Shown here piece by piece: positions 1-64,000 of a DNA stretch of 64,000 nucleotides. Location of the stretch: NCBI GenBank assembly GCA_964572985.1, contig CAZNIC010000006.1, positions 5,044-69,043 of the forward strand. Reading direction: 5' to 3'. This stretch comes from an uncultured Oscillospiraceae bacterium (GTDB lineage: Bacteria; Bacillota; Clostridia; UMGS1883). Numbering within the stretch: the stretch's first letter is position 1; each line of letters opens with the position of its first letter. The translations under genes and the position numbers were made by a program. The notes below the pieces were generated by a model that saw only the letters and a program-made list of their open reading frames with translations, was not told the DNA's origin and did not search any database.

Positions 1-17
1 CACTTGCGGGCAAGCTT

Positions 18-1112
18 ATGCTTAAGCCTATTGTTCTTGATGCGCTTTCGGGCGAAAATATAAGCGTAGCCGAAGAGACTGCTTCCGGAGAAATGGTTGT
101 CAGTGCAGCAGTACCGATTATTAACGAAAAAAAAGTTACAGGTGCAATTCTTTTGCAGTCCGGGGCTGAAAACATAGGCGAATATACACAACGGATGTCA
201 GCAAGTATTTTTACCTTGGCAATAATCGTGTCGCTTATAGTTGCATGCTTAGGTTTCGTTTTATCCGGGGTTATTACTGCACCTATCCGCAAATTGACGC
301 GTTCGGTTGTGGGCATGACTGAAAACGACGAGGAAGAAAAGCTTGACATTTCTCACGGTGGTGAAATCGGAGATTTGGTAGATTCGTTCAACAAACTGAT
401 TGACAAAATCGAAATTCAGGAACAAAAAAGACAGGAGTTTGTGTCTAATGCTTCGCATGAGCTTAAAACACCGCTCAGCTCCATAAAGCTCATAGCAGAC
501 TCACTTTTGCAGACGCCTGACGCTCCGAGAGAAATGGAAGAAGAATTCTTAAACGACATGAACGTGCAGGTTGACCGACTGACACGTATCATTGATAAAC
601 TCCTTGCGCTCACAAAGATGGATGATACGCTTGCGGTAAGTCGTATGCACTTTACTGTCATGGATATTACCGAGCTGACGAAAAATGTTGTAAAAGCACT
701 TAAACCTTTGGCAGAGTCAAAGAATATTACGCTTACATACGAATCAGATATCGGTATTTTCTCCAGAATTGAAAAAGACAGATTATGGGAAGCTTTCTAT
801 AACATACTTGATAACTCTATTAAATATACTAAAGAGGGCGGAACTGTAAGGATGACGGTTGAAAGAGAAGATAACCGTGCTGTTATCACCATTGCAGACA
901 GTGGCATTGGTATTGCTCAGGGTGAAATCTATAAGATTTTTGACCGTTTTTACCGTGTTGATAAGGCTCGCTCGCGTGAAACTGGCGGTACGGGACTTGG
1001 GTTATCGATTGCGCTTACAGCCGTAGAACTTCACGGAGGTAATATACAGGTTGAGAGCGAAGAAGGTGTAGGAAGCCGATTTAAGATTATTATTCCCATA
1101 ACGCTTAAATAA
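18..1112 (+). CDS. Sensor histidine kinase, C-terminal portion (TM, HAMP, HisKA, HATPase_c). The reading frame is open upstream of position 18, so the 5' end lies outside the window.
   Basis: H-box 'SHELKTPL', G-box 'GGTGLGLSIA' and a TM helix before a HAMP-like linker. No in-frame stop between nt 3 and 18. Confidence 0.85.
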   Translation: MLKPIVLDALSGENISVAEETASGEMVVSAAVPIINEKKVTGAILLQSGAENIGEYTQRMSASIFTLAIIVSLIVACLGFVLSGVITAPIRKLTRSVVGMTENDEEEKLDISHGGEIGDLVDSFNKLIDKIEIQEQKRQEFVSNASHELKTPLSSIKLIADSLLQTPDAPREMEEEFLNDMNVQVDRLTRIIDKLLALTKMDDTLAVSRMHFTVMDITELTKNVVKALKPLAESKNITLTYESDIGIFSRIEKDRLWEAFYNILDNSIKYTKEGGTVRMTVEREDNRAVITIADSGIGIAQGEIYKIFDRFYRVDKARSRETGGTGLGLSIALTAVELHGGNIQVESEEGVGSRFKIIIPITLK

Positions 1113-1124
1113 GGAGATTTCCGT

Positions 1125-2030
1125 ATGAAGAAAATTGTCTCATTGATGTTGGTGTTTGTAATGTGCTTGTCGCTTACGGCATGTTTTGGTACCAACAAAA
1201 ACGAAGTTGAAATCAACATATATTTCAAAAACAAAGAAACAGGCGAGCTTACTGCCGAAACTGTTAAATACACCGGCAGTCAGAATACTGTTGATATGGC
1301 AAACTTCGCAATGGAAAAATTAATAGCAGGCCCTCAAGATAAGGGTAATGAACGCATACTCCCCGACAACCTGACGTTTTCAGAGGTGGTTGTCAAAGAA
1401 GAAATGGCAATGGTAGATTTTTCAAAATCTTTCACACGTTTCAGCGGCCCGACTGAGCTTATGGCAAGGTTTTCCGTTGTTCAAACCCTTTGCGGGATTC
1501 CGGGTATTACCAGCGTTTTGATTACTGTTGAAGGCAAACCGCTTGTTTCGAATTCAACCGGTAACGAGGTAGGCGTTATTAATAAGAAAGATATAGTGCT
1601 TCAGGTTAATCCTGCAGATACTACTAATGTGCAGTTGTATTTTGCAACCTCCAACGCCCGCAACCTTAAAGCCGAACAGCGCAAGGTTATTACGCTTGAT
1701 ACGATTTCAATTGAAAAGACAATTGTTAACGAACTTATCAAAGGACCTTCATCACATGAGTTGATTTCAACGATTCCTTCCGGTACAAAACTTTTGAACA
1801 TTGAAACAAAGGATGGAGTATGCTATGTAAATCTGTCCGCAGAATTTGTCACAAAGTTCAGCGGGGGCTCAGGTGTGCTGAATGTTTACTCTATTGTAAA
1901 CTCTCTTTGCAGCACAGAAAGCGTAACAAAGGTACAGATTCTCATTGAAGGCGAAAAGGGTGCGGAATTCGGCGGATTTGTATTTGATGAACCGCTTGAA
2001 GCAAATATGGATTTAGTAGTTTCGCAATAG
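1125..2030 (+). CDS. gerM: GerM-like sporulation/germination lipoprotein (two GerMN domains)
   Basis: Signal peptide with lipobox 'LSLTAC'. Two repeated GerMN-like segments (~150 aa each). RBS AAGGAGA upstream. Confidence 0.7.
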   Translation: MKKIVSLMLVFVMCLSLTACFGTNKNEVEINIYFKNKETGELTAETVKYTGSQNTVDMANFAMEKLIAGPQDKGNERILPDNLTFSEVVVKEEMAMVDFSKSFTRFSGPTELMARFSVVQTLCGIPGITSVLITVEGKPLVSNSTGNEVGVINKKDIVLQVNPADTTNVQLYFATSNARNLKAEQRKVITLDTISIEKTIVNELIKGPSSHELISTIPSGTKLLNIETKDGVCYVNLSAEFVTKFSGGSGVLNVYSIVNSLCSTESVTKVQILIEGEKGAEFGGFVFDEPLEANMDLVVSQ

Positions 2031-2040
2031 GGGGAGTATC

Positions 2041-2709
2041 ATGCCTGGATTTGATGTTGTTTTATTTGATTTTGATGGTACAATTGCAGATACTTCTCCC
2101 GGTATAAAAGAAGGGTTAAGGCATGTTTTTAGTCTTAACAACATGCCTCTCTTGTCCGATGAAGAAATGGATAAATTTATCGGACCACCTCTTGATGATA
2201 GTTTTGTAAAATATTGCGGAGTTACGCTCGAAAAAGCAAAATCAATGGTTCTTGAATTCAGAGCCCATTACCATACAAAAGCAATTGACAAGTTCTATAT
2301 TTACGAGGGATTTAAAGAAGCAATAAAAGTACTTAAGGACAAAAATATTCTGGTGGGTGTTGCAACAAGCAAGCCCGAAATCATGGCTGTTCATATATTG
2401 AAAAAAGCAGGGATTTTTGATTGTTTTGACGTTATTCAGGGGGCAACTCTTGATGGAAAACTTATAAAGAAAAACGATATCGTCCGTCATGTGCTCGATA
2501 AAGAAAACGTGAAGGGCAAACAAGCGTTGATGGTTGGTGATACCGAGTTTGACATTTTAGGCGCCCACATGAATGGCTTACCGGCACTATGGGTTGCGTA
2601 TGGGTTCGGTACACTTGAAAACGCACAAAAAGAAAAACCCGAATATACAGCACAGGATATGACAGAAATGATAGAATTTTTCCAAACCTTTGACAGGAGA
2701 GAATTATGA
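2041..2709 (+). CDS. HAD-superfamily hydrolase (phosphoglycolate phosphatase / 5'-nucleotidase-like, subfamily IA)
   Basis: N-terminal motif I 'FDFDGTIADT'; motif III/IV 'VGDTEFDILGA'. RBS GGGGGAG. Confidence 0.8.
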   Translation: MPGFDVVLFDFDGTIADTSPGIKEGLRHVFSLNNMPLLSDEEMDKFIGPPLDDSFVKYCGVTLEKAKSMVLEFRAHYHTKAIDKFYIYEGFKEAIKVLKDKNILVGVATSKPEIMAVHILKKAGIFDCFDVIQGATLDGKLIKKNDIVRHVLDKENVKGKQALMVGDTEFDILGAHMNGLPALWVAYGFGTLENAQKEKPEYTAQDMTEMIEFFQTFDRREL

Positions 2710-4601
2710 ATTTATTGACGGCACATGAGCTTACAAAATCTTTCGGAGAAAGAGATTTGTTCAAAAATGTAAGCTTCAATATTGATGAAAAGTCAAAGAT
2801 AGGCCTCATAGGCGCGAACGGAGTGGGCAAAACCACTCTTTTTCGCGTTATTTGCGAGGAAGAAAGCTACAAAGGTACGCTTAATAAAAACAACCTTTTA
2901 AAAATCGGCTATATGGAGCAGACTCCGCCCGAGGACGATAAAACAGACGCGTATTCATATGTGCTGAATATATTTTTGCCTCTTCGGGAAATGGAGGAGC
3001 GTCTTGAAGAGATACGAAGCAAAATCGAATCGGGGAATTCTGACACAGACAGCCTTATTAATCAGCAAGAAGCTCTTAACAATGAGTATATTGATAAGGG
3101 CGGATTAGTGTACAAATCAAAATGTCGCAGCATGCTCTTGGGTTTGGGTTTTACTGAAAACGAGCTTTCCAATAAACTGAGCGAGCTTTCGGGCGGTCAG
3201 CGGACAAGGCTTTCTCTTGCAAGAGTTTTGTTATCTGATGCAAATCTTCTGCTTTTAGACGAGCCTACTAACCATCTTGATATTGATGCAATTGTTTTTC
3301 TGGAAGGATTTTTGAAGGAATATAACAAGGCTTTTATAGTAATAAGCCATGACCGATATTTTCTTGATAAAGTTACAAACCGAACCTTTGAACTTGAATG
3401 CGAACGCCTTACACAATATGATGGCAATTATTCTGTTTTTGCCGAAAAGAAAAAAGCCGCATATCAAGCGGCAGTGAAAAAATACGATAATACAATGAAG
3501 GAAATCAGCCGTATTGAGGGCATGATTGAACAGCAACGCCGTTGGAACAGGGAAAAGAATATAAAAACAGCCGAAAGCAAGCAAAAAGTAATAGACAAGC
3601 TGGAAAAAAACCTTGAAAAACCCACGTCCAACAACGAGAGGGTGAAATTTAAGTTTACAACAACCCTTGAGGGCGGAAATGATGTTATGGTCATAAAAAA
3701 TCTTTCAAAAAGATACGGTGAAAAGAAACTTTTTGAAAATGTAGACTTGTTGTTAAAGAAAAAAGAGTGTGTTTTTGTTCTCGGTCCGAACGGGTGCGGA
3801 AAATCAACATTCTACCGCATTATAAAAGGTGAAGAGGTTGCCGACAGCGGAACAGTTAAATTTGGAAGCAACATCGAATGCGGATACTACGACCAGACCA
3901 GGGGAGATATTGCAGGTGGCAAGACTATTCTTGACGAGGTTTGGGACAGATATCCGAAAATGACACAGACTCAGGTCAGAAATGCACTGGCTGCTTTCCT
4001 CTTTACGGGGGATGAGGTTTTCAAAGAAACTGATTTACTCTCAGGTGGCGAAAAGGCGAGGATTGCTCTTCTTTGTCTCATGCTCAGGGGTTCAAATTTC
4101 ATCTTGTTGGATGAACCCACAAACCATCTTGACCTTGTTTCGCGAGAAGCCTTAGAAGACGCCATTGAAGATTTCGGCGGAACTGTTTTTATCATAAGCC
4201 ATGACAGATATTTGATAAACAAATTAGCGGACAAGCTTTTTGTGTTTGAAAACGACACTATTGTTGAATATAACTGTACCTATGATGAGTATATGGCGCG
4301 AAAAGAAACATCTGATAAGCCTGTAAAGGAAATTTCTGTGCCGAAAGCCGAAAAAATTAATGACTACAAAGCACAAAAAGAAAAAGAGCGTAATAAACGA
4401 ATGAGGACAAATCGTATTGCAAAGCTCGAACTGTTGATAACCGAAACCGAAGAAAAAATCGATGCTGTCTCAGAAGAGATTAATACTGTCGGTGCCGATT
4501 ATCAGCGCCTTATGGAATTAAACGCATCTTTAGACTCACTTAACGGTGAACTTCTTGATTATATGGAAGAATGGGAAAAGCTCAGCGAGGAGGATGATTA
4601 A
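2706..4601 (+). CDS. ABC-F family ATPase (two ABC domains, no TMD, C-terminal coiled coil). A translation factor or ribosome-protection-type protein.
   Basis: Two Walker A motifs ('GANGVGKTT', 'GPNGCGKST'), two 'LSGGQ/LSGGE' signatures and a K/E-rich C-terminal tail. ATGA overlap with the upstream gene. Confidence 0.85.
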   Translation: MNLLTAHELTKSFGERDLFKNVSFNIDEKSKIGLIGANGVGKTTLFRVICEEESYKGTLNKNNLLKIGYMEQTPPEDDKTDAYSYVLNIFLPLREMEERLEEIRSKIESGNSDTDSLINQQEALNNEYIDKGGLVYKSKCRSMLLGLGFTENELSNKLSELSGGQRTRLSLARVLLSDANLLLLDEPTNHLDIDAIVFLEGFLKEYNKAFIVISHDRYFLDKVTNRTFELECERLTQYDGNYSVFAEKKKAAYQAAVKKYDNTMKEISRIEGMIEQQRRWNREKNIKTAESKQKVIDKLEKNLEKPTSNNERVKFKFTTTLEGGNDVMVIKNLSKRYGEKKLFENVDLLLKKKECVFVLGPNGCGKSTFYRIIKGEEVADSGTVKFGSNIECGYYDQTRGDIAGGKTILDEVWDRYPKMTQTQVRNALAAFLFTGDEVFKETDLLSGGEKARIALLCLMLRGSNFILLDEPTNHLDLVSREALEDAIEDFGGTVFIISHDRYLINKLADKLFVFENDTIVEYNCTYDEYMARKETSDKPVKEISVPKAEKINDYKAQKEKERNKRMRTNRIAKLELLITETEEKIDAVSEEINTVGADYQRLMELNASLDSLNGELLDYMEEWEKLSEEDD

Positions 4602-5614
4602 TGCCTTATATAGGTATAATCCGCGGAGTTGGTGAAGGATATTACGCAACAGGTTATATCATAAAAATTATCAAAGCACTTAATCGCAGATTCCGTTCCA
4701 AGATCAAATTTGAAGAGGTTAATCTTGGTGATTATACCCGTCACGGTTGCGAATTGGACCGAAACGAGATAACAAAAATTCGAAGCTGTGACGCTGTGTT
4801 TTCAGGTGATATGCAGGGTATTAATCCTATAGATTATTCGATTGCAGATATTGCAATGATGCTTGATAACTGTATTGAATATACTTGTATTTCGGGACTT
4901 TCGGATTACGGCAACGTTAACGTAATTGTTGCTTCGTATTTTGATGGTGGCACGAGGCTCAGGTACAATGTCACCAATGTTGACGGATGCAGCGAAACCA
5001 GAATATGCAGTACTCATACTGCGATGGGCATTGTAAGGCATGTAAGCCGCGAGTGCGAAAACCGAAGGAGAAGGCTTGCATTTGTAAGCGATGCGGATAA
5101 TGAATACTGTGCAAATCTTTTTTATAAAAAATTTGAGGACTTCACGCTGCCTCTACCTAATTTTCATATGATAAAATTTTCAACTGCGGATATTGCGTAT
5201 GAAGTACTGTTTGACCCGGCACAGTTTGATATGATATTTGCATCCAAGTCATTTTCAGACTATGCGTGGGGAATGTACCGTTCGAGGCTTGATGAGCATT
5301 TTGTTGCATATACGAGATATGCGAAGAGCAAAAGCGTCTATTATGTAAAAGGATTATACTCAAATTTAGCGTCGGCAGATGAAATCCCAAGTATGTGTTC
5401 ATATATCATCGCATTAAGCGATATGTTAAAAATTGAGTTTAACATGAACAAAGAAGCAGAACACCTAAGGCTTGCACTTGATGCCGTTATAAAGACGGGA
5501 AAATCAGTTCTTGAAACGGAAAGCTTTATTCAAGCTGTAATTGATGAACTAAAACGCCCCGTTGAAAGAAAACACTCTAAATCAATAAAAGGAAAAAGAT
5601 ATATCATAAAATAA
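4601..5614 (+). CDS. Degenerate isocitrate/isopropylmalate dehydrogenase-fold protein (likely a non-catalytic paralog)
   Basis: The sequence aligns along its length with LeuB/Icd. 'IGIIRGVGEGYY' sits where 'IAVLPGDGIGPEV' is. 'CDAVFSGDMQG' sits where 'ADAVLFGSVGGP' is. 'DPAQFDMIFASKSFSDY' sits where '[20 protein letters not shown]' is. The catalytic and NAD-loop residues are replaced. TAATG overlap with the ABC-F stop. Confidence 0.55.
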   Translation: MPYIGIIRGVGEGYYATGYIIKIIKALNRRFRSKIKFEEVNLGDYTRHGCELDRNEITKIRSCDAVFSGDMQGINPIDYSIADIAMMLDNCIEYTCISGLSDYGNVNVIVASYFDGGTRLRYNVTNVDGCSETRICSTHTAMGIVRHVSRECENRRRRLAFVSDADNEYCANLFYKKFEDFTLPLPNFHMIKFSTADIAYEVLFDPAQFDMIFASKSFSDYAWGMYRSRLDEHFVAYTRYAKSKSVYYVKGLYSNLASADEIPSMCSYIIALSDMLKIEFNMNKEAEHLRLALDAVIKTGKSVLETESFIQAVIDELKRPVERKHSKSIKGKRYIIK

Positions 5615-5645
5615 GGCAACGGAATTATCCGTTGCCTTTAAAATT
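5614..5645. terminator. Bidirectional hairpin terminator between convergent genes
   Basis: 'AAGGCAACGGAATTATCCGTTGCCTTTAAAA': a 9-10 bp perfect stem with A/T runs on both sides. Confidence 0.6.
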
Positions 5646-7020
5646 AATAGTTTTCAAGTGTTTTTTCGGCTATTTCAACCGAATACAAAACGGCACTTTC
5701 GCTGGGACCGCCTATAAGGCTTCTGCCTTCAACACAAGCTGTCATGCTGATTGCATCGTAGATATCATTTTCGATATATTCGCTGCATTCCTTCATTTCT
5801 GCGAGTGTTAAATCGTCAAGAGCTTTGTTTGCTTTTTCAGCCATAAGAACCATTCTGCCTACGATTGCATGTGCTTCGCGGAAAGGAACACCCTTCTTTA
5901 CCAGATAGTCTGCAACATCGGTTGCGTTCGCAAAACCGCCCTTTGCACCGTTGAGCATTGTTTCTTTATTGATTTTCATAGTACTGATCATACCGTTAAA
6001 AACGGGAACGCAAAGTTTTACAGTATCGATTGCGTCAAAGAGCGATTCCTTATCCTCCTGCATATCTTTATTATAGGCGAGAGGAATACCTTTCATAACG
6101 GTTAAAAGAGCTGTCAAAGAGCCGTAAACTCTGCCTGTTTTGCCGCGGATAAGCTCTGCAACGTCGGGGTTTTTCTTTTGAGGCATAATAGAGGAGCCTG
6201 TGCTGTAACCGTCATCCATTGTTACAAAACGGAACTCGTTGCTGCTCCACAAAATAAGCTCTTCGGAAAAGCGCGAGAGGTGCATCATTACAAGAGAAAG
6301 ATTGCTTGTTAATTCAATGGCAAAATCGCGGTCTGAAACGCCGTCCAGAGAATTTGTTGTAACAGCTGCAAAACCAAGCTCACGGGCTACCATTTCGCGG
6401 TCAAGCGGGTGAGTAGTACCAGCCAATGCACCGCTTCCGAGCGGCATTACATTTGTTCTCTTATATGTATCATTAAGCCTGTCAAGGTCACGAAGGAGCA
6501 TGTTTACATATGCCATGACATGATGCGCAAATGTGATAGGCTGAGCTTTCTGAAGATGAGTATATCCGGGCATAATTGTCTTGGTGTGAGCTTTTGCAAT
6601 TGCAAGCAGTGAGTTGATAAGCTCAACTATCATGCCTTTTATTTCGCAAATTTCGTCTTTTACGTACATTCTTATATCAAGAGCAACCTGGTCATTACGG
6701 CTTCTGCCTGTATGAAGACGTTTGCCTGTATCACCAATACGCTCAATCAATATTTTTTCTACGTTCATGTGGATATCTTCAGCATCGATTTCAAATTCTA
6801 CTTTGCCGTTTTCAACATCAGAGAGAATTTCACCCAAGGTTTTAATAATAAGCATGCTGTCTTCTTCGGATATAATACCCTGTTTGCCAAGCATACGTGC
6901 ATGAGCAATACTGCCTGTGATATCCTGCTTATACAGCCTTTGGTCAAATCTGATTGAAGAGTTGAAGTCGTCAACCTTTTTGTCGGTTGCCTTTTCAAAT
7001 CTGCCACCCCAGAGTTTCAT
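5644..7020 (-). CDS. argH: Argininosuccinate lyase
   Basis: N-terminus 'MKLWGGRFE'; fumarase/aspartase-family signature '[12 protein letters not shown]'. Confidence 0.95.
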
Positions 7021-7076
7021 AATTTCACCTCATTAATAATATAGGGCGGAATTAATCCGCCCTATTGGTTTTTTGA

Positions 7077-8294
7077 TTAAAGTTCGCCGTTTTCCTGGAG
7101 CATCATAGCTCTAACCTTTAAGGGAAGACCAAAGAGGTTAATAAAGCCTTCTGCATCAGCGTGGTTGTAAAGTTCCTTACTGTCGCCGAAAGAAGCAATC
7201 TGCTCATTGTAGAGAGAATACTTACTCTTTGCGCCGGCAGAAGAAATGTGACCCTTGTAAAGCTTAACTCTTACTTCACCTGTAACAGTTTCCTGTGTGC
7301 TGTCAACAAAAGCAGAGAGTGCCTGACGAAGGGGAGTAAACCACTTACCGTCATATACAAGTTCCGAGAACTTAATAGCAGCCTGTCTCTTGAAAGCCTG
7401 TGTATCACGGTCAAGACAGAGATATTCAAGCTCGTCATGAGTATACTGCAAAATTGTACCGCCGGGTGTTTCGTATACACCGCGGGATTTCATACCAACA
7501 AGTCTGTCTTCGCAGATATCAACAATACCTATGCCGTTAGCGCCGCCGATAGCGTTGAGCTTTTCAACAATTTCAACGGGACCCATTTTTACGCCGTCAA
7601 GAGAAACGGGAACGCCCTTTTCGTAACCAACGGTAACGTATGTGGGTTCATCGGGAGCTTTTTCGGGAGATACACCAAGCTTGAGGAGTGTATCGAACAT
7701 AGGTTCATTTGCGGGATCTTCAAGATCCATACCTTCGTGGCTGATGTGCCAGATATTTCTGTCACGGGAGTAGAGATCCTTCTTTGTAACGGGGATTTCG
7801 ATACCGTGAGCTTCTGCATAGTCAACAGCGTCTTCGCGGCTCTTGATGTCCCACATTCTCCAAGGAGCGATAATTCTCAGGTGGGGAGCAAGAGCTTTGA
7901 TTGTAAGCTCAAAACGAACCTGGTCGTTACCTTTACCTGTTGCACCGTGGCAGATAGCTGTAGCGCCTTCTGCGAGAGCGATTTCAACAAGCTTCTTTGC
8001 AATTACGGGACGAGCATGGCTTGTACCAAGAAGATACTTGCCTTCATATACTGCGCCTGCCTTAACTGTGGGGAATATGTAATCTCTTACGTATTCTTCA
8101 CGAAGGTCAGCAATGTAACACTTTGAAGCGCCGGACTTTTTAGCTCTTTCTTCCAAGCCGTCAGTTTCCTTACCCTGTCCTACATCACCACAAACTGCGA
8201 TAACTTCACAGTCGTAGTTTTCACGGAGCCAGGCAATTATGATAGATGTATCAAGGCCGCCGGAATAAGCAAGAACAATTTTTTCTTTTGACAT
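7077..8294 (-). CDS. argG: Argininosuccinate synthase
   Basis: 'AYSGGLDTS' PP-loop. The likely true start is 'MSKEK' at 8294, preceded by AGGAGG; the ORF track extends 14 codons further upstream. Confidence 0.93.
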
Positions 8295-8420
8295 ATTGCA
8301 ATTCCTCCTAAATATGATAAAATAATAAAGTAACAATGTAAATTATACACATCTTCTGTATATTATAAATCACTTTATACAATTAATCAACACTTTTTTT
8401 GAAAAAACGGAGTATTTTTT

Positions 8421-8930
8421 ATGAGAATTTTAGGCATTGACCCCGGCATTGCAATTGTGGGCACGGGAATAGTTGACAAGGTGGGATATAAGTATCAACC
8501 AATATACTATGATTCAATTATTACAAAAGCACATACACCCCTTGAAGACAGAATCGAAACCGTGTATAATAAAACAGTTGAATTGATAAAAACATATAAT
8601 CCCGATGCTGTTGCTGTTGAGGAATTGTTTTTTAACAATAATGCTAAAACCGCATTTGCGGTCGGACAGGCGAGAGGGGTTATTCTTCTTGCGGCAAAAC
8701 AGTACAATGTTCCGTTTTATGAATATACGCCTCTTCAAGTGAAACAGGCATTAACAGGATACGGAAGAGCCGATAAAAAACAGATGCAACAAATGGTCAA
8801 GTCGTTTTTGGGGCTTAGCGAAGTGCCCAAACCCGACGATACTGCAGACGCACTTGCAATAGCAATCTGCCACGGCAACAGCGTAAGATTTAACAATTTG
8901 GAGAAAATTCTGGGAGGGAATAAAATATGA
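8421..8930 (+). CDS. ruvC: Crossover junction endodeoxyribonuclease RuvC
   Basis: 'MRILGIDPG...' at the N-terminus, with the RuvC acidic catalytic residues. Confidence 0.92.
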   Translation: MRILGIDPGIAIVGTGIVDKVGYKYQPIYYDSIITKAHTPLEDRIETVYNKTVELIKTYNPDAVAVEELFFNNNAKTAFAVGQARGVILLAAKQYNVPFYEYTPLQVKQALTGYGRADKKQMQQMVKSFLGLSEVPKPDDTADALAIAICHGNSVRFNNLEKILGGNKI

Positions 8931-9523
8931 TAGCTTTTCTCAAGGGAAAGGTTTCGTCAACAGATGAAACCGGTGCAATTATAGATGTAAACGGCGTAGG
9001 CTTCAATGTTATTATGCCTGCAATTGATATCAATAAGCTGCCCGAAGTAGGTGCAGAAACTCTTGTATATACATATTTATATGTACGCGAAGATGTAATG
9101 GACCTGTTCGGTTTTTCAGACAGAGAATCTATTAAATATTTTAAAAAGCTTATAAGTGTTTCCGGTGTAGGCCCTAAGGCGGCAATTGCACTTTTGTCGG
9201 CACTTACGCCAAGCGAACTTGCGTTGGCGATAATATCGTCTGATGCAAAAGCCATCGGCAAAGCAAAGGGAATAGGTCCGAAAATGGCTCAGCGTATTGT
9301 GCTGGAGCTTAAGGGAAAAGTTGACAGCGAAGACGCAATTGATAACGGACATGTTGCACCGTCATATAAGCCCACGCAGGATTCAAGTGCCGTAAATGCA
9401 CTGATTGCTCTGGGTTGTTCGCCAAGCGAAGCACAGAAAACAGTAATGCAGATATCCGGAGATAATCTTTCTACAGAAGATATTATCAAGGAAGCTTTAA
9501 GGAGGTTGTCAAATGGAATTTGA
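8927..9523 (+). CDS. ruvA: Holliday junction DNA helicase RuvA
   Basis: Helix-hairpin-helix 'GVGPKAA' and '[10 protein letters not shown]'. ATGA overlap with ruvC. Confidence 0.92.
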
Positions 9524-10532
9524 TGAAAGAATGATATCTCCGAATATGCTCCAGGGTGACGATGTTGAAGTAAGTATTCGTCCCAAAACGATGGATGAGT
9601 ATATCGGACAGGATAAAGTAAAGAAAAATCTTGAAATTTATATAAAAGCGGCAAGAGAAAGGCGCGAAGCACTTGACCATGTGCTTTTGTACGGACCTCC
9701 GGGACTTGGTAAAACAACACTTGCGGGCATTATTGCAAACGAAATGGGTGTTAACATTAAAGTTACAAGCGGTCCTGCAATTGAAAAGCCCATGGACATG
9801 GCGGCAATACTTACGAATTTAGGACCTCAGGATGTTTTGTTTATTGACGAAATCCACCGTCTTTCCCGTACTGTTGAGGAAATTCTGTATTCAGCAATGG
9901 AAGACTTTTCATTGGATATCATTGTTGGCAAAGGACCCAGTGCACAGAGCGTAAGACTTTCGCTTCAACCCTTTACGTTAGTAGGTGCAACAACGAGAGC
10001 GGGTCTTTTGTCAGCTCCTTTACGTGACCGTTTCGGGGTTATAGAAAGACTGGAACTTTACACGACGTATGATCTTGTAAATATTATTAAGCGCAACAGT
10101 GCAATTTTGGGCTTTGAGATTTCGGATGAGGGTGCAGCAGAGATTGCGTCACGTTCACGCGGTACACCCAGAATAGCAAACCGCCTTTTAAAGCGCGTCA
10201 GGGATTATGCTCAAGTAAAGAGAGACATGGTTATTTCAAAGCAAAGTGCAGACGAAGCTCTTAACATGCTCGAAATAGACAATCTTGGACTTGATGCAAT
10301 TGATAAAAAAATGATGACATCTATAATGCTTAATTTTGAAGGCGGTCCCGTAGGGCTTGACACCTTGGCGGCAACGATAGGTGAAGACAGCCGTACAATT
10401 GAAGATATGTACGAACCATATCTTTTACAGCTTGGTTTTCTTAACCGCACACCCCGTGGCAGAGTTGCTACAAAAGCGGCATATGACCACTACAAAATAC
10501 AGCCGAAAAACACACAGACAACTTTATGTTAA
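9513..10532 (+). CDS. ruvB: Holliday junction DNA helicase RuvB (AAA+)
   Basis: Walker A 'GPPGLGKTT' and Walker B 'LFIDEIHRL'. Overlaps the ruvA end. Confidence 0.95.
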
Positions 10533-10605
10533 AAGTTTGTGACAAATGCTTTAATTAAGAGGAAAAACGAAATATTATGACGAATATTATTTCGGAGGTG
10601 ATGTT

Positions 10606-12063
10606 ATGCGAAAGACAGCAGCCTTTCTGATGACTGCTGTAATGCTTCTTTTATCAGTAATACAAACAAATGCTTTTACAATTGTTTACGACGGAAAAAC
10701 TGAAGATTATCCGTGGGACCCCATTGTACTGGTTGTTGACGGTAATACCGTTGAAACCAAGGAGATGCCGCCTATTATATTGAACGGCAGGACAATGGTT
10801 CCGGCGCGTGAATTTTTTGAACAGCTTGGCGCTACTGTTACATGGGACAACGATTCTCAAAGGGTTATTATTGAATATAACGGCGAGAAAATTATACTCA
10901 AAATTAATTCAAGGACGGTTTATATCGGTTCAAATTCTGCCAGTATTTCATCCTCCGACCCTGCACCAAAAATCGTTAATAATAAGACGATGATTCCTGT
11001 GAGATTTGTTGCAGAGGAGTTTGGATTTGACGTACAATGGGTTAATGATACAAGAACCGTCAGGATTACGTCTCCGGACGCAGATTCGGTGAAACTGACA
11101 AATGTGACGTTGTCATCAGAGGATGATACTGATTGTGTTTTTATACAGCTTGATGAATTTGTAAACCCAAATGTTTTTAAAATGAGTGAACCCGACAGGA
11201 TTGTTATTGACGTGTACGGTGCAAAAGCCACCATTAAAGACGGCAATATCGAAAAAGAAGGTTCGGCGGTTAAAGGTATACGCTACAGTCAACACGAAGA
11301 CAGATTCAGAGTTGTTGCGGATTTAAAAGCAGAAGCGGATTTTGAAGTGTTAAAGCTTAAAAACGGTGTTGAAATTTCAATCATCAAAACCGGTGAGGAA
11401 ATCGTTCCTGATAATAACGAAAACGGCAACTCGTCATCCGAGGAAAACGTAACCGAAGATAACGATATTAACGAGGACGCGTCAATTAATAACGCCGACG
11501 GCAAGCTGACTATTATACTTGATCCCGGGCACGGGGGCACAGATCCCGGTGCAACATATCCTGTTGGTGTGAAAAATCCTGATGTAAAAGAAAAAGATAT
11601 TACGCTTGATGTGGCACTGCGCGTTAAAGGACAGCTTGAGGCTGCAGGATTAAATGTAATCATGACAAGGACAAGCGATGTTTATCCCACACTGAAAGAA
11701 CGCGTTGAAATGGCAAATAATTCGTCAGCGGATTTATATGTATCCATTCACGTAAATGCAATGGATAACAAGGATGAAATTGACGGCGCACAGGTGTATT
11801 ATCATAAGGATTCCGAGTTTGGTAAAAAACTTGCGAAATATGTATACGAAAGCATTATTGAACACACATCTCTTACAAGAAGAGGCATACAGGACGGCTC
11901 TTCGCTTTATGTCTTAAAAAACACAAAAATGCCCGCAATACTTACCGAGGGCGGCTTCATTACAAACCAGGAAGACCGTGAATATATAAATAGCGAAAAG
12001 GGCAGAAAAGAGATGGCAGACGCAATAAGCAAAGGTATTCTGGAGGCGCTTGATTTATTATGA
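10606..12063 (+). CDS. N-acetylmuramoyl-L-alanine amidase (Amidase_3) with N-terminal copper-amine-oxidase-like 'stalk' repeats and an AMIN-like domain
   Basis: Signal peptide. Two 'NG(R/K)TM(I/V)P(A/V)R' Cu-amine-oxidase-N repeats. Amidase_3 motifs 'ILDPGHGGTDPGA' and 'SIHVNA'. Confidence 0.85.
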   Translation: MRKTAAFLMTAVMLLLSVIQTNAFTIVYDGKTEDYPWDPIVLVVDGNTVETKEMPPIILNGRTMVPAREFFEQLGATVTWDNDSQRVIIEYNGEKIILKINSRTVYIGSNSASISSSDPAPKIVNNKTMIPVRFVAEEFGFDVQWVNDTRTVRITSPDADSVKLTNVTLSSEDDTDCVFIQLDEFVNPNVFKMSEPDRIVIDVYGAKATIKDGNIEKEGSAVKGIRYSQHEDRFRVVADLKAEADFEVLKLKNGVEISIIKTGEEIVPDNNENGNSSSEENVTEDNDINEDASINNADGKLTIILDPGHGGTDPGATYPVGVKNPDVKEKDITLDVALRVKGQLEAAGLNVIMTRTSDVYPTLKERVEMANNSSADLYVSIHVNAMDNKDEIDGAQVYYHKDSEFGKKLAKYVYESIIEHTSLTRRGIQDGSSLYVLKNTKMPAILTEGGFITNQEDREYINSEKGRKEMADAISKGILEALDLL

Positions 12064-12500
12064 GAATTATAGTTGATGCGGACGCATGCCCTGTGAAAAA
12101 TATTATTATAAATACTGCCAAAAAATACAACCTTGAGGTATACATGGTTGTAGATACAAGCCATATTATAAATGATGGATATTCTACGGTTTTCACTGTA
12201 GATAAAGGTGCCGACAGTGCTGATATTTATCTTATCAATTTGGCTAAAAAAGGCGATATTATCGTAACACAGGATTACGGAGTTGCGGCTATGGCGCTGG
12301 GCAAAGGTGCTTTTGCCATTAACCAAAACGGTGTAGTTTATGATTCGTCCAACATAGATTCGCTTCTTTTTGCACGCCATATCGGTAAAAAAATCAGACG
12401 GGCAGGCGGAAGAATTAATTCCGTGCCTAAAAGATGCGCAGACGACGATAAAAAATTTCAAGAAGTGTTCAGCATTTTAATAGAAAAGAACCTTGCGTAA
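12060..12500 (+). CDS. YaiI/YqgN (UPF0178, DUF188) family protein
   Basis: 'MRIIVDADACPV' N-terminus typical of DUF188. ATGA overlap with the amidase stop. Confidence 0.8.
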   Translation: MRIIVDADACPVKNIIINTAKKYNLEVYMVVDTSHIINDGYSTVFTVDKGADSADIYLINLAKKGDIIVTQDYGVAAMALGKGAFAINQNGVVYDSSNIDSLLFARHIGKKIRRAGGRINSVPKRCADDDKKFQEVFSILIEKNLA

Positions 12501-12520
12501 TGCAAGGTTCTTTTTGTGTG
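12488..12520. terminator. Hairpin terminator shared by convergent yaiI(+) and trkH(-)
   Basis: 'GAACCTTGCGTAATGCAAGGTTC' (9-bp perfect stem) followed by 'TTTTTGTG'. Confidence 0.7.
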
Positions 12521-12526
12521 AGTTTA

Positions 12527-13966
12527 CTATTTTCTGTGCCATGCTGATGGAGAAAAGAAAATAAGAAGCGGGAATATTTCCAATCTGCCTGCAAGCATAT
12601 CAAAAGAAAGAACAAGTTTGGAAAGCGGTGAAAACTGAGAAAAGTTGTACATTGGTCCGACTTTTCCAAGTCCGGGTCCCACATTGTTAAGATTTGCCGC
12701 AACTGCGGTAAAACTTGTAGTAAGGTCAAAACCGTCTGTCAAAATTATAAGAAACGATGCGACAAAAACAAAAATATATGTGGCAAAGTAAACATTTATA
12801 ATTCTGATGGTTTCGTGATTAATGGGCTTGTTATCCATTTTGAGTATTTTTACGCTTCGGGGATGAATAAGTGCAGAAAGCTGTTTTTTTACGGTTTTTG
12901 CATAAACAACAAAACGCGACACTTTGATACCGCCGCCCGTACTGCCGGCACAAGCACCGACAAACATCAGTATTACAAGGACAGCTTTTGCCAGAGGTGT
13001 CCAAAGATTGAAATCTGTAGTTGAAAATCCTGTACTCGTCATAATACTTGATGTTTGGAAAAATATATCCGTAATATTAAAATGTGACGGCGCAGATATA
13101 AACAGGGAAACACCTGTTATAAACGTTGCAATAAAGTAGATTGCAAAATACCAACGTAATTCTTCGTTTGAAAACGCATCTTTAAATTTGCGGGCAATTA
13201 ACAAAAAATAAACGTTGAAATTAACACCAAACAGTAACATGAAAACGGTAACAATATTCTGAGCTGCAACAGAATACGACGCCAAAGAATCATTGAGCGG
13301 AGCAAAACCGCCGGTGCCTGCAGTACCAAAGGTTATGCACAGAGCGTCAAACAAAGGCACTTTGGTAAAAAGAAGCAAAATCACCTGTACAACTGTCAGC
13401 GAAAAATAAAGCAGATATAATATGGCTGCGCTTTGCCTGAGCTTTGGTACAAGCTTGCCGACAGATGGTCCCGTACTTTCGGCTTTCAGAATATAAACTG
13501 CCTGTCCGCTTGCCTGGGGCATAATTGCAAGAATAAACACAAGAACACCCATGCCGCCCAACCAGTTTGTAAAACAACGCCAAAAGCTCATGCCGCGGCT
13601 CAAAGCTTCAATATCGGAAAGTATAGTAGCGCCTGTTGTGGTAAACCCGGATACAACTTCATACACGGCATCTATATAAAAAGGAATTTCGCCCGAAACC
13701 GTAAAGGGGATAGCAGCTATCAACGACAGCACAATCCATGCAAGTGATGCCACAATAAAACCTTCACGGGCAAAGAAACGTCTGTTGGAAGGTTTTTTCA
13801 GTTTTACAATAAAGCCGACAAGTCCAAAAAATATTGCGCAACCTATAAAAATAAGGGCTGTTGAGCTCTCGCCGTATATAACGGAAACCAGTGCGGGCAA
13901 AAGCATAAATGCTGATATTGTGACTATAACCCAGCCTGTTATATATCGAATAACTGAATAATTCAT
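12527..13966 (-). CDS. trkH: TrkH/KtrB-family K+ uptake membrane subunit
   Basis: Multi-TM protein with repeated MPM (membrane-pore-membrane) motifs. Likely start ATG 'MNYSV' at 13966; the ORF track begins at an upstream TTG. Confidence 0.88.
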   Translation of the reverse strand: MNYSVIRYITGWVIVTISAFMLLPALVSVIYGESSTALIFIGCAIFFGLVGFIVKLKKPSNRRFFAREGFIVASLAWIVLSLIAAIPFTVSGEIPFYIDAVYEVVSGFTTTGATILSDIEALSRGMSFWRCFTNWLGGMGVLVFILAIMPQASGQAVYILKAESTGPSVGKLVPKLRQSAAILYLLYFSLTVVQVILLLFTKVPLFDALCITFGTAGTGGFAPLNDSLASYSVAAQNIVTVFMLLFGVNFNVYFLLIARKFKDAFSNEELRWYFAIYFIATFITGVSLFISAPSHFNITDIFFQTSSIMTSTGFSTTDFNLWTPLAKAVLVILMFVGACAGSTGGGIKVSRFVVYAKTVKKQLSALIHPRSVKILKMDNKPINHETIRIINVYFATYIFVFVASFLIILTDGFDLTTSFTAVAANLNNVGPGLGKVGPMYNFSQFSPLSKLVLSFDMLAGRLEIFPLLIFFSPSAWHRK

Positions 13967-13967
13967 A

Positions 13968-15347
13968 TTAATGACCCTTTTCAATAATATCGGAAAGAGA
14001 AGTGATTTGATTTGAAGACGTTGTTACAACAATAACCGTATCACCGATATCAAGAGTATCACTACCTTTTGGGATAATCATTTTGCCTTTTCGTGTAATA
14101 CTGCCTAAAATCACATCTTTTCGGAATTTTAAATTCATAATCGGCACGTTTGTAATGTTTTGTTCAGCATGCTTCTTTTTTACCTTTAATTCCAGAGCCT
14201 CGGCTTTACCGCCCAGCATTTTGTAAAGGGTGAGGATTTCGTCCGGATGCTCGGAGTTGCTCATCGCTCTTACGTAACGCAAAATCTGTTCAGCGGTAAT
14301 ATATTTTGAAAATACCGGAGTGCCGATAGGGAGATTGGACAGGATTTTTTCGAAAGCCATACGGCTGATTTTTGTGATTACCTTTGCTTTGGAAGTTTCA
14401 CTTGCATAAAGAGACGTGAGAACATTACCCTCGTCAAAATTGGTAAGGGAAACAAAAGCGTCTACCTCTTCAATGCCTTCCTCTTCTAACAACTCTTCAT
14501 CAGAGGCGTCACCGCACAAAATCATTGCTTTAGGAAGTTGTTCGCTCAGCTCCTGACATCTCTCATAATCTTTTTCGATGATTTTGACAAGCTGTTTGCC
14601 GCGAGAAAGCTTTTCGGCAAGATAATAAGATATCATGCCTCCGCCTGTAATCATAATCGATTTAACGGGCTTTGCGTCAATACCTATTTTCTTTAATGCG
14701 GATGTAACTTCATACAGCGGGAGTACAATAGATATGTAATCACCCGAATGAAGAATTGTAGTACCTTTTGGTATTATGATTTCGTCTCCGTGTTCAACGA
14801 TGCAAACAAGCATTTTATCCGAAATTTTGGAGTGAAGTTCATATATTGCGAGATTGTCAAGGGGAGAAGTAGGGGGAATCTGAATTCTTATGATTGTTGC
14901 ACGCCCCTTGGCAAAGGTGTCAACTTCCAACGCGGAGGGAATTTGGATAAGTCTTTCAATTTCGTTTGCAACAGTTATGTCAGGATTTACTGCCATTGCA
15001 AGACCTAATTCCTCTTGAATAAAACGGATTTCAGCATAATATTCAGGGTCACGTACCCTGGCAATGGTTTTACAGTTACCGGCTTTTTTGGCAATAAGAC
15101 AAGAAAGCAAGCTTGTTTCGTCATTGTCAGTAACCGCAATAAGAACATCTGCAGAGGCAATTCCTGCTTCAATCTGAGCTTTATAGCTGGTACCGCTGCC
15201 TACAATACCTTGTATATCAAAACTGTTTACGGCTTGTTCGACAATCTTTGCATTTGTGTCAAGAAGAGTAATATTATGACCTTCGGCACCAAGCTGTTCA
15301 CAAAGAGTGAGCCCAACCTTGCCGCCGCCTACAATAATAATTCGCAT
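13968..15347 (-). CDS. trkA: TrkA K+ uptake NAD-binding regulatory subunit (two RCK_N plus RCK_C)
   Basis: 'MRIIIVGGGKVG' Rossmann motif at the N-terminus, and a second 'IMITGGGMISYYLA' Rossmann motif. Confidence 0.9.
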   Translation of the reverse strand: MRIIIVGGGKVGLTLCEQLGAEGHNITLLDTNAKIVEQAVNSFDIQGIVGSGTSYKAQIEAGIASADVLIAVTDNDETSLLSCLIAKKAGNCKTIARVRDPEYYAEIRFIQEELGLAMAVNPDITVANEIERLIQIPSALEVDTFAKGRATIIRIQIPPTSPLDNLAIYELHSKISDKMLVCIVEHGDEIIIPKGTTILHSGDYISIVLPLYEVTSALKKIGIDAKPVKSIMITGGGMISYYLAEKLSRGKQLVKIIEKDYERCQELSEQLPKAMILCGDASDEELLEEEGIEEVDAFVSLTNFDEGNVLTSLYASETSKAKVITKISRMAFEKILSNLPIGTPVFSKYITAEQILRYVRAMSNSEHPDEILTLYKMLGGKAEALELKVKKKHAEQNITNVPIMNLKFRKDVILGSITRKGKMIIPKGSDTLDIGDTVIVVTTSSNQITSLSDIIEKGH

Positions 15348-15368
15348 GCAAATTTCCGACCTTTCTTA

Positions 15369-16634
15369 TTACTTTGCGTCTATATCTATCAAATCTGATT
15401 TTAGTTTGGAATATACAATTTTCTGGCCTGAATAAAGGCTGTAATAGCCCGATATGACATAGCTTACGGCAACTGCCATGGCAAAATATAAAACACCGCC
15501 GGTGCCGAAAAGTTCTATGCTTAAAATAATTGAAGCAATCGGACAATTGACTACTCCGCAAAAAAGTGCTACCAAACCGATTGCCGCAGCAAAGGACGGA
15601 TTGAGACCAACCAGAGGAGCAACAAGTACACCAAAAGTTGAACCGATAAAGAAAGTGGGGACAATTTCTCCGCCTTTAAATCCGGATGAAAGAGTTATTA
15701 CGGTGAACACAAGCTTCAAAATAAAAGCTTCGGGGCGGGCAGTGCCATTTTCAACAGCTTTTGCGATAATATCCATGCCTGCGCCGTTGTAATCAAACGT
15801 ACCCAACAAAAGGGTAAGAACAATTACAATTGCAGCACCTGTGATAACCCTGATATATTTGTTTGGTATTTTTGTTTTTAAAAATTTGTTTGTGTTGTGC
15901 ATTGATAACACAAACAATATACTGATAATCGCAACTAAAACCGAAAGAACAAGCACTCCGGTTACGGAGACAAAGTTAATTTCGGGCGCAGCGCTTATCA
16001 AGAATTCGGTTTTCTCAACGTGAAAAAATCCGGCTATTGAAAACGAAACCAGCGAACTGAAAACAACAGGAAGAAGTGCACTGTAATGAATTACTCCAAC
16101 ATTTACAACCTCAAGTGCAAATATTGCCGCTGTAAGCGGAGTGCCGAACACCGCACTGAAAAGCGCGCTCATTCCGCACATTATGCAAACAGACGTATTA
16201 AAATCCTTTAATTTCAAAATACATGCAAATTTTGACCCTATGCTTCCTCCAATCTGAAGAGCAGCACCTTCTCTGCCGGAAGAGCCTCCGCACAAGTGGG
16301 TAAGAGTAGTGCTTATAATAATGAGCGGAGCAACAAGAAAAGACACCTTTCCACCGGTACGCACCGAATCAAGAACCTGATTTGTGCCTTTGTCATTGTC
16401 CATATTACATGTATGATATAAGAAAACAATGATAATGCCGGCTATCGGCAAAAGAAAAATAACATCGGGATGATTAGTGCGGAAATGTGTTGCTGTATCA
16501 ACACTAAAATGGAACAAAACTCCCGCCAAAGCACCGATACTACCAATGATTATTGAAAAAACAATCCATTTTGCAAGTGTGAGGGCATATTCGCCCGCCT
16601 TTTTTGATTGTGACAAAACCCTGTTAAAAAGCAT
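15369..16634 (-). CDS. Voltage-gated ClC-family chloride channel/antiporter
   Basis: 'GSSGREGAALQIGGSIG' (the GREGP-type selectivity motif) in a polytopic membrane protein. Confidence 0.88.
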   Translation of the reverse strand: MLFNRVLSQSKKAGEYALTLAKWIVFSIIIGSIGALAGVLFHFSVDTATHFRTNHPDVIFLLPIAGIIIVFLYHTCNMDNDKGTNQVLDSVRTGGKVSFLVAPLIIISTTLTHLCGGSSGREGAALQIGGSIGSKFACILKLKDFNTSVCIMCGMSALFSAVFGTPLTAAIFALEVVNVGVIHYSALLPVVFSSLVSFSIAGFFHVEKTEFLISAAPEINFVSVTGVLVLSVLVAIISILFVLSMHNTNKFLKTKIPNKYIRVITGAAIVIVLTLLLGTFDYNGAGMDIIAKAVENGTARPEAFILKLVFTVITLSSGFKGGEIVPTFFIGSTFGVLVAPLVGLNPSFAAAIGLVALFCGVVNCPIASIILSIELFGTGGVLYFAMAVAVSYVISGYYSLYSGQKIVYSKLKSDLIDIDAK

Positions 16635-16719
16635 TTTGTGTTCACTCCTATAGTCTGAAACTAACCTAGTTTACTCTATCACAAGAATTTTATTATGTAA
16701 AGTTAAATTTTCATATATC

Positions 16720-16748
16720 TTGACAATAAATATTCAAGAATTTATAAT
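16720..16748 (+). promoter_or_regulatory. Consensus sigma-A promoter (TTGACA, 17 nt spacer, TATAAT)
   Basis: TTGACA at 16720-16725, a 17-nt spacer, and TATAAT at 16743-16748. About 100 nt upstream of the 16848 gene, in the divergent region opposite the ClC gene. Confidence 0.6.
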
Positions 16749-16847
16749 ATAAAAGTGGGTTTGTTTAAAAATTTATCATTAAATTTTTGTTAAAAACCTT
16801 ACATGCTTTTATTTTTATGATATTATTATATAAGATACTCGGAAGGA

Positions 16848-17594
16848 ATGGTATTGAAAATGAAAAATCAACAAAAAAAACAAAGAACTATTGATAAGCA
16901 ATGGCTTTTTTTTATTGCTGTTGGCGTAATTGTGCTTGCGGTTGTAGCAGCACTTATTATATTTGATAATACAAAGACCGATCCTACAGTGCCTTCTGCC
17001 GCAACGGTTTTGGCAGATGCTCAGTCAGAGGAGCTTGACCTCAACGCTGTTGATGCAAACAGTGAAGAGGCAAAAATGGTCAGAGCAACTGCTGCAAACT
17101 ATCTTGATACATTTATATCATGTGATTTTGAAACATTAAAAACATTGATTCATCCTGATGATGCACCTTTCTTTAATTTTGAATCGGAAACTCAGGTTGA
17201 ATTTTACAAGGCAATGTTTCCTCTTGTCAAATATGAAATCAAATCCGTGTGGGAAAAAGACGGTGTTTACGGAGCTCTTACGACTATTACATCACCCAAC
17301 ATGGCAGAAGCAATAGGGGACATACATATTGAACAGATTGATAAAGTTATTTCGGGAGAGGATGCTTCTGCTCAGACAATGGAAGAAATCTCCGATAAAA
17401 TTCTCACAGCAGTAAAAAGCGGCAGTTTGGCTGACGCAAGTTATGATGTTTATGTTATTGTCCAAATTGAAGACGGACAATATGTTCCCAGATGTAACGA
17501 GTATATAGCAAATGCGCTTCTTGGCGGGTATCCCGAGGCAAGCTATGAACTCGCCAGCACAATGATGGAAACAATAGATGTTTTGAGCGAATAA
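16848..17594 (+). CDS. Hypothetical membrane-anchored protein (N-terminal TM, acidic extracytoplasmic domain)
   Basis: ORF with RBS GGAAGG. Single N-terminal TM 'WLFFIAVGVIVLAVVAALIIF'. No recognisable catalytic motif. First gene of an operon with the RR/HK pair. Confidence 0.6.
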   Translation: MVLKMKNQQKKQRTIDKQWLFFIAVGVIVLAVVAALIIFDNTKTDPTVPSAATVLADAQSEELDLNAVDANSEEAKMVRATAANYLDTFISCDFETLKTLIHPDDAPFFNFESETQVEFYKAMFPLVKYEIKSVWEKDGVYGALTTITSPNMAEAIGDIHIEQIDKVISGEDASAQTMEEISDKILTAVKSGSLADASYDVYVIVQIEDGQYVPRCNEYIANALLGGYPEASYELASTMMETIDVLSE

Positions 17595-17603
17595 GGTGAT
17601 TTT

Positions 17604-18293
17604 ATGGCAGATTCTGTAACAAAAGCGAGAATACTGGTTGTTGATGATGAATATAAAATGCGCAGGCTGATAAAAGATTTTCTTGAAGCAAACGGTTACG
17701 TTGTTATTGAGGCAGCTGACGGAGAAGAAGCATTAAATATCTTTTACACCACAAAGGACATTGATCTTATTATTTTAGATGTTATGATGCCCAAAATCGG
17801 CGGTTTTGATGTTTTGATGGAAATGCGCGCTAACAGTTCCGTTCCGATTATAATGCTCACCGCAAGGGCAGGAGAATGCGACGAGATTATGGGTTATGAT
17901 ATAGGCGCAGACCAGTATATAACAAAGCCTTTTAGCCCAAAGGTTCTTGTTGCGAGAGTCGAAGCCTTGTTAAGGCGTACAATGGTGCAGAAAACATCGT
18001 GCTTCAATCTTGGCGGAATTACAGTTGACAAGGTTGCTCACACTGTTTTTGTAAACGGAGAAGAAATTTATCTTAGCGTTAAAGAATTTGATTTATTAAC
18101 ATACATGATTGAAAATCAGGGAATTACACTATCCCGCGAAAAAATTCTTGACAATGTGTGGAACTATGATTATTTTGGCGATGCTCGCACAATTGACACA
18201 CACATTACAAAGTTGCGAAAAAAGCTCGGAAATCTGGGGTGCTATCTCAACACGGTGCGCGGAATAGGATATAAATTTGAGGTGTCGAAATGA
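17604..18293 (+). CDS. OmpR-family response regulator (REC plus winged-helix)
   Basis: 'ILVVDDE' at the N-terminus, phospho-acceptor 'ILDVMMP', and a C-terminal 'VRGIGYKF' wing. Confidence 0.92.
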   Translation: MADSVTKARILVVDDEYKMRRLIKDFLEANGYVVIEAADGEEALNIFYTTKDIDLIILDVMMPKIGGFDVLMEMRANSSVPIIMLTARAGECDEIMGYDIGADQYITKPFSPKVLVARVEALLRRTMVQKTSCFNLGGITVDKVAHTVFVNGEEIYLSVKEFDLLTYMIENQGITLSREKILDNVWNYDYFGDARTIDTHITKLRKKLGNLGCYLNTVRGIGYKFEVSK

Positions 18294-19870
18294 TCAGACG
18301 TTCATTGACCCGTAAAATGATTATAGTTTTTTCGGCAGTTCTTATTGCGGTTGTTGTTCTAAACATTGTCATTAACGGTCTTTTGTTACCCAGGGTTCAC
18401 CGTGCAAATAAGGTTGGTACAATGGAGTCCTTATATTTGGACCTCAAAGAGGAATATGCGTCCGGGTCAGACAGTGACAATGCCATTGAAATAGTAAAGG
18501 ATTCTTTGTCAAACCACAATCTCAGGGTGTTTATATGGGATGAAAACAACAGCCTTGTAATTGATTCGTTGCCGCTCTCAAGAAACGATAACAGGGAATT
18601 CACAAGGAAGGCTGCACCCGAGGCACCGACTTTTGAAGGGACAAACTCTTCCGAAAGACGCGAATTTCAACCTGAATTTCGATTTGACAGAAACAATGAA
18701 ATTTTCATTATGGATATTGATATTCCCGAAGAGCACGTCATAGATTCAAATTCTGACTATACTCTTTTCTCTGTAGAAACATACGAGCATTCTGACGAAG
18801 AAAATATTTGTCTCAGGGGCAAATTTGAAAATGGCTATCGAATATTGATTCAGATGCCCGTAGCATCTATAGATGAAGCGGTGTATATATCAAACATCCT
18901 TTTGCTGATTGTCGGCACGATTATGCTTATAATCGGTATTATAGTTGTTGCGATTACTTCGCGTTCCATTGCAAAACCCGTAAAAGAGTTATCGGGAATT
19001 GCTCAATCAATGAAAAATCTTGACTTTTCGGTTAAATATGAAAGCAACCGTATAGATGAAATTGGTAGCTTGGGCGCCAGTATTAATGCTTTGAGCGAAA
19101 AACTTGAACAAACAATCGGCGAGCTTTGCGAAAAGAATGACAGGCTTGAAAAGGATATAGAACTTAAAAGCAGAATTGACACTATGCGCAAGGAGTTTAT
19201 TGCAAATGCGTCCCATGAACTGAAAACTCCCATTGCTCTGATACGTGGATATGCGGAAGGGCTTAGTGACAATATTGTTACAGACAGTGAATCGCGTAAG
19301 CTCTATACCGATGTTATAACAGAAGAAGCTGACCGTATGGATTATATAACGCGTCAAATGCTCGAATTGATGGAGATTGATGCTACGGATGAAATCCTTA
19401 ACGGACAAGAATTTTCATTGACGCTTCTTGCAGAAGAGGTTATCAACAGTTTTGAAGTTATTCTCAAAACAAAAGATATTTCGCTCGACATTGAAAGCGA
19501 AGGCGAATGTAACGTAAAAGGAGACCGTTACAAAATTTATCAAGCTGTTACAAACTATATTTCCAATGCTATCAACCATGTTGATGATAAAAAAATTGTC
19601 AGAGTTTATTTAAAGAATTATGATGACAAAGTGGAATTTGTGGTGTATAATAGTGGAGTTAATATCCCGGAAGATGACAAAAATGCTATTTGGGAACGTT
19701 TTTACAAGGTTGACAAGGCACACACCCGTGAATACGGCGGTACAGGCTTGGGTCTTTCAATTGTAAAATCCGTTATTTCATTACACCACGGAGATTATGG
19801 TGTGAGAAACCTTTCGGACGGCGTAGAATTCTATTTTACTTTATACAAGGAGATATGTGATGAAACTTAA
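18290..19870 (+). CDS. Sensor histidine kinase (2 TM, ~150-aa extracytoplasmic loop, HAMP, HisKA, HATPase_c)
   Basis: 'SHELKTPIALIRGY' H-box and 'GGTGLGLSIV' G-box. ATGA overlap with the RR gene. Confidence 0.9.
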   Translation: MIRRSLTRKMIIVFSAVLIAVVVLNIVINGLLLPRVHRANKVGTMESLYLDLKEEYASGSDSDNAIEIVKDSLSNHNLRVFIWDENNSLVIDSLPLSRNDNREFTRKAAPEAPTFEGTNSSERREFQPEFRFDRNNEIFIMDIDIPEEHVIDSNSDYTLFSVETYEHSDEENICLRGKFENGYRILIQMPVASIDEAVYISNILLLIVGTIMLIIGIIVVAITSRSIAKPVKELSGIAQSMKNLDFSVKYESNRIDEIGSLGASINALSEKLEQTIGELCEKNDRLEKDIELKSRIDTMRKEFIANASHELKTPIALIRGYAEGLSDNIVTDSESRKLYTDVITEEADRMDYITRQMLELMEIDATDEILNGQEFSLTLLAEEVINSFEVILKTKDISLDIESEGECNVKGDRYKIYQAVTNYISNAINHVDDKKIVRVYLKNYDDKVEFVVYNSGVNIPEDDKNAIWERFYKVDKAHTREYGGTGLGLSIVKSVISLHHGDYGVRNLSDGVEFYFTLYKEICDET

Positions 19871-20630
19871 AAGTTTATTATTAGTTTTAATACTGGTTTT
19901 TCAGTTTTCGATTACGGGAGTTGTGGCTGCAGAAGATAACACGCCTGCTCTTGATTTTAATCAGTTTATAAGCGAAGACGGAACAGCATATATTCCTGAG
20001 TATTTTAACGGCGCACAGATAACCGAGATTCCGCAAAAGGCTTTTTACAACAATGCAAATCTGAAAAAGGTTGTAATGCCTCAGTCGGTTACAAAAATCG
20101 GAAACTACGCTTTTTACAAATGCACAAGCCTTACAGAAGTTGTTTTTTCTGAAAACATAACACAAATAGGCGTTAATGCTTTTGCAAATTGTACAAGTAT
20201 TATAACGCTTAATATGCCGACAAAGCTTGAAAGCGTAGCTGAATTTGCTTTTATGAATTGCAAGGGCTTAACAAATGTCGGTTTTATGGATAGCATCCAT
20301 TCAATCGGTTTTGCATCCTTTGCAAACTGCACTGCTTTGTACACTGTGCAGTTTGGCGCAAATCTTGAAAACATAGCAGCATCCGCATACGCAGGATGCA
20401 CCGCTTTGGAAAAAGTTATTCTTCCCGAAAAGCTTGTAAGACTTAACGAAGATACGTTTTCAAATTGTGCAAATCTTAAAGAGATTGTGTTAAGAAGTAC
20501 ATCTACAACAGTAAACCATAATGCGTATCGTAATTCCCCTCTTGCCGAGGTTAAAGTCGAACCGATTATTGTGACGGAGTTTGAAGAAATAGCTGATGCT
20601 CCTGTTGTTGAAATAACACCGACGGTTTAA
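19860..20630 (+). CDS. Secreted BspA-type leucine-rich-repeat (LRR_5) protein
   Basis: Signal peptide. Repeated 'I(G/P)xxAFxxC(T/K)(S/A)L' units about 23 aa long. RBS AAGGAG 7 nt before ATG at 19860; the ORF track begins at an upstream GTG at 19857. Confidence 0.8.
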   Translation: MKLKSLLLVLILVFQFSITGVVAAEDNTPALDFNQFISEDGTAYIPEYFNGAQITEIPQKAFYNNANLKKVVMPQSVTKIGNYAFYKCTSLTEVVFSENITQIGVNAFANCTSIITLNMPTKLESVAEFAFMNCKGLTNVGFMDSIHSIGFASFANCTALYTVQFGANLENIAASAYAGCTALEKVILPEKLVRLNEDTFSNCANLKEIVLRSTSTTVNHNAYRNSPLAEVKVEPIIVTEFEEIADAPVVEITPTV

Positions 20631-20635
20631 TTGCT

Positions 20636-20670
20636 GCAAGATACCACCTTTTTAGGTGGTATTTTTTGTT
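20636..20670 (+). terminator. Rho-independent terminator
   Basis: 'ATACCACCTTTTTAGGTGGTATTTTTTGTT': a 9-bp stem followed by a T-run. Confidence 0.8.
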
Positions 20671-20714
20671 AACGGAAACACTTTCTGTATATTTTTTATT
20701 TTGATGGAAAATAT

Positions 20715-22334
20715 ATGAATATATCGGGAGGTGGAGAGTTGAAAATTCCCTTTATTTATACACCAAAAGAAAACGAGACTTTTGTTTTACGGGAAAATGA
20801 GATTACTGATTCGTCAGATGATTATCAGCATAACAAAGGCGGGAAAAAGCTTTCCGGATATTATCTTAAAGACATGAATCTGTTAAAAAATGAGTTTGGT
20901 TATAATGTGAGCGGCGATGTAAAATTTCGCGAATTTACCGTGCAAATAAACTCTGATTCTGTAGACGCATGTGTGTTTTATATTGATGGATTGATAAACA
21001 AAAGTCTACTCAACAACTTTGTTCTTTTTCCGATGATGGTTCATTCGCGGGAAATTAGTCTTACAAAGGTCAGCGATATTCCGGACGTATTATTGCCCCA
21101 GGCAGAGCTGCTTTTTGAAAATATGGTTGATGCTCTTGCGTATAACCTTAACTTCGGCAGTGCAATCGTCCTTATAAACGGCATGGAAAAAGCCTTGGCA
21201 CTTGACATAAAAGGATGGAATTCCAAACCCATCGGAGAACCGCAAAGCGAAAAGGTTATTCGAGGACCCAATGATGCTTTCAACGAACAGTTGCGCTCAA
21301 ATACTGCGCTTATAAGACGCCTTATAAGAAATAAAAATCTAACAATTGAAGAAAAACAGGTAGGAATTATAAGTCAGACACCTTGCTCTGTTTTATACAT
21401 GAAAAATATTGCGTCCGATGCTCTTGTAAAAGAAGTTTTAAGACGTATTGAAAATATTGATATTGATTATATTATGACCAGCGCAGAGCTCGAAATGTAT
21501 ATTGAGGACGAAACCTACAGCGCATTGCCGCAGTTCTTATCAACCGAAAGACCTGACAGAACAGCCAAGGCAATACTTGACGGAAAAGTCGCAATTATCG
21601 TTGACGGATCACCTTTTGCTCTTTTGGTTCCGGTAACGTTTTCTGAGCTGAATGAATCAAGTGAAGATTCGTACCTTAGGGTTCCGTATGCCAATTTAAT
21701 GCGCACAGTCAGAACGATTTCGTTTATATTATCAATGCTGTTACCGGGAGTATATATCGCAATAATGAATTTTCATAACGAACTTTTGCCTACAAACCTG
21801 ATGATTGCTATTATTGCCGCAAAAGAAGAGGTTCCGTTTCCCGGATTTATTGAACTGATTTTTATGGAAATTGCATTGGAAATTATTCGGGAGGCAGGGG
21901 TAAGAGTACCGACACCTTCGGGTTCTACGCTAAGTATTGTCGGTGCATTAATTCTCGGTCAAGCCGCCGTAGAAGCAGGGCTGGTTAGTCCTGTTGTAAT
22001 AATAGTTGTATCTCTTTCGGCAATAGGTTCTTTTGCAACTCCAAACTATTACCTTGGGCTGTCGGCACGTGTTATGAAGTTTGTATATATAATTTTGGGC
22101 GGATTTTGGGGACTTTTGGGAATAGCAACAGGGCTGTTTGTGCATGCGCTGTTTTGGGTACACACGTATTCTGTAGGCGTACCTGTTTTTTCGCCTTATG
22201 CACCGCGCACCGCACAAAAAGGTATTTTTGGAATACTTTTGAGTCCAATATGGAAACGAGAGTTGCGAGGCGATTTCCAAAATCCGAAGCGGAAATATAA
22301 AGAGGCAAAAATCTCAAGGAAATGGAAGTATTAA
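20715..22334 (+). CDS. Spore germinant receptor subunit A (GerA/GerKA family)
   Basis: GerA-family length (539 aa) with a C-terminal multi-TM region. The start is uncertain: ATG at 20715 or TTG at 20739, which follows 'GGGAGGTGGAGAG'. Confidence 0.85.
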   Translation: MNISGGGELKIPFIYTPKENETFVLRENEITDSSDDYQHNKGGKKLSGYYLKDMNLLKNEFGYNVSGDVKFREFTVQINSDSVDACVFYIDGLINKSLLNNFVLFPMMVHSREISLTKVSDIPDVLLPQAELLFENMVDALAYNLNFGSAIVLINGMEKALALDIKGWNSKPIGEPQSEKVIRGPNDAFNEQLRSNTALIRRLIRNKNLTIEEKQVGIISQTPCSVLYMKNIASDALVKEVLRRIENIDIDYIMTSAELEMYIEDETYSALPQFLSTERPDRTAKAILDGKVAIIVDGSPFALLVPVTFSELNESSEDSYLRVPYANLMRTVRTISFILSMLLPGVYIAIMNFHNELLPTNLMIAIIAAKEEVPFPGFIELIFMEIALEIIREAGVRVPTPSGSTLSIVGALILGQAAVEAGLVSPVVIIVVSLSAIGSFATPNYYLGLSARVMKFVYIILGGFWGLLGIATGLFVHALFWVHTYSVGVPVFSPYAPRTAQKGIFGILLSPIWKRELRGDFQNPKRKYKEAKISRKWKY

Positions 22335-22340
22335 CTATTT

Positions 22341-23432
22341 ATGATACGTGACGAAAAACTTGGAGTTTACGGCATAACGGCACTGATTGCAACCGTAATA
22401 ATTACGAAAGCTTTAATATCAACGCCGTCATTGTATATAAAACATTCTCAAAGTGCCGGGTGGATTGAAGTTTTAATCAGCGGTTTGTTTGAGTTTATCG
22501 TACTTGCTGTGATTTTAAAACTTACCGAAAGCTATAACGGGCATGATATTTTAGATATTGCCGAAATATCTTTTGGCAAATTTGTAATGAGGTTTATGGC
22601 AATAGTATCATCTGTTGTATTCATCATATGTACCGCTGCAATTTTCCGTTCAATGGCAGAAATGGTGCGAAATACTGTAATGAGGGGTGTTTCCTATGAA
22701 ACTGTTATGGCATTTCTGCTCGTTGCCGGGATTGTTGCGGCACGATTGGGAATAAAAACGCAAATTAATCTGACGGGCTTGATTTTTCCGGTTATTCTTA
22801 TTGCTGTAGCTGTAATTCTTGTCATTAATTACTCCAGACTTTCTCTTGTGAATATACAACCATATTTAGGGCCCGGCTTTTCTGATGTGATAAGCAATGC
22901 ACTTTTGAAAAACGCATCATATTTTGAACTTGGACTAATATTGTTTTTTATCCCTTTTTTACGGGGCAAAAGAGATGTAAAGAAAATCGGCTTTACATCT
23001 CTTTTGATAAGCGTGCTGACGATAAGCATTATCACTTTACTGTATCAGCTATCTGTTCCTTACAAAGCAGCAGAAACTTTTGCGCTTCCGCTTTACCAAA
23101 TGACCCGAATGCTTAGAGCAGGCACGTTTTTTCAAAGAATAGAGCCTCTCAATTTGTTCTTGTGGGGAGGTGCAATGTTTCTTTATGTGGGGCTTGGTAT
23201 ATATATGGCATCTTATACATTTAAAAGAGCTTTTGACCTGCATGATTACAAACCGCTGACCCTATCTGTAGGAATAATAGTTGCACTTGTTTCGCTTATT
23301 CCCGGTTCAGAAACAACCGTCGAAAAAATCTTTGATTTTCTGATGACTTACAGTTACTTTGTATATCCGATAACTCCTTTGATTATCTTGATTTTTGCAA
23401 GAATGACAAAAAGCCCTGACAGAGGTGTTTAA
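22341..23432 (+). CDS. Spore germinant receptor subunit B (GerAB/GerKB, APC-superfamily permease-like)
   Basis: A ~360-aa protein with 10 TM helices, positioned between the A and C genes. Confidence 0.85.
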   Translation: MIRDEKLGVYGITALIATVIITKALISTPSLYIKHSQSAGWIEVLISGLFEFIVLAVILKLTESYNGHDILDIAEISFGKFVMRFMAIVSSVVFIICTAAIFRSMAEMVRNTVMRGVSYETVMAFLLVAGIVAARLGIKTQINLTGLIFPVILIAVAVILVINYSRLSLVNIQPYLGPGFSDVISNALLKNASYFELGLILFFIPFLRGKRDVKKIGFTSLLISVLTISIITLLYQLSVPYKAAETFALPLYQMTRMLRAGTFFQRIEPLNLFLWGGAMFLYVGLGIYMASYTFKRAFDLHDYKPLTLSVGIIVALVSLIPGSETTVEKIFDFLMTYSYFVYPITPLIILIFARMTKSPDRGV

Positions 23433-24717
23433 CATGAAAAAAATCATTGCTTTTATATCTTGTTTTCTGCTTGTTTTTGCATCAGGCTGTACGCGGGTAA
23501 CAGAGCTTGATGAAAAATCTTTTGTAACAGCAATCGGATTTGACAAGGGCGAAAACTATAATTTGCGTTTTACATTCGTTTTTACAAATCCGTCAAAATC
23601 CTCACAATCTTCAAATCCAAAGGAAAAAGATGAAACAATCGTAATCGAAGCGCCGTCGCTTTATTCGGCAATTGAACAAATCAACAATTTTAAAAGTAAA
23701 ACCATAGAGCTAACCCATACACAAACGGTCGTTTTTTCAGAAGAACTGGCAAAAGAGGGGCTTGGCGAATATATTTATATGCTTGTAAGATCAAGCCATT
23801 TTCGACCAAACACGTATGTCTGTATTGCCGACGAATCCTCAATGAAATATCTTGAAAATGTTAATCCGTCGGGAGTTTATCATCTTGAAAAATTTTTTCA
23901 GTTGCTTTTTAACAAGATGACATCCGGAACAAAAGGCGATATGTATCTTTACGACTCATATTTCAGACTAAAAAACGAAAGCGGCGCGGGTGTTTTACCA
24001 TATTGTGCTATTAACAAAACTGTTTTAAAGACCGAAGAAAAAACTGAAGAGGGAAGTGAAGCTCCAAGTGAGGATGTCTCAGATAAACAAATCATAGAAG
24101 GTAAATTTGCTGAAAACACCGACGATTTTGCAATAAACACACTTGCGGGAAACACGGTAAGCCTCAGCGACAATACTTCACAAATTCAAGGTGTGGCTGT
24201 GTTAAAAGACGGATATATGATTACAAAGCTCGGCAATCTCGAAACAATTTGCCTGCAGATGATTACAAACAGCATGCCAAACTACTATTTTACGCTCTCC
24301 AATCCGTCAGATCCACAAAAAATGCTGACATGTTATATAACGCAAAGCAATCCGGTAAAAGTTGATGTCAAATGTGAAAGCACTCCCAAAATCAATATAG
24401 AAATTAATCTCGAAGGAGACTTTTCCGAGGTTGGATATAATGACAAATATATTAGAAACCCTTCTGAATTTGAGCAATATTTTGAAGCCAAAATAGAAGA
24501 AGCTTTGGAAAAGTTTTTAAACAAAATCATAAAGGAACTCGATTGTGATATATGCGCTTTCTCAGATGCAGCAAAATCAAATTTCCTGACAGTTAATGAA
24601 TGGGAAAAATATAATTGGCGCGAAAAATTTAAAGATTCAGATTATAACGTTAAGGTAAATCTTACTATGCGCACTTATGGAGAGTTATCCCAAAGAGGGG
24701 AGAATAATTATGATTAA
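23425..24717 (+). CDS. Spore germinant receptor subunit C lipoprotein (Ger(x)C family)
   Basis: Lipobox 'FASGCT', 'AIGFDKGE' N-terminal motif typical of GerxC. Overlaps the B gene end. Confidence 0.85.
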   Translation: MFNMKKIIAFISCFLLVFASGCTRVTELDEKSFVTAIGFDKGENYNLRFTFVFTNPSKSSQSSNPKEKDETIVIEAPSLYSAIEQINNFKSKTIELTHTQTVVFSEELAKEGLGEYIYMLVRSSHFRPNTYVCIADESSMKYLENVNPSGVYHLEKFFQLLFNKMTSGTKGDMYLYDSYFRLKNESGAGVLPYCAINKTVLKTEEKTEEGSEAPSEDVSDKQIIEGKFAENTDDFAINTLAGNTVSLSDNTSQIQGVAVLKDGYMITKLGNLETICLQMITNSMPNYYFTLSNPSDPQKMLTCYITQSNPVKVDVKCESTPKINIEINLEGDFSEVGYNDKYIRNPSEFEQYFEAKIEEALEKFLNKIIKELDCDICAFSDAAKSNFLTVNEWEKYNWREKFKDSDYNVKVNLTMRTYGELSQRGENNYD

Positions 24718-24859
24718 ATGGACAGTTTTTATCCTTGCGCAGATTTATACAATTTCTTATGCTGTATTTGAGTTAAATAACGGCAACAAAAAAGGTTTTG
24801 TTGCCGTTATGTTGTTGGCAATTATTTCATTGTGTTTATTTGTGAAATATTCAACTTAA
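24710..24859 (+). CDS. Small 2-TM membrane protein (49 aa) translationally coupled to the gerC-like gene. Candidate germinant-receptor 'D' subunit.
   Basis: ATG at 24710 is preceded by GGGGAG 7 nt upstream and overlaps the gerC stop. It has two hydrophobic helices. The ORF track's longer version (24677) starts inside gerC. Confidence 0.45.
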   Translation: MIKWTVFILAQIYTISYAVFELNNGNKKGFVAVMLLAIISLCLFVKYST

Positions 24860-24926
24860 TTATTGCACAATACAAAATATTATGATAAAATAATTAAAAC
24901 AAATTACTACACAGGAGGATTGTATT

Positions 24927-26390
24927 ATGAAAAATAAAAAAGTATGGTTCATAACAGGCGGTCAGCATCTTTACGGTACAGATGCTTTCGCTGAAATGAA
25001 CTCTCATTCTGACGAAATTGCAGCTTATCTCGATTCAAAGCTTCCCGTAACTGTTGTTTCAAAAGGTCTTGTTACATTGCCTGACGAAATTGCATCCGTT
25101 TTCAAGGCTGCAAACGCTGATGACGAATGTATAGGTGTTATCACTTGGATGCACGTATTTTCGCCTTCTAAAATGTGGATAACAGGCTTTAATATGTTAC
25201 AGAAGCCTTTGCTTCACTTACATACACAGTATAACAGGGAAATTCCCTGGGATTCCATTGATATGGACTTTATGAATCTTAACCAGTCGGCTCATGGTGA
25301 CCGTGAACACGGCTTCATTGCAACAAGAATGGGTATTGCAAGAAAGGTTGTTGCAGGTTACTGGCAGAACGATAAAGTTGTTGCAGATATCGAATCATGG
25401 GCAAGAGCTGCAGCAGGTCTTGCATTTTCAAGAAGTCTTAAAGTTGCACGTTTTGGCGACAATATGCGTTATGTTGCAGTTACAGAGGGCGATAAGGTCG
25501 AAGCCGAAATCAAGTTTGGCTGGCAGGTTAACGGTTACGGTATAGGCGATCTTACTGATGTAATAGCCGAAGTTTCCGATGCTGAAGTAGATGCACAGAT
25601 GGCTGTTTATAACGAACGTTATGATATGAATACAGACGATGTTAATGCTGTACGCGAACAGGCTCTCTACGAAGTCGGCATCAAGAAATTCCTTGATAAT
25701 GGCGGTTACAAGGCATTTACAACAACATTTGAAGACCTTCACAATCTCAATCAGCTTCCCGGTCTTGCTGTGCAGGATCTTCACTATGATGGCTATGGAT
25801 TTGGTGGCGAGGGCGACTGGAAGACATCTGCACTTACTGCTATAATGAAATATATGGCACAGGGTAAAGAAGGCGGCACACTTTTCATGGAAGACTATAC
25901 ATATCACCTTGAAGAGGGTAACGAGCTTGCTCTTGGTGCACATATGCTTGAGGTTTGTCCTTCAATCGCTGCAAACAAGCCTAAAATTGAAGTTCATCCC
26001 CTTGGTATCGGCGGCAAAAATCCTCCTGCAAGACTTGTTTTTGACTCAAAACCCGGCGACGCCGTAGCGGCAACAATTATTGATATGGGTAACCGTTTCA
26101 GAATGATTGTATGCACTATGGAAGTTATTGAAAATACACATGCGATGCCCAAATTACCTGTTGCAAGCGTTCTTTGGAAGCCGCATCCTGATCTTGCAAC
26201 AAGCGCAGAATGCTGGATTTATGCAGGCGGTGCACATCATACTTGCCTTTCAACGGCTTTAAGTGTTGATGAACTCCGTGATTTTGCAAGAATGTGCGAC
26301 ATGGAATTTGTTCTTATTGATAAGAATACTGATGTTCATAGTCTTGAAAAAGAATTAATCTATAACGACATCATTTATAAGCTTAAATAA
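24927..26390 (+). CDS. araA: L-arabinose isomerase
   Basis: 'WFITGGQHLYG', 'WMHVFSPSKMWI' and 'DMDFMNLNQSAHGDRE' motifs diagnostic of AraA. RBS AGGAGG. Confidence 0.85.
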   Translation: MKNKKVWFITGGQHLYGTDAFAEMNSHSDEIAAYLDSKLPVTVVSKGLVTLPDEIASVFKAANADDECIGVITWMHVFSPSKMWITGFNMLQKPLLHLHTQYNREIPWDSIDMDFMNLNQSAHGDREHGFIATRMGIARKVVAGYWQNDKVVADIESWARAAAGLAFSRSLKVARFGDNMRYVAVTEGDKVEAEIKFGWQVNGYGIGDLTDVIAEVSDAEVDAQMAVYNERYDMNTDDVNAVREQALYEVGIKKFLDNGGYKAFTTTFEDLHNLNQLPGLAVQDLHYDGYGFGGEGDWKTSALTAIMKYMAQGKEGGTLFMEDYTYHLEEGNELALGAHMLEVCPSIAANKPKIEVHPLGIGGKNPPARLVFDSKPGDAVAATIIDMGNRFRMIVCTMEVIENTHAMPKLPVASVLWKPHPDLATSAECWIYAGGAHHTCLSTALSVDELRDFARMCDMEFVLIDKNTDVHSLEKELIYNDIIYKLK

Positions 26391-26398
26391 TTAACTTT

Positions 26399-26436
26399 TT
26401 CTTGTGCAGAAGCGTCTGTGGTGCTTCTGCACAAGC
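26399..26436 (+). other. Perfect 13-bp inverted repeat hairpin between araA and the surface-protein gene
   Basis: 'CTTGTGCAGAAGC-gtctgtggt-GCTTCTGCACAAG'. No T-run follows; an RBS AAGGAGG and ATG come 10 nt downstream. Confidence 0.4.
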
Positions 26437-26455
26437 CATATAAGGAGGCAAATCA

Positions 26456-28846
26456 ATGAAAAAAATCCTTATCAATTTGTTTTTGGTATTATGTTGCTTG
26501 TTGTCTTTTGCAATTGTTTCGGAAGCTTCGGATATAGAAATTGTTTCTCCATCAGAAGACGAAATAATGCCGGGGCGCGATTTCTATGTTGTTGGCACAA
26601 TTAACAGAGGGAATACAAGCGCAAAAAATAATCCATTAAACATAAAAGTAGAATTAATCGATCCTAAGGGCAATGTTGTGAGAACAATCGGCAGTAATGT
26701 TTCGCCTGACGGATTAACATCAGCAAGCTATTTTCTTGTTGATTATGAAGATGGTACTGCAATAAATGATAATAAGGGCGCGCTTACAAATTCTTTCACA
26801 CCACCCGATATTGTATATAACGGTTCTGACCGTGACAGCATCCGCGATGCACATAGTAAAATTGTCGTAAAAGAAAACTATTTTGCAGCAATTATTTATG
26901 GAGGCGCAACAAAACAGCTCGACCTTAAATACGAAGATGAACACGGTAATGGTTTAAAGGATATCGAAGATGGCAGCTATACGCTCAGAGTATCTGCAGT
27001 AAATTTTGACGGAGAAACAGTTTGCACAACCGAAAAGATTATAAAATTCGCAAATAATAAAGAACGTTTTATTGCAAACAATCTTCCGAAAGGTTTTGCT
27101 GAAGAAAACGACCTCATATTACCACTCTCTGCGGTAGGGCATTGGCAACCCGAAAGGTATTTGTCCGAAAAAACCAATGATTATCAGTACTTTACAAACG
27201 CACGTTTTATAGCAAATTCCGATCATGAATATTCAAATGCTGAAAATGTTGGTGTTTTACTTAACTATCTTTACTCAGATGACGTTACTTTTACGACAAA
27301 ACTCGGCAGTGTATTTAATGACGAAGCCGTTGGTGATATTAGCTACTATTATTATGACATTGGTGAAAAATCAGTTGCATTTGAGCTTTTGGGTGCAAAA
27401 CACGTGAGAGAGGGCGTCATTGAAAAAGCCGAGGAAAAACAATTTGTGAAGATTCTCAGAGCGGAACACACCAATACCGAAACAGGGGCAATTTATCCCG
27501 ATTTTGATATGGCTGATGGTGTTATACTTTCGGAAACAACAAAGCCTGTATTCTATGGCGTGTTCACACCGGTTAAGCCCAAAGCGTCGGCAAACAACGG
27601 TATGTATGTATTAAACAACAGTGTGTCCAAGATTAAAGCTGTTGTTTCGGACGCCGATGGTAATGTTGTATATGAGACAGATATCACTCCCGGACTTGCA
27701 AGAACACAAAACTCCGTTTCAAGATATGAATTTTCATTTACGCTTCCTGTAAACTTTAAAAATCTTGGATACGAAAAGTTGCTTTTAAAGGTATTTGCTT
27801 GTGACTTGGATGGCAATATACTCATGGAGTGCGATGGTATAACACTAAAAGTTGCACCTAAGGGAATGTTTATTGCAGGTTATAATGATACGTATTGGGG
27901 CAAAACATTTTGCGATACGGTAAACATGTTTGGCCCGACGCCTTCCGGTGATGCGTTGATTCCGGACAATTATATATCCCGCGGTGATTTTGCTGCAATG
28001 GTAAACAATCTTTTTGGTCTGGCATTTGATGGTGATAACAGCTTCACAGACCTTGATAAGAAAAGTGTTTTTTACCAAGACTGCATAACGGCACAGGGGA
28101 TAGGTTACATGACAGGCGATGAGCACGGAATGATAAAAGCAGATGATCTTATCAGTCGCGAACAAGCCATGATTATACTTGCGCGTATTTCTAATGCCGA
28201 AATGGGTAACAAGGAAGTAACATTCTTTGACAAAAACGAAATTTCCTTCTGGGCAGAAGATTATGTCAATATTATGGTTTCAAACGGCATTGTTACCGGA
28301 TTTGATGGTTACCTTCATCCCACGGATAATATTACCTGCGCAGAAGCTTCTGCACTTATTATAAAAACTATTAAATGGTTAAATACTAACAGTGAAGAAA
28401 CAATTGAGGAAGAAGTAACTATCATTATCCCCCAAACAGATTTTGGCTCATCAGATTACATCGACAATGTAAACATTGAGAATCTTCAGCTGTTTTTTGC
28501 TGAAAACGAAGCATCCTTTGAAGCTATTGCAAATTACATTGTTCGCAGTTGTAAAAATGGCGTTTATGTGGGCAAAGTAGGTGCAGGCTTGGAAATGCGT
28601 GATTATGCTATGGGTAACTTTGTTTCTTTCTCAGACGATGCCTTAAAGCTTGTTACAACGCTTTCTTCTAAATTTGCCGTATTTTCAATCAAATATAATC
28701 CCAAGAACGAGCAAGCCATACATTTTGTTCTCGGCAAAGATGAAAACAATAAGGATATAGGACTTACATATACATTACTTGATACCGTAAACGGAAAAAC
28801 ATTAACTTCTTTGGATAAAAACTGGTATTACTTTAATCAAAACTAA
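26456..28846 (+). CDS. Large secreted cell-surface protein with C-terminal SLH-like repeats
   Basis: Signal peptide 'LCCLLSFAIVSEA'. Two SLH-like segments ('ISRGDFAAMVNNLFG...LISREQAMIILARI' and 'FWAEDYVNIMVSNGIVTGF...ITCAEASALIIK'). Confidence 0.55.
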   Translation: MKKILINLFLVLCCLLSFAIVSEASDIEIVSPSEDEIMPGRDFYVVGTINRGNTSAKNNPLNIKVELIDPKGNVVRTIGSNVSPDGLTSASYFLVDYEDGTAINDNKGALTNSFTPPDIVYNGSDRDSIRDAHSKIVVKENYFAAIIYGGATKQLDLKYEDEHGNGLKDIEDGSYTLRVSAVNFDGETVCTTEKIIKFANNKERFIANNLPKGFAEENDLILPLSAVGHWQPERYLSEKTNDYQYFTNARFIANSDHEYSNAENVGVLLNYLYSDDVTFTTKLGSVFNDEAVGDISYYYYDIGEKSVAFELLGAKHVREGVIEKAEEKQFVKILRAEHTNTETGAIYPDFDMADGVILSETTKPVFYGVFTPVKPKASANNGMYVLNNSVSKIKAVVSDADGNVVYETDITPGLARTQNSVSRYEFSFTLPVNFKNLGYEKLLLKVFACDLDGNILMECDGITLKVAPKGMFIAGYNDTYWGKTFCDTVNMFGPTPSGDALIPDNYISRGDFAAMVNNLFGLAFDGDNSFTDLDKKSVFYQDCITAQGIGYMTGDEHGMIKADDLISREQAMIILARISNAEMGNKEVTFFDKNEISFWAEDYVNIMVSNGIVTGFDGYLHPTDNITCAEASALIIKTIKWLNTNSEETIEEEVTIIIPQTDFGSSDYIDNVNIENLQLFFAENEASFEAIANYIVRSCKNGVYVGKVGAGLEMRDYAMGNFVSFSDDALKLVTTLSSKFAVFSIKYNPKNEQAIHFVLGKDENNKDIGLTYTLLDTVNGKTLTSLDKNWYYFNQN

Positions 28847-28858
28847 GGAAATGATATA

Positions 28859-29653
28859 TTGCGTAAGTTTTTTTCAATCATCCGTTATTTTTTCATGAAA
28901 CTTAATACAGATAAAATAACACTTTACAGCGCATACTCATCATATTATACGGTAATTTCTTTTATTCCGTTTTTAATATTGATACTTATGCTCTCGGGTG
29001 AATTGTTTAATATTACAAAAGGGGATATTGTCATCTACGCAGGTGACAGTATCCCCAAAAATATTTATAATTTAATTTTTTATCTGGTTGAAGATATAAT
29101 GAAACAAAACTCTGTTTCTATGTTATCCTTTCCGATAGTTACATTGCTTTGGTCATCCTCAAGGGCGATTATGGCATTAACAAAAGGACTTGACTGTATA
29201 TTTGATGTAAAAACAAACCACGGATTGATAAAGCGCAATATTATCAGTCTGTATCGTACGTTGTTTTTAATAACAACAGTTGTTTTTTTTCTGACGATAT
29301 CAGTATTGGGGAATTTCGCCTCAATTGATAAGATTAAATATGTGCGTCCTGTTGTTTCTGTCATTGTTTTGACATTCTTCTTTGCGGGTGCCTATGCGTT
29401 TTTTCCAACCAAAAAACAAAACTATAAAAAGCAGCTTCCGGGCGCATTGTTTGCCGCTTTGTGTTGGATGTTTTTTTCCTTTTTCTTTTCGGTATACGTT
29501 GATAATTATTCCAACAAATCATATGTTTATGGTGGTTTATCTACGCTAATCGTACTAATGCTATGGATTTATTTTTGTACTGGTATAATTTTTATTGGTG
29601 CTGAAATTAACGCTATGCTATTTCCAAATAATGAAAACATTGACACCAAATAA
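28859..29653 (+). CDS. YihY/BrkB-family membrane protein
   Basis: Polytopic membrane protein with YihY-like 'YSAYSSYYTVISFIPFLIL' N-terminal region. TTG start. Confidence 0.7.
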   Translation: MRKFFSIIRYFFMKLNTDKITLYSAYSSYYTVISFIPFLILILMLSGELFNITKGDIVIYAGDSIPKNIYNLIFYLVEDIMKQNSVSMLSFPIVTLLWSSSRAIMALTKGLDCIFDVKTNHGLIKRNIISLYRTLFLITTVVFFLTISVLGNFASIDKIKYVRPVVSVIVLTFFFAGAYAFFPTKKQNYKKQLPGALFAALCWMFFSFFFSVYVDNYSNKSYVYGGLSTLIVLMLWIYFCTGIIFIGAEINAMLFPNNENIDTK

Positions 29654-29684
29654 TCTTCGTGATACTATATAATAAATTAAATAT

Positions 29685-29960
29685 AAAAAGATGTAGGTGG
29701 CGTATTGCTTTTGCAGATACGCATAATAGGGAATCGGGTGCAAATCCCGAACAGACCTGCTGCCGTGATAGGGGAGTTGACCTCACAATGCCACTGAAAC
29801 AATCGGGAAGGCGAGGAAAACGGTGATTCTTGAGTCGGAAGACCTGCCATATCTTTGTACAAATACTTCACAGGTAATTGAAGGGTACACTGTTTGACAA
29901 ATGTTTTTATACACATTTGTTTGTTTTGTGTGCTCACCGTGAAGGTGAGTTTTTTGTTTT
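29685..29960 (+). promoter_or_regulatory. Cobalamin (AdoCbl) riboswitch, copy 1, with an intrinsic-terminator expression platform
   Basis: Conserved core 'AATAGGGAATCGGGTGCAAATCCCGAACAGACC', 'GCCACTG', 'GGGAAGGCG' and B12-box 'AGTCGGAAGACCTGCC' (29833-29848). A terminator hairpin 'CTCACCGTGAAGGTGAGTTTTTTGTTTT' (29934-29960) lies just before RBS AAGGAGG. Confidence 0.9.
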
Positions 29961-29973
29961 CAAGGAGGTTTTT

Positions 29974-30408
29974 ATGAAAAGATTATTTGCTTTACTTATT
30001 ACCATTGTAATGTGCTTTTGCTTGTGTAGCTGTGGCGCCGCCAAAACAGTTGCCGTAAAAGTGGAAATTGATTGCTCCGAAATCATCAAAAATTATGATG
30101 ATCTTTCACCTGAATTAAAAAATGAAAAATATGTTCCTTCAAACGGCATTATCCTCAAGGAAACTACCATAGAGGTAAAAGAAGGAGCTTCTGCGGTTGA
30201 TATTTTGAAAGCTGTTTCTAAGGAATATAACATTCCGATTGATGTGTCGGCAGGTTATGCAAAAAGTATTAATCATATTTCTGAAAAATCCTGCGGCGAA
30301 ATGTCGGGTTGGGTTTACGAAATAAATAACGAAATGTTCATGGATGAATACAAGGCTAAAGACGGTGACCTTATCACTTGGAAATTTGTTTGCAGCTTTG
30401 ATTATTAA
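29974..30408 (+). CDS. DUF4430 (transcobalamin beta-domain-like) lipoprotein; putative cobalamin-binding protein
   Basis: Lipobox 'LCSCG'. DUF4430-type motifs 'SNGIIL', 'SAVDILK', 'GYAKSINHISEKSCGEMSGWVYEINNEMFMDEYKAKDGDLITWKF'. It sits directly downstream of cobalamin riboswitch 1. Confidence 0.75.
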   Translation: MKRLFALLITIVMCFCLCSCGAAKTVAVKVEIDCSEIIKNYDDLSPELKNEKYVPSNGIILKETTIEVKEGASAVDILKAVSKEYNIPIDVSAGYAKSINHISEKSCGEMSGWVYEINNEMFMDEYKAKDGDLITWKFVCSFDY

Positions 30409-30432
30409 TTTTTAATTTAGAATTTAATATAT

Positions 30433-30700
30433 AAAGAAGTAGGTGGCGTATTGCTTTTTGGCAGATACGCATAATAGGGAATCGGGTGAAAATCCCGAAC
30501 AGACCTGCTGCCGTGATAGGGGAGTTGACCTCAAAAATGCCACTGGGTAACCGGGAAGGCGAGGAATACGGTGATCCTTGAGTCGGAAGACCTGCCACTT
30601 CTTTGTACCAAATACTTCACAGGATTTTGAAGGGTACGTTAATTAGGGCATTTTATGAAATGCCTTCTTTGAGTATGCTTTTATTCCTGTAAAAATGCAA
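30433..30700 (+). promoter_or_regulatory. Cobalamin (AdoCbl) riboswitch, copy 2 (~90% identical to copy 1)
   Basis: The same conserved blocks as copy 1, including B12-box 'AGTCGGAAGACCTGCC' (30581-30596). The expression platform diverges, ending in a short 'GGGCATTTTATGAAATGCC' hairpin before RBS AAGGAGG. Confidence 0.9.
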
Positions 30701-30713
30701 GGAGGCGCAAGCT

Positions 30714-32873
30714 ATGAAAGCAAGCTCAAAGATTTTTTTGGTTTTAGCACTAATGTTGACACTTTTAACCGTTGTTACGGTTCAGGCAGGTGAATATATC
30801 ACCACAGCCGAAACCCCCGATGAAACAACCCTAAAATGGGCAACACAGATTGGTGAAGGCTGGCAAAAAAGTGCAGGTGCCCCGATTTTTGTTAATGACA
30901 GTATTGTCATTATTTCCGGGGACGAATTATTGAAGGTTAATCCCAAAAACGGGGAAATAATTCTTCGTGCACAAATGAGCGAAGCACAAAGCTATGGTTA
31001 TGTGGCACCAACATTTGCAGAGGGTAAAATCTTTATGAATTTATCAAACGGTACCGTTGAAGCGTTTGATGCAGATACCTTTGAGTCCGAATGGGTTTAT
31101 ACCGACACATTAAAAGGCAAAGGCATGACACAGGTTACATATTCCGAAAACACGGTTTTTACCGGCTTTTGGAACGGCGAAACAAAGGATGCTAACTTTG
31201 TTGCCCTTGACAGTACAACGGGTCAGTTAAAATGGTCAATGACAATTAACGGTGGTTTCTATTGGGCTGGTGCGTGCTTTACAGAGGATGCTGTTATTTT
31301 TGCAACCGATGACGGCAGCGATAAAATTGCTCATATTTATTCCTGTAATAAGCAAACAGGCGAAATTATAAGTCAAATCGATGTCAGTGACAAGGGCGAC
31401 ATCCGTTCTGCGGCAACATTTTACAACGGCAGAATATACGCTACTACAAAAGGTGGCTACATTATCTCTGCATCGTTAAATAATAACGTATTTTCTGATG
31501 TTAAGTATGGTGAAATCGGTGCGGCGTCCACATCCACTCCTGTTATTTACAAAGACAGGATTTATATCGGTGTAGGAGATAAGACAATTTCTGTGCTTGA
31601 CAGTAATACTCTTGATAAGCTGTTTGCGGTAAATGTTTCAGCATACCCACAGTGTACACCCCTTATTTCAACTTATTACGAAGATGCAGAAGGGTATCTT
31701 TACCTTTATACTACGTACAACAAAACACCCGGAGGCGTAACGCTTGTAAAAATTAAAATCGATGCTGAAAGCAGCGAAGACTGTATTGTAACAGAAATTT
31801 ACGATGCCGAAGGGTATTCTCAGTATTGTATTTCCGACATTATATGCGACGAAAACGGAACTTTGTACTACAAAAATGATTCGGGATATCTTTTTGCGCT
31901 CACAGGCAAAACAACTATTTATGCTTCCATGACAGAAGACGGATTTCTTTTGCCTCAGCGCGATATGTCTGTATCAAAAAACACAGCCGAAAAATATGGT
32001 TATACCGACACTGTGACCGACGGTACATCTGCGCTTGATGTTTTGGTTAAAATCCATGAAGATATGTTTGGCGAGGATTTTACACCGGATACTGCAAATG
32101 ATTACCTTCTGGTTTCAAGTGAGGGGTATTTGTCTCGTGTTGTGTGCATTGATACATATAACTTCGGTTTTGCGGTTAACGGATATGCGCCCCATGACGA
32201 TGTTTTAACCGAATGGGGCTATACGGGATATTCAATTAATCAAGCAAAAGTTTCAAATGGTGCCGTTGTGGAGTTTTTCATTTATCGTGACAGTTGGGCA
32301 ATGGATAATTATGTTCATTTTGAATTGAACGGCTCAAAAATATCGTCTTTAAAAGCTCGTACTGACGAAAACATTACACTTACTCTCAAAGGATATTCTA
32401 TTGGCTGGTACGGCTGCTCGGAAGAGTCACAGCTTGAAAGCATTATAACACCTATCCAAAATGCCGACATAACTTTGGTTGATAGCCTTACAGGCGAAAC
32501 AGAAAAAGTCACCACTACCGATGAAAATGGTAGTTTTAGCTTAAGCTTTGCATGCCCCGGTAAATACATTTTGTCTGCAACAGAAGGGGAGAGCGCAACC
32601 CCCATAATTGCACCTTGGTTTGAAGTTGATGTTAAGGGCATAGCAGTTAGCTTTAATGAGGATAAAACCACTGCAACAATCACATCAAATCTTGACGTGG
32701 CAACCTCTTGTTGGATTATAATTGCTGAATATAGCCAAGATATTGTAACCCGTGTTACAGTACAAGAATCAAATCTTCCCAAAGATTTCTCCACTAATAC
32801 TATCGATATATCAGCCTTTAGCGGTGATATCCGAATTTATGTATGGAATCAAGATTTAGAACCTGTGCGCTAA
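30714..32873 (+). CDS. Secreted PQQ-type beta-propeller protein with C-terminal beta-sandwich domains; BtuG-like candidate surface B12-binding protein
   Basis: Signal peptide (VQA/GEY). Multiple ~40-aa WD/PQQ-like blades over residues ~40-400 with 'G.I..W' repeats. C-terminal Ig/CarboxypepD_reg-like segment 'TTDENGSFSLSFACPGKY'. First gene after riboswitch 2. Confidence 0.6.
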   Translation: MKASSKIFLVLALMLTLLTVVTVQAGEYITTAETPDETTLKWATQIGEGWQKSAGAPIFVNDSIVIISGDELLKVNPKNGEIILRAQMSEAQSYGYVAPTFAEGKIFMNLSNGTVEAFDADTFESEWVYTDTLKGKGMTQVTYSENTVFTGFWNGETKDANFVALDSTTGQLKWSMTINGGFYWAGACFTEDAVIFATDDGSDKIAHIYSCNKQTGEIISQIDVSDKGDIRSAATFYNGRIYATTKGGYIISASLNNNVFSDVKYGEIGAASTSTPVIYKDRIYIGVGDKTISVLDSNTLDKLFAVNVSAYPQCTPLISTYYEDAEGYLYLYTTYNKTPGGVTLVKIKIDAESSEDCIVTEIYDAEGYSQYCISDIICDENGTLYYKNDSGYLFALTGKTTIYASMTEDGFLLPQRDMSVSKNTAEKYGYTDTVTDGTSALDVLVKIHEDMFGEDFTPDTANDYLLVSSEGYLSRVVCIDTYNFGFAVNGYAPHDDVLTEWGYTGYSINQAKVSNGAVVEFFIYRDSWAMDNYVHFELNGSKISSLKARTDENITLTLKGYSIGWYGCSEESQLESIITPIQNADITLVDSLTGETEKVTTTDENGSFSLSFACPGKYILSATEGESATPIIAPWFEVDVKGIAVSFNEDKTTATITSNLDVATSCWIIIAEYSQDIVTRVTVQESNLPKDFSTNTIDISAFSGDIRIYVWNQDLEPVR

Positions 32874-32886
32874 GGGAGGAAGAAGT

Positions 32887-33429
32887 ATGAATTTACTCAC
32901 AACTGTAATTTCTATAATTACACTTCTTTCTATGCACTTGCCTTCAATCGATGTTAGTTATATCAATGATGCAGATGAATACATAGAAGAAAGTGTATAT
33001 TGTTCTGTTGATGCAAGCTCGGTTTCAATAGGAGATGTTATACCAACAGAAGAAATCTCTTTTAATGGCGAAAACTGTGCCGAAATTTTTGTTAATTTGC
33101 TTGAAAGTAATGGTTTTGAGGCAATATATTCCGGTAGTACCAAGGAAGATTTTTATCTTTCTGCCGTAAGCGGTATCGATACTTCGAATGCCTTTGTTTC
33201 GGAGGAATTTGCGGACTTTTTAACTGCACACGGCATTGATTATGAAAATGCTGTATGGGAAGAAAACGTCCTTAGTGAATTTGATTTTACCGAATCATCA
33301 GGCTGGATTTATACCGTAAACGGCGAAATTCCCGATGTGGGAATGAATAGCTACATACCCAATCCCGGAGACGAAATTAAACTTATTTTTACTCTCTGTT
33401 ACGGAGAAGATATTTATTTATTGAACTGA
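32887..33429 (+). CDS. DUF4430 (transcobalamin beta-domain-like) protein with N-terminal signal/anchor
   Basis: 'GWIYTVNGEIPDVGMNSYIPNPGDEIKLIFT', a DUF4430 C-terminal motif. RBS GGAGGAAG. Confidence 0.7.
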   Translation: MNLLTTVISIITLLSMHLPSIDVSYINDADEYIEESVYCSVDASSVSIGDVIPTEEISFNGENCAEIFVNLLESNGFEAIYSGSTKEDFYLSAVSGIDTSNAFVSEEFADFLTAHGIDYENAVWEENVLSEFDFTESSGWIYTVNGEIPDVGMNSYIPNPGDEIKLIFTLCYGEDIYLLN

Positions 33430-33430
33430 T

Positions 33431-34540
33431 ATGAAAAGATTTGTATTGTTTCTACTTATTATTTTATTAATATCAAACACTGTGCATTGTTCTGACATAG
33501 CAAACGAGGCATACAGCACCCCGGGCACCTCTAACGGTGACTGGAGTGCTATTGCTCTTATGTTGTCGGATGAAGACTTTGACAAAGAACGTTATATCAC
33601 AGCCCTCGGTCAATATGTTACAGAAAAGTACGAATATTCCGACAAATTAAGTCGAACAAAGTCAACTGAATGGCATAGGATTGCTATAGCAGTAAATCTT
33701 GCAGGAGAGGATGCAACTGATTTTTGTGGCATTAATCTTATAAACGACGGTGTTTTTTACCGAGAAAATCTTGGCAGGCAAGGGCTTAACGGCTATGTGT
33801 GGGCGCTTATAGCCCTTTGTTCGAGCGATTTTGATGAGCCATACGATGCAGTCAACACAAAAAACAGCATTTTAAACGAAATATTGCTTCGTCAAAACAG
33901 TGACGGTGGGTTTTCTGTTTCGGGCAACACCTCCAATTGCGATATGACAGCCATGACTTTATATGCACTTTCGTTTTTTCAAGACAGGGAAGAGATAAGT
34001 GCTCGGATTGACAATGCCCTTAATTATTTATCAAATATACAAAACGTCGACGGAAGTTTTTCGGAGGGCGGAGTGCCGAATGCCGAAAGTACAGCTCAGG
34101 TAATTATTGCACTTTCAGCACTTGGTAAAAACAAAACCGATGATAAAATGCTAAATGACGCTTACAATGGGTTAATGCTTTTTAAAACAGCTGACGGATT
34201 TTCCCATGTTAGCCCGGGGGAAACAAATACCATTGCAACATATCAAGGAACGTGTGCTGTTGTTGCGGCAGAAAAGCCGAGAGCAATATATAAAAAGATT
34301 AATGATTTCAAAAACGCAACACATTTTGTTGAATTACCAACAGCCTCGGATGAAGAAGAAATTACCCAAACAGAAACTGTATTAACCACCACAGTCAGCG
34401 ATTTATCAACCAAAACCGAAACTGAAACAGCAGCTCTTCAACAGGTATCAGATGATAACAATGGCAGTTTATTTATAATAATATTTTCATTTATCGCTGT
34501 TTGTGGTATAATTACCTTATGTATATGGAGAAAAAAATGA
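33431..34540 (+). CDS. Secreted, C-terminally membrane-anchored alpha/alpha-toroid protein (prenyltransferase / squalene-hopene-cyclase-like repeats)
   Basis: Signal peptide. At least 4 repeats of the 'G(G/Y)(F/W)....(A/T)...(L/I)(A/S)L' type: 'LNGYVWALIALC', 'SDGGFSVSG..CDMTAMTLYALSFF', 'VDGSFSEGG..STAQVIIALSALG', 'ADGFSHVS'. C-terminal TM 'LFIIIFSFIAVCGIITLCIW' followed by RKK. Confidence 0.65.
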   Translation: MKRFVLFLLIILLISNTVHCSDIANEAYSTPGTSNGDWSAIALMLSDEDFDKERYITALGQYVTEKYEYSDKLSRTKSTEWHRIAIAVNLAGEDATDFCGINLINDGVFYRENLGRQGLNGYVWALIALCSSDFDEPYDAVNTKNSILNEILLRQNSDGGFSVSGNTSNCDMTAMTLYALSFFQDREEISARIDNALNYLSNIQNVDGSFSEGGVPNAESTAQVIIALSALGKNKTDDKMLNDAYNGLMLFKTADGFSHVSPGETNTIATYQGTCAVVAAEKPRAIYKKINDFKNATHFVELPTASDEEEITQTETVLTTTVSDLSTKTETETAALQQVSDDNNGSLFIIIFSFIAVCGIITLCIWRKK

Positions 34541-35058
34541 ATTTTAAGAAGAAATCTATCTTTTTGGCAGTTTGTGCTATTTTAATTATTGCGGTTTTTT
34601 TGATATCTAATATACAAAGTACGGAAAATTACGAAAAAAATATATCTGAAAATGGTGATTTTACCGTAACAATATCTATTGATTGTAAAACCATTTTAAA
34701 TGAATATGAAAAGCTTGATAATTCTCTCAAAAACACACAATATGTTCCCGAAAACGGTATTATCCTGAATAAAACAACGGTTTGGGCAAATAAAGGCGAT
34801 ACGGTACTGGATATTTTAAAAAAAGCCACAAAAGAGAATAATATTCAGCTTGAATACTCCCAGTCTCCCAATGACTCATATGTTGAGGGCATAAACCATA
34901 TTTATGAATTTTCTTGCGGTGAGCTTTCAGGGTGGATGTATAAAGTAAACGGTAATTTTGCAAATACCGGCTGTAATTCATATTTTGTTTCGGAAAATGA
35001 CCATATTCAATGGATTTATACTTGTAATCTCGGCGAAGATATAGGAGAAAAATTCTGA
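34537..35058 (+). CDS. DUF4430 (transcobalamin beta-domain-like) protein, N-terminally membrane-anchored; paralog of the 29974 gene
   Basis: ATGA overlap with the upstream stop. TM 'IFLAVCAILIIAVFLI'. 'ENGIILNKTTVWANKGDTVLDILKK' and 'CGELSGWMYKVNG' parallel the first DUF4430 protein. Confidence 0.7.
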   Translation: MNFKKKSIFLAVCAILIIAVFLISNIQSTENYEKNISENGDFTVTISIDCKTILNEYEKLDNSLKNTQYVPENGIILNKTTVWANKGDTVLDILKKATKENNIQLEYSQSPNDSYVEGINHIYEFSCGELSGWMYKVNGNFANTGCNSYFVSENDHIQWIYTCNLGEDIGEKF

Positions 35059-35912
35059 TGCGTTTTTATGATTTTCATCCTCTTACTTTAATTGTATATT
35101 TTGCATCGGTCATTGCATTTACAATGATAACTATGAACCCATTTTTGTTATTATTGTCTTTTTTTGGTGCATTTTTATCGGTAAAAATTATCACAAAGAA
35201 AAGCAGTTTTACTTCATATATTATTATTTTTGCTGCAATATGTCTCACAAATCCGATATTTTCGCACAACGGCGAAACAGTTTTGTTTTATATATTTGAC
35301 CAACGCGTGACGCTTGAAGCGTTAATTTACGGTGTTGGCGCCGGTCTGCTTATTTTATCGGTATTATATTGGTTTAATCTGTTTAGCTATGTTTTCACTG
35401 AGGACAAGCTTGTTTGGCTGGTAGGCAAAATTTCGCCCAAGCTTTGCGTTGTATTTTGTATGGCTTTAAGGTTTATTCCGCTTTTTAAAGAAAACGCAGC
35501 AAATATCTATAACGCACAGCTTTCAATGGGTATTTTTGAAACCAATACATTTAAAGGAAAACTCAAGCTTATAACAAATGTTTTTTCTGCCTTGATTTCA
35601 ATTTCTGTTGAAAACGCTATCGAAACTGCAGACACCATGTCGTCACGTGGTTTTGGCGGCAAAAAGCGTTCTTCATATTCACTAGTTTGCATGTCAAAAC
35701 GAGATGTTTTATTTATTTTTGTTAGTTTGTTACTGGATTTATTGGTGATAATCAATCTTTTAAGTGGGGAAGGCGTGTTTTACTATTACCCCGCACTTTA
35801 TTTTGAAGGTTTTTCGATTTTGTATGTAGTTTTTGCAGTGCTTTGTCATTTGCCTGTTTTAAATGAGCTTACGGAGGAAATAAAATGGAAATACTTGATA
35901 TCAAAAATCTGA
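35058..35912 (+). CDS. ecfT: ECF transporter transmembrane (T) component, EcfT/CbiQ family
   Basis: Polytopic, with EcfT-like coupling-helix region 'ENAIETADTMSSRGFGGKKR' (A-R-G/S motif). TGATG overlap. Confidence 0.75.
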   Translation: MRFYDFHPLTLIVYFASVIAFTMITMNPFLLLLSFFGAFLSVKIITKKSSFTSYIIIFAAICLTNPIFSHNGETVLFYIFDQRVTLEALIYGVGAGLLILSVLYWFNLFSYVFTEDKLVWLVGKISPKLCVVFCMALRFIPLFKENAANIYNAQLSMGIFETNTFKGKLKLITNVFSALISISVENAIETADTMSSRGFGGKKRSSYSLVCMSKRDVLFIFVSLLLDLLVIINLLSGEGVFYYYPALYFEGFSILYVVFAVLCHLPVLNELTEEIKWKYLISKI

Positions 35913-37429
35913 CTTTCAGATATCCTCAATCAAATACAAATGCTCTTTTAGATGTTTCGTTTTCTGTAAACGAAGGTGATTTTGTTCTTTTGTGTGGCGG
36001 CTCAGGCAGTGGTAAAACAACACTTTTGAGACTTTTGAAAGAAGAAATTGCGCCTTTTGGCGAAAAGAGCGGCACTATAAACATAAAAAAAGGTGCAAAT
36101 ATCGGAATTGTTACTCAAGATACCGAAAACCAGATTATATCAGATACCGTATGGCATAACTTGGCGTTTGCGCTTGAAAACATGAACAGACCCGACTGTG
36201 AAATACGTCAAAAAATATCGGAAATTACGGAATATTTTGATATAACACATTTGTTTTATAAAAACACTTTTGAGCTTTCAGGCGGCGAAAAACAGCTTGT
36301 AAATTTAGCGTCTGTTATGGTGACAGACCCCGATATTCTGCTTTTGGACGAACCTACAAGCCAGCTTGACCCCATTGCGGCAAGCCGATTTATGGATATA
36401 GTAAAAAAGCTTAATACCGAAATGAATCTTACGATTATAATTGTTGAGCATCGGGCAGAGGAGCTTTGGAATCACGCAGATAAGGTTGTTTTAATGGAAC
36501 AAGGAAAAAGTCAAATTATGCAAATATGCGATATCAAATCAGGAAAACTGCATGATTATACTGTTGAAAAACCTTATGCAATACAGCTTTTTGAACGCCT
36601 TAATATAAAATCTGATTATCCTTTGACTGTAGGCGGTTGCCGCAGGTTTTTATCGGATAATTTTAAATCCGAAGTCAATGCAATTGAAGAAACAGAATAC
36701 GAAAAAAACACGGCATTAGAATTAAAGGATGTTTATTTCAGATATACAAAAAATTCTGCAGATGTATTAAAAAAGCTCAATTTTAGTGCAGATTTTGGCA
36801 AAATACTTACTCTTTTAGGCGGAAACGGCAGTGGTAAAACAACGCTTTTATCACTAATATCGGGCATAAGAAAGCCCTACAGCGGAAAAATAAAAACATT
36901 CAATCATAAGATTGCAGTTTTGCCTCAAAACGTAAAAACAGTTTTTACAAAAGATGTTTTAAAAGAAGATTTTGCCCTAATTACGGATGATTTTTATGAT
37001 GTCTGCCAAAAGCTCGATATAGAACATCTTTTAGACAGAAACCCCTTTGATTTAAGTGGAGGAGAGGCTCAACGTGCAGCTTTGGCAAAGGTCCTGCTTG
37101 TAAAGCCCGACATTCTTTGTCTGGACGAGCCTACAAAGGGAATAGATGCAAAAGGGAAGAGGCTTATACAAAAAATCCTTAAAATGTTGGCATCAAGTGG
37201 TGTTTGTGTAATAATTGTAAGCCACGATGCTGATTTTTCGGCAGAGATTTCAGATAAATGTGCATTTTTATTTAACGGACAAATTGTATCGGAAGGAAGT
37301 CCGCGAATGGTTTTTTCAAAAAACAAATTTTATACAACATATGCGTCACGCATTTCAAGACATATGTATAAAAATGCAGTTACAATTGATGACGTAGTTA
37401 ATTTGTGCAAAAGGAATGGTCACTATTAA
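35885..37429 (+). CDS. ecfA: ECF transporter ATPase, fused EcfA-EcfA' (two ABC domains)
   Basis: Two Walker A motifs ('GGSGSGKTT', 'GGNGSGKTT'), two signatures ('LSGGEKQ', 'LSGGEAQ'), two Walker B motifs ('LLLDEPTS', 'LCLDEPTKG'). Confidence 0.85.
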   Translation: MEILDIKNLTFRYPQSNTNALLDVSFSVNEGDFVLLCGGSGSGKTTLLRLLKEEIAPFGEKSGTINIKKGANIGIVTQDTENQIISDTVWHNLAFALENMNRPDCEIRQKISEITEYFDITHLFYKNTFELSGGEKQLVNLASVMVTDPDILLLDEPTSQLDPIAASRFMDIVKKLNTEMNLTIIIVEHRAEELWNHADKVVLMEQGKSQIMQICDIKSGKLHDYTVEKPYAIQLFERLNIKSDYPLTVGGCRRFLSDNFKSEVNAIEETEYEKNTALELKDVYFRYTKNSADVLKKLNFSADFGKILTLLGGNGSGKTTLLSLISGIRKPYSGKIKTFNHKIAVLPQNVKTVFTKDVLKEDFALITDDFYDVCQKLDIEHLLDRNPFDLSGGEAQRAALAKVLLVKPDILCLDEPTKGIDAKGKRLIQKILKMLASSGVCVIIVSHDADFSAEISDKCAFLFNGQIVSEGSPRMVFSKNKFYTTYASRISRHMYKNAVTIDDVVNLCKRNGHY

Positions 37430-38108
37430 ACATAGTATTTTTAGTATTTTATCAATAATATTTTTATTAACGTTGGCAATTTTGAGCAATGTTTTTCTTG
37501 GAAATGAAAAGTATATGCTGGTTGCAACCATTGGTGCTTTAATAAGTATAATTCCGTTTTTTACAGCTTTTGAAAATAAGAGACACACAACGCGGGAAGC
37601 CGTTATAATCGCTGTAATGGTAGCACTTTGTGTTTCAGGACGTCTAATTTTTACTATAGTACCGCATTTTAAACCTGTTACAGCACTTGTAATCATAACA
37701 GGCATATATTTTGGTTCCGATGCCGGCTTTATAACAGGCTCTCTTACAGCATTGGTGTCCAATATGCAGCACGGACAGGGTCCATGGACGGTGTTTCAAA
37801 TGTCGGTTTGGGGATTAATCGGTTTTTTTGCGGGATTTTTAAACAAAAAACGACTTTTGCAAAACAGGTTTTCGCTGATGGTTTTTTCGGGTATTTGTGG
37901 GGTTATATATTCTTTAATAATGGATATATATACAACAATAAGCATAGATAGTGTATTTTCATTCGAAAGATATTTGTTTTACGTGGCAACGTCTGTACCT
38001 ATAATGCTTGAATACATAATTTCAAACATTGTTTTTATCTGTGTTTTACAAAAACCTATTGGAAACAAACTTTTGAGAATAAAAACAAAATATGGTTTAT
38101 TTAACTAA
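37416..38108 (+). CDS. ECF transporter substrate-specific (S) component, putative cobalamin-specific (CbrT-like)
   Basis: A 230-aa, ~6-TM protein overlapping the ecfA end and last in the riboswitch-controlled operon. Specificity is inferred from context only. Confidence 0.55.
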   Translation: MVTIKHSIFSILSIIFLLTLAILSNVFLGNEKYMLVATIGALISIIPFFTAFENKRHTTREAVIIAVMVALCVSGRLIFTIVPHFKPVTALVIITGIYFGSDAGFITGSLTALVSNMQHGQGPWTVFQMSVWGLIGFFAGFLNKKRLLQNRFSLMVFSGICGVIYSLIMDIYTTISIDSVFSFERYLFYVATSVPIMLEYIISNIVFICVLQKPIGNKLLRIKTKYGLFN

Positions 38109-38136
38109 AAAAGCACCTTTTTAGGTGCTTTTTTAT
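38108..38136. terminator. Bidirectional terminator between the ECF-S gene (+) and xerD-like gene (-)
   Basis: 'AAAAAGCACCTTTTTAGGTGCTTTTTTATG': an 8-bp stem with U-runs on both strands. Confidence 0.8.
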
Positions 38137-38138
38137 GT

Positions 38139-39122
38139 TTATTCATTATTTTTAAGCTTTTTAGTATTTGCAAGAGGATTACGGTTAACTGCATCATGCA
38201 ACTGTTTTTCGTCAACATGTGTATAAATCTGTGTTGTAGAAAGCTGTTCGTGCCCTAAAATTTCTTGTAATGCTCTCACGTCAACATCTCCGTGAACATA
38301 CATAAGCGTTGCTGCGGTATGTCTGAGCTTGTGCGGGGAGTACTTTTCGGGATCAAGCCCGGCTCTTTCCATATTCTTTTTTACCATTTTATATACCATA
38401 TTATTGGAAATACGAGTTTTTCTTTTGCTCAAAAACAGCGCATCACGATCAATAACACCATCATGAGGTCGGACCTTCAGATAGTCATTTATTGCCGAAA
38501 CACAGGCATCATTTAAATAAACTTTACGTTCTTTGTTGCCTTTGCCTCGTATAAATATGCTTTTTTCTTGCATATCGTGCATATTTATGCCGACAAGTTC
38601 GCTAAGACGCATACCACAGTTCAAAAACAGCGTAATTATGGCATAATCGCGTACTGCAAATTCGCCGTCAACGGCTTCAAGCAGCTTTAAAGATTGTTCG
38701 AGCGTAAGATATCTTGGTAATTTTTTTGGAATTTTAGGAGATTCCAAATCTTTAGCAATATTATCATCAAGCTGATGTGATTTAACAGTCATGTAATTAT
38801 AGAAAGATTTTAAACAGGAAATTTTGCGAGCCAAAGCATTAGGATTGTTGTCACGTGAATTTCTGATATACATAAGAAATTCGTACAAATCATCAGTATT
38901 AAGTTTTTTTAATTCATTTAAAGAAAAATCAGAACAATCAATTGTATCAAATTCATCAAAGGAGGCTTTGTTAAAATAACACAACATAAATCTAAAAAAA
39001 GTTCTGAGGTCATAATAATATTCATGAACAGTTTTATCAGATTTTCCAAGAATGGTAGACATATGGACAAGAAAACGCCGTGCAAAGCCCGGAATATCGT
39101 GGTATTCATTATGTACATTCAT
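38139..39122 (-). CDS. Tyrosine site-specific recombinase, XerC/XerD family, with an extended N-terminal domain
   Basis: C-terminal catalytic motifs 'HKLRHTAAT' and 'LGHEQLSTTQIYTH' (R-H-R-Y tyrosine). The N-terminal region is ~40 aa longer than canonical XerD. Confidence 0.8.
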   Translation of the reverse strand: MNVHNEYHDIPGFARRFLVHMSTILGKSDKTVHEYYYDLRTFFRFMLCYFNKASFDEFDTIDCSDFSLNELKKLNTDDLYEFLMYIRNSRDNNPNALARKISCLKSFYNYMTVKSHQLDDNIAKDLESPKIPKKLPRYLTLEQSLKLLEAVDGEFAVRDYAIITLFLNCGMRLSELVGINMHDMQEKSIFIRGKGNKERKVYLNDACVSAINDYLKVRPHDGVIDRDALFLSKRKTRISNNMVYKMVKKNMERAGLDPEKYSPHKLRHTAATLMYVHGDVDVRALQEILGHEQLSTTQIYTHVDEKQLHDAVNRNPLANTKKLKNNE

Positions 39123-39237
39123 TCTCGTTTCCTCCTACTCCCAATTCAACAAAATTTTTATTTTGTTGAATTGCCTATATTTCTTTCTATGTTATTTTTT
39201 CTTGATTTGTTAAAACAAAATAGGTCTGTACCCTACA

Positions 39238-40479
39238 TCAGTCAATAAGAGCACTTGCAGCAAGCATTACAGCAATTTTTCCGCTTTCGTATGTCAGACC
39301 ACCTTGAAGGTATCCTACGTACGGAGGTTTTATCGGAGCATCTGCGCTGATTTCAATGCTTGCACCCGATACAAATGTTCCTGCAGCCATAATAACCTGG
39401 TGATTGTATCCGGGCATATCCCATGGTTCAGGTGTAACAAAGCTGTCTACCGGTGATGCCGCCTGGATTGCTTTGCAGAATTTTATAAGCTTATCTGCAT
39501 CATTAAACTTAATAGACTGAATTATATCGCATCTCTTCCCCGTGGATGTGGGATTTACCTCAAAGCCGAGTTTTTCCATCATTGCACCGCAAAAAACAGC
39601 AGTTTTAACAGCTTGGGAAACAATATGAGGTGCCATAAAAAAGCCTTGTAACATATGACGGTTTTGACCAAGCGTTGCACCGCATTCTTTGCCTATACCG
39701 GGGCTCGTCTGTCTGTATGCTGCCAGCTCAACACATTCTTTGCTTCCCGCAATGTATCCGCCGGATTGTGCAAGTCCGCCACCAACGTTTTTTATGAGCG
39801 AACCTACAATCATATCTGCACCGTAATTGCTTGGTTCTTCACGTTCGACAAATTCACCATAGCAATTATCAACCATGCAGATAGTGTCAGGTTTTATTGA
39901 CTTAATGAACGATACAATCTCCCCGATTTCTTTTGCGGACAGCGTGTCACGCCAATCATAACCTTTACTTCGCTGAATAATACAGCATTTTACATCACTC
40001 GTAAGCTCTTTTTTTATGTTATCGAAATCGGGTTTGTTGTCTTTTAAATCTACCTGACGGTAGCTAACTCCAAATTCTTTCAGACTGCCGCCTTTTCCGT
40101 CTCCGGAAATACCGATGGCTTCCTCAAGTGTATCATATGGTTTGCCTGTTACTGCAAGAAGCGTATCACCGGGACGGAGTACTGCAAAAAGTGCAATGCT
40201 TAACGCATGAGTGCCATTGACAATGTTATGCCGTACAAGTGCATCTTCTGTGCCAAAAGTATCGGCATAAATCTGATCAAGCACCTCTCTTCCGATATCG
40301 TTATAACCATAGCCTGTAGAATGATTAAAATGAGAATCACTTACGCGGTTTTTTATAAAAGCATTCAGTACTTTTTCCTGATTGTACTGTGCAATATTTT
40401 CAATTTCCTTAAACTGAGGCGCTATTTCCTCTTCTACTTCTTTAGCTAATTTAATAATTCTTTCGTCAATTTTGAGCAT
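39238..40479 (-). CDS. PLP-dependent methionine-gamma-lyase-family protein (YnbB / 'aluminium resistance protein' family)
   Basis: N-terminal 'IAQYNQEKVLNAF...SDSHF..STGYGYND.GRE' is typical of the YnbB family (PF06838). Confidence 0.7.
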   Translation of the reverse strand: MLKIDERIIKLAKEVEEEIAPQFKEIENIAQYNQEKVLNAFIKNRVSDSHFNHSTGYGYNDIGREVLDQIYADTFGTEDALVRHNIVNGTHALSIALFAVLRPGDTLLAVTGKPYDTLEEAIGISGDGKGGSLKEFGVSYRQVDLKDNKPDFDNIKKELTSDVKCCIIQRSKGYDWRDTLSAKEIGEIVSFIKSIKPDTICMVDNCYGEFVEREEPSNYGADMIVGSLIKNVGGGLAQSGGYIAGSKECVELAAYRQTSPGIGKECGATLGQNRHMLQGFFMAPHIVSQAVKTAVFCGAMMEKLGFEVNPTSTGKRCDIIQSIKFNDADKLIKFCKAIQAASPVDSFVTPEPWDMPGYNHQVIMAAGTFVSGASIEISADAPIKPPYVGYLQGGLTYESGKIAVMLAASALID

Positions 40480-40504
40480 AAATAAGACCTTCTTTTACAA
40501 GAAA

Positions 40505-40535
40505 TGGTCTGTCTCATTTACATGAGACAGACCAA
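40505..40535 (-). terminator. Hairpin terminator after the decarboxylase operon
   Basis: 'GGTCTGTCTCATTTACATGAGACAGACC': an 11-bp perfect stem, with a T-rich tract following on the minus strand. Confidence 0.55.
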
Positions 40536-40547
40536 ACCTATTAATTT

Positions 40548-41945
40548 TTATATGGGATGAGTTTTTTCTTCTGTATTTGCAAGGTTTGGATCGATTTTAT
40601 ATTTCTGACCCTGACGATACTTAAAGTATTTTGTTGCAACCTGATCAAAGAGTGCATATGAAAGCACGTCTTCATCCTGTTCAATATATTCTGCAATTTC
40701 ACCTCTGAACTTATCAAGCTCATTAGGAATCTGGTCTGCAGGTCTGCATTTGATAACTTCTTCGTCACCTATAATCTTTTTTCTGAATTCATCAGAAATA
40801 GGTGCAGGTGTCTGACCATATTCACCGCGTACCATAGCGCGGAATTCTTTGGTTGTCATCTTATATCTCTCACCCATTATTACGTTAAGTACAGCCTGTG
40901 TACCAACAATCTGGCTTGTGGGTGTTACAAGAGGCGGATAACCTGCATCGGCACGAACTCTGGGAACTTCATTAAGAACTTCCTCATATTTGTCTTCCTT
41001 ACCCTGCTGCTTAAGCTGAGAAATAAGGTTGGAAAGCATGCCACCGGGAACCTGATATTTAAGAGTATTAGCATCTACGCTGAGTGCTTTGGGGTCAAGA
41101 AGACCACTCTTGATATATTCTTCGCGAAGAGGACGGAAATAGTCAGCAATTTCGGAAAGAAGATTCAAGTCATAGCCGGTATCATACTGAGTGCCTTTAA
41201 GTGTCGCAACCAAGGATTCTGTCGGAGGCTGGCTTGTACCGAGAGACATTGGGCTCATAGCACAGTCAACAACGTCAATACCTGCTTCAATTGCCTTAAG
41301 ATACGTCATAGATGCTACGCCACTTGTATAATGTGTGTGGAGCTGAATCGGAATTTTAACAGCCTGTTTCATTCCTGATACAAGGTCATATGCAACATAA
41401 GGCGTAAGAAGACCTGCCATATCCTTGATACAGATACTGTTCGCACCCATATCTTCCAGCTGTTTTGCAAGCTTGATAAAGGATTCATTTGTGTGGAAAT
41501 CGCTTAAAGTGTAGCTGATTGCCGCCTGAACATGGCCTTTTTCTTTGATTGTGGCATTAATAGCTGTTTCAAAGTTTCTTACGTCGTTAAGAGCGTCAAA
41601 AATTCTTAAGATGTCAATACCGTTTGCAATAGATTTCTGAACAAAGTATTCAACAACATCGTCTGCATAATGACGATAGCCCAAGATATTCTGTCCGCGG
41701 AAAAGCATCTGTAAAGGAGTGTTTTTAGCCTTGTCCTTTATCTTTCTGAGTCTTTCCCAAGGATCCTCGTTAAGGAAACGGAGACAAGAGTCAAAGGTTG
41801 CTCCTCCCCACGCTTCCAAGGAATGATAACCAACTTTATCGAGTTTTTCTACAATACCCAAGATCTGCTCTGTTGTCATTCTTGTTGCAATAAGTGACTG
41901 ATGAGCATCACGGAGGACTGTTTCTGTAATTTTAACCATTTTCAT
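40548..41945 (-). CDS. Carboxyltransferase 5S-type subunit (oxaloacetate decarboxylase alpha / pyruvate carboxylase subunit B homolog lacking a biotinyl domain)
   Basis: 'ITETVLRDAHQSL' N-terminus and TIM-barrel HMGL-like domain. It is 465 aa with no C-terminal 'AMKM' lipoyl/biotinyl domain. Confidence 0.8.
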   Translation of the reverse strand: MKMVKITETVLRDAHQSLIATRMTTEQILGIVEKLDKVGYHSLEAWGGATFDSCLRFLNEDPWERLRKIKDKAKNTPLQMLFRGQNILGYRHYADDVVEYFVQKSIANGIDILRIFDALNDVRNFETAINATIKEKGHVQAAISYTLSDFHTNESFIKLAKQLEDMGANSICIKDMAGLLTPYVAYDLVSGMKQAVKIPIQLHTHYTSGVASMTYLKAIEAGIDVVDCAMSPMSLGTSQPPTESLVATLKGTQYDTGYDLNLLSEIADYFRPLREEYIKSGLLDPKALSVDANTLKYQVPGGMLSNLISQLKQQGKEDKYEEVLNEVPRVRADAGYPPLVTPTSQIVGTQAVLNVIMGERYKMTTKEFRAMVRGEYGQTPAPISDEFRKKIIGDEEVIKCRPADQIPNELDKFRGEIAEYIEQDEDVLSYALFDQVATKYFKYRQGQKYKIDPNLANTEEKTHPI

Positions 41946-41956
41946 TTACCTCCTAA

Positions 41957-43225
41957 TCAAATACCTGTAAAGTTCGCAAGGAATACACCGGCTGCAACAG
42001 CACTACCGATAACACCTGCAACATTGGGACCCATAGCGTGCATAAGAAGGAAGTTTGAAGGATTTTCTTCCTGTCCTACTACCTGGCTCATTCTTGCTGC
42101 CATAGGTACTGCACTTACGCCCGCAGAGCCAATAAGAGGATTAATCTTACCGCCTGTAAGCTTACACATCAACTTCGCAAGAAGCAAACCACCAATTGTA
42201 CTAACGCTGAAAGCTGCAAGACCAAGGCAAATAATAAGCACCGTCTTGGGAGTAAGGAATGTGTCTGCTGTTGCCGTAGCGCCTACGGTAATACCGAGGA
42301 AAATTGTGATAATATTCATGAGCTCATTCTGTGCAGTCTTGCAAAGACGCTCTGCAACGCCGGATTCCTTGATGAGATTACCGAGCATAAGTGTACCTAC
42401 TAAGCTCGCAGAATCAGGAACCAGCAAAATAACGATAAGAGCAACTGCAATGGGGAAAATGATTTTTTCCTTCTGTGTTACGGGACGAAGCTGTTCCATA
42501 ACAATTTGTCTTTCCTTCTTTGTTGTCATCGCCTTCATTATAGGAGGCTGAATAAGCGGAATAAGAGCCATATAGCTGTATGCAGCAATAGCTATAGCTG
42601 AGAGTAATCCGGGAGCAAGGGTCTTTGTAACAAAGATTGCCGTAGGACCGTCTGCACCACCGATAATACCGATTGATGCAGCTTCTTTGAAAATTGTAGC
42701 AACGTTACCGTCAGCGCCAAAACCAAAGAGACCGAACGCGCCCAGTAACACCGCGCAGAAAAACGTAATAAATACACCCAGCTGTGCTGCCGCACCTAAA
42801 AGAATACTCTTAGGGTTGGAAATAAGAGGACCGAAGTCCGTCATACATCCAATACCAAGGAAAATGAGCGGAGGATAAATACCGAGTTTTACACCTAAAT
42901 ACAAAAGGTCTAAAAGACCGCCTTTATTTAAAATAAGGCTGAAATTAAGTTTGCCTCCCTCAAGAAGGTATTCAGGGTCAATAAAGTATTCGGGATGCAT
43001 AACACCACCTAAAGGAAGGTTTGCCAAAAGCATACCGAACGCTATGGGTAAAAGCAAAAGCGGTTCAAACTTTTTCACTATTGCTAAATACAAAAGTACA
43101 CACGCAATAAGAAGCATAACGAGTGTTTTCCAACCGCCATCTGCAAATTTCATCGCTATTTCAGCGACACCGGTTTTCATAGCAAAACTGCTCAAACCGT
43201 CAGCTAACATTTCGAACATTTGCAT
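41957..43225 (-). CDS. Na+-translocating decarboxylase beta subunit (OadB/MmdB/GcdB family)
   Basis: A 422-aa polytopic membrane protein with 'GIIGGADGPT' and the C-terminal hydrophobic core typical of OadB. Confidence 0.85.
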   Translation of the reverse strand: MQMFEMLADGLSSFAMKTGVAEIAMKFADGGWKTLVMLLIACVLLYLAIVKKFEPLLLLPIAFGMLLANLPLGGVMHPEYFIDPEYLLEGGKLNFSLILNKGGLLDLLYLGVKLGIYPPLIFLGIGCMTDFGPLISNPKSILLGAAAQLGVFITFFCAVLLGAFGLFGFGADGNVATIFKEAASIGIIGGADGPTAIFVTKTLAPGLLSAIAIAAYSYMALIPLIQPPIMKAMTTKKERQIVMEQLRPVTQKEKIIFPIAVALIVILLVPDSASLVGTLMLGNLIKESGVAERLCKTAQNELMNIITIFLGITVGATATADTFLTPKTVLIICLGLAAFSVSTIGGLLLAKLMCKLTGGKINPLIGSAGVSAVPMAARMSQVVGQEENPSNFLLMHAMGPNVAGVIGSAVAAGVFLANFTGI

Positions 43226-43256
43226 TTGTGTTCACACTCCAATCTGCGTTAATATA

Positions 43257-43616
43257 TTAGGCAATAGTAACTAAAACGTCGCCTGTATTAACACTGGAGC
43301 CCTTAGATGTAACAACAGTAACTGTACCTGCCTTGGGAGCCTTGATATCATTTTCCATCTTCATTGCTTCCAAAACTACAAGAACATCACCTTCGTTAAC
43401 CTTTGCACCGTTAGACACTTTAATATCAAGCACTGTACCGGGCATGGGAGCCTTTACGGGATCGCCCTTGCCTGCAGGAGCAGCAGCTTTTGCAGGGGCA
43501 GCCGCCTGAGCAGATACTGCCGCAACGGGTGCCGCAGGAGCAGAAACAGCACCGCCTACTTCTTCAACCTCAACTTCATATGAATTACCGTTTACGTTTA
43601 TGATAAATTTTCTCAT
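43257..43616 (-). CDS. Biotin carboxyl carrier protein (1.3S / MmdC-like)
   Basis: Ala/Pro-rich linker followed by biotinylation motif 'LEAMKMEN'. Confidence 0.88.
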
Positions 43617-43630
43617 CTTATTTATCCTCC

Positions 43631-44023
43631 TTAAAATCTGTTATCAAGTACTTCGCGCTTGGCGGCGTTGCCCCATGCGGAAGATACTTTCTTGTAGCTT
43701 CTGATGTTTACGCTTGCACTGCTTGTGCCCATACATGCGGCAACTGCTGCTGTAAGGACTGCGATAAGTTCATTGTCATCAACAGCAGGCTCATCAGTCT
43801 GAACAATAGAATCCTCTATGTTTTTGTCAACAAGGCTCGTCTGTGAATTTGCTTTTTTAGACTGTTTTTCCTTCTTAGGTTTATTGCCCGAGAAAAGGCT
43901 CATTGCCTGAATTGTAAGCATGATAAGTATCAAAATCGCAAATACAACCAACATACCTTCAATTGTAATAACTACACCGTAAGAGATAATCTCACCGGGA
44001 GTTTTAAGATCATATATATTCAT
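43631..44023 (-). CDS. Decarboxylase small membrane subunit (OadG/MmdD-like)
   Basis: N-terminal TM, a charged linker, and C-terminal '[12 protein letters not shown]', the OadG-family signature. Confidence 0.7.
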
Positions 44024-44038
44024 ACAAGCACCCCTCTA

Positions 44039-45526
44039 TCAAAGCGGCATGTTGTCGTGCTTACGTGAAGGAGCACCTACGCGCTTGCTTCTGAGCATTT
44101 CAAATGCTGCAATAACTCTGGGACGAGTTTCGCCGGGGATAATAATATCGTCAACATAACCCATAGCTGCTGCATTATAGGGTGATGCAACAGTTTCTTT
44201 ATATTCTTCAACAAGTGTCTCTCTGCTCTCGCCCGCTTTAAGACGTTCAGAGAACATAACACCAACACCTGCTTCGGGTGCAATTGCTGCAATACATGCT
44301 GTGGGGAAAGCAAGCACGATATCAGCACCGGTCTGCTTCGAGTTCATAGCTGCATAAGCACCACCATATGCTTTCTTAACTATAACATTTACCTTGGGTA
44401 CAGTAGCTTCAGTAAACGCGTACAAAAGTCTTGCGCTCTTTCTTGCCAGACCCCAGTTTTCCTCATCTGCGCTTACCTTAAAGCCTTCAACATCTGTAAA
44501 AGTAAGTATTGCAATGTTAAAAGCATCACAAAAACGCACAAATCTTGCCATCTTTTCAATAGCTTGTCCGCTGAGAGTACCGCCTTCTTCATTGCCCTGA
44601 TTTGCAACAACGCCAACAGTTACACCGTTAAGTCTTATAAAGCCTGTAACTGCGCCTCGTGCATAATTAATATGGCTTTCCATGAAAGCACCATCATCGG
44701 CAACTGCCGCGATAAGGCTTCTTACATCATATTCGCCATCAACACCCATGAAGCTGTCGCTCATACGGTTAAGGTCATCCATACAATCAAACTCAGGAGC
44801 ATCACAAAGATTGTTAGAAGGAAGATAACTCAAAAGAAGCTTTACTGTTTCAAGCGCCAATGTATCATCTTTTGCAATAAAATGAGCATTGCCGGAAACT
44901 GTTGCACATGCTTTTGCGTCAGCACTGTAAGCCTTGTTTGTTGTTGCAGTAACAACAGAGGGCGAATTAACAAAAAGCTCTGCTTTTTCGCTCATAACAA
45001 CAAAATCACTCATTTCGGCAACAATGGCACTTGACGCCGCACATGTGCCGAGTACTGCACAAATTGTGGGTACAACACCCGATACGCGAGATACAGCCGC
45101 AAGAATTTCGCCTACTGCCGCCTGTGCAATAACGCCTTCTTCCAATCTTGCGCCGTTGCTGTCAAGCATAGCAATAACGGGAGCACCCATTTTGGCAGCC
45201 ATTTCGTAAACCTTACAAATCTTTTTTGCGTGCATTTCACCCACACACCCACCAATTACAGTAGGATCCTGTGCATAAGCAAAAGTAAGCCTACCGTCAA
45301 CAGTGCCGTAACCTGTTACAACGCCGTCAGCAGCAGTATCTTTTCCTCGAGCTGAAACAAAAGCATCAAGTTCAATAAAACTGCCCTCATCAAAGAGATT
45401 ATTCATTCTCTCGCCTGCAAGCATTTTTCCCGAACTCTTTACTTTGCTCTGCATATCTGCGCCACCGCCAAGCGATACAGTCTGCCTTGCCGCGTTGCGC
45501 ATAGCAAGCTTTTCATCCATGCTCAT
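44039..45526 (-). CDS. Acyl-CoA carboxyltransferase 12S-type subunit (methylmalonyl-CoA decarboxylase alpha / propionyl-CoA carboxylase beta family)
   Basis: Two crotonase-like CT domains: 'DGVVTGYGTVDGR', 'GGCVGEMHAKKICKV' and 'GGAYAAM'. Confidence 0.88.
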   Translation of the reverse strand: MSMDEKLAMRNAARQTVSLGGGADMQSKVKSSGKMLAGERMNNLFDEGSFIELDAFVSARGKDTAADGVVTGYGTVDGRLTFAYAQDPTVIGGCVGEMHAKKICKVYEMAAKMGAPVIAMLDSNGARLEEGVIAQAAVGEILAAVSRVSGVVPTICAVLGTCAASSAIVAEMSDFVVMSEKAELFVNSPSVVTATTNKAYSADAKACATVSGNAHFIAKDDTLALETVKLLLSYLPSNNLCDAPEFDCMDDLNRMSDSFMGVDGEYDVRSLIAAVADDGAFMESHINYARGAVTGFIRLNGVTVGVVANQGNEEGGTLSGQAIEKMARFVRFCDAFNIAILTFTDVEGFKVSADEENWGLARKSARLLYAFTEATVPKVNVIVKKAYGGAYAAMNSKQTGADIVLAFPTACIAAIAPEAGVGVMFSERLKAGESRETLVEEYKETVASPYNAAAMGYVDDIIIPGETRPRVIAAFEMLRSKRVGAPSRKHDNMPL

Positions 45527-45591
45527 TTTCTATACCTCCCAGTTTAATAAAAAATATTTTCTATAATAAATTAACGGTTCAACCGTTATTA

Positions 45592-46332
45592 TTATCGAGT
45601 TTTAGCAGACGTTTTCTTTTTACTGCTTTTTCCCATGAGCTTTTGACGCTCAGCATCATTAAGATGACGCCATTTCCCCTCGGGCAGATTGCCAAGTGTA
45701 ACATTACCTACCGAGATACGCTTAAGCGATACCACCGTAGCACCAATGGCTTCAAACATCCTTCTAACCTGACGATTCCTGCCCTCATGAATAGTAACCT
45801 TTATTTCACAACCATGTTTTGTCGGCTTCAAAACTTCTACCTTTGCAGGCGCAGTAACTTTGCCGTCAAGCATCACACCGTTACGAAGCATATTCAGACT
45901 TTCGCTATCGGGAAGATTGTTGAGCTGTGCAATATATGCTTTGTTAACAGCATGCCTCGGATGTGTGAGAACATTTGCAAAATCTCCGTCATTTGTCATA
46001 ATAAGGAGTCCGGCAGTATCATAGTCCAGTCTGCCTACGGGATATATCCTTGCATGTACGTCGCGAACAAGCTCCATCACCGTAGGACGGTCAAATTCAT
46101 CGCTTACAGTAGTTACGTATCCCTTGGGCTTATTGAGTAATATATAATACTTTTTACTCTCGGGCTGTATTTTTATGCCGTCAACTTCTACAATATCGCT
46201 GTCGGGATCTACCTCGCAGCCCATATAATCAACAACATCTCCGTTAACTGTTACACGCCCACGACTTATTATTTCTTCGCTGGCACGTCTTGACGCAACA
46301 CCGCACTGTGCCATAAATTTTTGTAATCTCAT
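45592..46332 (-). CDS. rluB: rRNA pseudouridine synthase (RsuA/RluB family, S4 domain plus catalytic domain)
   Basis: 'RLQKFMAQCGVASRR' S4 motif and 'YPVGRLDYDTAGLLIMTNDG' catalytic Asp motif. Confidence 0.88.
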   Translation of the reverse strand: MRLQKFMAQCGVASRRASEEIISRGRVTVNGDVVDYMGCEVDPDSDIVEVDGIKIQPESKKYYILLNKPKGYVTTVSDEFDRPTVMELVRDVHARIYPVGRLDYDTAGLLIMTNDGDFANVLTHPRHAVNKAYIAQLNNLPDSESLNMLRNGVMLDGKVTAPAKVEVLKPTKHGCEIKVTIHEGRNRQVRRMFEAIGATVVSLKRISVGNVTLGNLPEGKWRHLNDAERQKLMGKSSKKKTSAKTR

Positions 46333-47447
46333 TGCATTATTAATCCTTTCAACAGTTTGATTAATATCGAAACCAAGTTTTTCTGTATAACGGCGTCATT
46401 CGCCGCAAGAATATCAACATTACCTATACAACTGCCCGAAAAATATATTTCACAAACACCTATAGTCTGACCTTTTTTGACCGGATAAGTAATATTAAGT
46501 TTATTTTTCAATTCTATATTATCTGTTTCATCATTTGCAACAGAAACAGTAAAATCATCACCGTAAACAAGTCCTACGCTTTCTGCATCTTTGTTATCGG
46601 CAACGTATAAACCGGCACTATCACCTTTTTTACACGCTGTAAAGGCGGTATACTTGTCAAAGCAATGCTCGTATAGCTTGATATGGTCATTCCAGTCATC
46701 CGGAGCTGATAACGTAACGGCAATAAGCAATTGCCCGTCTTTTTCCGCTGCAGAAACAAGACATCTTCCTGCTTTTTTAGTATAGCCGGTTTTTACGCCG
46801 ATAGTATAGTCATACATATTCAAAAGCTTATTGTGATTTGTGAGGCTTCTGTCCCATTGTGAACTTTCCCACGAAATTGTCTTTGCTTTTGTTGAGCATA
46901 TGGTCTTAAACAAAGAGTTGTGTATAGCATTTGCGCTTATCAGTGCCAAATCATATGCCGTTGTATAGTGACTGTCATCAGGCAAACCGTGAGGATTTGT
47001 AAAGTTAGTATTTAAAGCACCGATTTCATTGGCTCGTTTATTCATCAGGACGGTAAACGCTTCAACACTCCCGGCTGTATGTTCCGCCAAAGCCGTTGCG
47101 GCGTCGTTGCCGCTTGACAGCATCAGTCCGTAAAGCAAGTCTTCCACTGTCATATGTTCCCCGGGCGAAAGCCAGATTGACGACCCTTCGGTGCTTGCCG
47201 CAAAAGGACTGACAGTTACAACGTCATCAAGCTTAAGCTCCTCGATTGCAACAAGAGCAGTCATGATTTTTGTTGTGCTTGCCATTGCACGTTTTGAGTA
47301 CGCATTTTTTTCAAAAAGAATTCGTTTTGAATACGCGTCTATTACTATAGCGCTTTCGGCAGAAACTTCTACCTCTGCGCTTGCTCTTATCGGACAAAAC
47401 AACAAAATACCAATTACAAATATCGTCTTAAAATACTTATTCATCAA
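46329..47447 (-). CDS. dacB: D-alanyl-D-alanine carboxypeptidase (S11 peptidase, DacB/DacF-like)
   Basis: Signal peptide, 'ASTTKIMTA' (SxxK), 'SGN' and 'KTG' motifs. Confidence 0.85.
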   Translation of the reverse strand: MMNKYFKTIFVIGILLFCPIRASAEVEVSAESAIVIDAYSKRILFEKNAYSKRAMASTTKIMTALVAIEELKLDDVVTVSPFAASTEGSSIWLSPGEHMTVEDLLYGLMLSSGNDAATALAEHTAGSVEAFTVLMNKRANEIGALNTNFTNPHGLPDDSHYTTAYDLALISANAIHNSLFKTICSTKAKTISWESSQWDRSLTNHNKLLNMYDYTIGVKTGYTKKAGRCLVSAAEKDGQLLIAVTLSAPDDWNDHIKLYEHCFDKYTAFTACKKGDSAGLYVADNKDAESVGLVYGDDFTVSVANDETDNIELKNKLNITYPVKKGQTIGVCEIYFSGSCIGNVDILAANDAVIQKNLVSILIKLLKGLIMQ

Positions 47448-47556
47448 CCCACCGCCTTAGGATATAACTATGTATGTTCGGCTTTTTTGATGAATAAAAC
47501 CTAAAACTTTAACCAAGATATATTATAGCACAAAGCTCTTTCCATTTCAATCAAAT

Positions 47557-47600
47557 TTTTGCAAAAAAAGAAAAAGTCACCTCTTTTTTTCGAGGTGACT
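47557..47600 (-). terminator. Rho-independent terminator downstream of ytfJ
   Basis: Minus-strand 'GTCACCTCGAAAAAAAGAGGTGAC' followed by 'TTTTTCTTTTTTTGC'. Confidence 0.75.
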
Positions 47601-47606
47601 TAAATC

Positions 47607-47999
47607 TTATTCTTCGTCTTTAGAATCTTTGTGTTTTTCGATCATGCTGTTTACTTTGCTGATTGCTGTAGGAATATAATCAACAAGCTTGTCAACAGCA
47701 GAATTTGTGCTTGTGACGGGAATCATTCTTATCTGATCCTTGCTCACAACCAAAAAACCGACAGGCGCAATTGATACGCCTGCACCGCTACCGCCTCCGA
47801 AATGAGGATCTGCTGCGGGTGCTGATGCTGAAAAATCACTGCCGCCTGCTGCAAAACCAAAACCAACTTTAGAAACAGGTATAATTGTCGTTCCGTCAGC
47901 TGTTTCAACAGGACTGCCTACGATAGTGTTCACGTCCACCATCTGCTTAAGGTTCCCCATTACGTTTGTCATAAGTTCATTGATGGGATGTGTACTCAT
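47607..47999 (-). CDS. ytfJ: Sporulation protein YtfJ (GerW family)
   Basis: 'GFGFAAGGSDF...GGGSGAGVSIAPVGFLVV' Gly-rich core typical of YtfJ. Confidence 0.8.
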   Translation of the reverse strand: MSTHPINELMTNVMGNLKQMVDVNTIVGSPVETADGTTIIPVSKVGFGFAAGGSDFSASAPAADPHFGGGSGAGVSIAPVGFLVVSKDQIRMIPVTSTNSAVDKLVDYIPTAISKVNSMIEKHKDSKDEE

Positions 48000-48580
48000 T
48001 TTGACTTCCTCCTTTTTTGACTTTTATATTTAAAAAATTTATATGCAAATATAATTGCCGTAGGTATAATATGTGCAAGGGTTGTTTGGATTATTCCCGT
48101 TGCTGTTATTGCAAATGTGGCCTCGTTAAAAATCGGCTTAATATTCACCTCGGGGTTATCAACCTTCATAAGCTTATCTACAAGTCCGAGCAGATTGTAT
48201 ACCAAAGTATACAAAAGACCCGTCGTTACCGCGGTAGATGCGGCATCCGCCGTACCGAAAGTAAGATTAAGCTTGAAATCGGAAAGCGAAAAACCTTTTC
48301 TTACAAAGCGCCTGAAATCTCCCAGTAGTGAAAGAACAAAATCAAGACCAACTATACTTTTTTCGATTTCATCCTCGGGCTTTTTTTGTTTTTCGGTTGC
48401 TTTATTCTTCTTTTGTTTTTTTTCACCAATCAATTTATTGATTGGAATATCAAAGGAGAATAAAGCAATTTTAACAATAACAAAGGCACCGTTTTCATAC
48501 TTAGCACCAACACCAAGAGGTATAAACAATAGAAAAATTAAGAATACAAGAATTATTCCCGCAATTACAAGAAAGGTCAA
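47996..48580 (-). CDS. ytfI: DUF2953 (YtfI-like) membrane protein
   Basis: N-terminal TM, K-rich region, and position immediately upstream of and overlapping ytfJ, as in B. subtilis ytfI-ytfJ. Confidence 0.65.
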   Translation of the reverse strand: MTFLVIAGIILVFLIFLLFIPLGVGAKYENGAFVIVKIALFSFDIPINKLIGEKKQKKNKATEKQKKPEDEIEKSIVGLDFVLSLLGDFRRFVRKGFSLSDFKLNLTFGTADAASTAVTTGLLYTLVYNLLGLVDKLMKVDNPEVNIKPIFNEATFAITATGIIQTTLAHIIPTAIIFAYKFFKYKSQKRRKSK

Positions 48581-49134
48581 TTTGCCTCCTCCTTAATTTC
48601 GTTAGATTCATCCTCTCCTATTCCCTTTTCGGGAAGCGGTGGTAAATCTTCCAGTGTTTTCAACCCAAAAGTACGTAAAAATTCCATTGTTGTTCCATAC
48701 AAGATAGGTCTGCCCGGTGTTTCGGCACGTCCGAGTTCATCAATAAGACCACGTTCAATTAATCTGTTAACAGAATACGATGAGTCAACACCTCTGATAA
48801 ACTCTACAGTACCTTTTGTGACAGGCTGATTGTATGCAATAATTGACAATGTTTCAATCGCCGAACTGGATAACCCTGCTTGCTTTTTAATCTGACTTAC
48901 TTTTTTTATGTAATCATAACACGCAGGATTGGAAGAAAGCTGATAACAGTCAGCAATTTCAATCAGCCTTATACCTGACTGATTGTCGCGATATTTTTCA
49001 GAAAGAAGCGTTGCGCCTTTTCTGACGTCATCTTCACTTATCTCAAGGCTTGCCGCCATGTCCGAAATTTCAACAGCGTCTCCGATTGCAAATAGTATTG
49101 CCTCAATCGTCTGAGCTACTTGATTCATATCCAT
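48577..49134 (-). CDS. scpB: Segregation and condensation protein B
   Basis: 'AIEAILFAIGDAV' and 'GLIDELGRAETPGRPILYGTT' winged-helix motifs. Start assigned to 'MDMNQ'; the ORF track starts further upstream inside scpA. Confidence 0.85.
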   Translation of the reverse strand: MDMNQVAQTIEAILFAIGDAVEISDMAASLEISEDDVRKGATLLSEKYRDNQSGIRLIEIADCYQLSSNPACYDYIKKVSQIKKQAGLSSSAIETLSIIAYNQPVTKGTVEFIRGVDSSYSVNRLIERGLIDELGRAETPGRPILYGTTMEFLRTFGLKTLEDLPPLPEKGIGEDESNEIKEEAN

Positions 49135-49852
49135 CGAAATCATCACACCTCTGACAAAGAATTTTCCCCTCGTCCTCAATAACAATCATATGACTGTCGC
49201 GTATCAGCTCTAAAATTGCCATAAAAGTAGCAACCATTTCTCCGCGTGTTGTCATATCTTCGAAAAGAGCTTCAAAAAGAACCTTTTTCTGCTTTTTAAG
49301 CATTGCCATAACATATCTTGACTGATGCGGAATAGATACTCTCTTTTTGCCGATTACGCCACTGAAATTTTGCGGAGAAAGCGGTTTTTTTGCCAAGTTT
49401 CTCTCCATTATCATCATAAATGATGCGTAAAGAAGATCCGGTTTCATTATTTTGTTTTCTACAATAACCTTGGGAATATCAAGATTTTCAGGAGCTTTGA
49501 AAACGCTGTCGTCCATAGCATGCTGCATAACATCAAGAGTTTTCGAAATCTCTTTATATCTTTTATATTCCTCAAGACGGTCAACAAGCTCAGCTCTCGG
49601 GTCTTCCTCTTCCTCATCGTACACGGGAAGAAGCATCTTGGATTTGATATACAAAAGCTGAGATGCCATAACCGCAAATTCACTGGAAAGCTCCATGTCC
49701 ATGGCTTCGCATTCTGCAAGATATTCAAAATATTGATCTGTAATTTCCGAAATCGGAATATCATATATGCTTACCTTATTTTTTGATATAAGGTGCAAAA
49801 GCAAATCTAACGGTCCTTCAAATGCCGCCGTTTTAAATGAAACATCACTCAT
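49103..49852 (-). CDS. scpA: Segregation and condensation protein A
   Basis: 'FEGPLDLLLHLI' N-terminal kleisin motif. Confidence 0.88.
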   Translation of the reverse strand: MSDVSFKTAAFEGPLDLLLHLISKNKVSIYDIPISEITDQYFEYLAECEAMDMELSSEFAVMASQLLYIKSKMLLPVYDEEEEDPRAELVDRLEEYKRYKEISKTLDVMQHAMDDSVFKAPENLDIPKVIVENKIMKPDLLYASFMMIMERNLAKKPLSPQNFSGVIGKKRVSIPHQSRYVMAMLKKQKKVLFEALFEDMTTRGEMVATFMAILELIRDSHMIVIEDEGKILCQRCDDFDGYESSSSDD

Positions 49853-49867
49853 AAAAAACCTCTTAGA

Positions 49868-50539
49868 TCAGAAAAGTAGCGGAAGCAAAAAATCAACTAT
49901 TGTTTCAATCCAAATATTATATAAATCAATAATTGGGTTTACCGCCAAACCAATAATTCTGCCCAAAATTCCTGTAAATGACAATGCAATTAAAATAATC
50001 GTTCCGTATCTTTCATACGTTAAAAACTTGTTGTACAAATGATTTGGTAACACTGAAAATAAAATTTTGCTTCCGTCAAGCGGTGGAAATGGAATTAGAT
50101 TAAAAACTGCAAAATTAAGATTCAATATTGTGCACACCAGAAACAAATCAATTGCAAAACTAATAACATTGTTGTCAAAAAGATTAAATCTCAGCGAAAA
50201 CACGTTAAGAACTGCATAAATAGTAACAGCAATAAAAGATAAAAGAATATTCGACAAAGGTCCTGCTACAGACACCAAAACCATATCACGTTTAGGGTCT
50301 TTGAAATAATACGGATTAACAGGCACGGGTTTTGCCCAACCAAAACGGCAGAGAATCATCATGATTGCACCCAGTGGGTCAAGATGCGCCAACGGATTAA
50401 GCGTCAATCTGCCCATCATTTTTGCTGTAGGGTCGCCCAATTTATGGGCTACAAAGCCATGAGAAAACTCGTGCACCGTTATGGCTGTAAAAAGCACTAT
50501 AAAATTTTGCAACAGAGATATAATATCAAAATCAAACAT
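49868..50539 (-). CDS. Site-2 protease family (peptidase M50) membrane metalloprotease
   Basis: 'HEFSHGFVAH' HExxH motif within a TM segment, plus a second metal-binding Asp region 'LNPLAHLD'. Confidence 0.8.
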   Translation of the reverse strand: MFDFDIISLLQNFIVLFTAITVHEFSHGFVAHKLGDPTAKMMGRLTLNPLAHLDPLGAIMMILCRFGWAKPVPVNPYYFKDPKRDMVLVSVAGPLSNILLSFIAVTIYAVLNVFSLRFNLFDNNVISFAIDLFLVCTILNLNFAVFNLIPFPPLDGSKILFSVLPNHLYNKFLTYERYGTIILIALSFTGILGRIIGLAVNPIIDLYNIWIETIVDFLLPLLF

Positions 50540-51827
50540 CGTTTCTTATCAAATCCTCAAAAGTTTCTCTTTTTACAACAATTCGGCTTTCTCCGTCCTT
50601 AACCATAACCATCGCGGGACGCGGAATTCTGTTATAGTTTGAAGCCATTGAATAATTATATGCACCTGTTGTCAATACGGCAATTTTATCCCCGGGTTCA
50701 ACAGGTTGTATGCTCATGTTTTCGCCTATGAGGTCGCCGGATTCACAACACTTGCCTGCAAGTGTAATCTTTTCAGTCTTTTCATCACCGGCTTTGTTTG
50801 CAACAAGACAAGTATATTCCGCCTGATAAAGAATATATCTTGGGTTGTCCCCCATACCCCCGTCAATCGAAACATAACGTCTTATATTTGGTATATCCTT
50901 GATTGCACCTGCAGTGTAAAGTGTTACTCCCGCGGTCGCAACAATACTTCTTCCGGGTTCCATCATGATAAATGGTAATGCAAGCCCTCTCTTCGCGCAG
51001 GCATCCTTTACAACAACACTGACCTCTTCGATATATTTGTCAAATTTAATCGGATCGTCCTTTTCAGTGTAAGTAACACCAAAGCCACCGCCAAGATTCA
51101 ACTCGGTCATTTCAAAACCTGTTTCATCTTTGATATCGCCAATAAAATCAACAAGCAATTTTGCCGCCTCTTTAAATGGTTCGGATTCAAAAATCTGAGA
51201 ACCGATATGACAATGAATGCCGCCCACCAAAAGATTTGTATATTCCAACGCCTTAACAACAGCCTCTTTTGCTTCGCCTGTTTCGAGCGCAAAGCCAAAT
51301 TTTGAGTCAATCTGACCTGTCATTATAAAATCATGTGTATGAGCATCAATGCCGGGTTTGATTCTGAAAAGGATTTTTTGTGTTTTATTAAAATCTCGCG
51401 CTATATTATTGATTCTTTCCAACTCGGACAAATTATCAACAACAATTCTTCCGACATTGTTTTCAATTGCATAACGAAGCTCATCATCAGTTTTATTATT
51501 GCCGTGAATACATATTTTTTCACTTTCCATACCTGCAGAAAGCGCGGTATAAAGTTCCCCTGACGAAACTGAGTCAACACCTAAGCCTTCACTTTGTACA
51601 AGTCTTACAATCGCCTTGTTACACAAAGCCTTTGATGCAAAAAAGACCAAGCCGTTTCCGTCATAAAACTCGTCAATAGAATTTTTATATAATCTGCAAT
51701 GCTCTCTTACAACATTTTCATCAATAACATAAAGCGGAGTGCCGTATTTTTCACAAAGCTCAATGCTGTCACAGCCGCCGATTGTAAGGTGGTTAAGGCT
51801 GTTTACGTCCTGTCCTTCCATAAGCAT
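50532..51827 (-). CDS. lysA: Diaminopimelate decarboxylase
   Basis: Fold-III PLP decarboxylase: 'FFASKALCNKAI' (PLP Lys), 'GGG(F/L)G', 'CESGD'. Confidence 0.92.
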   Translation of the reverse strand: MLMEGQDVNSLNHLTIGGCDSIELCEKYGTPLYVIDENVVREHCRLYKNSIDEFYDGNGLVFFASKALCNKAIVRLVQSEGLGVDSVSSGELYTALSAGMESEKICIHGNNKTDDELRYAIENNVGRIVVDNLSELERINNIARDFNKTQKILFRIKPGIDAHTHDFIMTGQIDSKFGFALETGEAKEAVVKALEYTNLLVGGIHCHIGSQIFESEPFKEAAKLLVDFIGDIKDETGFEMTELNLGGGFGVTYTEKDDPIKFDKYIEEVSVVVKDACAKRGLALPFIMMEPGRSIVATAGVTLYTAGAIKDIPNIRRYVSIDGGMGDNPRYILYQAEYTCLVANKAGDEKTEKITLAGKCCESGDLIGENMSIQPVEPGDKIAVLTTGAYNYSMASNYNRIPRPAMVMVKDGESRIVVKRETFEDLIRNDV

Positions 51828-51864
51828 TCAAATCACTCCTCGTTTTGGTAAAATTATTTTGTTA

Positions 51865-51893
51865 ATTATATCATTTTCCGCACAAAAAGTCAA
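51865..51893 (-). promoter_or_regulatory. Sigma-A-type promoter for lysA (TTGACT, 17 nt spacer, TATAAT, minus strand)
   Basis: Minus-strand 'TTGACTTTTTGTGCGGAAAATGATATAAT', ~40 nt upstream of the lysA start. Confidence 0.55.
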
Positions 51894-51942
51894 GATTAAT
51901 ACAAAGAACGCCCCCTATAACACGGAAGCGTTCTTTACACTT

Positions 51943-52971
51943 TTATTCAGCAGTTGTATATTTTGTCAAATCAATAGAACTATACTTTGAATCATCAACA
52001 TCCATAACATATTTATCGAAAATTGCGTTTATTTTTTCTTCTGTCATGCGTGATGAGCCGATAGTTATGCGCATTTCATGAATATAGTCATCATAGGCAG
52101 CGTCTCCCTTTTTGGGGATATCATAACGCTTAATTACGTGATAGCCGTAGTCCGTTCTGACAGGTTTTGAAATTTCTCCTATTTTAAGACCTTTTACAGC
52201 ATCTTCAAATTCAATAACCATATCTCCGTCAGTAAAAAGATAACCAACTTCAGGATCTTCTCCGGGGTCTTCGTTAAGCTCTACAATTAAATCCTCAAAG
52301 TTTTCGCCGTTCACAGCTCTTTCGTATGCAGCATTTGCTTCCTGGAGTGCGGAGTTTTCATCGCTTCTGCCATCAAAAGTAATGAGAATATGCTTTGCTA
52401 CATAATAATCTCCGTTACCGTACAATCCGTTAAACTGTTCCGCAGCCTCTTCTTCTGTACACTCAAGAGCCAGAATAGACTGGTAAGAATTCATTGCTTT
52501 GAGATAAGTTTTAAAAGAGTCAGCGTCATAACCGTACATTGCCATCATCTGATTAAAAGTTTCTTCGCCACCGTTATAGTCAATATAGGACTTAATAAAC
52601 TCTTCGTTTTTTTCTTCGGAGTATACGCCAAGGGCTTTTGCTTCCAGCATGATTGAATAATCCTGCTTTGCATAATCAAGCGCCAAATTAATTGATGCGT
52701 CACGAGCAGTCAAACCGTCAGACACGAGTATTTTTTCCCATCCGGGCGCAGACCCTGACTGTGTCTGGATTTCGCTTACAGCCTGGTCAAGATAAAAATA
52801 CAGCATATCTGTCGTGATATAATACTCGTCAATTGTTGCAATTACATCAGCGTTGTTTTCTGTTGCTGATCCGGATGGAATATTTGTTTCTTTATCGTTC
52901 TTTTTACCGCAACCCGCCATCATCCCGACAGCAATAATTACAGCCATAATTAAGGTCAAAATTCTTTTCAT
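51943..52971 (-). CDS. prsA: PrsA-like foldase lipoprotein (parvulin-type peptidyl-prolyl isomerase)
   Basis: Lipobox 'MMAGCG'. C-terminal parvulin domain 'HILITF...FEDAVKGLKIGEISKPVRTDYGYHVIKR'. Confidence 0.8.
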   Translation of the reverse strand: MKRILTLIMAVIIAVGMMAGCGKKNDKETNIPSGSATENNADVIATIDEYYITTDMLYFYLDQAVSEIQTQSGSAPGWEKILVSDGLTARDASINLALDYAKQDYSIMLEAKALGVYSEEKNEEFIKSYIDYNGGEETFNQMMAMYGYDADSFKTYLKAMNSYQSILALECTEEEAAEQFNGLYGNGDYYVAKHILITFDGRSDENSALQEANAAYERAVNGENFEDLIVELNEDPGEDPEVGYLFTDGDMVIEFEDAVKGLKIGEISKPVRTDYGYHVIKRYDIPKKGDAAYDDYIHEMRITIGSSRMTEEKINAIFDKYVMDVDDSKYSSIDLTKYTTAE

Positions 52972-53009
52972 AATAACATCCTTTCGTGTGCTAATGCTTT
53001 CATAATAAA

Positions 53010-56000
53010 CTATAATTCAGGGTTTTGCAAGCTATTTAACACAAAGTTTACTTTTTCAATAATATCCTTTTCTGAAGGATTCTGCATTCTGATAAGAATG
53101 TAGGGCTTATCCCCTGCCGAAAACAGAATCCTTACGACACGGCTTGAAGATATTTTGGACAAAACTTTGATATCAGGTGCTTTGGTTTTAATAAACTTAA
53201 GTGTAACGCCGTCAGCAGACTGGTTAATATCAGTTATACCGAGACTGTTTGCACAAGCTTTCATAAGAGCAATTTTCATAAGTGTATCAACACACGCGGG
53301 AATTGTTCCGTATCTGTCCTCCAATTCTTCCTGTACACGGTTGAAATCGTTCATCTCTTCAATTGCTACAATCGACTTATACGCCTCAATACGCAAAGCT
53401 TCCGCATTAATGTATTCGTTGGGAATATATGCGTTTACATTAAGTTCAATCTGTGTAGTTACCTTCTTTTCTTCAGGCGGCAAACCCATCGCCTCATTGA
53501 CGGCATCTGAAAGCATCTGACAATACATATCATAACCAACAGTTGCCATAAACCCGTGCTGTTCAGGACCCAAAACATTGCCTGCACCACGGATTTCAAG
53601 GTCTCGCATTGCTATTTTGAAGCCCGAGCCAAACTCGGTAAATTCCTTAATTGCACGAAGTCTCTTTTCTGCTATTTCATCAAGAGCCTTTGTGGGGTTA
53701 AATGTAAGATACGCATATGCAAGGCGGTTTGTTCTGCCCACTCGTCCTCTTAACTGATAAAGCTGAGACAAGCCGAAATGATTTGCATCTTCAATAATTA
53801 TTGTGTTTACATTTTGTACATCCATACCGGTTTCTATTATGGTAGTGCAGACTAAAACGTCAATTTCTTTGTTTAAAAACCGCATAAGAGTTTTTTCGAG
53901 TTGCGCTTCACTCATCTGCCCGTGCGCCATTTCAACCCTTGCATCGGGAACGAGTGCGGCAATTTCAGCAGCAAGCTTCTCCATGCCGTTAACACGATTT
54001 GATACATAATACACTTGCCCTGAACGCGAAAGCTCACGTTCTATAGCGTTTTGTAAAATAACTTTGTTGTGCTCCAAAACATACGTTTGTACGGGATATC
54101 GGTCCTCGGGAGGATTCATGAGTACGCTCATGTCACGGATACCAACCATCGCCATGTGGAGTGTTCTCGGGATAGGCGTTGCACTAAGAGTTAAGACATC
54201 AACGTTTTTCTTGAATTCCTTGATTTTTTCTTTATGTGCAACACCAAACCTCTGTTCTTCATCAATAACGAGGAGTCCCAATCTCCGGTATTCAATTTTA
54301 GGAGACAAAAGTTTGTGAGTACCGATTACAATATCACATTCACCGCTTTTCAACATGCGAAGAGTTTCCTCTGTTTCCTTTTGGGTTGAAAACCTGGAAA
54401 GCATTCTTATTGTAATAGGGAATTTTTTCATTCTTTGCACAAAATTATTATACTGTTGCTGTGCCAGTATTGTGGTCGGCACAAGGTACGCCACCTGATA
54501 ACCGGAATCCACCGCCTTGAATGCCGCACGCATTGCAACCTCTGTTTTACCGTAACCTACGTCGCCGCACAAAAGTCTGTCCATAGGACGGCTTGATTCC
54601 ATATCCTTTTTGATTTCTTCCACTGCACGGAGCTGGTCTTCTGTTTCTTCGTATATAAAATCCGCCTCAAAATCACGTTGCCAGGAGGAATCTTTTGAAA
54701 AAGCCACGCCTTCGGCGATACTGCGTGCTGCATAAAGTTCTGTAAGCTTTTGTGCCATTTCGGCAACATTTTTTCTTACCTTTGCTTTTGTTGCCGCCCA
54801 TTCCGCACCGCCAAGCTTATTGATGCGTATGCTCTTGCCTTCGCCCGCGCCGACATATTTGTTAATCAAATCAAGCTGGTCAACAGGAATATACAAAAAA
54901 TCAGACCCGCGGTACTCTATTTTGAAATAATCACGTGTAATACCTGCAACTTCAAGGCGTTTCATGCCAATATATTTACCTATACCGTGCACATTGTGTA
55001 CAACAAAATCACCGGGAGCTATATCAACCGGGTTCTTGATTTTTGCAGTATTGGGGTCTTTTTTCACCTTGCGTTTTTTCTTTTCCGAAGCAAAAATCTC
55101 TCGGTCACTTACAACAACAGTGTTGATAAGCGAATATTCAAAGCCTTTATTTACAGAACCTTTTAATATCGCAATGCTGTTTTTTGTATCTTCAACATCA
55201 CTAATCGACGCATAATATGTTGCCCTAAAACCTTTTTCCTCAAGTGCGTCTCTCAGAGACTTTGCTCTTTGGCTGCTTCCGCCTAAAATGTAGATATTAT
55301 ATCTAAGCTTCTGCCATGTTCTTATATCATCATATAAAAAGTCTATATTTCCGCTATAGTTCTGCAGTGTTTTTGCCGTCAGATTAAGGTTGGTTTTAGC
55401 CCTGAAATCCGGACAAATCCTACTTAATGCAGAGATTGACACAATCTTGTTTTTTGTAATTTTATCTATAAGTTTATCATACTTTTGTAAATACTCGCGT
55501 TCGGGGTCAATGTCAACCTCTTTTTCGATAAGAGTTTTAATATTATCTTCAAGTTCAAATCTGATTGTTTCGGCGGTTTCTGATATTCTGTTAGGTTCAT
55601 CAAAAAATACAACATCGTCTTTTTCGATATATGACAAAATACTACCCGTAAATGAGTGTGACGAAGCCGGTACGATTTCTGCAATTTCGCATTTGTCAGT
55701 CGAAAGCTGAGTAAATGGGTCAAAAACTTTAATAAGGTCAACTTCGTCACCGAAAAATTCGATTCTGTATGCGTCTTTTCCCGGCGGAAAAACATCAACA
55801 ATGCCACCACGAACAGCAAACTGACCTGCGTTTTCTACGCTATCAAGCCTTGTATAGCCCATTCTTATGAGCCTGTCAACAACATCTTGCATATTGAGCA
55901 CATCGCCAACATTTACTTCAAAACTCAAAAGTTCAAGGTCCTTCTTTGATACAACGTATTGCATGAAGCTCATTACACTCATTATTACTATTTTCTTTTG

Positions 56001-56327
56001 AGAAACCATAGTAAGAGCACTCATTCTCTTGTTTTCGGCTTCGTTATCAGCGGCTTCTGTTTTATAAAGCATCATATCAGCTTCGGGGATAACCACTGCT
56101 GCATCGGGCTCAAAGAAAGATATATCATCAAAAAGCTTTCGTGCCTGCATTTCGCTGTATGTTATAATAAAGCATTTCTTGTCAAGAGAATTTAATAACG
56201 ACACGACAAAATGGGCCTTCACGGATTCCGAGGGCCCTGTAACATGTATCGGGAACATGTTTTCTTTTGCCGCAGCAACTATGTTTTCATACTCTGCACT
56301 GCCTGTAAGCAGATCTTGAAATTTCAT
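53010..56327 (-). CDS. mfd: Transcription-repair coupling factor
   Basis: 1105 aa. SF2 helicase motifs 'GDVGYGKTEVA', 'DEEQRFG', 'QLRGRVGR'. UvrB-homology N-terminus and TRG motif. Confidence 0.95.
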   Translation of the reverse strand: MKFQDLLTGSAEYENIVAAAKENMFPIHVTGPSESVKAHFVVSLLNSLDKKCFIITYSEMQARKLFDDISFFEPDAAVVIPEADMMLYKTEAADNEAENKRMSALTMVSQKKIVIMSVMSFMQYVVSKKDLELLSFEVNVGDVLNMQDVVDRLIRMGYTRLDSVENAGQFAVRGGIVDVFPPGKDAYRIEFFGDEVDLIKVFDPFTQLSTDKCEIAEIVPASSHSFTGSILSYIEKDDVVFFDEPNRISETAETIRFELEDNIKTLIEKEVDIDPEREYLQKYDKLIDKITKNKIVSISALSRICPDFRAKTNLNLTAKTLQNYSGNIDFLYDDIRTWQKLRYNIYILGGSSQRAKSLRDALEEKGFRATYYASISDVEDTKNSIAILKGSVNKGFEYSLINTVVVSDREIFASEKKKRKVKKDPNTAKIKNPVDIAPGDFVVHNVHGIGKYIGMKRLEVAGITRDYFKIEYRGSDFLYIPVDQLDLINKYVGAGEGKSIRINKLGGAEWAATKAKVRKNVAEMAQKLTELYAARSIAEGVAFSKDSSWQRDFEADFIYEETEDQLRAVEEIKKDMESSRPMDRLLCGDVGYGKTEVAMRAAFKAVDSGYQVAYLVPTTILAQQQYNNFVQRMKKFPITIRMLSRFSTQKETEETLRMLKSGECDIVIGTHKLLSPKIEYRRLGLLVIDEEQRFGVAHKEKIKEFKKNVDVLTLSATPIPRTLHMAMVGIRDMSVLMNPPEDRYPVQTYVLEHNKVILQNAIERELSRSGQVYYVSNRVNGMEKLAAEIAALVPDARVEMAHGQMSEAQLEKTLMRFLNKEIDVLVCTTIIETGMDVQNVNTIIIEDANHFGLSQLYQLRGRVGRTNRLAYAYLTFNPTKALDEIAEKRLRAIKEFTEFGSGFKIAMRDLEIRGAGNVLGPEQHGFMATVGYDMYCQMLSDAVNEAMGLPPEEKKVTTQIELNVNAYIPNEYINAEALRIEAYKSIVAIEEMNDFNRVQEELEDRYGTIPACVDTLMKIALMKACANSLGITDINQSADGVTLKFIKTKAPDIKVLSKISSSRVVRILFSAGDKPYILIRMQNPSEKDIIEKVNFVLNSLQNPEL

Positions 56328-56336
56328 TTCTGCACC

Positions 56337-56894
56337 TTATTTACCGTTAAATTTATTCATTGCGTCACTGACACCGTTTTTAATCAAAGCTTCTATCACA
56401 TCAGGCAAAAGACGGATTGCATCGGAAACTTTTATCCCGTCTTCTTCGCTGAATTTTCCGAGAACATGACTTGTCATGTTGTGTTCTGCTTGACCTACAC
56501 CAAAACGCACTCTGGGGAATTCATCGTTTTGGATTTGATATATGATGGATTTCATGCCGTTGTGACCGCCCGCACTGCCCTTGGGTCTTATACGCACTTT
56601 TCCCGGTTCAAGTGCTACATCATCATACATTACTATAATATTATTTGGTTCAATCTTAAAATATTCACTGGCTTCACGTACACTTTCGCCACTGAGGTTC
56701 ATATATGTCTGAGGTTTTAAAAGTATACACTTTTCTCCGCCTATCATACCGTCACCGTAAATGCCTTTAAATTTAATTTTTGAAACATTTATATTATATT
56801 TATAAGCAAGATAATCAATAGCTGTAAAGCCTACATTGTGCCTGGTTTTTTCATACTCTTTACCCGGATTTCCGAGCCCGACTATAAGATACAT
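56337..56894 (-). CDS. pth: Peptidyl-tRNA hydrolase
   Basis: 'LIVGLGNPG' and 'HNVGF' motifs. Start 'MYLIV' preceded by AGGAAGG. Confidence 0.93.
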   Translation of the reverse strand: MYLIVGLGNPGKEYEKTRHNVGFTAIDYLAYKYNINVSKIKFKGIYGDGMIGGEKCILLKPQTYMNLSGESVREASEYFKIEPNNIIVMYDDVALEPGKVRIRPKGSAGGHNGMKSIIYQIQNDEFPRVRFGVGQAEHNMTSHVLGKFSEEDGIKVSDAIRLLPDVIEALIKNGVSDAMNKFNGK

Positions 56895-56969
56895 GATTTT
56901 TACCTTCCTTTGCATGTTTTCTTCTGCACAAAGTCGGAAAATGCAAGCATTTTCCGACCTGATAGCTAA

Positions 56970-57935
56970 TTATTTGATTGGAGGAGCAAAAAGAGGACTG
57001 ATAGATTCGTCTTCATAAATCTTTTCAATTGCATCTGCAAAAAGCTTTGCAACAGAAATCACCTTGATGTTGGGAGCCTTCTTTTCCTCGGGAAGCTCAA
57101 TAGTATCAAGAACAACAAGCTCTTTAATGGGAGATGCTGCTATTCTTTCCATTGCAGGACCTGAGAGCACGGGATGAGTACAACAAGCGTATACTTCCTT
57201 CGCACCTTTTTCGATAAGTGCTTCTGCACCATGTGTAATAGTGCCTGCTGTATCGATCATATCGTCAACCAAAATAACCTTTTTGTCTTTGATGTCACCG
57301 ATAATATTCATTACTTCGCTGACGTTAGGTCTTGGTCTGCGTTTGTCAATAATTGCAACGGGTGTATCAATAATTCTTGAGAAGTTTCTTGCTCTTGTTA
57401 CGCTGCCAAAGTCAGGAGATACAACAACAACATCTTCCATGGAATCAAACTTTTCAAGATAGTAAGGTGCCAAAAGCGGAACACCCAAAAGATGATCAAC
57501 GGGAATATCAAAAAATCCCTGAATCTGTGACGCGTGCAAATCCATTGTAAGTACTCTTGTTGCGCCTGCCGCTGTAATCAGATTAGCAACCAATTTTGCT
57601 GTAATCGGGTCTCTTGCTTTTGCCTTTCTGTCCTGTCTTGCATAGCCAAAATAAGGCATAACGGCTACGATTCTGCCTGCTGATGCTCTCTTGCAGGCGT
57701 CAATCATTACAAGTAATTCCATGAGGTGATCATTTACGGGATCACATGTGGACTGGATAATGAAAACATCGCTACCGCGAACTGTTTCGTCCAGATTTAC
57801 AAAGATTTCACCATCGGAAAACTTACCAACTTTATTTGCTGAAAGGGGCAAATTCAAATGATTTGCAATACTTGCAGCCAAATTAGGGTTGGAATTTGCT
57901 GAAAAGATCTTGATGTTTTTAGCGTTGTGTAACAT
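56970..57935 (-). CDS. prs: Ribose-phosphate pyrophosphokinase
   Basis: 'KIFSANSNP', 'RFSDGE', 'DLHA.QIQGFFD', 'VSPDFG' and 'DDMIDTAGT' motifs. Start 'MLHNA' preceded by GGAGGAG; the ORF track's upstream extension overlaps glmU. Confidence 0.93.
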
Positions 57936-57958
57936 TGCTACTCCTCCGTTTAATCCTT

Positions 57959-59320
57959 TTACTTTAATCTTTTGTCTTTCCAATCGGTTTTTACCACCTG
58001 ACGGCTTCTTGCTATTGCAAGTGCACCCTCGGGCACTTCGTCAGTAATGGTAGAACCTGCGGCGACATACGCATTATCCTTAACCGTAACGGGTGAAACA
58101 AGGTTCGAATTGCAACCAATAAAGGCATTGTCGCCAATGTTGGTTTTGAACTTGCTTTTTCCGTCATAATTAACAATAACCGTACCACAGCCGAAATTAA
58201 CATTTTTGCCGACTGTAGCATCGCCTATATATGTAAGGTGGCTTGCTTTTGTACCGTCGCCTAAACTGGCGTTTTTAAGTTCAACAAAGTCACCAACCTT
58301 GCAACCTTTGCCTACAGTACTGTTGGGTCTCAAATAAGCATAAGGACCAATATGAGAGCCTTCATCAACACTACTGTCAACTATAGTGGAAAAATAAACA
58401 TCACAGCCATCACCGATTTTGCTGTTTACGATACGACAATTTTGACCGATTGTAACCCCGCTTCCGATAACAGAACCATTTTCTATTGTCGTACCGGGAT
58501 AAATCACACTGTCTTTTCCGATAACTACATCGTCATCAATATATGTTGTATCAGAATCAATGATTGTAACGCCTTCAAGCATAAGTTTTTTATTTATACG
58601 CTTACGCATAATTTTTTCTGCTTCGGCAAGCTGTACACGGTCATTAACGCCGGAAATTTCACACGCATCATCAACTACATATGCTCCGACTTTAAGTCCG
58701 TTATTCTTCATCAGCGCAAGTGTATCCGTAAGATAGTACTCGCCCTGTGCGTTGTTATTTGTAAGTTTATCAAGTGCACTCAAAAGCGCCTTTGACTCAA
58801 AGCAATACATACCGGAATTAATTTCGCAAATCTGCTTTTCTTCTTCTGAGGCATCCTTTTGCTCCACAATCCTGTCAATATTGCCTTCGCTGTCACGAAT
58901 TATACGACCGTATCCGAAAGGATTTTCAACAACAGAGGTCAATACAGTACAGGAATTACCGTTTTCTGCATGAAGCTTTGCTGCATTTTGCAATGTATCT
59001 GACGTAATAAGCGGTGTATCACCCGCAAGAATCATCACATTAGTGCTGTTTTTTATAAAATCCTTTGCCTGCATAACAGCATGACCGGTACCTTTTTGTT
59101 CTGCCTGTGTCACATACACAGCCTTATCGCCTACAGCTTCAACAACCATCTCCGCCTTATGTCCAACAACAACACAAACGCTGTCCGCTCCGGACTTTAA
59201 TGCCTCATCTATAACGCGGTTTACCATTTCCTTGCCTGCGACCGTGAAAACAACTTTGGATTTTTCTGATTTCATCCTTTTTCCTTCACCTGCAGCAAGT
59301 ACAACAAGGGAAAAACTCAT
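57959..59320 (-). CDS. glmU: Bifunctional GlcNAc-1-P uridyltransferase / GlcN-1-P acetyltransferase
   Basis: '[13 protein letters not shown]' N-terminus and C-terminal left-handed beta-helix hexapeptide repeats. Confidence 0.93.
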
Positions 59321-59354
59321 TTAATAAACATCTCCTGAAAATTACTTTAATGCA

Positions 59355-59395
59355 AAACAGAGAAAAAAGGCAAGCGAAAAAAGCCTGCCTGATTT
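59355..59395 (-). terminator. Terminator downstream of spoVG
   Basis: Minus-strand 'AGGCAGGCTTTTTTCGCTTGCCTTTTTT'. Confidence 0.6.
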
Positions 59396-59404
59396 CATGT
59401 GTTG

Positions 59405-59677
59405 TCAATCGGCCAACTGCTCGTTCATTACTTCTTCATATTTTGCCAAAATAGCGCTCTGAAGTGTTTCACGAAGCTGACTTGTAATGGGATGAACAAT
59501 ATCCTTATACTCGCCTTCGGCATTTTTTCTGCTCGGCATGGCGATAAACATTTTTTCTACACCATCAATAATTTTGATATCGTGAATAACAAGCATATTA
59601 TCAAGTGTCACCGATACAACAGCTTTCATTTTTCCTTCGGAAGTTATTTTTCTTACTTTGATGTCAGTAATTTGCAT
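59405..59677 (-). CDS. spoVG: Stage V sporulation / septation regulator SpoVG
   Basis: 'MQITDIKVRKI......AVVSVTLDN.LVIHDIKII.G....FIAMPSRK' is near-invariant SpoVG sequence. Confidence 0.95.
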   Translation of the reverse strand: MQITDIKVRKITSEGKMKAVVSVTLDNMLVIHDIKIIDGVEKMFIAMPSRKNAEGEYKDIVHPITSQLRETLQSAILAKYEEVMNEQLAD

Positions 59678-59832
59678 ATAATTCCCTCCTAATTTTCTTA
59701 ACCAAGTTGCCTAAAGACACTTGATTTTTTCTCTATATTTGTATAATATCAAAATATAGAGAATTTTTCAATAGTAATTTATGAAATTTTTTGATATAAT
59801 ATTATTACATTGGGTATATTGGAGGAATAACC

Positions 59833-61197
59833 ATGAACGAAAACTTACTTTCCAAAGGTTTTAAAATACACTTCATCGGTATTGGCGGCATCAGCATGAG
59901 TGCCCTCGCGCGCATATTGATTGAGGATGGTTGTATAATAACCGGTTCTGACATACGCGAGTCGCACATAACCGACAACCTCAAAAATGCAGGTGCAAAA
60001 ATCTTCATCGGCCATAACAAGGAGAACATAACAGACCAGCACCTCATCGTGCATACTGCAGCTGTAAAGCCCGACAATCCCGAAATTGTCAGAGCGAAGG
60101 AGCTCGGAATTGAGATAATCGACCGCGCAGAGCTTCTTGGCGTGATAATGAAGCGTTATAACAACCCTATTGCTGTTTCCGGCACACATGGGAAAACCAG
60201 CACAACCGGTATGGTGTCCCAAATTTTTCTTGCTGCAGGCGTTGACCCCACCGTCACAATCGGTGGCGAATTGGATGTAATAGGTGGCAATTTAAGAGTG
60301 GGCAAAAAAGATGTTTTTATTGCCGAAGCTTGCGAATATCACCGTAGCTTTTTAAAATTCTTTCCCAAAATTACTCTTATGCTTAATATTGAGGCCGATC
60401 ATCTTGACTTTTTCAAAGACCTTGACGATATTATTGACACTTTTCATTCACTCGCGCTTCTTACTCCCGATGACGGCGCAATAATTGCAAACTCCGATGA
60501 TGACAACGTAAAAAAAGCCCTGCGTGGTGTTGCTAAAAACATCGTTACATTCGGGATTGTTAATGATTGTGATTATAAAGCTGTAAATATCACTCACGAT
60601 TCATCTGACCGATGCAATTTTGATGTGATAAAAGACGGCGTGTTCTACGCATCACTTTCGTTATCTGTTCCGGGTACTCATAGTGTATACAATGCTTTGG
60701 CAGCATTTGCCGCAGCCGACATTTCCGGTATTGATAAAGACGCTATAATCGGTGCTCTCGGCGAATTTGTAGGTGCACACCGCCGTTTTGAACGCAAAGG
60801 ATTGTGTAACGGTGCGCTTGTTGTTGATGATTATGCACATCATCCGTCGGAAATCAAGGTTACTCTTGATGCCGCCAATAAAATGGGCTTTAAAAAAGTT
60901 TGGTGCGTATTCCAGCCCCATACCTATACCCGCACAAAAACATTGTTCAAAGACTTTGTCCAAGTATTTACCGAAAGCGGAGTTAATGTTATCATAACAG
61001 ACATTTATGCCGCAAGAGAAAAAGATACAGGCATTGTAAGCGCAAAAGAACTTTCAGACGCAATTGAAAATTCACTGTACATCAAAACTTTTGACGACGT
61101 CGAGGCATATCTTAAAGCAAATTTAAATGACAATGATATTGTTATCACAATGGGTGCCGGTGACGTATACAAAATTGGTGAAAATATATTAAAATAA
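59833..61197 (+). CDS. murC: UDP-N-acetylmuramate--L-alanine ligase
   Basis: 'HFIGIGGISMSALA' and 'VSGTHGKTSTT' Mur-ligase motifs. Confidence 0.93.
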   Translation: MNENLLSKGFKIHFIGIGGISMSALARILIEDGCIITGSDIRESHITDNLKNAGAKIFIGHNKENITDQHLIVHTAAVKPDNPEIVRAKELGIEIIDRAELLGVIMKRYNNPIAVSGTHGKTSTTGMVSQIFLAAGVDPTVTIGGELDVIGGNLRVGKKDVFIAEACEYHRSFLKFFPKITLMLNIEADHLDFFKDLDDIIDTFHSLALLTPDDGAIIANSDDDNVKKALRGVAKNIVTFGIVNDCDYKAVNITHDSSDRCNFDVIKDGVFYASLSLSVPGTHSVYNALAAFAAADISGIDKDAIIGALGEFVGAHRRFERKGLCNGALVVDDYAHHPSEIKVTLDAANKMGFKKVWCVFQPHTYTRTKTLFKDFVQVFTESGVNVIITDIYAAREKDTGIVSAKELSDAIENSLYIKTFDDVEAYLKANLNDNDIVITMGAGDVYKIGENILK

Positions 61198-61221
61198 ACG
61201 TACAAGAAAGAAGAAATAGAA

Positions 61222-63186
61222 ATGAAAACAGTAGATTTAAGTCTTGCAAAATTGAAAAACGTTTCTTCAAACCAAGACATCTATACATTTTCCAAAGATG
61301 GTGGTATGCTTCTTTTTGAAGGTGTAAAAGGTACAATTTGTTCTCACGAATGTAATAGAGACGAATATATCGTATTTGAAGTTACAAACCTTAGTGAATA
61401 TTCTACCAGTGTTACCTTGAATTTCTGGGATACCGAACAAATAGACAGTAACATTACGGTAAAAATAGGTCTTCTTCCCCATGTCAAAACAGTTGTTTCG
61501 CTGAAAGAGGAATCTGCCGAGGGCGGCGTCTTGTTTTTAAAAAGAAAACCCGGCAGACTGAAAACCGTAGTTCTCGGAACACCTGTAAAGCTCAAAAACT
61601 TGACACGTTTCGCGTTCGGTGTGGCGCCCTCTCCGAGTGACGTTCAGCTAAAAATCGACCGTGCATACATAACAGATAACGAACCCGTATATACGGTCCC
61701 TGATGTAAAACTTGTCGACACGTTAGGACAGAAAAAAATTACCAATTGGCAAGGAAAAACAAACAACGAGGACGAGCTTCGAGAATATCTTTTAAGCGAA
61801 TATGAAAAAGAAACTACGCTCCCTACCGACTGTTCTCCTTACGGAGGTTGGCTTGGCAAGAAATTTGAAGCAACAGGCTTTTTTGCACTTGAAAAAGACG
61901 ACAGACGTTACTGGCTTAAAGACCCTGACGGTTACGCTTTCATAAGTTGCGGACTTGACTGCGTAGGTGTTGACGGAGACTGCAATATCACGGGTATAGA
62001 AGGGTTCTGCGACTATCTTCCACCCCTTGATACACCCGGTTGGGCAAAGTTTCGTCATGGTAACGAAAGCTTTTTCAGTTGGCACAAATACAATCTTTAT
62101 CGCACATTTGGCGAAAACTGGTACGATGCGTGGACAAAGATAACAAAGCGCAGACTTATTGAATGGGGCGAAAACACGGTTGCCTGCTGGAGTGACATGA
62201 GGTTTATTAAAAATTCGAATCTCCCCTATGTTCATATTCTCCACGGTTTTCCTCGCACTACAAAAAATATTTTCCGTGATTTTCCTGATGTTTTTTCTCC
62301 CGAGTACAAAGAAGAAAGCATTAAATGGGCACAGCAGCTTGAAGAATTAAAAAACGATAAAAACATGATAGGTTATTTCATGAGCAATGAGCCGCACTGG
62401 GCATTTTCTGATGGGCTTAATATAGCAGCTGTAACGCTGGAAATTGACGAAAATTTCTATTCTAAGGATTTTATAATAAACAATCTAAAATCGCAGTATG
62501 GCACGGCAGAAAGCCTTAATTCGGCATGGAACGCATCCTACTCCTCTTTTGAGGATTTATACAATCCTATCGATAAGGACTTACTCAATAAAACCGCTTG
62601 GGATGATTTGATGAGTATATCTGCCGAAATGGTACGTGAATTCATTAAGGTGCCTGCACTGGCAATAAAGGATGTTGACCCCAATCATTTGAATCTCGGC
62701 ATGCGTTACGCCTGGGTTGCAAACAAAACGGTTACCGTAGGATGTGAATATTTTGATGTATTCTCCTTTAACTGCTATCGCCATGACCCTTACGGCAGTA
62801 TTCAGCACATTGTTGACTTGGTGGATATGCCTGTTATGATTGGTGAATTCCACTTCGGTGCCCTTGACCGCGGCTTGGACGCAACAGGTATTCAAGGCGT
62901 TGCGAGTCAGGAAGACAGAGCCAAGGCATATCGTTATTATATGCACCGCGCAGCCTCTCACCCTTACTGCCTAGGTGCACACTATTTCACGCTTAATGAC
63001 CAAGGTTATTTAGGACGCTTTGACGGCGAAAACTATCAGATAGGCTTTGTGGATGTGTGCAACAAGGAATACCCTGAAATTGTGGAGTCTGCAAAGAAAA
63101 CAAACCGAGAAGTATATCTTGTTGCAAACGGCGACATGGAGCCAACAAGCGAGAAACAAACGGAAATTAATTCAATATGCTATTAA
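61222..63186 (+). CDS. Putative glycoside hydrolase, clan GH-A-like TIM barrel. Family undetermined.
   Basis: Candidate acid/base 'FMSNEPHW' and nucleophile 'MIGEFHFG' in the order and spacing typical of GH-A enzymes. No signal peptide. Confidence 0.4.
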   Translation: MKTVDLSLAKLKNVSSNQDIYTFSKDGGMLLFEGVKGTICSHECNRDEYIVFEVTNLSEYSTSVTLNFWDTEQIDSNITVKIGLLPHVKTVVSLKEESAEGGVLFLKRKPGRLKTVVLGTPVKLKNLTRFAFGVAPSPSDVQLKIDRAYITDNEPVYTVPDVKLVDTLGQKKITNWQGKTNNEDELREYLLSEYEKETTLPTDCSPYGGWLGKKFEATGFFALEKDDRRYWLKDPDGYAFISCGLDCVGVDGDCNITGIEGFCDYLPPLDTPGWAKFRHGNESFFSWHKYNLYRTFGENWYDAWTKITKRRLIEWGENTVACWSDMRFIKNSNLPYVHILHGFPRTTKNIFRDFPDVFSPEYKEESIKWAQQLEELKNDKNMIGYFMSNEPHWAFSDGLNIAAVTLEIDENFYSKDFIINNLKSQYGTAESLNSAWNASYSSFEDLYNPIDKDLLNKTAWDDLMSISAEMVREFIKVPALAIKDVDPNHLNLGMRYAWVANKTVTVGCEYFDVFSFNCYRHDPYGSIQHIVDLVDMPVMIGEFHFGALDRGLDATGIQGVASQEDRAKAYRYYMHRAASHPYCLGAHYFTLNDQGYLGRFDGENYQIGFVDVCNKEYPEIVESAKKTNREVYLVANGDMEPTSEKQTEINSICY

Positions 63187-63187
63187 A

Positions 63188-63215
63188 CAAAAGCTCAGCA
63201 TTGCTGAGCTTTTGT
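63188..63215 (+). terminator. Terminator for the 61222 gene
   Basis: 'AAAAGCTCAGCATTGCTGAGCTTTTGTT'. Confidence 0.75.
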
Positions 63216-63217
63216 TA

Positions 63218-63250
63218 TGCAAAAAGGAGAGCAGAAATGCTCTCCTTTAA
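63218..63250 (-). terminator. Terminator for the convergent minus-strand gene
   Basis: Minus-strand 'AAAGGAGAGCATTTCTGCTCTCCTTTTT'. Confidence 0.7.
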
Positions 63251-63252
63251 GT

Positions 63253-64000
63253 TTAGTTAAGTGTACCTTCGATAGGTGCCATAATGGGCTTCATGCCACT
63301 CTTTGAATTCCATACAAATGCCTTGTATTCCACTGCATATGCAACCTGTTCCAAAGTTACATAAACGGTTTCAGCATTATCAGTAGAAGTTACCGCCTTA
63401 ATAACTGCGCCGTCTATATCGTAATAAGCAACCATAACAGTTACTGTTTCACCGTCGTAAGATGTGTAAACAGCCTTATTGTCTACCACTTCGAACTTCG
63501 TGCTCATATCCTCTGTTGTTGCAACGATAAGCTCAGGAACATAGCTTGTGTTTTCGGAATCGTAAATGATGTATTCATTGTCTGTTGTTGTATAAACAGC
63601 AAAGTCAACTGCACCGTCAACAACATAATCTGTAACATCAAATACTACATATTCACCGGATACTGTACCAGTTGCAATAATCTCTGCAGGAAGGTCAAAT
63701 CCTGTTACGTTGCCTCTTGTCCATGTATCGTTGAGTGCCGAAGCGTCGTAAATAACCGCACCTGTTGTGCCGTTATTACCACCTGCATTAAGGTGAAGTC
63801 TTACATATGCCTTTTCAACTGTTGCATAAGAAGGAATGTTTGTTTCAAAGCCTGCCAGACCTGCACGTTTGTTCCAACGGTTGTCTGTCATAAGTCTTGC
63901 GGGATACTCAGCACCTGTTTCACTTGCGAAGCCTGTAGTGTTGCCGTTTGCAGACTTCATTGAATCGCCCTTAGTAGCTTTGTAGTTTGTTGCGTTGTAG
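63253..64000 (-). CDS. C-terminal part of a larger, probably secreted beta-rich protein. The frame stays open to the window end and the 5' end lies beyond it.
   Basis: No stop between 63960 and 64000 in frame. Thr/Val/Tyr-rich alternating beta pattern. No recognisable catalytic motif. Confidence 0.5.
   Translation of the reverse strand, partial: YNATNYKATKGDSMKSANGNTTGFASETGAEYPARLMTDNRWNKRAGLAGFETNIPSYATVEKAYVRLHLNAGGNNGTTGAVIYDASALNDTWTRGNVTGFDLPAEIIATGTVSGEYVVFDVTDYVVDGAVDFAVYTTTDNEYIIYDSENTSYVPELIVATTEDMSTKFEVVDNKAVYTSYDGETVTVMVAYYDIDGAVIKAVTSTDNAETVYVTLEQVAYAVEYKAFVWNSKSGMKPIMAPIEGTLN

Follow-up and report, generated by a model that had tools for sequence, protein, structure and literature searches.

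Why is a protein that resembles a central-metabolism dehydrogenase, and that lacks the residues of that chemistry, encoded directly behind an ABC-F translation factor? The question is raised by a locus in the window, by which we mean the whole 64,000-nucleotide stretch of DNA analysed here, from an uncultured Oscillospiraceae bacterium. The gene in question (positions 4601–5614, + strand) codes for a 337-aa protein of IPMDH/IDH fold without the canonical catalytic and NAD-binding residues, an assignment based on the ORF list, the fold, profile–profile alignment and a family alignment (A1); we refer to it as IDHL. ORF coordinates and Pfam matches bear out the first-pass annotation, which had placed a HAD, ABC-F, IDH-like block after gerM: GerM (1125–2030) comes first, followed by a HAD-IA phosphatase (2041–2709, + strand), the ABC-F ATPase (2706–4601, + strand) and IDHL. 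By ORF, Pfam and NCBIfam, the phosphatase is PpaX/phosphoglycolate-phosphatase-like, and its DxDGT and GDTxxD motifs are intact. Pfam and NCBIfam assign to the ABC-F protein (631 aa) two ABC domains, an inter-domain linker (ABC_tran_Xtn) and a C-terminal coiled coil. A G+C-rich hairpin in the sequence (5613–5638, no strand assigned) lies between the stop codon of IDHL and the convergent stop codon of argH, and is likely a bidirectional terminator that closes the operon.

The GC content of the IDHL gene is ∼0.38–0.41 and that of most of the surrounding 9.5 kb is 0.35–0.48; this comparison of base composition gave no sign of a recent transfer of the gene. A search of the window for a canonical leuB or icd found none, and the PADLOC defence-system models did not match the locus.

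IDHL is predicted to have an IDH/IPMDH fold

The end-to-end homology to LeuB/Icd proposed from the sequence proved to be weak but real when Pfam, phmmer, a family profile, hhalign and an AF2 model searched with Foldseek were applied. The Pfam Iso_dh model (PF00180) matches the window protein at E = 1.8e-4 and 21.3 bits, which does not reach the gathering score of 27, and the NCBIfam LeuB-type models give it ∼20 bits against cut-offs of 350–680. PF00180 is matched at E ≤ 0.01 by 18 of the 32 family members, the best at 8e-6. With phmmer, the best PDB match is T. maritima LeuB (1vlc, E = 3e-6), and the family profile matches PDB LeuB at E = 2e-12. Profile–profile comparison with canonical IPMDHs using hhalign returned probabilities of 99.6–99.9% over 314–326 aligned columns, supporting the IDH/IPMDH fold. 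As can be seen from the AF2 model (pLDDT 86.3, pTM 0.87), the best 50 Foldseek matches are all IPMDH, HICDH or IDH structures, with E ∼1e-19, TM scores of 0.71–0.81 and 14–18% identity. IDHL is thus predicted to have a full-length isocitrate/isopropylmalate dehydrogenase fold, with two domains and the dimer ‘arm’ included, and the comparisons argue strongly that it descends from a 3-isopropylmalate/isocitrate-type dehydrogenase and is restricted to one lineage.

Two top non-family profile matches were considered as intermediate forms and rejected. The LeuB-like gene P0043 has ilvB-ilvN as its context. P0045, which follows non-coding DNA, codes for another IPMDH-like protein, itself partly degenerate; no ABC-F gene is linked to either of them.

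About 40 full-length IDHL homologues were found, at 29–80% identity. The family alignment comprises 32 clusters of ∼337 aa at 43–100% identity; of its 27 invariant columns, many are polar. More divergent members lie at 38 and 29% identity. Alignment A1 was used for the genome scan; in A2, extended to the most divergent members, no stretch is conserved enough for this. The family amounts to 10 clusters among 1.84 billion representatives and was detected in 7 of 185,579 GTDB species, all uncultured Oscillospiraceae/Clostridia. IDHL is confined to a few uncultured Oscillospiraceae of the ruminant gut.

Most canonical catalytic and cofactor residues are not conserved

Residues were compared using the numbering of T. 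thermophilus IPMDH (TtIPMDH), with register shifts of ±4 columns allowed. Two of the replacements proposed earlier, GDGIGPE to GVGEGYY in the NAD loop and NLFGDILSD to KSFSDYAWG, are seen in the alignments. Residues 9–15 (GVGEGYY, 4625–4645, + strand) align with G8-D-G-I-G-P-E14 and keep the three glycines of the scaffold; throughout the family this remodelled first loop reads G-x-G-E-G-Y, with E12 invariant. Residues 216–224 (KSFSDYAWG, 5246–5272, + strand), the counterpart of NxFGDILSD, align with N237-IFGD241ILSD245. The alignments also place residues 163–169 (SDADNEY, 5087–5107, + strand; family consensus KDxDNEY) opposite the catalytic-Lys loop VDKANVL. Here D164, N167 and E168 are (near-)invariant and no Lys is conserved: K185 aligns with the invariant D164 or with the variable column 165, and the nearest Lys, at position 163, occurs in 21 of the 32 members, the window protein having Ser there.

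At the substrate-binding positions, R94 is replaced by S, D or G, R104 by a deletion or a non-basic residue and R132 by Ser (91% of members), and no conserved Arg or Lys occurs within ±4 columns of any of the three across the family. Near Y139 there is likewise no conserved Tyr, the column varying among K, A, R and L. The HGSAPD part of HGSAPDIAGK maps to K-S-x-x-x-N-S, and the positions of N286/P287, which do not vary in the canonical set A3, are occupied by S and a hydrophobic residue. At the D245 position the family has an invariant Gly (G224). The D241 position (D220 in IDHL) stays D or E in 97% of members, an acidic residue stands one position past D217 in 94%, and an Asn adjoins the N187 position in 94%. 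The claim that the catalytic and substrate-binding segments are all replaced therefore stands for the Arg triad, the Tyr, D245 and the NAD motif, but not for the N187-, D217- and D241-like positions, which survive.

Taken against LeuB, the Arg triad, the Tyr139/Lys185 pair, the full Asp triad and the NAD elements are not conserved. Since the residues for NAD-dependent oxidative decarboxylation are lost, IDHL is not expected to act as a LeuB or an Icd. A pseudo-enzyme is a catalytically deficient homologue maintained by selection (PMC5106787); the key residues of IDHL are lost, yet the gene is intact and under purifying selection, which supports the earlier view of IDHL as a pseudo-enzyme with respect to its ancestral chemistry.

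IDHL is probably translationally coupled to the upstream ABC-F gene

The two genes share the TAATG junction described in the first-pass annotation, the ABC-F stop codon TAA (4599–4601) overlapping the IDHL start codon ATG (4601–4603). A Shine-Dalgarno sequence for IDHL, GAGGAGG (4587–4593, + strand), lies within the last ABC-F codons (…EED D*), 7 nt 5′ of the ATG. This arrangement recurs in the family: in all 16 loci showing the junction (16/16), the distance from the ABC-F stop to the IDHL start ranges from −19 to +2 nt, and a GAGGAGG or GAGGAG core is found inside the final ABC-F codons at most of the 16, the window included, with the printed junctions of loci L014 and L018 lacking it. With the two genes overlapping or almost touching, and with its Shine-Dalgarno sequence placed inside the last ABC-F codons, IDHL is probably translationally coupled to the ABC-F gene. 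Adjacency is kept across three downstream contexts (argH/argG; mreB/purA; a P-loop protein with HTH-TPR), and IDHL was not seen away from an ABC-F gene among 1.84e9 representative proteins or 185,579 GTDB species. Since the whole family belongs to a single narrow clade with largely shared synteny, this adjacency counts as only weakly independent evidence.

Co-occurrence of the two genes holds in one direction: IDHL is always directly behind the ABC-F gene, but ABC-F occurs without IDHL, as in the orthologous loci L015 and L019 and in locus L016. At sister-lineage loci, an ABC-F of 57–59% identity lies in the same tsaD-tsaE-FTHFS / RR-HK-GerM-ABC-F synteny, and IDHL and the HAD gene are both missing. 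Since these sister lineages hold an orthologous ABC-F without IDHL, the ABC-F does not need IDHL. The coupling of an ABC-F gene to one for a dehydrogenase-fold protein appears to be specific to the clade. No clade-specific insertion or docking feature was found on the ABC-F protein, only a slightly shorter C-terminus. Its Walker and signature motifs are intact, and among solved structures E. coli YheS is nearest to it (E = 6e-83). A full-text literature search found no report of a dedicated partner protein for a bacterial ABC-F. A partnership between IDHL and the ABC-F protein is plausible but unproven.

A basic C-terminal tail and a possible accessory role

On the evidence of pLDDT, composition and alignment, IDHL ends in a conserved basic tail, KRPVERKHSKSIKGKRYIIK (5552–5611, + strand), with the family consensus KPVxTKYSKKxxxxxRYIK. 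The tail has a pLDDT of 44–56 in the AF2 model and is predicted to be disordered. It carries 5–10 K+R versus 0–4 D+E, on a body that is acidic (pI ∼5.3), and K327 and Y334 are conserved across the family. Canonical IPMDH has no counterpart of the tail, and a comparison of the tail with PDB sequences gave no match.

As the best explanation we tentatively favour a non-catalytic accessory protein that works with the upstream ABC-F translation factor. IDHL, probably made from the same mRNA as this YheS/YdiF-like ABC-F, would act as an acidic dimer and scaffold, with a small ligand or a cation bound in its remodelled cleft. The basic disordered tail would contact the ABC-F protein or the ribosome, and a cellular signal received through IDHL would modulate ABC-F action. 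A more specific form of this proposal, which we regard as unlikely, is that a bacterial housekeeping ABC-F here has an accessory subunit dedicated to it, the first of its kind: IDHL would be a dead dehydrogenase reused as a dimer that senses a ligand or cation, docks through its tail on the ABC-F protein or the ribosome and tunes the rescue of stalled ribosomes.

Alternative explanations

The cleft may instead have been rebuilt. IDHL would in this case be a neo-functionalised enzyme or a small-molecule or metal binder with a metabolic role, possibly together with the HAD phosphatase, and its position would reflect operon organisation only; we consider this unlikely. It draws on the invariant polar residues that lie on canonical elements, namely E12 and D70 in the NAD loops, D115 and R121 in the substrate loop and D164/N167/E168 in the catalytic-Lys loop, together with G224 and N255, and on the acidic residues at or beside D217 and D241 and the Asn beside N187. 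An acid-rich cleft remodelled around conserved D, E, N and R residues may have gained a new activity, or bind a ligand or metal. However, family-invariant columns are 2.6-fold enriched at canonical active-site positions without reaching significance (Fisher p = 0.08), and at the 90% conservation level no enrichment is present; these values therefore do not separate a dead site from a rebuilt one. Neither the NAD-binding motif nor any substrate arginine is left, and evolution has been very fast for a housekeeping enzyme. As for the phosphatase, which keeps its catalytic motifs, it has the same presence/absence pattern as IDHL at the loci examined; since the two are gained or lost together, the phyletic pattern fits a metabolic pairing just as well. 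Against such a pairing, HAD and IDHL are never adjacent, the ABC-F gene always lying between them, and the HAD–ABC-F junction (an overlap to a 57-nt gap) is looser than the ABC-F–IDHL junction.

It is improbable, in our view, that IDHL is a marginal relic, that is, a duplicated dehydrogenase that has lost its function and is held by weak selection (for instance on folding or non-toxicity, or through effects of termination-reinitiation on the operon) with no specific molecular role. The tiny distribution of the family, with sister lineages lacking IDHL, would fit a relic, as would its rate of change: IDHL is the fastest-evolving gene of its neighbourhood, with a dN of 0.2–0.47 and an amino-acid identity of 41–71%, compared with 78–94% for ABC-F and 92–98% for ArgG. 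The ORF is nevertheless intact and of near-constant length (313–348 aa) down to 29% identity, the tail is conserved, and the ribosome-binding site and the tight junction are maintained. Values of dN/dS are well below 1 (∼0.13–0.18 where dS could be estimated), to be read as rough upper bounds since every pair available has a saturated dS (>1, often undefined). Because the ORFs are intact, 27 columns are invariant, dN/dS is low and the ribosome-binding site is conserved at most junctions, we conclude from these sequence data that IDHL is not a pseudogene and is retained under purifying selection. The dN of IDHL is 4–5 times that of the ABC-F gene, a disparity that was counted against a partnership of the two proteins.

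Finally, we consider it very improbable that IDHL is the non-catalytic chain of a heterodimer with a true IPMDH/IDH of the same cell, as the regulatory subunits of eukaryotic NAD-IDH (IDH3 beta/gamma) or yeast Idh1 are: the arm hairpin and the counterpart of the dimer-interface helix (ASYFDGGxxxR…GCxETRxCS, FDxIFASxxF) are among the most conserved stretches and the Foldseek matches include IDH3 alpha-chain structures from alpha/beta and alpha/gamma heterodimers, but neither the window nor any locus seen links IDHL to a canonical leuB or icd, the residues that a partner would receive in its active site (K185′, D217′) lack proper conservation, and the strict ABC-F coupling is left unexplained.

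Comparison with known systems

IDHL resembles LeuB (PF00180; T. thermophilus 2Y42/4F7I, T. maritima 1VLC) in its two-domain fold, similar length and arm hairpin. The two also share the FD…F helix, a GxGxG scaffold in the first loop and an RRR-hydrophobic strand that precedes the catalytic-Lys loop. IDHL differs in its low identity (14–18%) and sub-gathering Pfam score, in the family-wide absence of R94, R104, R132, Y139 and D245 and the lack of HGSAPD and N286/P287, and in having an extra basic disordered tail and a location outside any leu/ilv operon. IDHL has no Pfam or NCBIfam assignment above threshold, and a permissive pipeline could mislabel it as LeuB/Icd.

Human IDH3 beta/gamma and yeast Idh1, regulatory subunits of NAD-dependent IDH, have the same fold, have lost catalysis and act through binding. 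They keep most of the ligand-binding residues, bind citrate or ADP and pair with a catalytic paralogue, whereas IDHL retains little of the substrate and nucleotide sites and has no catalytic paralogue linked to it. If the accessory reading is true, IDHL would be a clear prokaryotic case among the few pseudo-enzymes known to descend from dehydrogenases of central metabolism.

The upstream ABC-F protein, with its two ABC domains, linker and C-terminal coiled coil, is like E. coli YheS and the YdiF type of Firmicutes. The functions of the ABC-F family have been reviewed (PMC6723617), and for YheS, relief of stalling at specific nascent chains has been described (PMC11162784, PMC13249984). At present, the ABC-F proteins of bacteria are viewed as ribosome factors that act on their own; a conserved partner co-translated with one of them, if real, would offer a way to study how ABC-F activity is regulated. 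In eukaryotes, the ABC-F protein Gcn20 belongs to the Gcn20–Gcn1–Gcn2 module, in which Gcn2 has a HisRS-like pseudo-enzyme domain (PMC6723617, PMC12012509). The parallel with ABC-F/IDHL is conceptual, an ABC-F protein combined with a dead enzyme homologue as sensor; the folds and lineages are unrelated and there is no homology. By analogy, which we do not offer as evidence, an IDHL that serves as an accessory subunit would be a bacterial counterpart of the Gcn20 pseudo-enzyme sensors in logic, not in ancestry.

A divergent IPMDH fold with an altered active site

The IDH-like gene (IDHL; positions 4601 to 5614, + strand) encodes a 337-aa protein for which the first-pass annotation had proposed homology to LeuB/Icd from end to end and a pseudo-enzyme pattern. 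With the single sequence the signal is weak: Pfam Iso_dh gave 21.3 bits (cut-off 27), NCBIfam models about 20 bits where cut-offs are 350 or more, and 1vlc was matched at E = 3e-6. A family profile, but not the single sequence, gave a firm match to PDB LeuB (E = 2e-12), and hhalign of the family against a canonical set of isopropylmalate dehydrogenases (IPMDHs) aligned 314–326 columns at a probability of 99.6–99.9%. This set was anchored on Thermus thermophilus IPMDH (TtIPMDH), whose sequence was checked against published residue numbering. From the family alignment AlphaFold2 gave a model (pLDDT 86.3, pTM 0.87) that is confident up to the last ~20 residues; when it was compared with the PDB using Foldseek, the 50 best matches were all IPMDH, homoisocitrate dehydrogenase or IDH (E about 1e-19, TM 0.71–0.81, identity 14–18%). 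The end-to-end homology is therefore confirmed.

TtIPMDH residues were mapped through the profile alignment and re-checked allowing a register error of ±4 columns. In the IDHL family R94 is replaced by S/D/G, R104 falls in a deletion without a nearby basic residue, R132 is Ser (91%), Y139 is variable (K/A/R/L) and D245 is an invariant Gly. K185 lies opposite invariant D164 or variable column 165; a Lys found one column before is limited to 21/32 members, and the window protein has Ser there. HGSAPD has become K-S-x-x-x-N-S, and N286-P287, invariant in the canonical set, is Ser-hydrophobic. What is kept comprises D/E at the D241 position (97% of members), D/E one residue past D217 (94%), Asn one residue past N187 (94%) and, in the loop that corresponds to GDGIGPE, all three glycines (G-x-G-E-G, in which E12 never varies). 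Since this catalytic and NAD-binding inventory is largely lost, NAD-dependent oxidative decarboxylation is very unlikely, and the pseudo-enzyme label is justified for the ancestral chemistry. We conclude that IDHL is firmly established as a divergent IPMDH-fold protein and not a LeuB/Icd-type dehydrogenase; within this well-known fold it represents a new variant family that lacks annotation.

Cys (2.7%) and Tyr (6.5%) are unusually abundant in IDHL relative to neighbouring proteins. Several of the cysteines are conserved, C136 in every member and C152 and C170 in most, and they might form a metal site. A different, partly degenerate 316-aa IPMDH-like protein was seen in other metagenomes (L021, 90–1040; L022, 24–974). 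Its NAD loop reads MADDGANLD and another residue stands in place of the second metal Asp, but the catalytic Lys and two Asp remain. It adjoins a GNAT and an acyl-carrier protein, with ABC-F linkage absent.

IDHL follows an ABC-F gene

The 631-aa protein encoded upstream is a bona fide ABC-F: it carries two ABC_tran domains, ABC_tran_Xtn and ABC_tran_CTD (Pfam), exceeds the NCBIfam cut-off for 'ribosomal protection-like ABC-F' at 418 bits, and has E. coli YheS as its nearest solved structure (E = 6e-83). ABC-F proteins in general are treated elsewhere (PMC6723617, PMC11162784, PMC13249984). ATPase motifs are intact in the ABC-F of this clade, and comparison with sister ABC-Fs revealed no clade-specific insertion, merely a slightly shorter C-terminus.

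The ABC-F stop codon (TAA, 4599–4601, +) shares its last base with the IDHL ATG (4601–4603), giving TAATG, and a Shine-Dalgarno sequence (GAGGAGG, 4587–4593, +) lies inside the last ABC-F codons. Further upstream are a HAD-IA phosphatase gene (2041–2709, +) that overlaps the ABC-F start, gerM (1125–2030) and a histidine kinase gene. Downstream, a G+C-rich hairpin with an 11-bp stem and T-runs on both sides (5613–5638) sits exactly between the convergent IDHL and argH stops and is probably their shared bidirectional terminator; argH-argG lies beyond. The GC content of IDHL is unremarkable.

In 16/16 loci with a visible junction, spanning 29–100% IDHL identity, the distance from the stop codon of the orthologous ABC-F to the IDHL start ranges from -19 to +2 nt, and most of these junctions have GAGGAGG or GAGGAG as a core shortly before the start. 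Most loci share the order tsaD-tsaE-FTHFS / RR-HK-GerM-HAD-ABC-F-IDHL / argH-argG / ruvCAB, which alone is weak evidence of linkage. The pair is retained in two loci where downstream synteny is broken, with mreB/purA following IDHL in L017, and a P-loop protein, an HTH-TPR regulator and GNATs in L013. In L013 the upstream fragment is an ABC-F C-terminus with 68% identity, whereas its IDHL is merely 29% identical. L014 and L018 are further HAD-ABC-F-IDHL cases. That IDHL is always placed directly behind a YheS/YdiF-like ABC-F is firmly established. In the metagenome contig of L005 (about 6050–6460), the gene call for the ABC-F lacks 119 codons, leaving 512 aa, and the protein match begins at residue 104; either misassembly or a frameshift in this sample could be responsible.

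The ABC-F orthologues fall into about 37 clusters at ≥70% identity, matching the IDHL family in size, and a very large set at 59% or below. Three loci were inspected from the latter. In the sister lineages represented by L015 and L019 the tsaD-tsaE-FTHFS / RR-HK-GerM-ABC-F order recurs without HAD and IDHL, and L016 lacks both in a different context. HAD has a matching identity gap (≥57% inside the clade, ≤42% outside). From this gap and the joint absence in L015 and L019, it appears that HAD and IDHL, on either side of one conserved ABC-F, were acquired or lost jointly.

Elsewhere in the window, two full-length cobalamin riboswitches (29677–29865 and 30423–30613, +; 113 and 108 bits) lie 560 nt apart. 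The first precedes a DUF4430 protein gene (29878–30408, +); the second precedes, on the same strand, genes for a 719-aa beta-propeller/PQQ-like protein, a second DUF4430 protein, a prenyltransferase-like protein and ECF-type transporter parts (CbiQ, double ABC ATPase), running to about 37429. The arrangement suggests a locus for corrinoid capture and uptake under B12 control.

A narrow family under purifying selection

A search of 5.8 billion proteins returned only 32 IDHL clusters (about 337 aa, 43–100% identity), all unannotated or 'hypothetical'. When 1.84 billion representatives were searched exhaustively with the profile, 10 family clusters appeared (E ≤ 1e-47), separated by a gap from ordinary IPMDHs (E ≥ 1e-8). 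Only 7/185,579 GTDB species representatives carry IDHL, all uncultured Oscillospiraceae/Clostridia MAGs, several from ruminant rectum; restriction to one narrow clade is firmly established. In the alignment 27 columns are invariant and about 48 nearly so, and the main motifs persist even in the members furthest removed in sequence (38% and 29% identity).

IDHL is the fastest-evolving gene of the neighbourhood (41–71% identity, versus 57–84% for GerM, 61–86% for HAD, 78–94% for ABC-F, 88–96% for ArgH and 92–98% for ArgG in the same genome pairs), its dN of 0.2–0.47 being four to five times that of ABC-F. Since dN/dS is about 0.13–0.18 where dS, otherwise saturated, is defined, the data indicate purifying selection, the weakest in the operon. 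That IDHL is kept by selection is firmly established.

Possible functions

The best-supported reading, which we hold tentatively, is that IDHL assists the ABC-F as an accessory protein without a catalytic role. The first-pass annotation had suggested a regulatory or scaffolding partner; that proposal is still a reasonable hypothesis, and the tight, rearrangement-resistant coupling speaks for it, as would be expected of proteins needed in fixed proportion. The final ~20 residues are conserved, basic (5–10 K/R vs 0–4 D/E) and predicted to be disordered, with the consensus KPVxTKYSKKxxxxxRYIK and an invariant Y334. The profile alignment showed no equivalent in canonical IPMDHs, and no similar sequence was found among PDB sequences. 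The body without the tail is acidic (median pI about 5.3), as in canonical IPMDHs. On such an acidic, dimeric body the basic tail would be a plausible docking element.

The main rival, which we consider rather unlikely, holds that the site was rebuilt to bind a ligand or metal, or that a new enzymatic activity arose, perhaps tied to the co-occurring HAD phosphatase. The old active-site elements carry family-invariant polar residues (E12, D70, D115, R121, D164, N167, E168, N255), so erosion alone does not describe the cleft. At canonical site positions invariant columns are enriched only 2.6-fold (p = 0.08), a value compatible with either a dead or a rebuilt cleft. A weakly selected relic would suit the rapid divergence of IDHL and is improbable given its maintenance by selection. 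That IDHL regulates a true dehydrogenase as a subunit in the manner of IDH3 is very improbable, and would leave the strict coupling to the ABC-F without an explanation.

The wider significance of the family is limited by its narrow distribution and fast evolution. Full-text literature searches turned up neither a description of a bacterial ABC-F partner protein nor one of a pseudo-enzyme derived from LeuB. The Gcn20–Gcn1–Gcn2 module, with its HisRS-like pseudo-enzyme, offers a parallel to ABC-F plus IDHL by analogy only.

Follow-up and report, generated by a model that had tools for sequence, protein, structure and literature searches.

The 64-kb window analyzed here (the whole stretch of DNA, 64,000 nt; all positions are counted from its first letter) carries two full-length cobalamin riboswitches, RS1 and RS2, separated by the gene for a DUF4430 lipoprotein (G1) and followed by seven genes (G2-G8) that are best explained as an ECF-CbrT-type B12 capture and import operon. 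The leader of RS1 contains an intrinsic terminator, and that of RS2 a helix that covers the Shine-Dalgarno sequence (SD) and start codon of G2. Control of one transcript by RS1 and then by RS2 is the best model, although it is not proven. We consider it probable that the locus as a whole is explained by one promoter, a transcriptional RS1 and a translational RS2, an ancestral dual layout, and gene conversion limited to the aptamer. Promoter, leader elements and G1-G8 lie on the forward strand.

Two Cobalamin Riboswitches Flank a DUF4430 Lipoprotein Gene

The original prediction had named two cobalamin riboswitches here and proposed an RF00174 scan as a check. A cmscan search of the window gave exactly two matches to RF00174, both on the forward strand, full-length and untruncated (model positions 1-189). 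RS1 (29677-29865), whose structure is also borne out by covariation, scores 108.4 bits (E = 3e-26) and RS2 (30423-30613) scores 113 bits (E = 2e-27), where the gathering score is 31.5. The two copies have the same B12 box (AGTCGGAAGACCTGCC); in the RNA, the box (AGUCGGAAGACCUGCC) and GCCACUG occur in both copies and are invariant over 10 related leaders. Across these 10 leaders, 87.8% of the cells are paired and 18 pairs change on both sides, a number that none of 500 shuffles reached; slid controls collapse to 32-50% paired. Between RS1 and RS2 there are compensatory changes from A-U to U-A in P1 and from G-C to A-U in the CUGG/CCGG hairpin. Most of the differences between the copies are unique to RS1, and RS1-specific changes keep the pairing, in support of the aptamer structure. 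At the sequence level both copies are thus confirmed as bona fide cobalamin riboswitches, which would bind a corrinoid and respond to it. Minus-strand ORFs that overlap the riboswitches (29677-29937 and 30374-30598) were judged spurious. A regular-expression screen for the B12 box was too noisy, with false matches inside the window itself, and was replaced by the Rfam scans. The exact 22-nt riboswitch pattern found no match in a search of metagenome contigs.

The copies share a block of ~214 nt that is ~91-92% identical (29675-29888 in RS1 and 30421-30637 in RS2, 746-749 nt from start to start). Aligned to each other, the blocks match at 195 positions, mismatch at 18 and have gaps at 5 (91.5% identity ungapped, 91.9% for the trimmed block). 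This agrees well with the ~90% identity that was first described, and the expression platforms differ, as was also described; we read them as a terminator versus an SD/AUG sequestor. The copies are as nearly identical as was claimed, but the repeated block exceeds the quoted core of ~165 nt because it includes the P13 hairpin that follows the aptamer. Similarity breaks off after GGGTAC (29888/30637) and resumes only at the SD (CAAGGAGG). RS2 does follow closely on G1, at slightly shorter distances than the 25 nt given originally; the Rfam match begins 14 nt, and the P1 stem 22 nt, downstream of the G1 stop (30408).

Expression Platforms

In both copies the loop of P13 is complementary to the L5 loop of the aptamer. 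The RS1 L5 loop in the covariance-model structure is ACCUG (29755-29759), and the P13 hairpin CUUCA / CAGGUAAU / UGAAG (29866-29883) presents CAGGU in L13, for a predicted 5-bp kissing loop. The L5 loop within the RS2 aptamer is likewise ACCUG (30503-30507), of which CCUG is complementary to CAGG in L13 of the hairpin CUUCA / CAGGAUUU / UGAAG (30615-30632), for 4 bp. The CCUG:CAGG complementarity is found in 10/10 leaders, the pairs being invariant and hence without covariation; RS1 adds the fifth, A-U pair. Within P13, the pair at alignment columns 194/207 covaries (UA in six sequences, CG in four). In the published model, this kissing loop couples the aptamer to the platform (PMC9600662). 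RS1 and RS2 would then be AdoCbl-type OFF switches that both read the state of the aptamer via L5-L13.

RS1 has the pairings of a transcriptional switch. In the ligand-free fold, an antiterminator (29866-29944, -28.3 kcal/mol) pairs CUUCAC.AGG...GGGUACAC with GUGUGCUC-ACC-GUGAAG (29928-29944) and encloses a hairpin, H1 (29897-29920). The P13 5′ strand and L13 both take part in it. The competing structure is the terminator T2 (29932-29960), GCUCACC-GUGAA-GGUGAGU and then UUUUUUGUUUU; its 7-bp stem (29932-29950, -11.2 kcal/mol) has four G-C pairs, and TTTTTTGTTTT in the DNA lies directly 3′ of it. The strong intrinsic terminator that had been noted for copy 1 is therefore present, U tract included. 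Two distant relatives (L018 and L021) have an antiterminator that is built alike from different sequences, and the covarying partners in the three leaders are CUUCAC:GUGAAG, CAGGG:CCCUG and CUACAGGAU:AUCCUGUAG. When free folds were compared with folds in which P13 was locked, locking P13 turned T2 on in all three. Without ligand, the 5′ strand of the terminator and its loop would be taken up in pairing with the P13 5′ strand and L13, the antiterminator would form and transcription would go on. With ligand, the kissing loop would hold P13, T2 would form and transcription would end before G1.

The platform of RS2 had been read as a weaker hairpin, where we found a conserved SD/AUG sequestor instead. 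The ligand-free fold contains an anti-sequestor (30619-30690, -29.1 kcal/mol) in which GAGUAUGCUUUU..UUCCUGU is paired to L13, the P13 3′ strand and GGGUAC; it encloses the RS2 H1 hairpin (30645-30666) and is conserved in L001, L002, L008, L009, and L014. In the ligand-bound fold, UGAGUAUGCUUUUAUUCCUG forms a sequestor helix (30670-30728, -21.2 kcal/mol) with the SD of G2 (AAGGAGG, 30699-30705), its AUG (30714-30716) and codons 2-5. Complementary strands of RS2 are UUCCUG/AAGGAG and GAGUAUGC/GCAAGCUC. This sequestor is orthologous to that of the single riboswitch in related genomes, and locking P13 turns SD/AUG sequestration on in the same five relatives (free vs. locked folds). The free fold of the window's own RS2 is already the sequestor fold (both -36.4 kcal/mol), so part of the case for the switch logic comes from the orthologs. 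Without ligand, the anti-SD strand would be kept occupied by L13 and the P13 3′ strand; once ligand binds, it would be freed to sequester the SD and AUG along with the opening codons of G2.

Promoter and Transcript

A promoter, P (29640-29668), lies just ahead of RS1 and overlaps the last codons of a BrkB/YihY gene. It consists of a -35 TTGACA (29640-29645), a 17-nt spacer and a TG-extended -10, TGaTACTAT (29660-29668), with 10/12 matches plus the TG. The motif TTGACA-17-TGnTAnnAT is found at the same place in L001, L008, L009, L013, L014, L018, L020, L021, L022, and L104. Upstream of RS2 there is no sigma-70 match of at least 9/12, the best being 7-8/12, and the equivalent region of L001, L002, L008, L009, L013, and L014 has no promoter match at a conserved position. 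We also found no terminator-like site from the G1 stop to RS2, as had been noted previously; the sole other match in the region is weak and lies inside G1 (30294-30306). Because the sole consensus promoter stands ahead of RS1 and no terminator precedes RS2, the best model is one of sequential control over a single transcript. The locus states of the relatives fit this. L018, L021, and L104, in which only the upstream riboswitch is intact, have the same promoter, riboswitch and T2 ahead of G1 and the ECF genes, with intergenic gaps of 26-66 nt. In relatives without RS1, P is followed by a leader of ~25 nt and then by G1, the riboswitch and the operon, and the terminator is absent.

The two sequential B12 checkpoints of the original prediction are accordingly the model that the lone consensus promoter, and the relatives that run their ECF genes from P, support best, if indirectly. 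The companion claim that copy 1 controls only the first gene is probably incorrect, since T2 would gate everything downstream if the operon is read from P. Transcription would start from the one strong promoter, where the BrkB/YihY gene ends, and run through RS1, G1, RS2 and then the seven-gene operon. G1 would face one B12 checkpoint, a transcriptional one, and G2-G8 would face two in series, transcriptional and then translational, for which deeper and steeper repression is expected.

The main alternative is that of two independent transcription units, in which a separate promoter, inside the 3′ end of G1 or immediately behind it, serves RS2, each switch controls its own genes and there is little read-through. 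A precedent exists in the btu operon 1 of Bacteroides thetaiotaomicron, which has one promoter per riboswitch (PMC13616437). Upstream of RS2 the DNA is rich in AT and contains -10-like hexamers, e.g., TAGAAT (30418-30423) without a -35, and T2 is strong enough that transcripts from P may rarely reach RS2 when B12 is present. We nevertheless consider separate units unlikely, given the lack of a sigma-70 match of 9/12 or better before RS2 or of one at a conserved position in the six relatives, and the mere 22 nt between the G1 stop and P1 of RS2. Relatives that lack RS2 would, moreover, express the ECF genes from P alone, and in those that lack RS1, P and its short leader lead into G1, the riboswitch and the operon without any terminator in between.

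Genes of the Operon

G1 (29974-30408, SD AAGGAGG at 29962-29968) encodes a 144-aa DUF4430 lipoprotein (PF14478, E = 6e-10) with a lipobox, LCSC, that is conserved in the alignment of homologs. It is predicted to be an extracellular B12-binding protein. No significant PDB match to G1 came from either sequence or profile searches. The ORFs and domain matches of the operon (30714-38108) begin with a PQQ-like beta-propeller protein (G2, 30714-32873), a DUF4430 protein (G3, 32887-33429), a prenyltransferase-like alpha/alpha-toroid membrane protein (G4, 33431-34540) and another DUF4430 protein (G5, 34537-35058). These are followed by the ECF T component CbiQ (G6, 35058-35912, PF02361), a fused double ECF ATPase (G7, 35885-37429, PF00005 twice, TIGR04520/04521) and a CbrT-like S component (G8, 37416-38108), which matches PDB 6FNP_A (ECF-CbrT) with an E-value of 4.9e-8. 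By these sequence matches a CbrT-like S component is joined to ECF T and A components, as in an ECF-CbrT importer, and a B12 capture and import operon of this type is the best explanation of G2-G8. Among 29 distinct, distant DUF4430 loci with ±2.5 kb of flanking sequence, one has a single riboswitch and none has two. This shows that DUF4430 genes do not in general have the dual layout and is otherwise uninformative.

Evolution of the Riboswitch Pair

A recent duplication, which was offered originally to account for the similarity of the copies, does not fit the data; its alternative, concerted evolution, is the part that the data favor. RS1 and RS2 differ by 8-9%, compared with 1.5-3.5% among the RS2 orthologs of three sister species whose housekeeping DNA differs by ~12%. 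With the lone riboswitch of L008, RS2 shares 98.5% identity, and with that of L009, 97.0%. T2 is homologous to the riboswitch-terminator-G1 leaders of the distant relatives L018 and L021, and visibly to that of L104. The RS1 terminator and ribosome-binding site (RBS) aligned to L018 with a score of 37 (shuffles 16.6 ± 2.5, 0/1000 as high), and the alignment to L021 was matched by 6/1000 shuffles. L104 has an intact upstream riboswitch and, after G1, a truncated RS2 (the P1 5′ strand plus P2); remnants of an RS2 leader are also found in L018, L020, and L022. Since T2 and the RBS are homologous to those of distant leaders and L104 retains a remnant, the two-riboswitch layout looks ancestral in this group of gut Clostridia, with one or the other riboswitch lost repeatedly. 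An ancestral dual state needs several independent losses of RS1 (in L001, L014, L008/L009/L013, L022, and L020).

The aptamer of RS1 groups differently from its platform. Its nearest neighbor is a clade-I RS2 in 498/500 bootstraps, and the aptamers of L018, L021, and L104 cluster apart. Because the RS1 aptamer is nested among clade-I copy-2 aptamers while its platform is related to distant leaders, we infer gene conversion limited to the aptamer. The near identity of the aptamers points to non-reciprocal exchange within the aptamer and P13 block, the platforms having had separate histories; this inference draws on a single intact dual locus together with remnants. No relevant paper on riboswitch gene conversion, or on concerted evolution of riboswitches, turned up in the literature collection that was searched. 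A U-A pair in P1 shared by RS1, L018, and L021 was downgraded as evidence of orthology, as the RS2 of L103 has the same 5′ base (homoplasy). The RS2 remnant of L104 gave 19 against L104's own RS1 and 20-22.5 against other RS2s, and its short P2 is the sole hint of homogenization within that genome. The P1 U-A pair and the short P2 are single characters each.

The competing scenario is that the RS2 aptamer was recently copied into a short G1 leader, which would have put a constitutive gene under B12 control, and that the terminator arose or was recruited later. All of the closest relatives (G1 82-85% identical) have just a short leader before G1, the repeat block begins right behind the promoter, and the RS1 aptamer is indeed nearest to RS2. 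This scenario is improbable in our view, because the RS1 terminator and RBS are homologous to those of another clade (significantly to L018 and L021, visibly to L104), L104 proves the dual state elsewhere, the copies have diverged more than RS2 has among three species, and most of the differences are unique to RS1. An ancestral layout with later conversion of the aptamer is the reading that we retain.

Within G1 there is a recombination junction (30267-30282), upstream of which the window is ~76% and downstream ~97% identical to L008. A chimeric assembly, joining a riboswitch-G1 genome to a G1-riboswitch-operon genome so that no cell has both riboswitches, could produce such a sharp shift (~30270) in a conserved part of G1 of a metagenome assembly, and L013 is a mosaic of a similar kind at the conserved 5′ half of its riboswitch; it is very improbable here, as the L008-like patch is bounded, its right-hand end lying between 34.4 and 44 kb, and would require two joins, L008 and L009 are equidistant to the left of it (araA protein 99% and 98%, DNA ~88%), a conserved carboxyltransferase at 44 kb is only 95% identical to that of L008 where the patch regime would predict 98% or more, the GC content is uniform, the RS1 aptamer is of the clade-I RS2 type so that the lineage must have carried such an RS2, and L104 independently shows that the dual state is biologically real.

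Comparison with Known Systems

The aptamers of RS1 and RS2 have no unusual features for RF00174. Like the AdoCbl class that has an L5-L13 kissing loop along with a P6 extension (Bacillus subtilis btuF, Thermoanaerobacter tengcongensis, Escherichia coli btuB), they have the B12 box, GCCACUG, covarying P1-P6 and a P13 hairpin with a loop that complements L5. The arrangement of the locus resembles that of the B. thetaiotaomicron btu operon 1, which reads riboswitch, btuK1-btuK2-btuH1, riboswitch, btuB1-btuGH-btuJ1 (PMC13616437). In both cases a riboswitch precedes one or more accessory capture-lipoprotein genes, which are followed at once by a second riboswitch and the core uptake genes; the second switch is translational (predicted in the window) and no terminator is known between the switches. 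They differ in phylum and in the uptake system, which is TonB/BtuB in Bacteroides and of the Gram-positive ECF-CbrT type in the window. In addition, the first switch of the window is a clear intrinsic-terminator switch, a promoter is recognizable only for RS1, whereas each Bacteroides riboswitch has one, and the aptamers of the window are ~92% identical.

Tandem riboswitches with a shared ligand, termed pseudo-cooperative, are known for TPP in Bacillus anthracis and as 26 AdoCbl doublets (Sherlock et al., 2022, PMC9481103). Like these, RS1 and RS2 are two complete switches for one ligand, with their own platforms and met in series; a steeper dose response is predicted for the downstream genes, and the upstream member is transcriptional, as expected (PMC12452182). 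The pair had been called tandem, which does not hold in the sense of the riboswitch survey (PMC9481103) because G1, a 435-nt ORF with its own SD, lies between the copies. They do not share a single 5′ UTR, surveys would skip the pair, and the first gene is under one switch only.

ECF-CbrT is the vitamin B12 transporter of Lactobacillus delbrueckii (PDB 6FNP; PMC5997447). The S component of the window matches CbrT, and the ECF T and ATPase components adjoin it. The module of the window differs in being dedicated and operon-encoded with its two ATPases fused, and in being preceded by four extra extracytoplasmic proteins (the beta-propeller, two DUF4430 proteins and the alpha/alpha toroid) in addition to G1.

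Significance

The riboswitches themselves are ordinary, and a B12-uptake operon with two riboswitches has already been described in Bacteroides; the locus is a good example and not a new type of system. As a Gram-positive counterpart it is clean, and its mechanisms can be read, with a transcriptional switch ahead of a translational one. The beta-propeller, the three DUF4430 proteins and the alpha/alpha toroid are candidates for a relay that captures B12 and passes it to an ECF-CbrT transporter in Firmicutes. Roughly a dozen syntenic relatives have both riboswitches, only the upstream one, only the downstream one or none, and form a series in which the added value of dual control could be measured. 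The series makes it testable whether serial switches for the same ligand with a gene between them make repression sharper or deeper, or give the capture protein and the transporter separate thresholds, and whether paralogous aptamers are kept alike through gene conversion. More tentatively, and with somewhat less than even confidence, the locus family may be a natural record of modular riboswitch evolution. The sensing module (aptamer and P13) would be exchanged by conversion, so that the same corrinoid is sensed identically, the terminator and sequestor outputs would stay distinct and old, and lineages would have dropped one, the other or both.

Two Cobalamin Riboswitches With Different Expression Platforms

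An Rfam scan of the whole window returned two matches to the cobalamin riboswitch family RF00174 and no match to any other family. Both aptamers lie on the + strand and are full-length and untruncated. The upstream riboswitch, RS1 (29677-29865), scores 108.4 bits and the downstream one, RS2 (30423-30613), scores 113 bits, against a gathering score of 31.5, bearing out the original prediction of two ~90% identical cobalamin riboswitches. Alignment and repeat-finding delimit a repeated block of ~214 nt (29675-29888 and 30421-30637) with 195 matches, 18 mismatches, and 5 gap positions. The block extends past the aptamer and takes in the post-aptamer hairpin P13, CUUCA-CAGGNNNN-UGAAG, whose loop (L13) is complementary to aptamer loop L5 (ACCUG). 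The likeness stops sharply 3′ of GGGUAC and resumes only at the Shine-Dalgarno (SD) sequence CAAGGAGG. Across 10 leaders, the Rfam structure plus P13 has good support, with changes on both sides of 18 pairs, which was matched by 0 of 500 shuffles.

L13 of RS1 (29871-29875) reads CAGGU, giving five potential kissing-loop pairs with L5 ACCUG. In RS2 (30620-30624) and eight of the nine aligned related leaders it is CAGGA or CAGGG, with four pairs; a U-G is possible as the fifth pair in L018, the locus of a distant relative. The fifth pair could shift the sensitivity of RS1. Minus-strand ORFs overlap both riboswitches (29677-29937, 86 aa; 30374-30598, 74 aa) and are probably chance ORFs in structured RNA.

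The leaders 3′ of the B12 box were folded both freely and with P13 held in place and L13 barred from pairing, to stand in for the ligand-stabilized kissing loop. In the free fold of RS1, GUGUGCUC-ACC-GUGAAG (29928-29944) is paired by the P13 5′ strand, L13, and GGGUACAC. Because this pairing takes up the terminator's 5′ strand and loop, it is an antiterminator (-28.3 kcal/mol). Locking P13 lets the terminator form, GCUCACC/GGUGAGU followed by UUUUUUGUUUU (29932-29960, -11.2 kcal/mol). Two distant relatives show the same switch behavior with other sequences, CAGGG:CCCUG (L018) and CUACAGGAU:AUCCUGUAG (L021), which is covariation at the level of the predicted switch. In RS2, the conserved strand UGAGUAUGCUUUUAUUCCUG has two alternative pairings. 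In an anti-sequestor (30619-30690, -29.1 kcal/mol) its partners are L13, the P13 3′ strand, and GGGUAC; in a sequestor (30670-30728, -21.2 kcal/mol) they are the SD (30699-30705) and, in the next gene, the AUG (30714-30716) and codons 2-5. The two are near-isoenergetic in RS2 orthologs. Between them lies a hairpin (30645-30666) followed by only a weak U tract. These alternative folds predict an OFF switch in both cases, acting on transcription termination in RS1 and on translation initiation in RS2. The platforms therefore differ as originally proposed, and more sharply: a terminator switch against an SD/AUG sequestor.

Genes of the Locus

The genes discussed at the locus are all on the + strand. 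A BrkB/YihY-family gene (28859-29653) precedes RS1, and G1, a 144 aa DUF4430 lipoprotein gene (29974-30408), lies between the riboswitches. Downstream of RS2 are G2 (30714-32873), a PQQ-like beta-propeller with Ig-like domains; G3 and G5, both DUF4430; G4, a membrane-anchored prenyltransferase-like alpha/alpha toroid; and three ECF genes, G6 (T component, CbiQ), G7 (fused double ATPase), and G8 (S component). We interpret the locus as a B12 capture and import operon, because G8 matches PDB 6FNP chain A (E = 4.9e-8), which is ECF-CbrT, a characterized vitamin B12 ECF transporter (PMC5997447), and because DUF4430 is the C-terminal domain of transcobalamin-type B12 binders (PMC4350170). Such an operon is the expected type of target for a cobalamin riboswitch. 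Among 29 more distant, distinct DUF4430 loci (±2.5 kb), none has two riboswitches and one has a single cobalamin riboswitch; the dual layout is therefore not general to DUF4430 genes.

Five extracytoplasmic proteins, namely three DUF4430 proteins, one beta-propeller, and one alpha/alpha toroid, are encoded 5′ of the ECF-CbrT-like transporter (G1, 29974-30408; G2-G5, 30714-35058). The toroid and DUF4430, as separate genes, resemble the two domains of transcobalamin/intrinsic factor, and the G2 propeller is reminiscent of BtuG. By analogy, G1-G5 may form a Gram-positive B12 capture relay. A PF01039 methylmalonyl-CoA carboxyltransferase-type protein encoded at 44039-45526 (-) would be consistent with the organism having a propionate/succinate pathway that depends on B12.

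One Transcript or Two

Just 5′ of the RS1 block lies a promoter close to consensus (TTGACA, 17 nt, TGaTACTAT; 29640-29668). Only 22 nt separate the G1 stop from the start of RS2 P1, and a terminator scan, like the original reading, found no terminator-like site between that stop and RS2. One weak terminator-like site lies inside the G1 coding sequence (30294-30306, a 5-bp stem then GGTTGGGTTT) and is at chance level in the scan. In relatives lacking RS1, a leader of ~25 nt connects the orthologous promoter to G1, and the riboswitch and the operon come next. Other relatives have neither RS2 nor G2-G5; there G1 and the ECF genes are driven by this promoter with its riboswitch and terminator, and the genes lie 26-66 nt apart. 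RS2 may have a weak AT-rich promoter of its own, but the best sigma-70-like matches 5′ of it reach 7-8/12 and their position is not conserved in orthologous loci. We infer, as the best reading, that the operon begins with G1 and contains RS2 as an internal, intercistronic riboswitch, which would place one B12 checkpoint before G1 and two in series before G2-G8. The original mechanistic reading was largely right, with two sequential checkpoints as the most favored interpretation.

Related Loci and Origin of the Pair

The neighborhood from araA, an SLH protein, and BrkB to a Xer recombinase is syntenic in ~12 genomes or metagenome contigs of uncultured Clostridia, and an Rfam scan of the window and these loci distinguished six layouts. 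Only the window has promoter-RS1-terminator-G1-RS2-G2..G8. Promoter-G1-RS2-G2.. is found in L001, L008-L012, L013, L014-L016, and L103. L002 has a single riboswitch right after BrkB and before G2, without G1 (5679-6003), and would fit the product expected of direct-repeat recombination between RS1 and RS2 deleting G1. L018/L019, L021, and L104 have promoter-RS1-terminator-G1-ECF T/A/S. In L022 the promoter and G1 are followed by an RS2 leader without its aptamer and then by the ECF genes, and in L020 by an RS2 leader remnant and then by unrelated genes. By sequence, the RS2 platform is a clear ortholog of the one belonging to the single riboswitch of L002 and of the loci with G1 and RS2 only. 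In L022 (4460-4650) and L020 (3107-3380) the whole aptamer is cleanly deleted, leaving the leader's 5′ end and platform (hairpin, GAGUAUGC strand, SD). L022 also lacks G2-G5; L020 keeps G1 and has lost the whole transporter, with a uracil/xanthine permease and UPRTase in its place.

The RS1 terminator and RBS align with the L018 leader (local score 37 versus 16.6 ± 2.5; 0/1000 dinucleotide shuffles) and the L021 leader (6/1000), and local alignment with shuffles gave no alignment to RS2-type platforms. L104 has the same RS1-type CTCATCC...GGGTGGG terminator. Protein identities of SLH, BrkB, and G1 place these three loci in a different clade. L104, its upstream riboswitch intact, also carries AAAGAAGCAGATTGCGTATTTTTAGATACGTATAGTGG directly after G1, the P1 5′ strand and P2 of a truncated RS2 fused to the CbiQ start, and in L018 ~15 nt from the 5′ end of the RS2 leader survive after G1, so the dual layout once existed in a distant lineage. 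Most simply, this layout would be ancestral, with one or the other switch lost repeatedly.

The RS1 aptamer block has 72-80% identity to the upstream-position aptamers of L018, L021, and L104 and does not group with them. It is nested among the RS2s of clade I, the group of the window and its sister-species loci L008 and L009 (RS2 91.9%, L008 91.4%, L009 90.9%), and one of these three is its nearest neighbor in 498/500 bootstraps. RS1 is thus a mosaic that joins a sensing module of RS2 type to an output module of RS1 type, and gene conversion confined to the repeated block would be the simplest reconciliation. The short P2 of the L104 remnant matches L104's own RS1 and points the same way, as a single character. 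A literature search turned up no account of gene conversion between paralogous riboswitches, which is weak negative evidence. RS1 and RS2 diverge by 8-9%, the RS2 orthologs of the window, L008, and L009 by 1.5-3.5%, and their araA DNA by ~12%; either the exchange was not very recent or RS1 is evolving faster. Most RS1-RS2 differences are unique to RS1. They either lie in loops or are offset by compensatory changes (P1 A-U to U-A with G-C to G-U; CUGG/CCGG hairpin G-C to A-U), and RS1 is therefore being maintained by selection rather than decaying. Of the two origins first suggested, recent duplication is contradicted by the terminator/RBS homology to L018 and L021, the L104 remnant, and the 8-9% divergence, and concerted evolution is the better, given the clade-I nesting of the RS1 aptamer.

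Recombination at the Locus

From SLH to about two-thirds of the way through G1, the window and L008 share 61-91% of their nucleotides (mostly 65-85%). Identity leaps to 97-99% at ~30270 and is then mostly 88-99% to beyond 34.3 kb. L009 is equidistant from both throughout. At the junction (~30267-30282), 69 mismatches in ~290 nt give way to 12 in 450 nt. A chimeric assembly join inside G1 could produce this jump and make the dual layout an artefact, but we regard that as very improbable. To the left, AraA is 99% (L008) and 98% (L009) identical as protein at ~88% DNA identity, the species baseline, and at 44 kb the carboxyltransferase, a conserved protein, is only 95% identical to that of L008, at or below baseline and unlike the patch. 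The L008-like patch, whose right end falls between 34.4 and 44 kb, is so bounded on both sides, as expected of an imported recombination tract. GC content is also uniform, the RS1 aptamer type implies a clade-I RS2 in its own lineage, and L104 is independent evidence that the dual state is real. The pattern, a patch with 90-99% nucleotide identity to L008 against a background of ~75-88%, indicates that two sister species recently exchanged RS2 and at least G2-G4 by homologous recombination, with the left crossover inside G1. L013 (2946-3820) is a second mosaic, either by recombination or as an assembly chimera: its G1 is 91% identical to L009, its riboswitch and G2 N terminus are 94% and 74% identical to the distant L002 lineage, and the breakpoint lies at or near the riboswitch's conserved 5′ half. 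Exchange at the locus may therefore be recurrent.

Comparison With Known Systems

Same-ligand tandem riboswitches that share a 5′ UTR are a familiar arrangement; 26 AdoCbl doublets are listed in a 2022 survey, which terms such arrangements pseudo-cooperative (PMC9481103). The nearest precedent for the architecture is btu operon 1 of Bacteroides thetaiotaomicron, in which one B12 riboswitch precedes btuK1-btuK2-btuH1 and a second, translational one lies right after btuH1, before btuB1-btuGH-btuJ1 (PMC13616437). A separate promoter serves each riboswitch, no terminator between the two is known, and the paper describes as unexplored whether they differ in the B12 level at which they saturate (PMC13616437). 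The window holds a Firmicute, ECF-type counterpart of this design, differing in its clear terminator switch in first position. Thus, the pair is real and its two-riboswitch architecture already has precedent; the added interest lies in the apparent mosaic origin of RS1 and in the loci themselves, which form a natural series carrying both switches, one of them, or none.

Follow-up and report, generated by a model that had tools for sequence, protein, structure and literature searches.

Gut communities are shaped by competition for vitamin B12 and other cobamides, and the extracellular capture of B12 is understood in Bacteroides only, where BtuG is a seven-bladed propeller (PMC13616437). For low-GC Gram-positives, Burroughs et al. 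(2007) predicted that extracellular transcobalamin-like proteins scavenge B12 for CbiO/CbiQ transporters, and noted a beta-propeller fusion that was taken as a tether (PMC1796856); the general idea of extracellular SLBB B12 scavenging, being known from that paper, is thus not new. The propeller itself was never before analysed as a family, and a 2026 review described what extracellular binders do in Gram-positive Firmicutes as wholly uncharacterised (PMC13616437). In the literature, no paper combining cobalamin riboswitch, propeller, ECF and Clostridia was found, and DUF4430 was met only incidentally. As for the membrane step, the structure 6FNP represents ECF-CbrT of Lactobacillus delbrueckii (PMC5997447). 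The locus compared here with these systems lies in a stretch of 64,000 nucleotides (the window), and its elements are as follows.

29640..29668, + strand: sigma-70-like promoter, TTGACA-17-TACTAT with extended TG (consensus scan, 10/12 matches; a pattern match only)
29677..29865, + strand: cobalamin riboswitch 1, RF00174 aptamer (Rfam 108.4 bits, gathering score 31.5; full-length model match)
29932..29960, + strand: terminator-like hairpin and T-run (scan; 7-bp stem, then TTTTTTGTTTT)
29974..30408, + strand: DUF4430 (transcobalamin-beta-like SLBB) protein a (Pfam PF14478, E 6.5e-10)
30423..30613, + strand: cobalamin riboswitch 2, RF00174 aptamer (Rfam 113 bits)
30714..32873, + strand: propeller protein ORF, 719 aa (ORF list; ATG start; first gene past riboswitch 2)
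32887..33429, + strand: DUF4430 protein b, 180 aa, N-terminal hydrophobic segment (Pfam PF14478, E 3.2e-10)
33431..34540, + strand: alpha/alpha-toroid protein with prenyltransferase/squalene-cyclase-type repeats (Pfam PF00432, 29.6 bits)
34537..35058, + strand: DUF4430 protein c, 173 aa, N-terminal TM anchor (Pfam PF14478, E 6.2e-20; gene called identically on the public contig)
35058..35912, + strand: ECF transporter T component, CbiQ family (Pfam PF02361, E 1.3e-9)
35885..37429, + strand: fused ECF A-A' ATPase, two ABC domains (NCBIfam ECF_ATPase_1 and ECF_ATPase_2, E 1e-86 to 1e-89, two stretches)
37416..38108, + strand: ECF S component, CbrT (vitamin B12) type (phmmer against PDB: 6FNP chain A, E 4.9e-8)

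The promoter adjoins riboswitch 1 on its 5' side, and the hairpin at 29932..29960 is probably the expression platform of this riboswitch. DUF4430 protein a, read from an ATG at 29974 with the ribosome-binding site AAGGAGG, is probably a lipoprotein, judging from its …LCSC… motif. Riboswitch 2 begins 14 nt past the stop codon of that gene, and a weak hairpin (~30636-30660) and a second AAGGAGG lie between it and the ATG at 30714. The propeller gene belongs to one transcription unit with the genes of three DUF4430 proteins tethered to the membrane, of the membrane-anchored toroid, and of the CbrT-like S, the T and the A-A' components, and is expressed only when the cobalamin riboswitch is unliganded, i.e. 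is repressed by B12. The S component aligns by phmmer over residues 55-227 with residues 5-177 of 6FNP chain A, and with a CbrT-homologous S, an ECF T and an ECF A component present, the operon has the composition of an ECF-CbrT importer. Neither PQQ biosynthesis genes nor redox partner genes were found in the operon with Pfam. The toroid protein, which carries a C-terminal TM anchor, is of the fold class of the transcobalamin alpha-domain (PMC1796856). When its 12-sequence profile was compared with the PDB, squalene-hopene cyclases (5.8e-19) and prenyltransferases were matched and the transcobalamin alpha-domain was not found; thus, the link between toroid and transcobalamin is one of fold class, taken from the literature.

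The product of the propeller gene is identical to a 719-aa product recorded in NCBI and Logan (P0001), and its AF2 model (pLDDT 91.1) showed, in this order, a signal peptide, an eight-bladed propeller, an SLBB-like domain joined rigidly behind the propeller, and two beta-sandwich domains.

30714..30788, + strand: signal peptide, residues 1-25, cut after VQA (direct reading; low-pLDDT helix over 1-25 in AF2)
30801..31913, + strand: BamB/YxaL-like (PQQ_2) beta-propeller, eight blades, residues ~30-400
31899..32348, + strand: divergent transcobalamin-beta-like SLBB (DUF4430-like) domain, residues 396-545 (hhalign and Foldseek)
32349..32609, + strand: beta-sandwich domain 1, transthyretin/CarboxypepD_reg-like, residues 546-632 (Pfam PF13620 below cut-off; all-beta in the AF2 model)
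32610..32870, + strand: beta-sandwich domain 2, residues 633-719 (AF2 secondary structure; no Pfam match)

The N-terminus (MKASSKIFLVLALMLTLLTVVTVQA, then GE after the cut) has a basic n-region, a 17-residue hydrophobic core and the VQA cleavage motif of a Sec signal peptide; no lipobox Cys is present in it, and no LPXTG, SLH, TM segment or other recognisable wall anchor was seen in the protein. The protein is secreted, as an earlier sequence-only reading had claimed, and the ORF is the first past riboswitch 2, as that reading also stated. Its proposal of an approximately seven-bladed propeller at residues ~40-400 held for the propeller (residues ~30-400) and failed for the blade number, since eight four-stranded blades are seen in the AF2 model. 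The loose DUF4430 resemblance that it had noticed at residues ~430-520 was recovered within residues 396-545 by the comparisons given below. Its C-terminal CarboxypepD_reg/Ig-like fold agrees with a sub-threshold match to CarboxypepD_reg (PF13620) at residues 579-624 (26.8-28.3 bits; cut-off 32.3) and with the two all-beta domains of the model; residues 546-719 are two Ig-like spacer domains. These features of ORF 30714..32873 are not due to chance.

The SLBB relationship of the middle domain is visible only by profile-profile and fold comparison. Pfam gave no match to residues 396-545 even at E<=10, the DUF4430 model (PF14478) included, and a local DUF4430 HMM scored 2.9 bits, i.e. no relation by plain HMM. 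With hhalign, a suggestive match of the same residues to the DUF4430 domains of related loci was obtained at a probability of 85% (below the usual bar of 90-95%) and E 5e-6, with 96-114 columns in register that cover the GWxYxVNG and dGDxIxw regions. Modelled separately (pLDDT 86), the domain showed the beta-grasp fold of the transcobalamin beta-domain type. Its top Foldseek matches were haptocorrin (4kki), transcobalamin (8ixu, 7qbg, 2bb6 and 2bb5) and the DUF4430 structure 3u7z, followed by the isolated transcobalamin beta-domain (5no0 and 5np4) and intrinsic factor (2pmv). These transcobalamin-type matches (probability 0.9-0.99) rank above generic ubiquitin-like folds, and are modest in absolute terms (E about 2e-3, TM about 0.5). 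His448 and Asp531 are near-invariant in the domain. The context described by Burroughs et al., a secreted protein encoded alongside CbiQ/CbiO-type transporter genes (PMC1796856), is found here as well.

As for the propeller, PF13360 (PQQ_2) scored above its gathering score, and this match together with the eight-bladed fold places the domain in the BamB/YxaL-type fold family. The best fold matches were themselves eight-bladed (YxaL, BamB and the designer proteins Tako8, Ika8 and Bagel8), and the closest folds were of the non-cofactor BamB/YxaL type, quinoprotein dehydrogenases scoring clearly lower. A BamB functional orthologue was rejected, because the scores against the NCBIfam BamB equivalogs were far under the cut-offs (TIGR03300, 45.9 versus 285.2; NF008351, 35.9 versus 423) and there is no outer-membrane or BAM context. 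In the propeller family, residues conserved at >=90% are concentrated in the D-A and B-C loops (39/116, versus 8/63 in the A-B and C-D loops; Fisher p 0.002), which were placed on one face (the 'top') by the general propeller rule and not from coordinates. Some of the conservation in the B-C loops, it should be noted, comes from the 'xDG' turn, a structural element of PQQ-type repeats. The approximately 39 near-invariant residues of the face loops are largely aromatic and polar and are kept across architectures only 35-45% identical; Cys372 is invariant, and several acidic residues lie on the conserved face. The conserved residues of this face include W153, Y183, W184, R231, Q313, N336, N388 and D389.

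The family comprises 663 clusters (50% identity) at E<=1e-30 and 460 species-level genome loci. Neighbourhoods were counted in 80 genome loci with propeller relatives, and domain fusions in 83 propeller ORFs. A same-strand cobalamin riboswitch was found upstream in 56 of the 80 loci, with none detected in 15 and nine not judgeable, and 62 of 63 riboswitch-model matches were on the strand of the propeller gene. The riboswitch model (R1) was built from six sequences, five of them close, and is less sensitive than Rfam, so that the count of 56 is a lower bound; the model missed the riboswitch of locus L036, and real sites scored down to 15 bits. DUF4430/SLBB (transcobalamin-like) domains were present in 76 of the 80 loci, and ECF genes were frequent (A in 69, T in 68, S in 61). 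An SLBB domain occurs in the same polypeptide as the propeller in 56 of the 83 ORFs and is absent in cis in 27; many homologues have hundreds of residues between their SLBB domains and the propeller. A composite site made of propeller and SLBB domain is therefore not universal. Homologues bear SLH, choline-binding and cadherin-like modules, i.e. modules of surface display. At one locus (L017), a propeller-SLBB gene amid unrelated housekeeping genes is immediately preceded by a riboswitch of its own (Rfam 94 bits), with no transporter found nearby. The family is thus tied to B12 and is linked through riboswitches to ECF-CbrT in Clostridia, cultivable species included; among the cultivable carriers are Eubacterium barkeri VPI 5359, Proteiniclasticum ruminis ML2 and Hominisplanchenecus faecis. 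The synteny of propeller, DUF4430 and ECF behind RF00174 that the sequence-only reading had anticipated was borne out among the 80 loci, and the riboswitch, DUF4430/SLBB and ECF counts, with the stand-alone locus L017, bear out its preference for a direct role in B12 handling over PQQ chemistry.

From these data, the operon very probably imports corrinoids, and the 719-aa protein is likely to take part in their extracellular capture. The fuller assignment that we favour, with somewhat less assurance, makes the protein an extracellular accessory to a corrinoid importer of ECF-CbrT type that is repressed by B12; as such, the protein most likely helps a gut Clostridium to take up B12 by extracellular capture. 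Under B12 limitation, the protein would be deployed at or beyond the wall, where it would capture free or carrier-bound corrinoid. The SLBB-like domain may well contact the corrinoid and would bind it in the manner of the transcobalamin beta-domain. Contact by the propeller face is a more tentative suggestion; the conserved face might complete the binding site or serve in docking or hand-off. The ligand would then move inward via the small tethered DUF4430 and toroid proteins to CbrT for ATP-driven import, with the membrane-anchored toroid as the putative other half of a transcobalamin-type sandwich. Such a Gram-positive relay would be analogous in logic to BtuG/H/J/K of Bacteroides and to the Isd haem relay.

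How far the propeller itself takes part is the point on which the other readings diverge. It is possible, though doubtful, that the propeller face alone provides a very high-affinity corrinoid site, BtuG-like by convergence, with the SLBB-like domain secondary. Near-invariant, largely aromatic and polar residues in the loops of a single face would suit a small-molecule site better than a protein interface, the SLBB domain is missing in cis in 27 of 83 family members, and two unrelated seven-bladed propellers, BtuG and BtuK1, use Ser/Asn/Gln/Glu/Tyr contacts to bind B12 on a face (PMC13616437). However, the propeller has neither homology nor a closest-fold relation to BtuG or BtuK, its nearest structural relatives (BamB, YxaL and Rv3035) are protein-interaction scaffolds, and the SLBB domains of the 76 loci could do all the binding; the protein's own transcobalamin-like domain could likewise explain B12 binding without the propeller. 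With similar reserve we hold the wider proposal that a BamB-type eight-bladed propeller independently became a corrinoid-binding or transfer surface and, with transcobalamin-like domains, forms a wall-spanning B12 relay feeding ECF-CbrT in a large fraction of gut and rumen Clostridia.

Slightly less probable is a propeller that binds no corrinoid and acts as scaffold or tether only, organising the DUF4430 and toroid proteins or host carrier proteins, or fixing the complex to polysaccharide of the wall. Interaction platforms are a classic use of the BamB/YxaL fold and tethering was put forward before (PMC1796856), but the propeller is kept in homologues that have dedicated anchors (SLH, choline-binding repeats), so that it is more than an anchor, and a tether would not usually keep one face near-invariant while architectures and partners differ widely.

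An extracellular catalyst, e.g. for corrinoid release or remodelling, or a PQQ-dependent quinoprotein, is very unlikely. Weak Pfam PQQ and quinoprotein matches, tetrathionate hydrolase among the fold matches, and Cys372 with the acidic residues of the conserved face would fit an enzyme. The PF01011 score (18.4 bits) is, however, under the cut-off of 26.7, so that the domain does not qualify as a PQQ dehydrogenase propeller; the quinoprotein matches span only about 80 residues; PQQ dehydrogenases have roughly 200 extra residues that the 370-residue propeller is without; and the operon holds none of the PQQ or redox partner genes. The fold ranking given above also answers the concern, raised with the sequence-only reading, that the propeller might be closest to quinoprotein dehydrogenases. 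Slightly more remote still is haem or another tetrapyrrole as the substrate, as claimed for the L. sakei lsa1836-1840 ECF operon, which is similar in logic (ECF with split alpha and beta transcobalamin-like proteins; 10.1101/864751); the two cobalamin-class riboswitches, the match of the S component to CbrT and the riboswitch linkage across the propeller family stand against it. Finally, a true BtuG homologue transferred between phyla, which would share with BtuG only the general propeller fold and the context of a riboswitch-controlled B12 transport locus, is effectively refuted, since the propeller has eight blades and not seven, phmmer and a 72-sequence profile searched against all PDB chains (E<=1 and E<=10) returned BamB and PQQ dehydrogenases only and no BtuG, the signal peptide is of Sec and not lipoprotein type, and the operon encodes ECF T, A and S components instead of a BtuB partner.

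The kinship with BtuG that had been suggested for this protein was therefore not upheld, BtuG being also absent from the closest folds in the structure search, and 'counterpart' can be meant as functional analogy at most. What is now defined is a family of propeller/transcobalamin-like surface proteins that is large and has sharp limits, and for which the tether prediction of 2007 is revisited. Its size, its riboswitch and ECF-CbrT linkage and its cultivable members open the capture question to direct testing, and the family is a source of candidates for what determines the cobamide selectivity of butyrate-producing and rumen Clostridia. If the wider proposal were true, three unrelated propellers, BtuG, BtuK and now this one, would each have solved B12 capture, and the relay could strip B12 off host or competitor carriers.

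Compared with known systems, the protein resembles BtuG (e.g. BtuG2, PDB 8BMZ) as a secreted, surface-exposed propeller of a cobalamin-riboswitch-controlled B12 transport locus and as a plausible extracellular scavenger ahead of a membrane transporter. BtuG, in contrast, is a lipoprotein capping the TonB-dependent BtuB barrel, whereas the present protein is Sec-secreted from an ECF-CbrT operon of a Gram-positive-type organism and also carries a transcobalamin-like domain. BtuK1, BtuH and BtuJ of Bacteroides are likewise encoded in B12 loci and are modular surface proteins in which a binding domain is combined with Ig/PKD spacers, with several binders per operon, which suggests a relay; their domains (the seven-bladed propeller of BtuK, the own fold of BtuH and DUF4465 of BtuJ) are unrelated to those of this locus, and none was found here. 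BamB and YxaL, at 15-18% identity, are eight-bladed PQQ_2 propellers without cofactor, and the family motifs GGFYWAG, GDIRS, STSTP, YPQC, TYNxxPGG and YYKNDSG are not features of BamB. In the Rv3035-FecB complex (PDB 9p3f), a BamB-like propeller is paired with a solute-binding protein, and in the Isd haem relay of Gram-positives several binding modules span the wall and feed a membrane transporter; the likeness to both is one of logic only, since their ligands are iron and haem, Isd uses NEAT domains, and the homology seen does not go beyond the generic propeller. With the beta-domains of transcobalamin, haptocorrin and intrinsic factor and with DUF4430/SLBB proteins (3U7Z), residues 396-545 have a beta-grasp variant in common, and the second gene downstream encodes an alpha/alpha-toroid partner; here, however, the domain is fused directly to the propeller and not to a toroid, has diverged too far to be matched by the DUF4430 model of Pfam, and has its own near-invariant His448 and Asp531. 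ECF-CbrT of L. delbrueckii (6FNP) is matched here by a homologous S component (near full length), with T and A present, but CbrT of L. delbrueckii uses an ECF module that is shared and has no extracellular accessory proteins, whereas the operon described here joins a dedicated ECF module to five secreted or tethered accessory proteins.

In the window, two full-length cobalamin aptamers (riboswitch 1 and riboswitch 2) were identified with Rfam on the same strand as the ORF of the 719-aa protein, and the features of the locus were assigned as follows.

Features of the cobalamin locus (window coordinates, strand)
29640-29668, +: promoter-like site 5' of aptamer 1
29677-29865, +: cobalamin aptamer 1 (Rfam, 108 bits)
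29932-29960, +: terminator-like hairpin with T-run, 3' of aptamer 1
30423-30613, +: cobalamin aptamer 2 (Rfam, 113 bits)
30714-32873, +: ORF of 719 aa, first gene behind aptamer 2
32887-33429, +: DUF4430 protein (domain search), second gene
33431-34540, +: alpha/alpha-toroid protein with C-terminal TM helix, third gene
34537-35058, +: third DUF4430 protein, fourth gene
35058-35912, +: ECF T component, fifth gene
35885-37429, +: fused A-A' ATPase, sixth gene
37416-38108, +: ECF S component, seventh gene

A small DUF4430 lipoprotein-like gene (true ATG, 29974) is under aptamer 1, and aptamer 2 begins 14 nt past its stop codon; the 719-aa ORF is the first behind riboswitch 2, as the sequence-only reading had it. 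The S component was aligned over nearly its whole length with chain A of 6FNP (E = 4.9e-8), the solved structure of the vitamin B12 importer ECF-CbrT (PMC5997447). The 719-aa protein is under B12-riboswitch control and co-transcribed with a CbrT-type importer. Taken as a whole, the operon encodes a corrinoid importer repressed by B12 together with five accessory proteins, secreted or tethered, whereas ECF-CbrT was characterised without accessory proteins (PMC5997447).

The two riboswitches are near-duplicates by alignment, in tandem around the small DUF4430 gene. The closest genome loci (L002, L003, and L005) have the same DUF4430 gene 5' of the riboswitch, and no second riboswitch was detected 5' of that gene in these three; the second copy in the window appears to be specific to its lineage. 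In L003 (12687-14357), the toroid and third DUF4430 domain form one 557-aa ORF with the full transcobalamin-like architecture; in the window (33431-35058) they are two genes, with ORFs overlapping at 34501/34537-34540 and a separate TM segment in each protein. Many related operons (L008, L011-L013, L015, L016, L023-L026, and others) have a second T-like gene 3' of S (order T-AA-S-T'), and the window operon has a single T gene. A gene just 5' of the B12 locus, its neighbour by position, encodes a 796-aa secreted protein (26456-28846, +). This protein contains Ig-like segments and an SLH domain (PF00395, E = 3.8e-9), and it indicates an S-layer/SLH-type surface in the source organism. On the other strand, the ORF adjoining the 3' end of the operon (38139-39122, -; C-terminal motifs HKLRHTAAT…LGHEQLSTTQIYTH) looks from its sequence like a tyrosine recombinase of the XerC/XerD type.

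The signal peptide claimed earlier for the 719-aa protein was read directly at its N-terminus; it is of the Sec type and has no lipobox, and no LPXTG, SLH or TM anchor was found in the protein. With Pfam, PQQ_2 was over the threshold and CarboxypepD_reg slightly under it. The structure was modelled with AF2 using 72 homologues (mean pLDDT, 91.1). In the model, counting strands, residues ~38-400 form a propeller, which had been expected, of eight four-stranded blades instead of about seven, blade 8 being closed by the N-terminal strand 38-45; the SLBB-like middle domain (396-545) is followed by two all-beta domains. The top PDB matches with Foldseek were BamB, YxaL, tetrathionate hydrolase, and eight-bladed designer proteins (E about 1e-18), and BtuG and BtuK chains were absent from all Foldseek PDB lists and from sequence and profile searches of all PDB chains. 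Because of the blade count, the BamB/YxaL matches and the absence of BtuG/BtuK, the propeller is modelled as a cofactor-less eight-blade of the BamB/YxaL type. Quinoprotein identity was rejected in its favour, and kinship with BtuG is not supported.

The middle domain gave no match to Pfam at E ≤ 10 and none to a DUF4430 HMM made from the related loci. Its profile, compared with a profile of 121 DUF4430 domains, gave a probability of 85% (E = 5e-6), with the alignment in register through the helix, 'G-W-x-Y-x-V-N-G' and 'dGD-x-I' regions. Modelled on its own (pLDDT, 86), the domain had as best PDB matches haptocorrin, rat, human and bovine transcobalamin, the DUF4430 structure 3U7Z, an isolated transcobalamin beta-domain, and intrinsic factor, and generic beta-grasp proteins ranked below these, which supports the hidden DUF4430-like module suspected earlier. 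His448 (94%) and Asp531 (98%) are near-invariant in this divergent SLBB subtype (n = 51 domains).

A word-indexed search gave 372 relatives in two groups: full-length proteins (713-734 aa, 47-100% identity), and Firmicute surface proteins of 750-1250 aa and larger sharing the propeller only (40-46% identity), with cadherin-like, SLH, choline-binding or LRR modules and, in several, annotated DUF4430 domains. The number of clusters (50% identity) counted exhaustively at E ≤ 1e-30 was 663, and a scan of one genome per species gave 460 loci, 80 of which were retained for analysis. The source genomes are almost all MAGs of Clostridia, and among the carriers in culture are Syntrophaceticus schinkii, Proteiniclasticum ruminis, Eubacterium barkeri, and Hominisplanchenecus faecis. 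Ten loci (L016, L019, L020, L025, L029, L045, L047, L053, L064, and L080) are filed as Bacteroidaceae, Bacteroides, Escherichia coli, Collinsella, Phascolarctobacterium or Hallerella and have the gene content of a Clostridia-type propeller/DUF4430/ECF cluster; these are probably mis-binned MAG contigs, and the taxonomy of the ten records is therefore untrustworthy. Two large propeller proteins stand in tandem in some loci (L061, L027, and L048), in L061 with a riboswitch match between them.

A covariance model built from six riboswitch sequences was run on the 80 loci and the window, giving 63 matches (62 on the same strand as the gene); Rfam confirmed three of the weakest and recovered one missed riboswitch. 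A same-strand riboswitch was located 5' of the propeller ORF in 56 of the 80 loci, within 700 nt in 35 of them; nine loci could not be judged owing to contig ends, and none was detected in 15 with the covariance model and Rfam checks. Of the same 80 loci, 76 contained SLBB domains, 69 the ECF ATPase, 68 T, 61 S, and 10 a toroid; the association of the propeller with riboswitch, SLBB domains and ECF genes extends across the family. Of 83 propeller ORFs, 56 encode at least one SLBB domain in cis, either N- or C-terminal to the propeller. In L017 (9505-12259), a lone 759-aa propeller-SLBB gene stands directly 3' of a cobalamin riboswitch of its own (94 bits with Rfam). It is flanked on one side by a glmS ribozyme, glmS and a gene for an SCFA transporter (ribozyme and glmS 5') and on the other by an oxidoreductase gene, with no ECF or DUF4430 gene within 10 kb. 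Because this gene stands alone behind its riboswitch, B12 control is directed at the propeller protein itself and not simply inherited from a transporter operon, which supports the direct B12 role suggested earlier. Protein cluster P0078 (759 aa, 291 member sequences) has the length of the L017 ORF.

Mean conservation in the 72-sequence alignment was 0.64 for the propeller and 0.22-0.31 for the other domains. The D-A and B-C loops were enriched in positions conserved at ≥90% (39/116) relative to the A-B and C-D loops (8/63; Fisher p = 0.002), with the motifs SYGY, TGFWNGE, GGFYWAG, TDDG, GDIRS, STSTP, YPQC, TYNxxPGG, EQYC, and YYKNDSG. The 'xDG' B-C turns partly reflect the structure of PQQ-type repeats; the motifs in the D-A loops are specific to this family. 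Since D-A and B-C loops make up one ('top') face in propellers generally, the conserved residues would share that face, and its invariance across proteins that differ so much in architecture suggests either a small ligand shared by them all or a partner that does not vary.

We infer extracellular corrinoid capture by the 719-aa protein, after which the corrinoid would be handed to CbrT via the membrane-tethered DUF4430 and toroid proteins, putatively the two halves of a sandwich like that of transcobalamin. For the part that contacts the corrinoid, the conservative choice, and probably the right one, is the SLBB-like domain; His448 as cobalt ligand is pure speculation. Binding of corrinoid by the propeller face itself is conceivable and somewhat doubtful. 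The face may instead be a docking and hand-off surface, a realistic option by analogy because Rv3035, a BamB-like propeller among the structural matches, binds the solute-binding protein FecB. A mere wall tether is unlikely, since homologues already anchored by SLH or choline-binding modules retain the propeller.

The transcobalamin-like SLBB clade was defined by Burroughs et al. (2007) as secreted proteins whose genes accompany those of CbiO/CbiQ in low-GC Gram-positives without B12 synthesis, and for which B12 scavenging was predicted; one Clostridium propeller fusion was recorded, and extra domains of that sort were read as tethers (PMC1796856). Haem uptake was proposed for an ECF operon of L. 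sakei in which the transcobalamin-like subunits are split (10.1101/864751). In Bacteroides, the BtuG/H/J/K relay has been studied in depth; a 2026 review gave Firmicute homologues for BtuH and BtuJ only and called Gram-positive extracellular capture uncharacterised (PMC13616437). Our literature search found no publication on the present propeller family. The 719-aa protein would belong with the transcobalamin-like SLBB proteins and the known accessories through which B12 transporters capture corrinoid outside the cell. That its propeller evolved a B12 site by convergence, as part of a relay in Gram-positives, is the most novel surviving reading and rather unlikely, and the likeness to BtuG would be a functional analogy at most.
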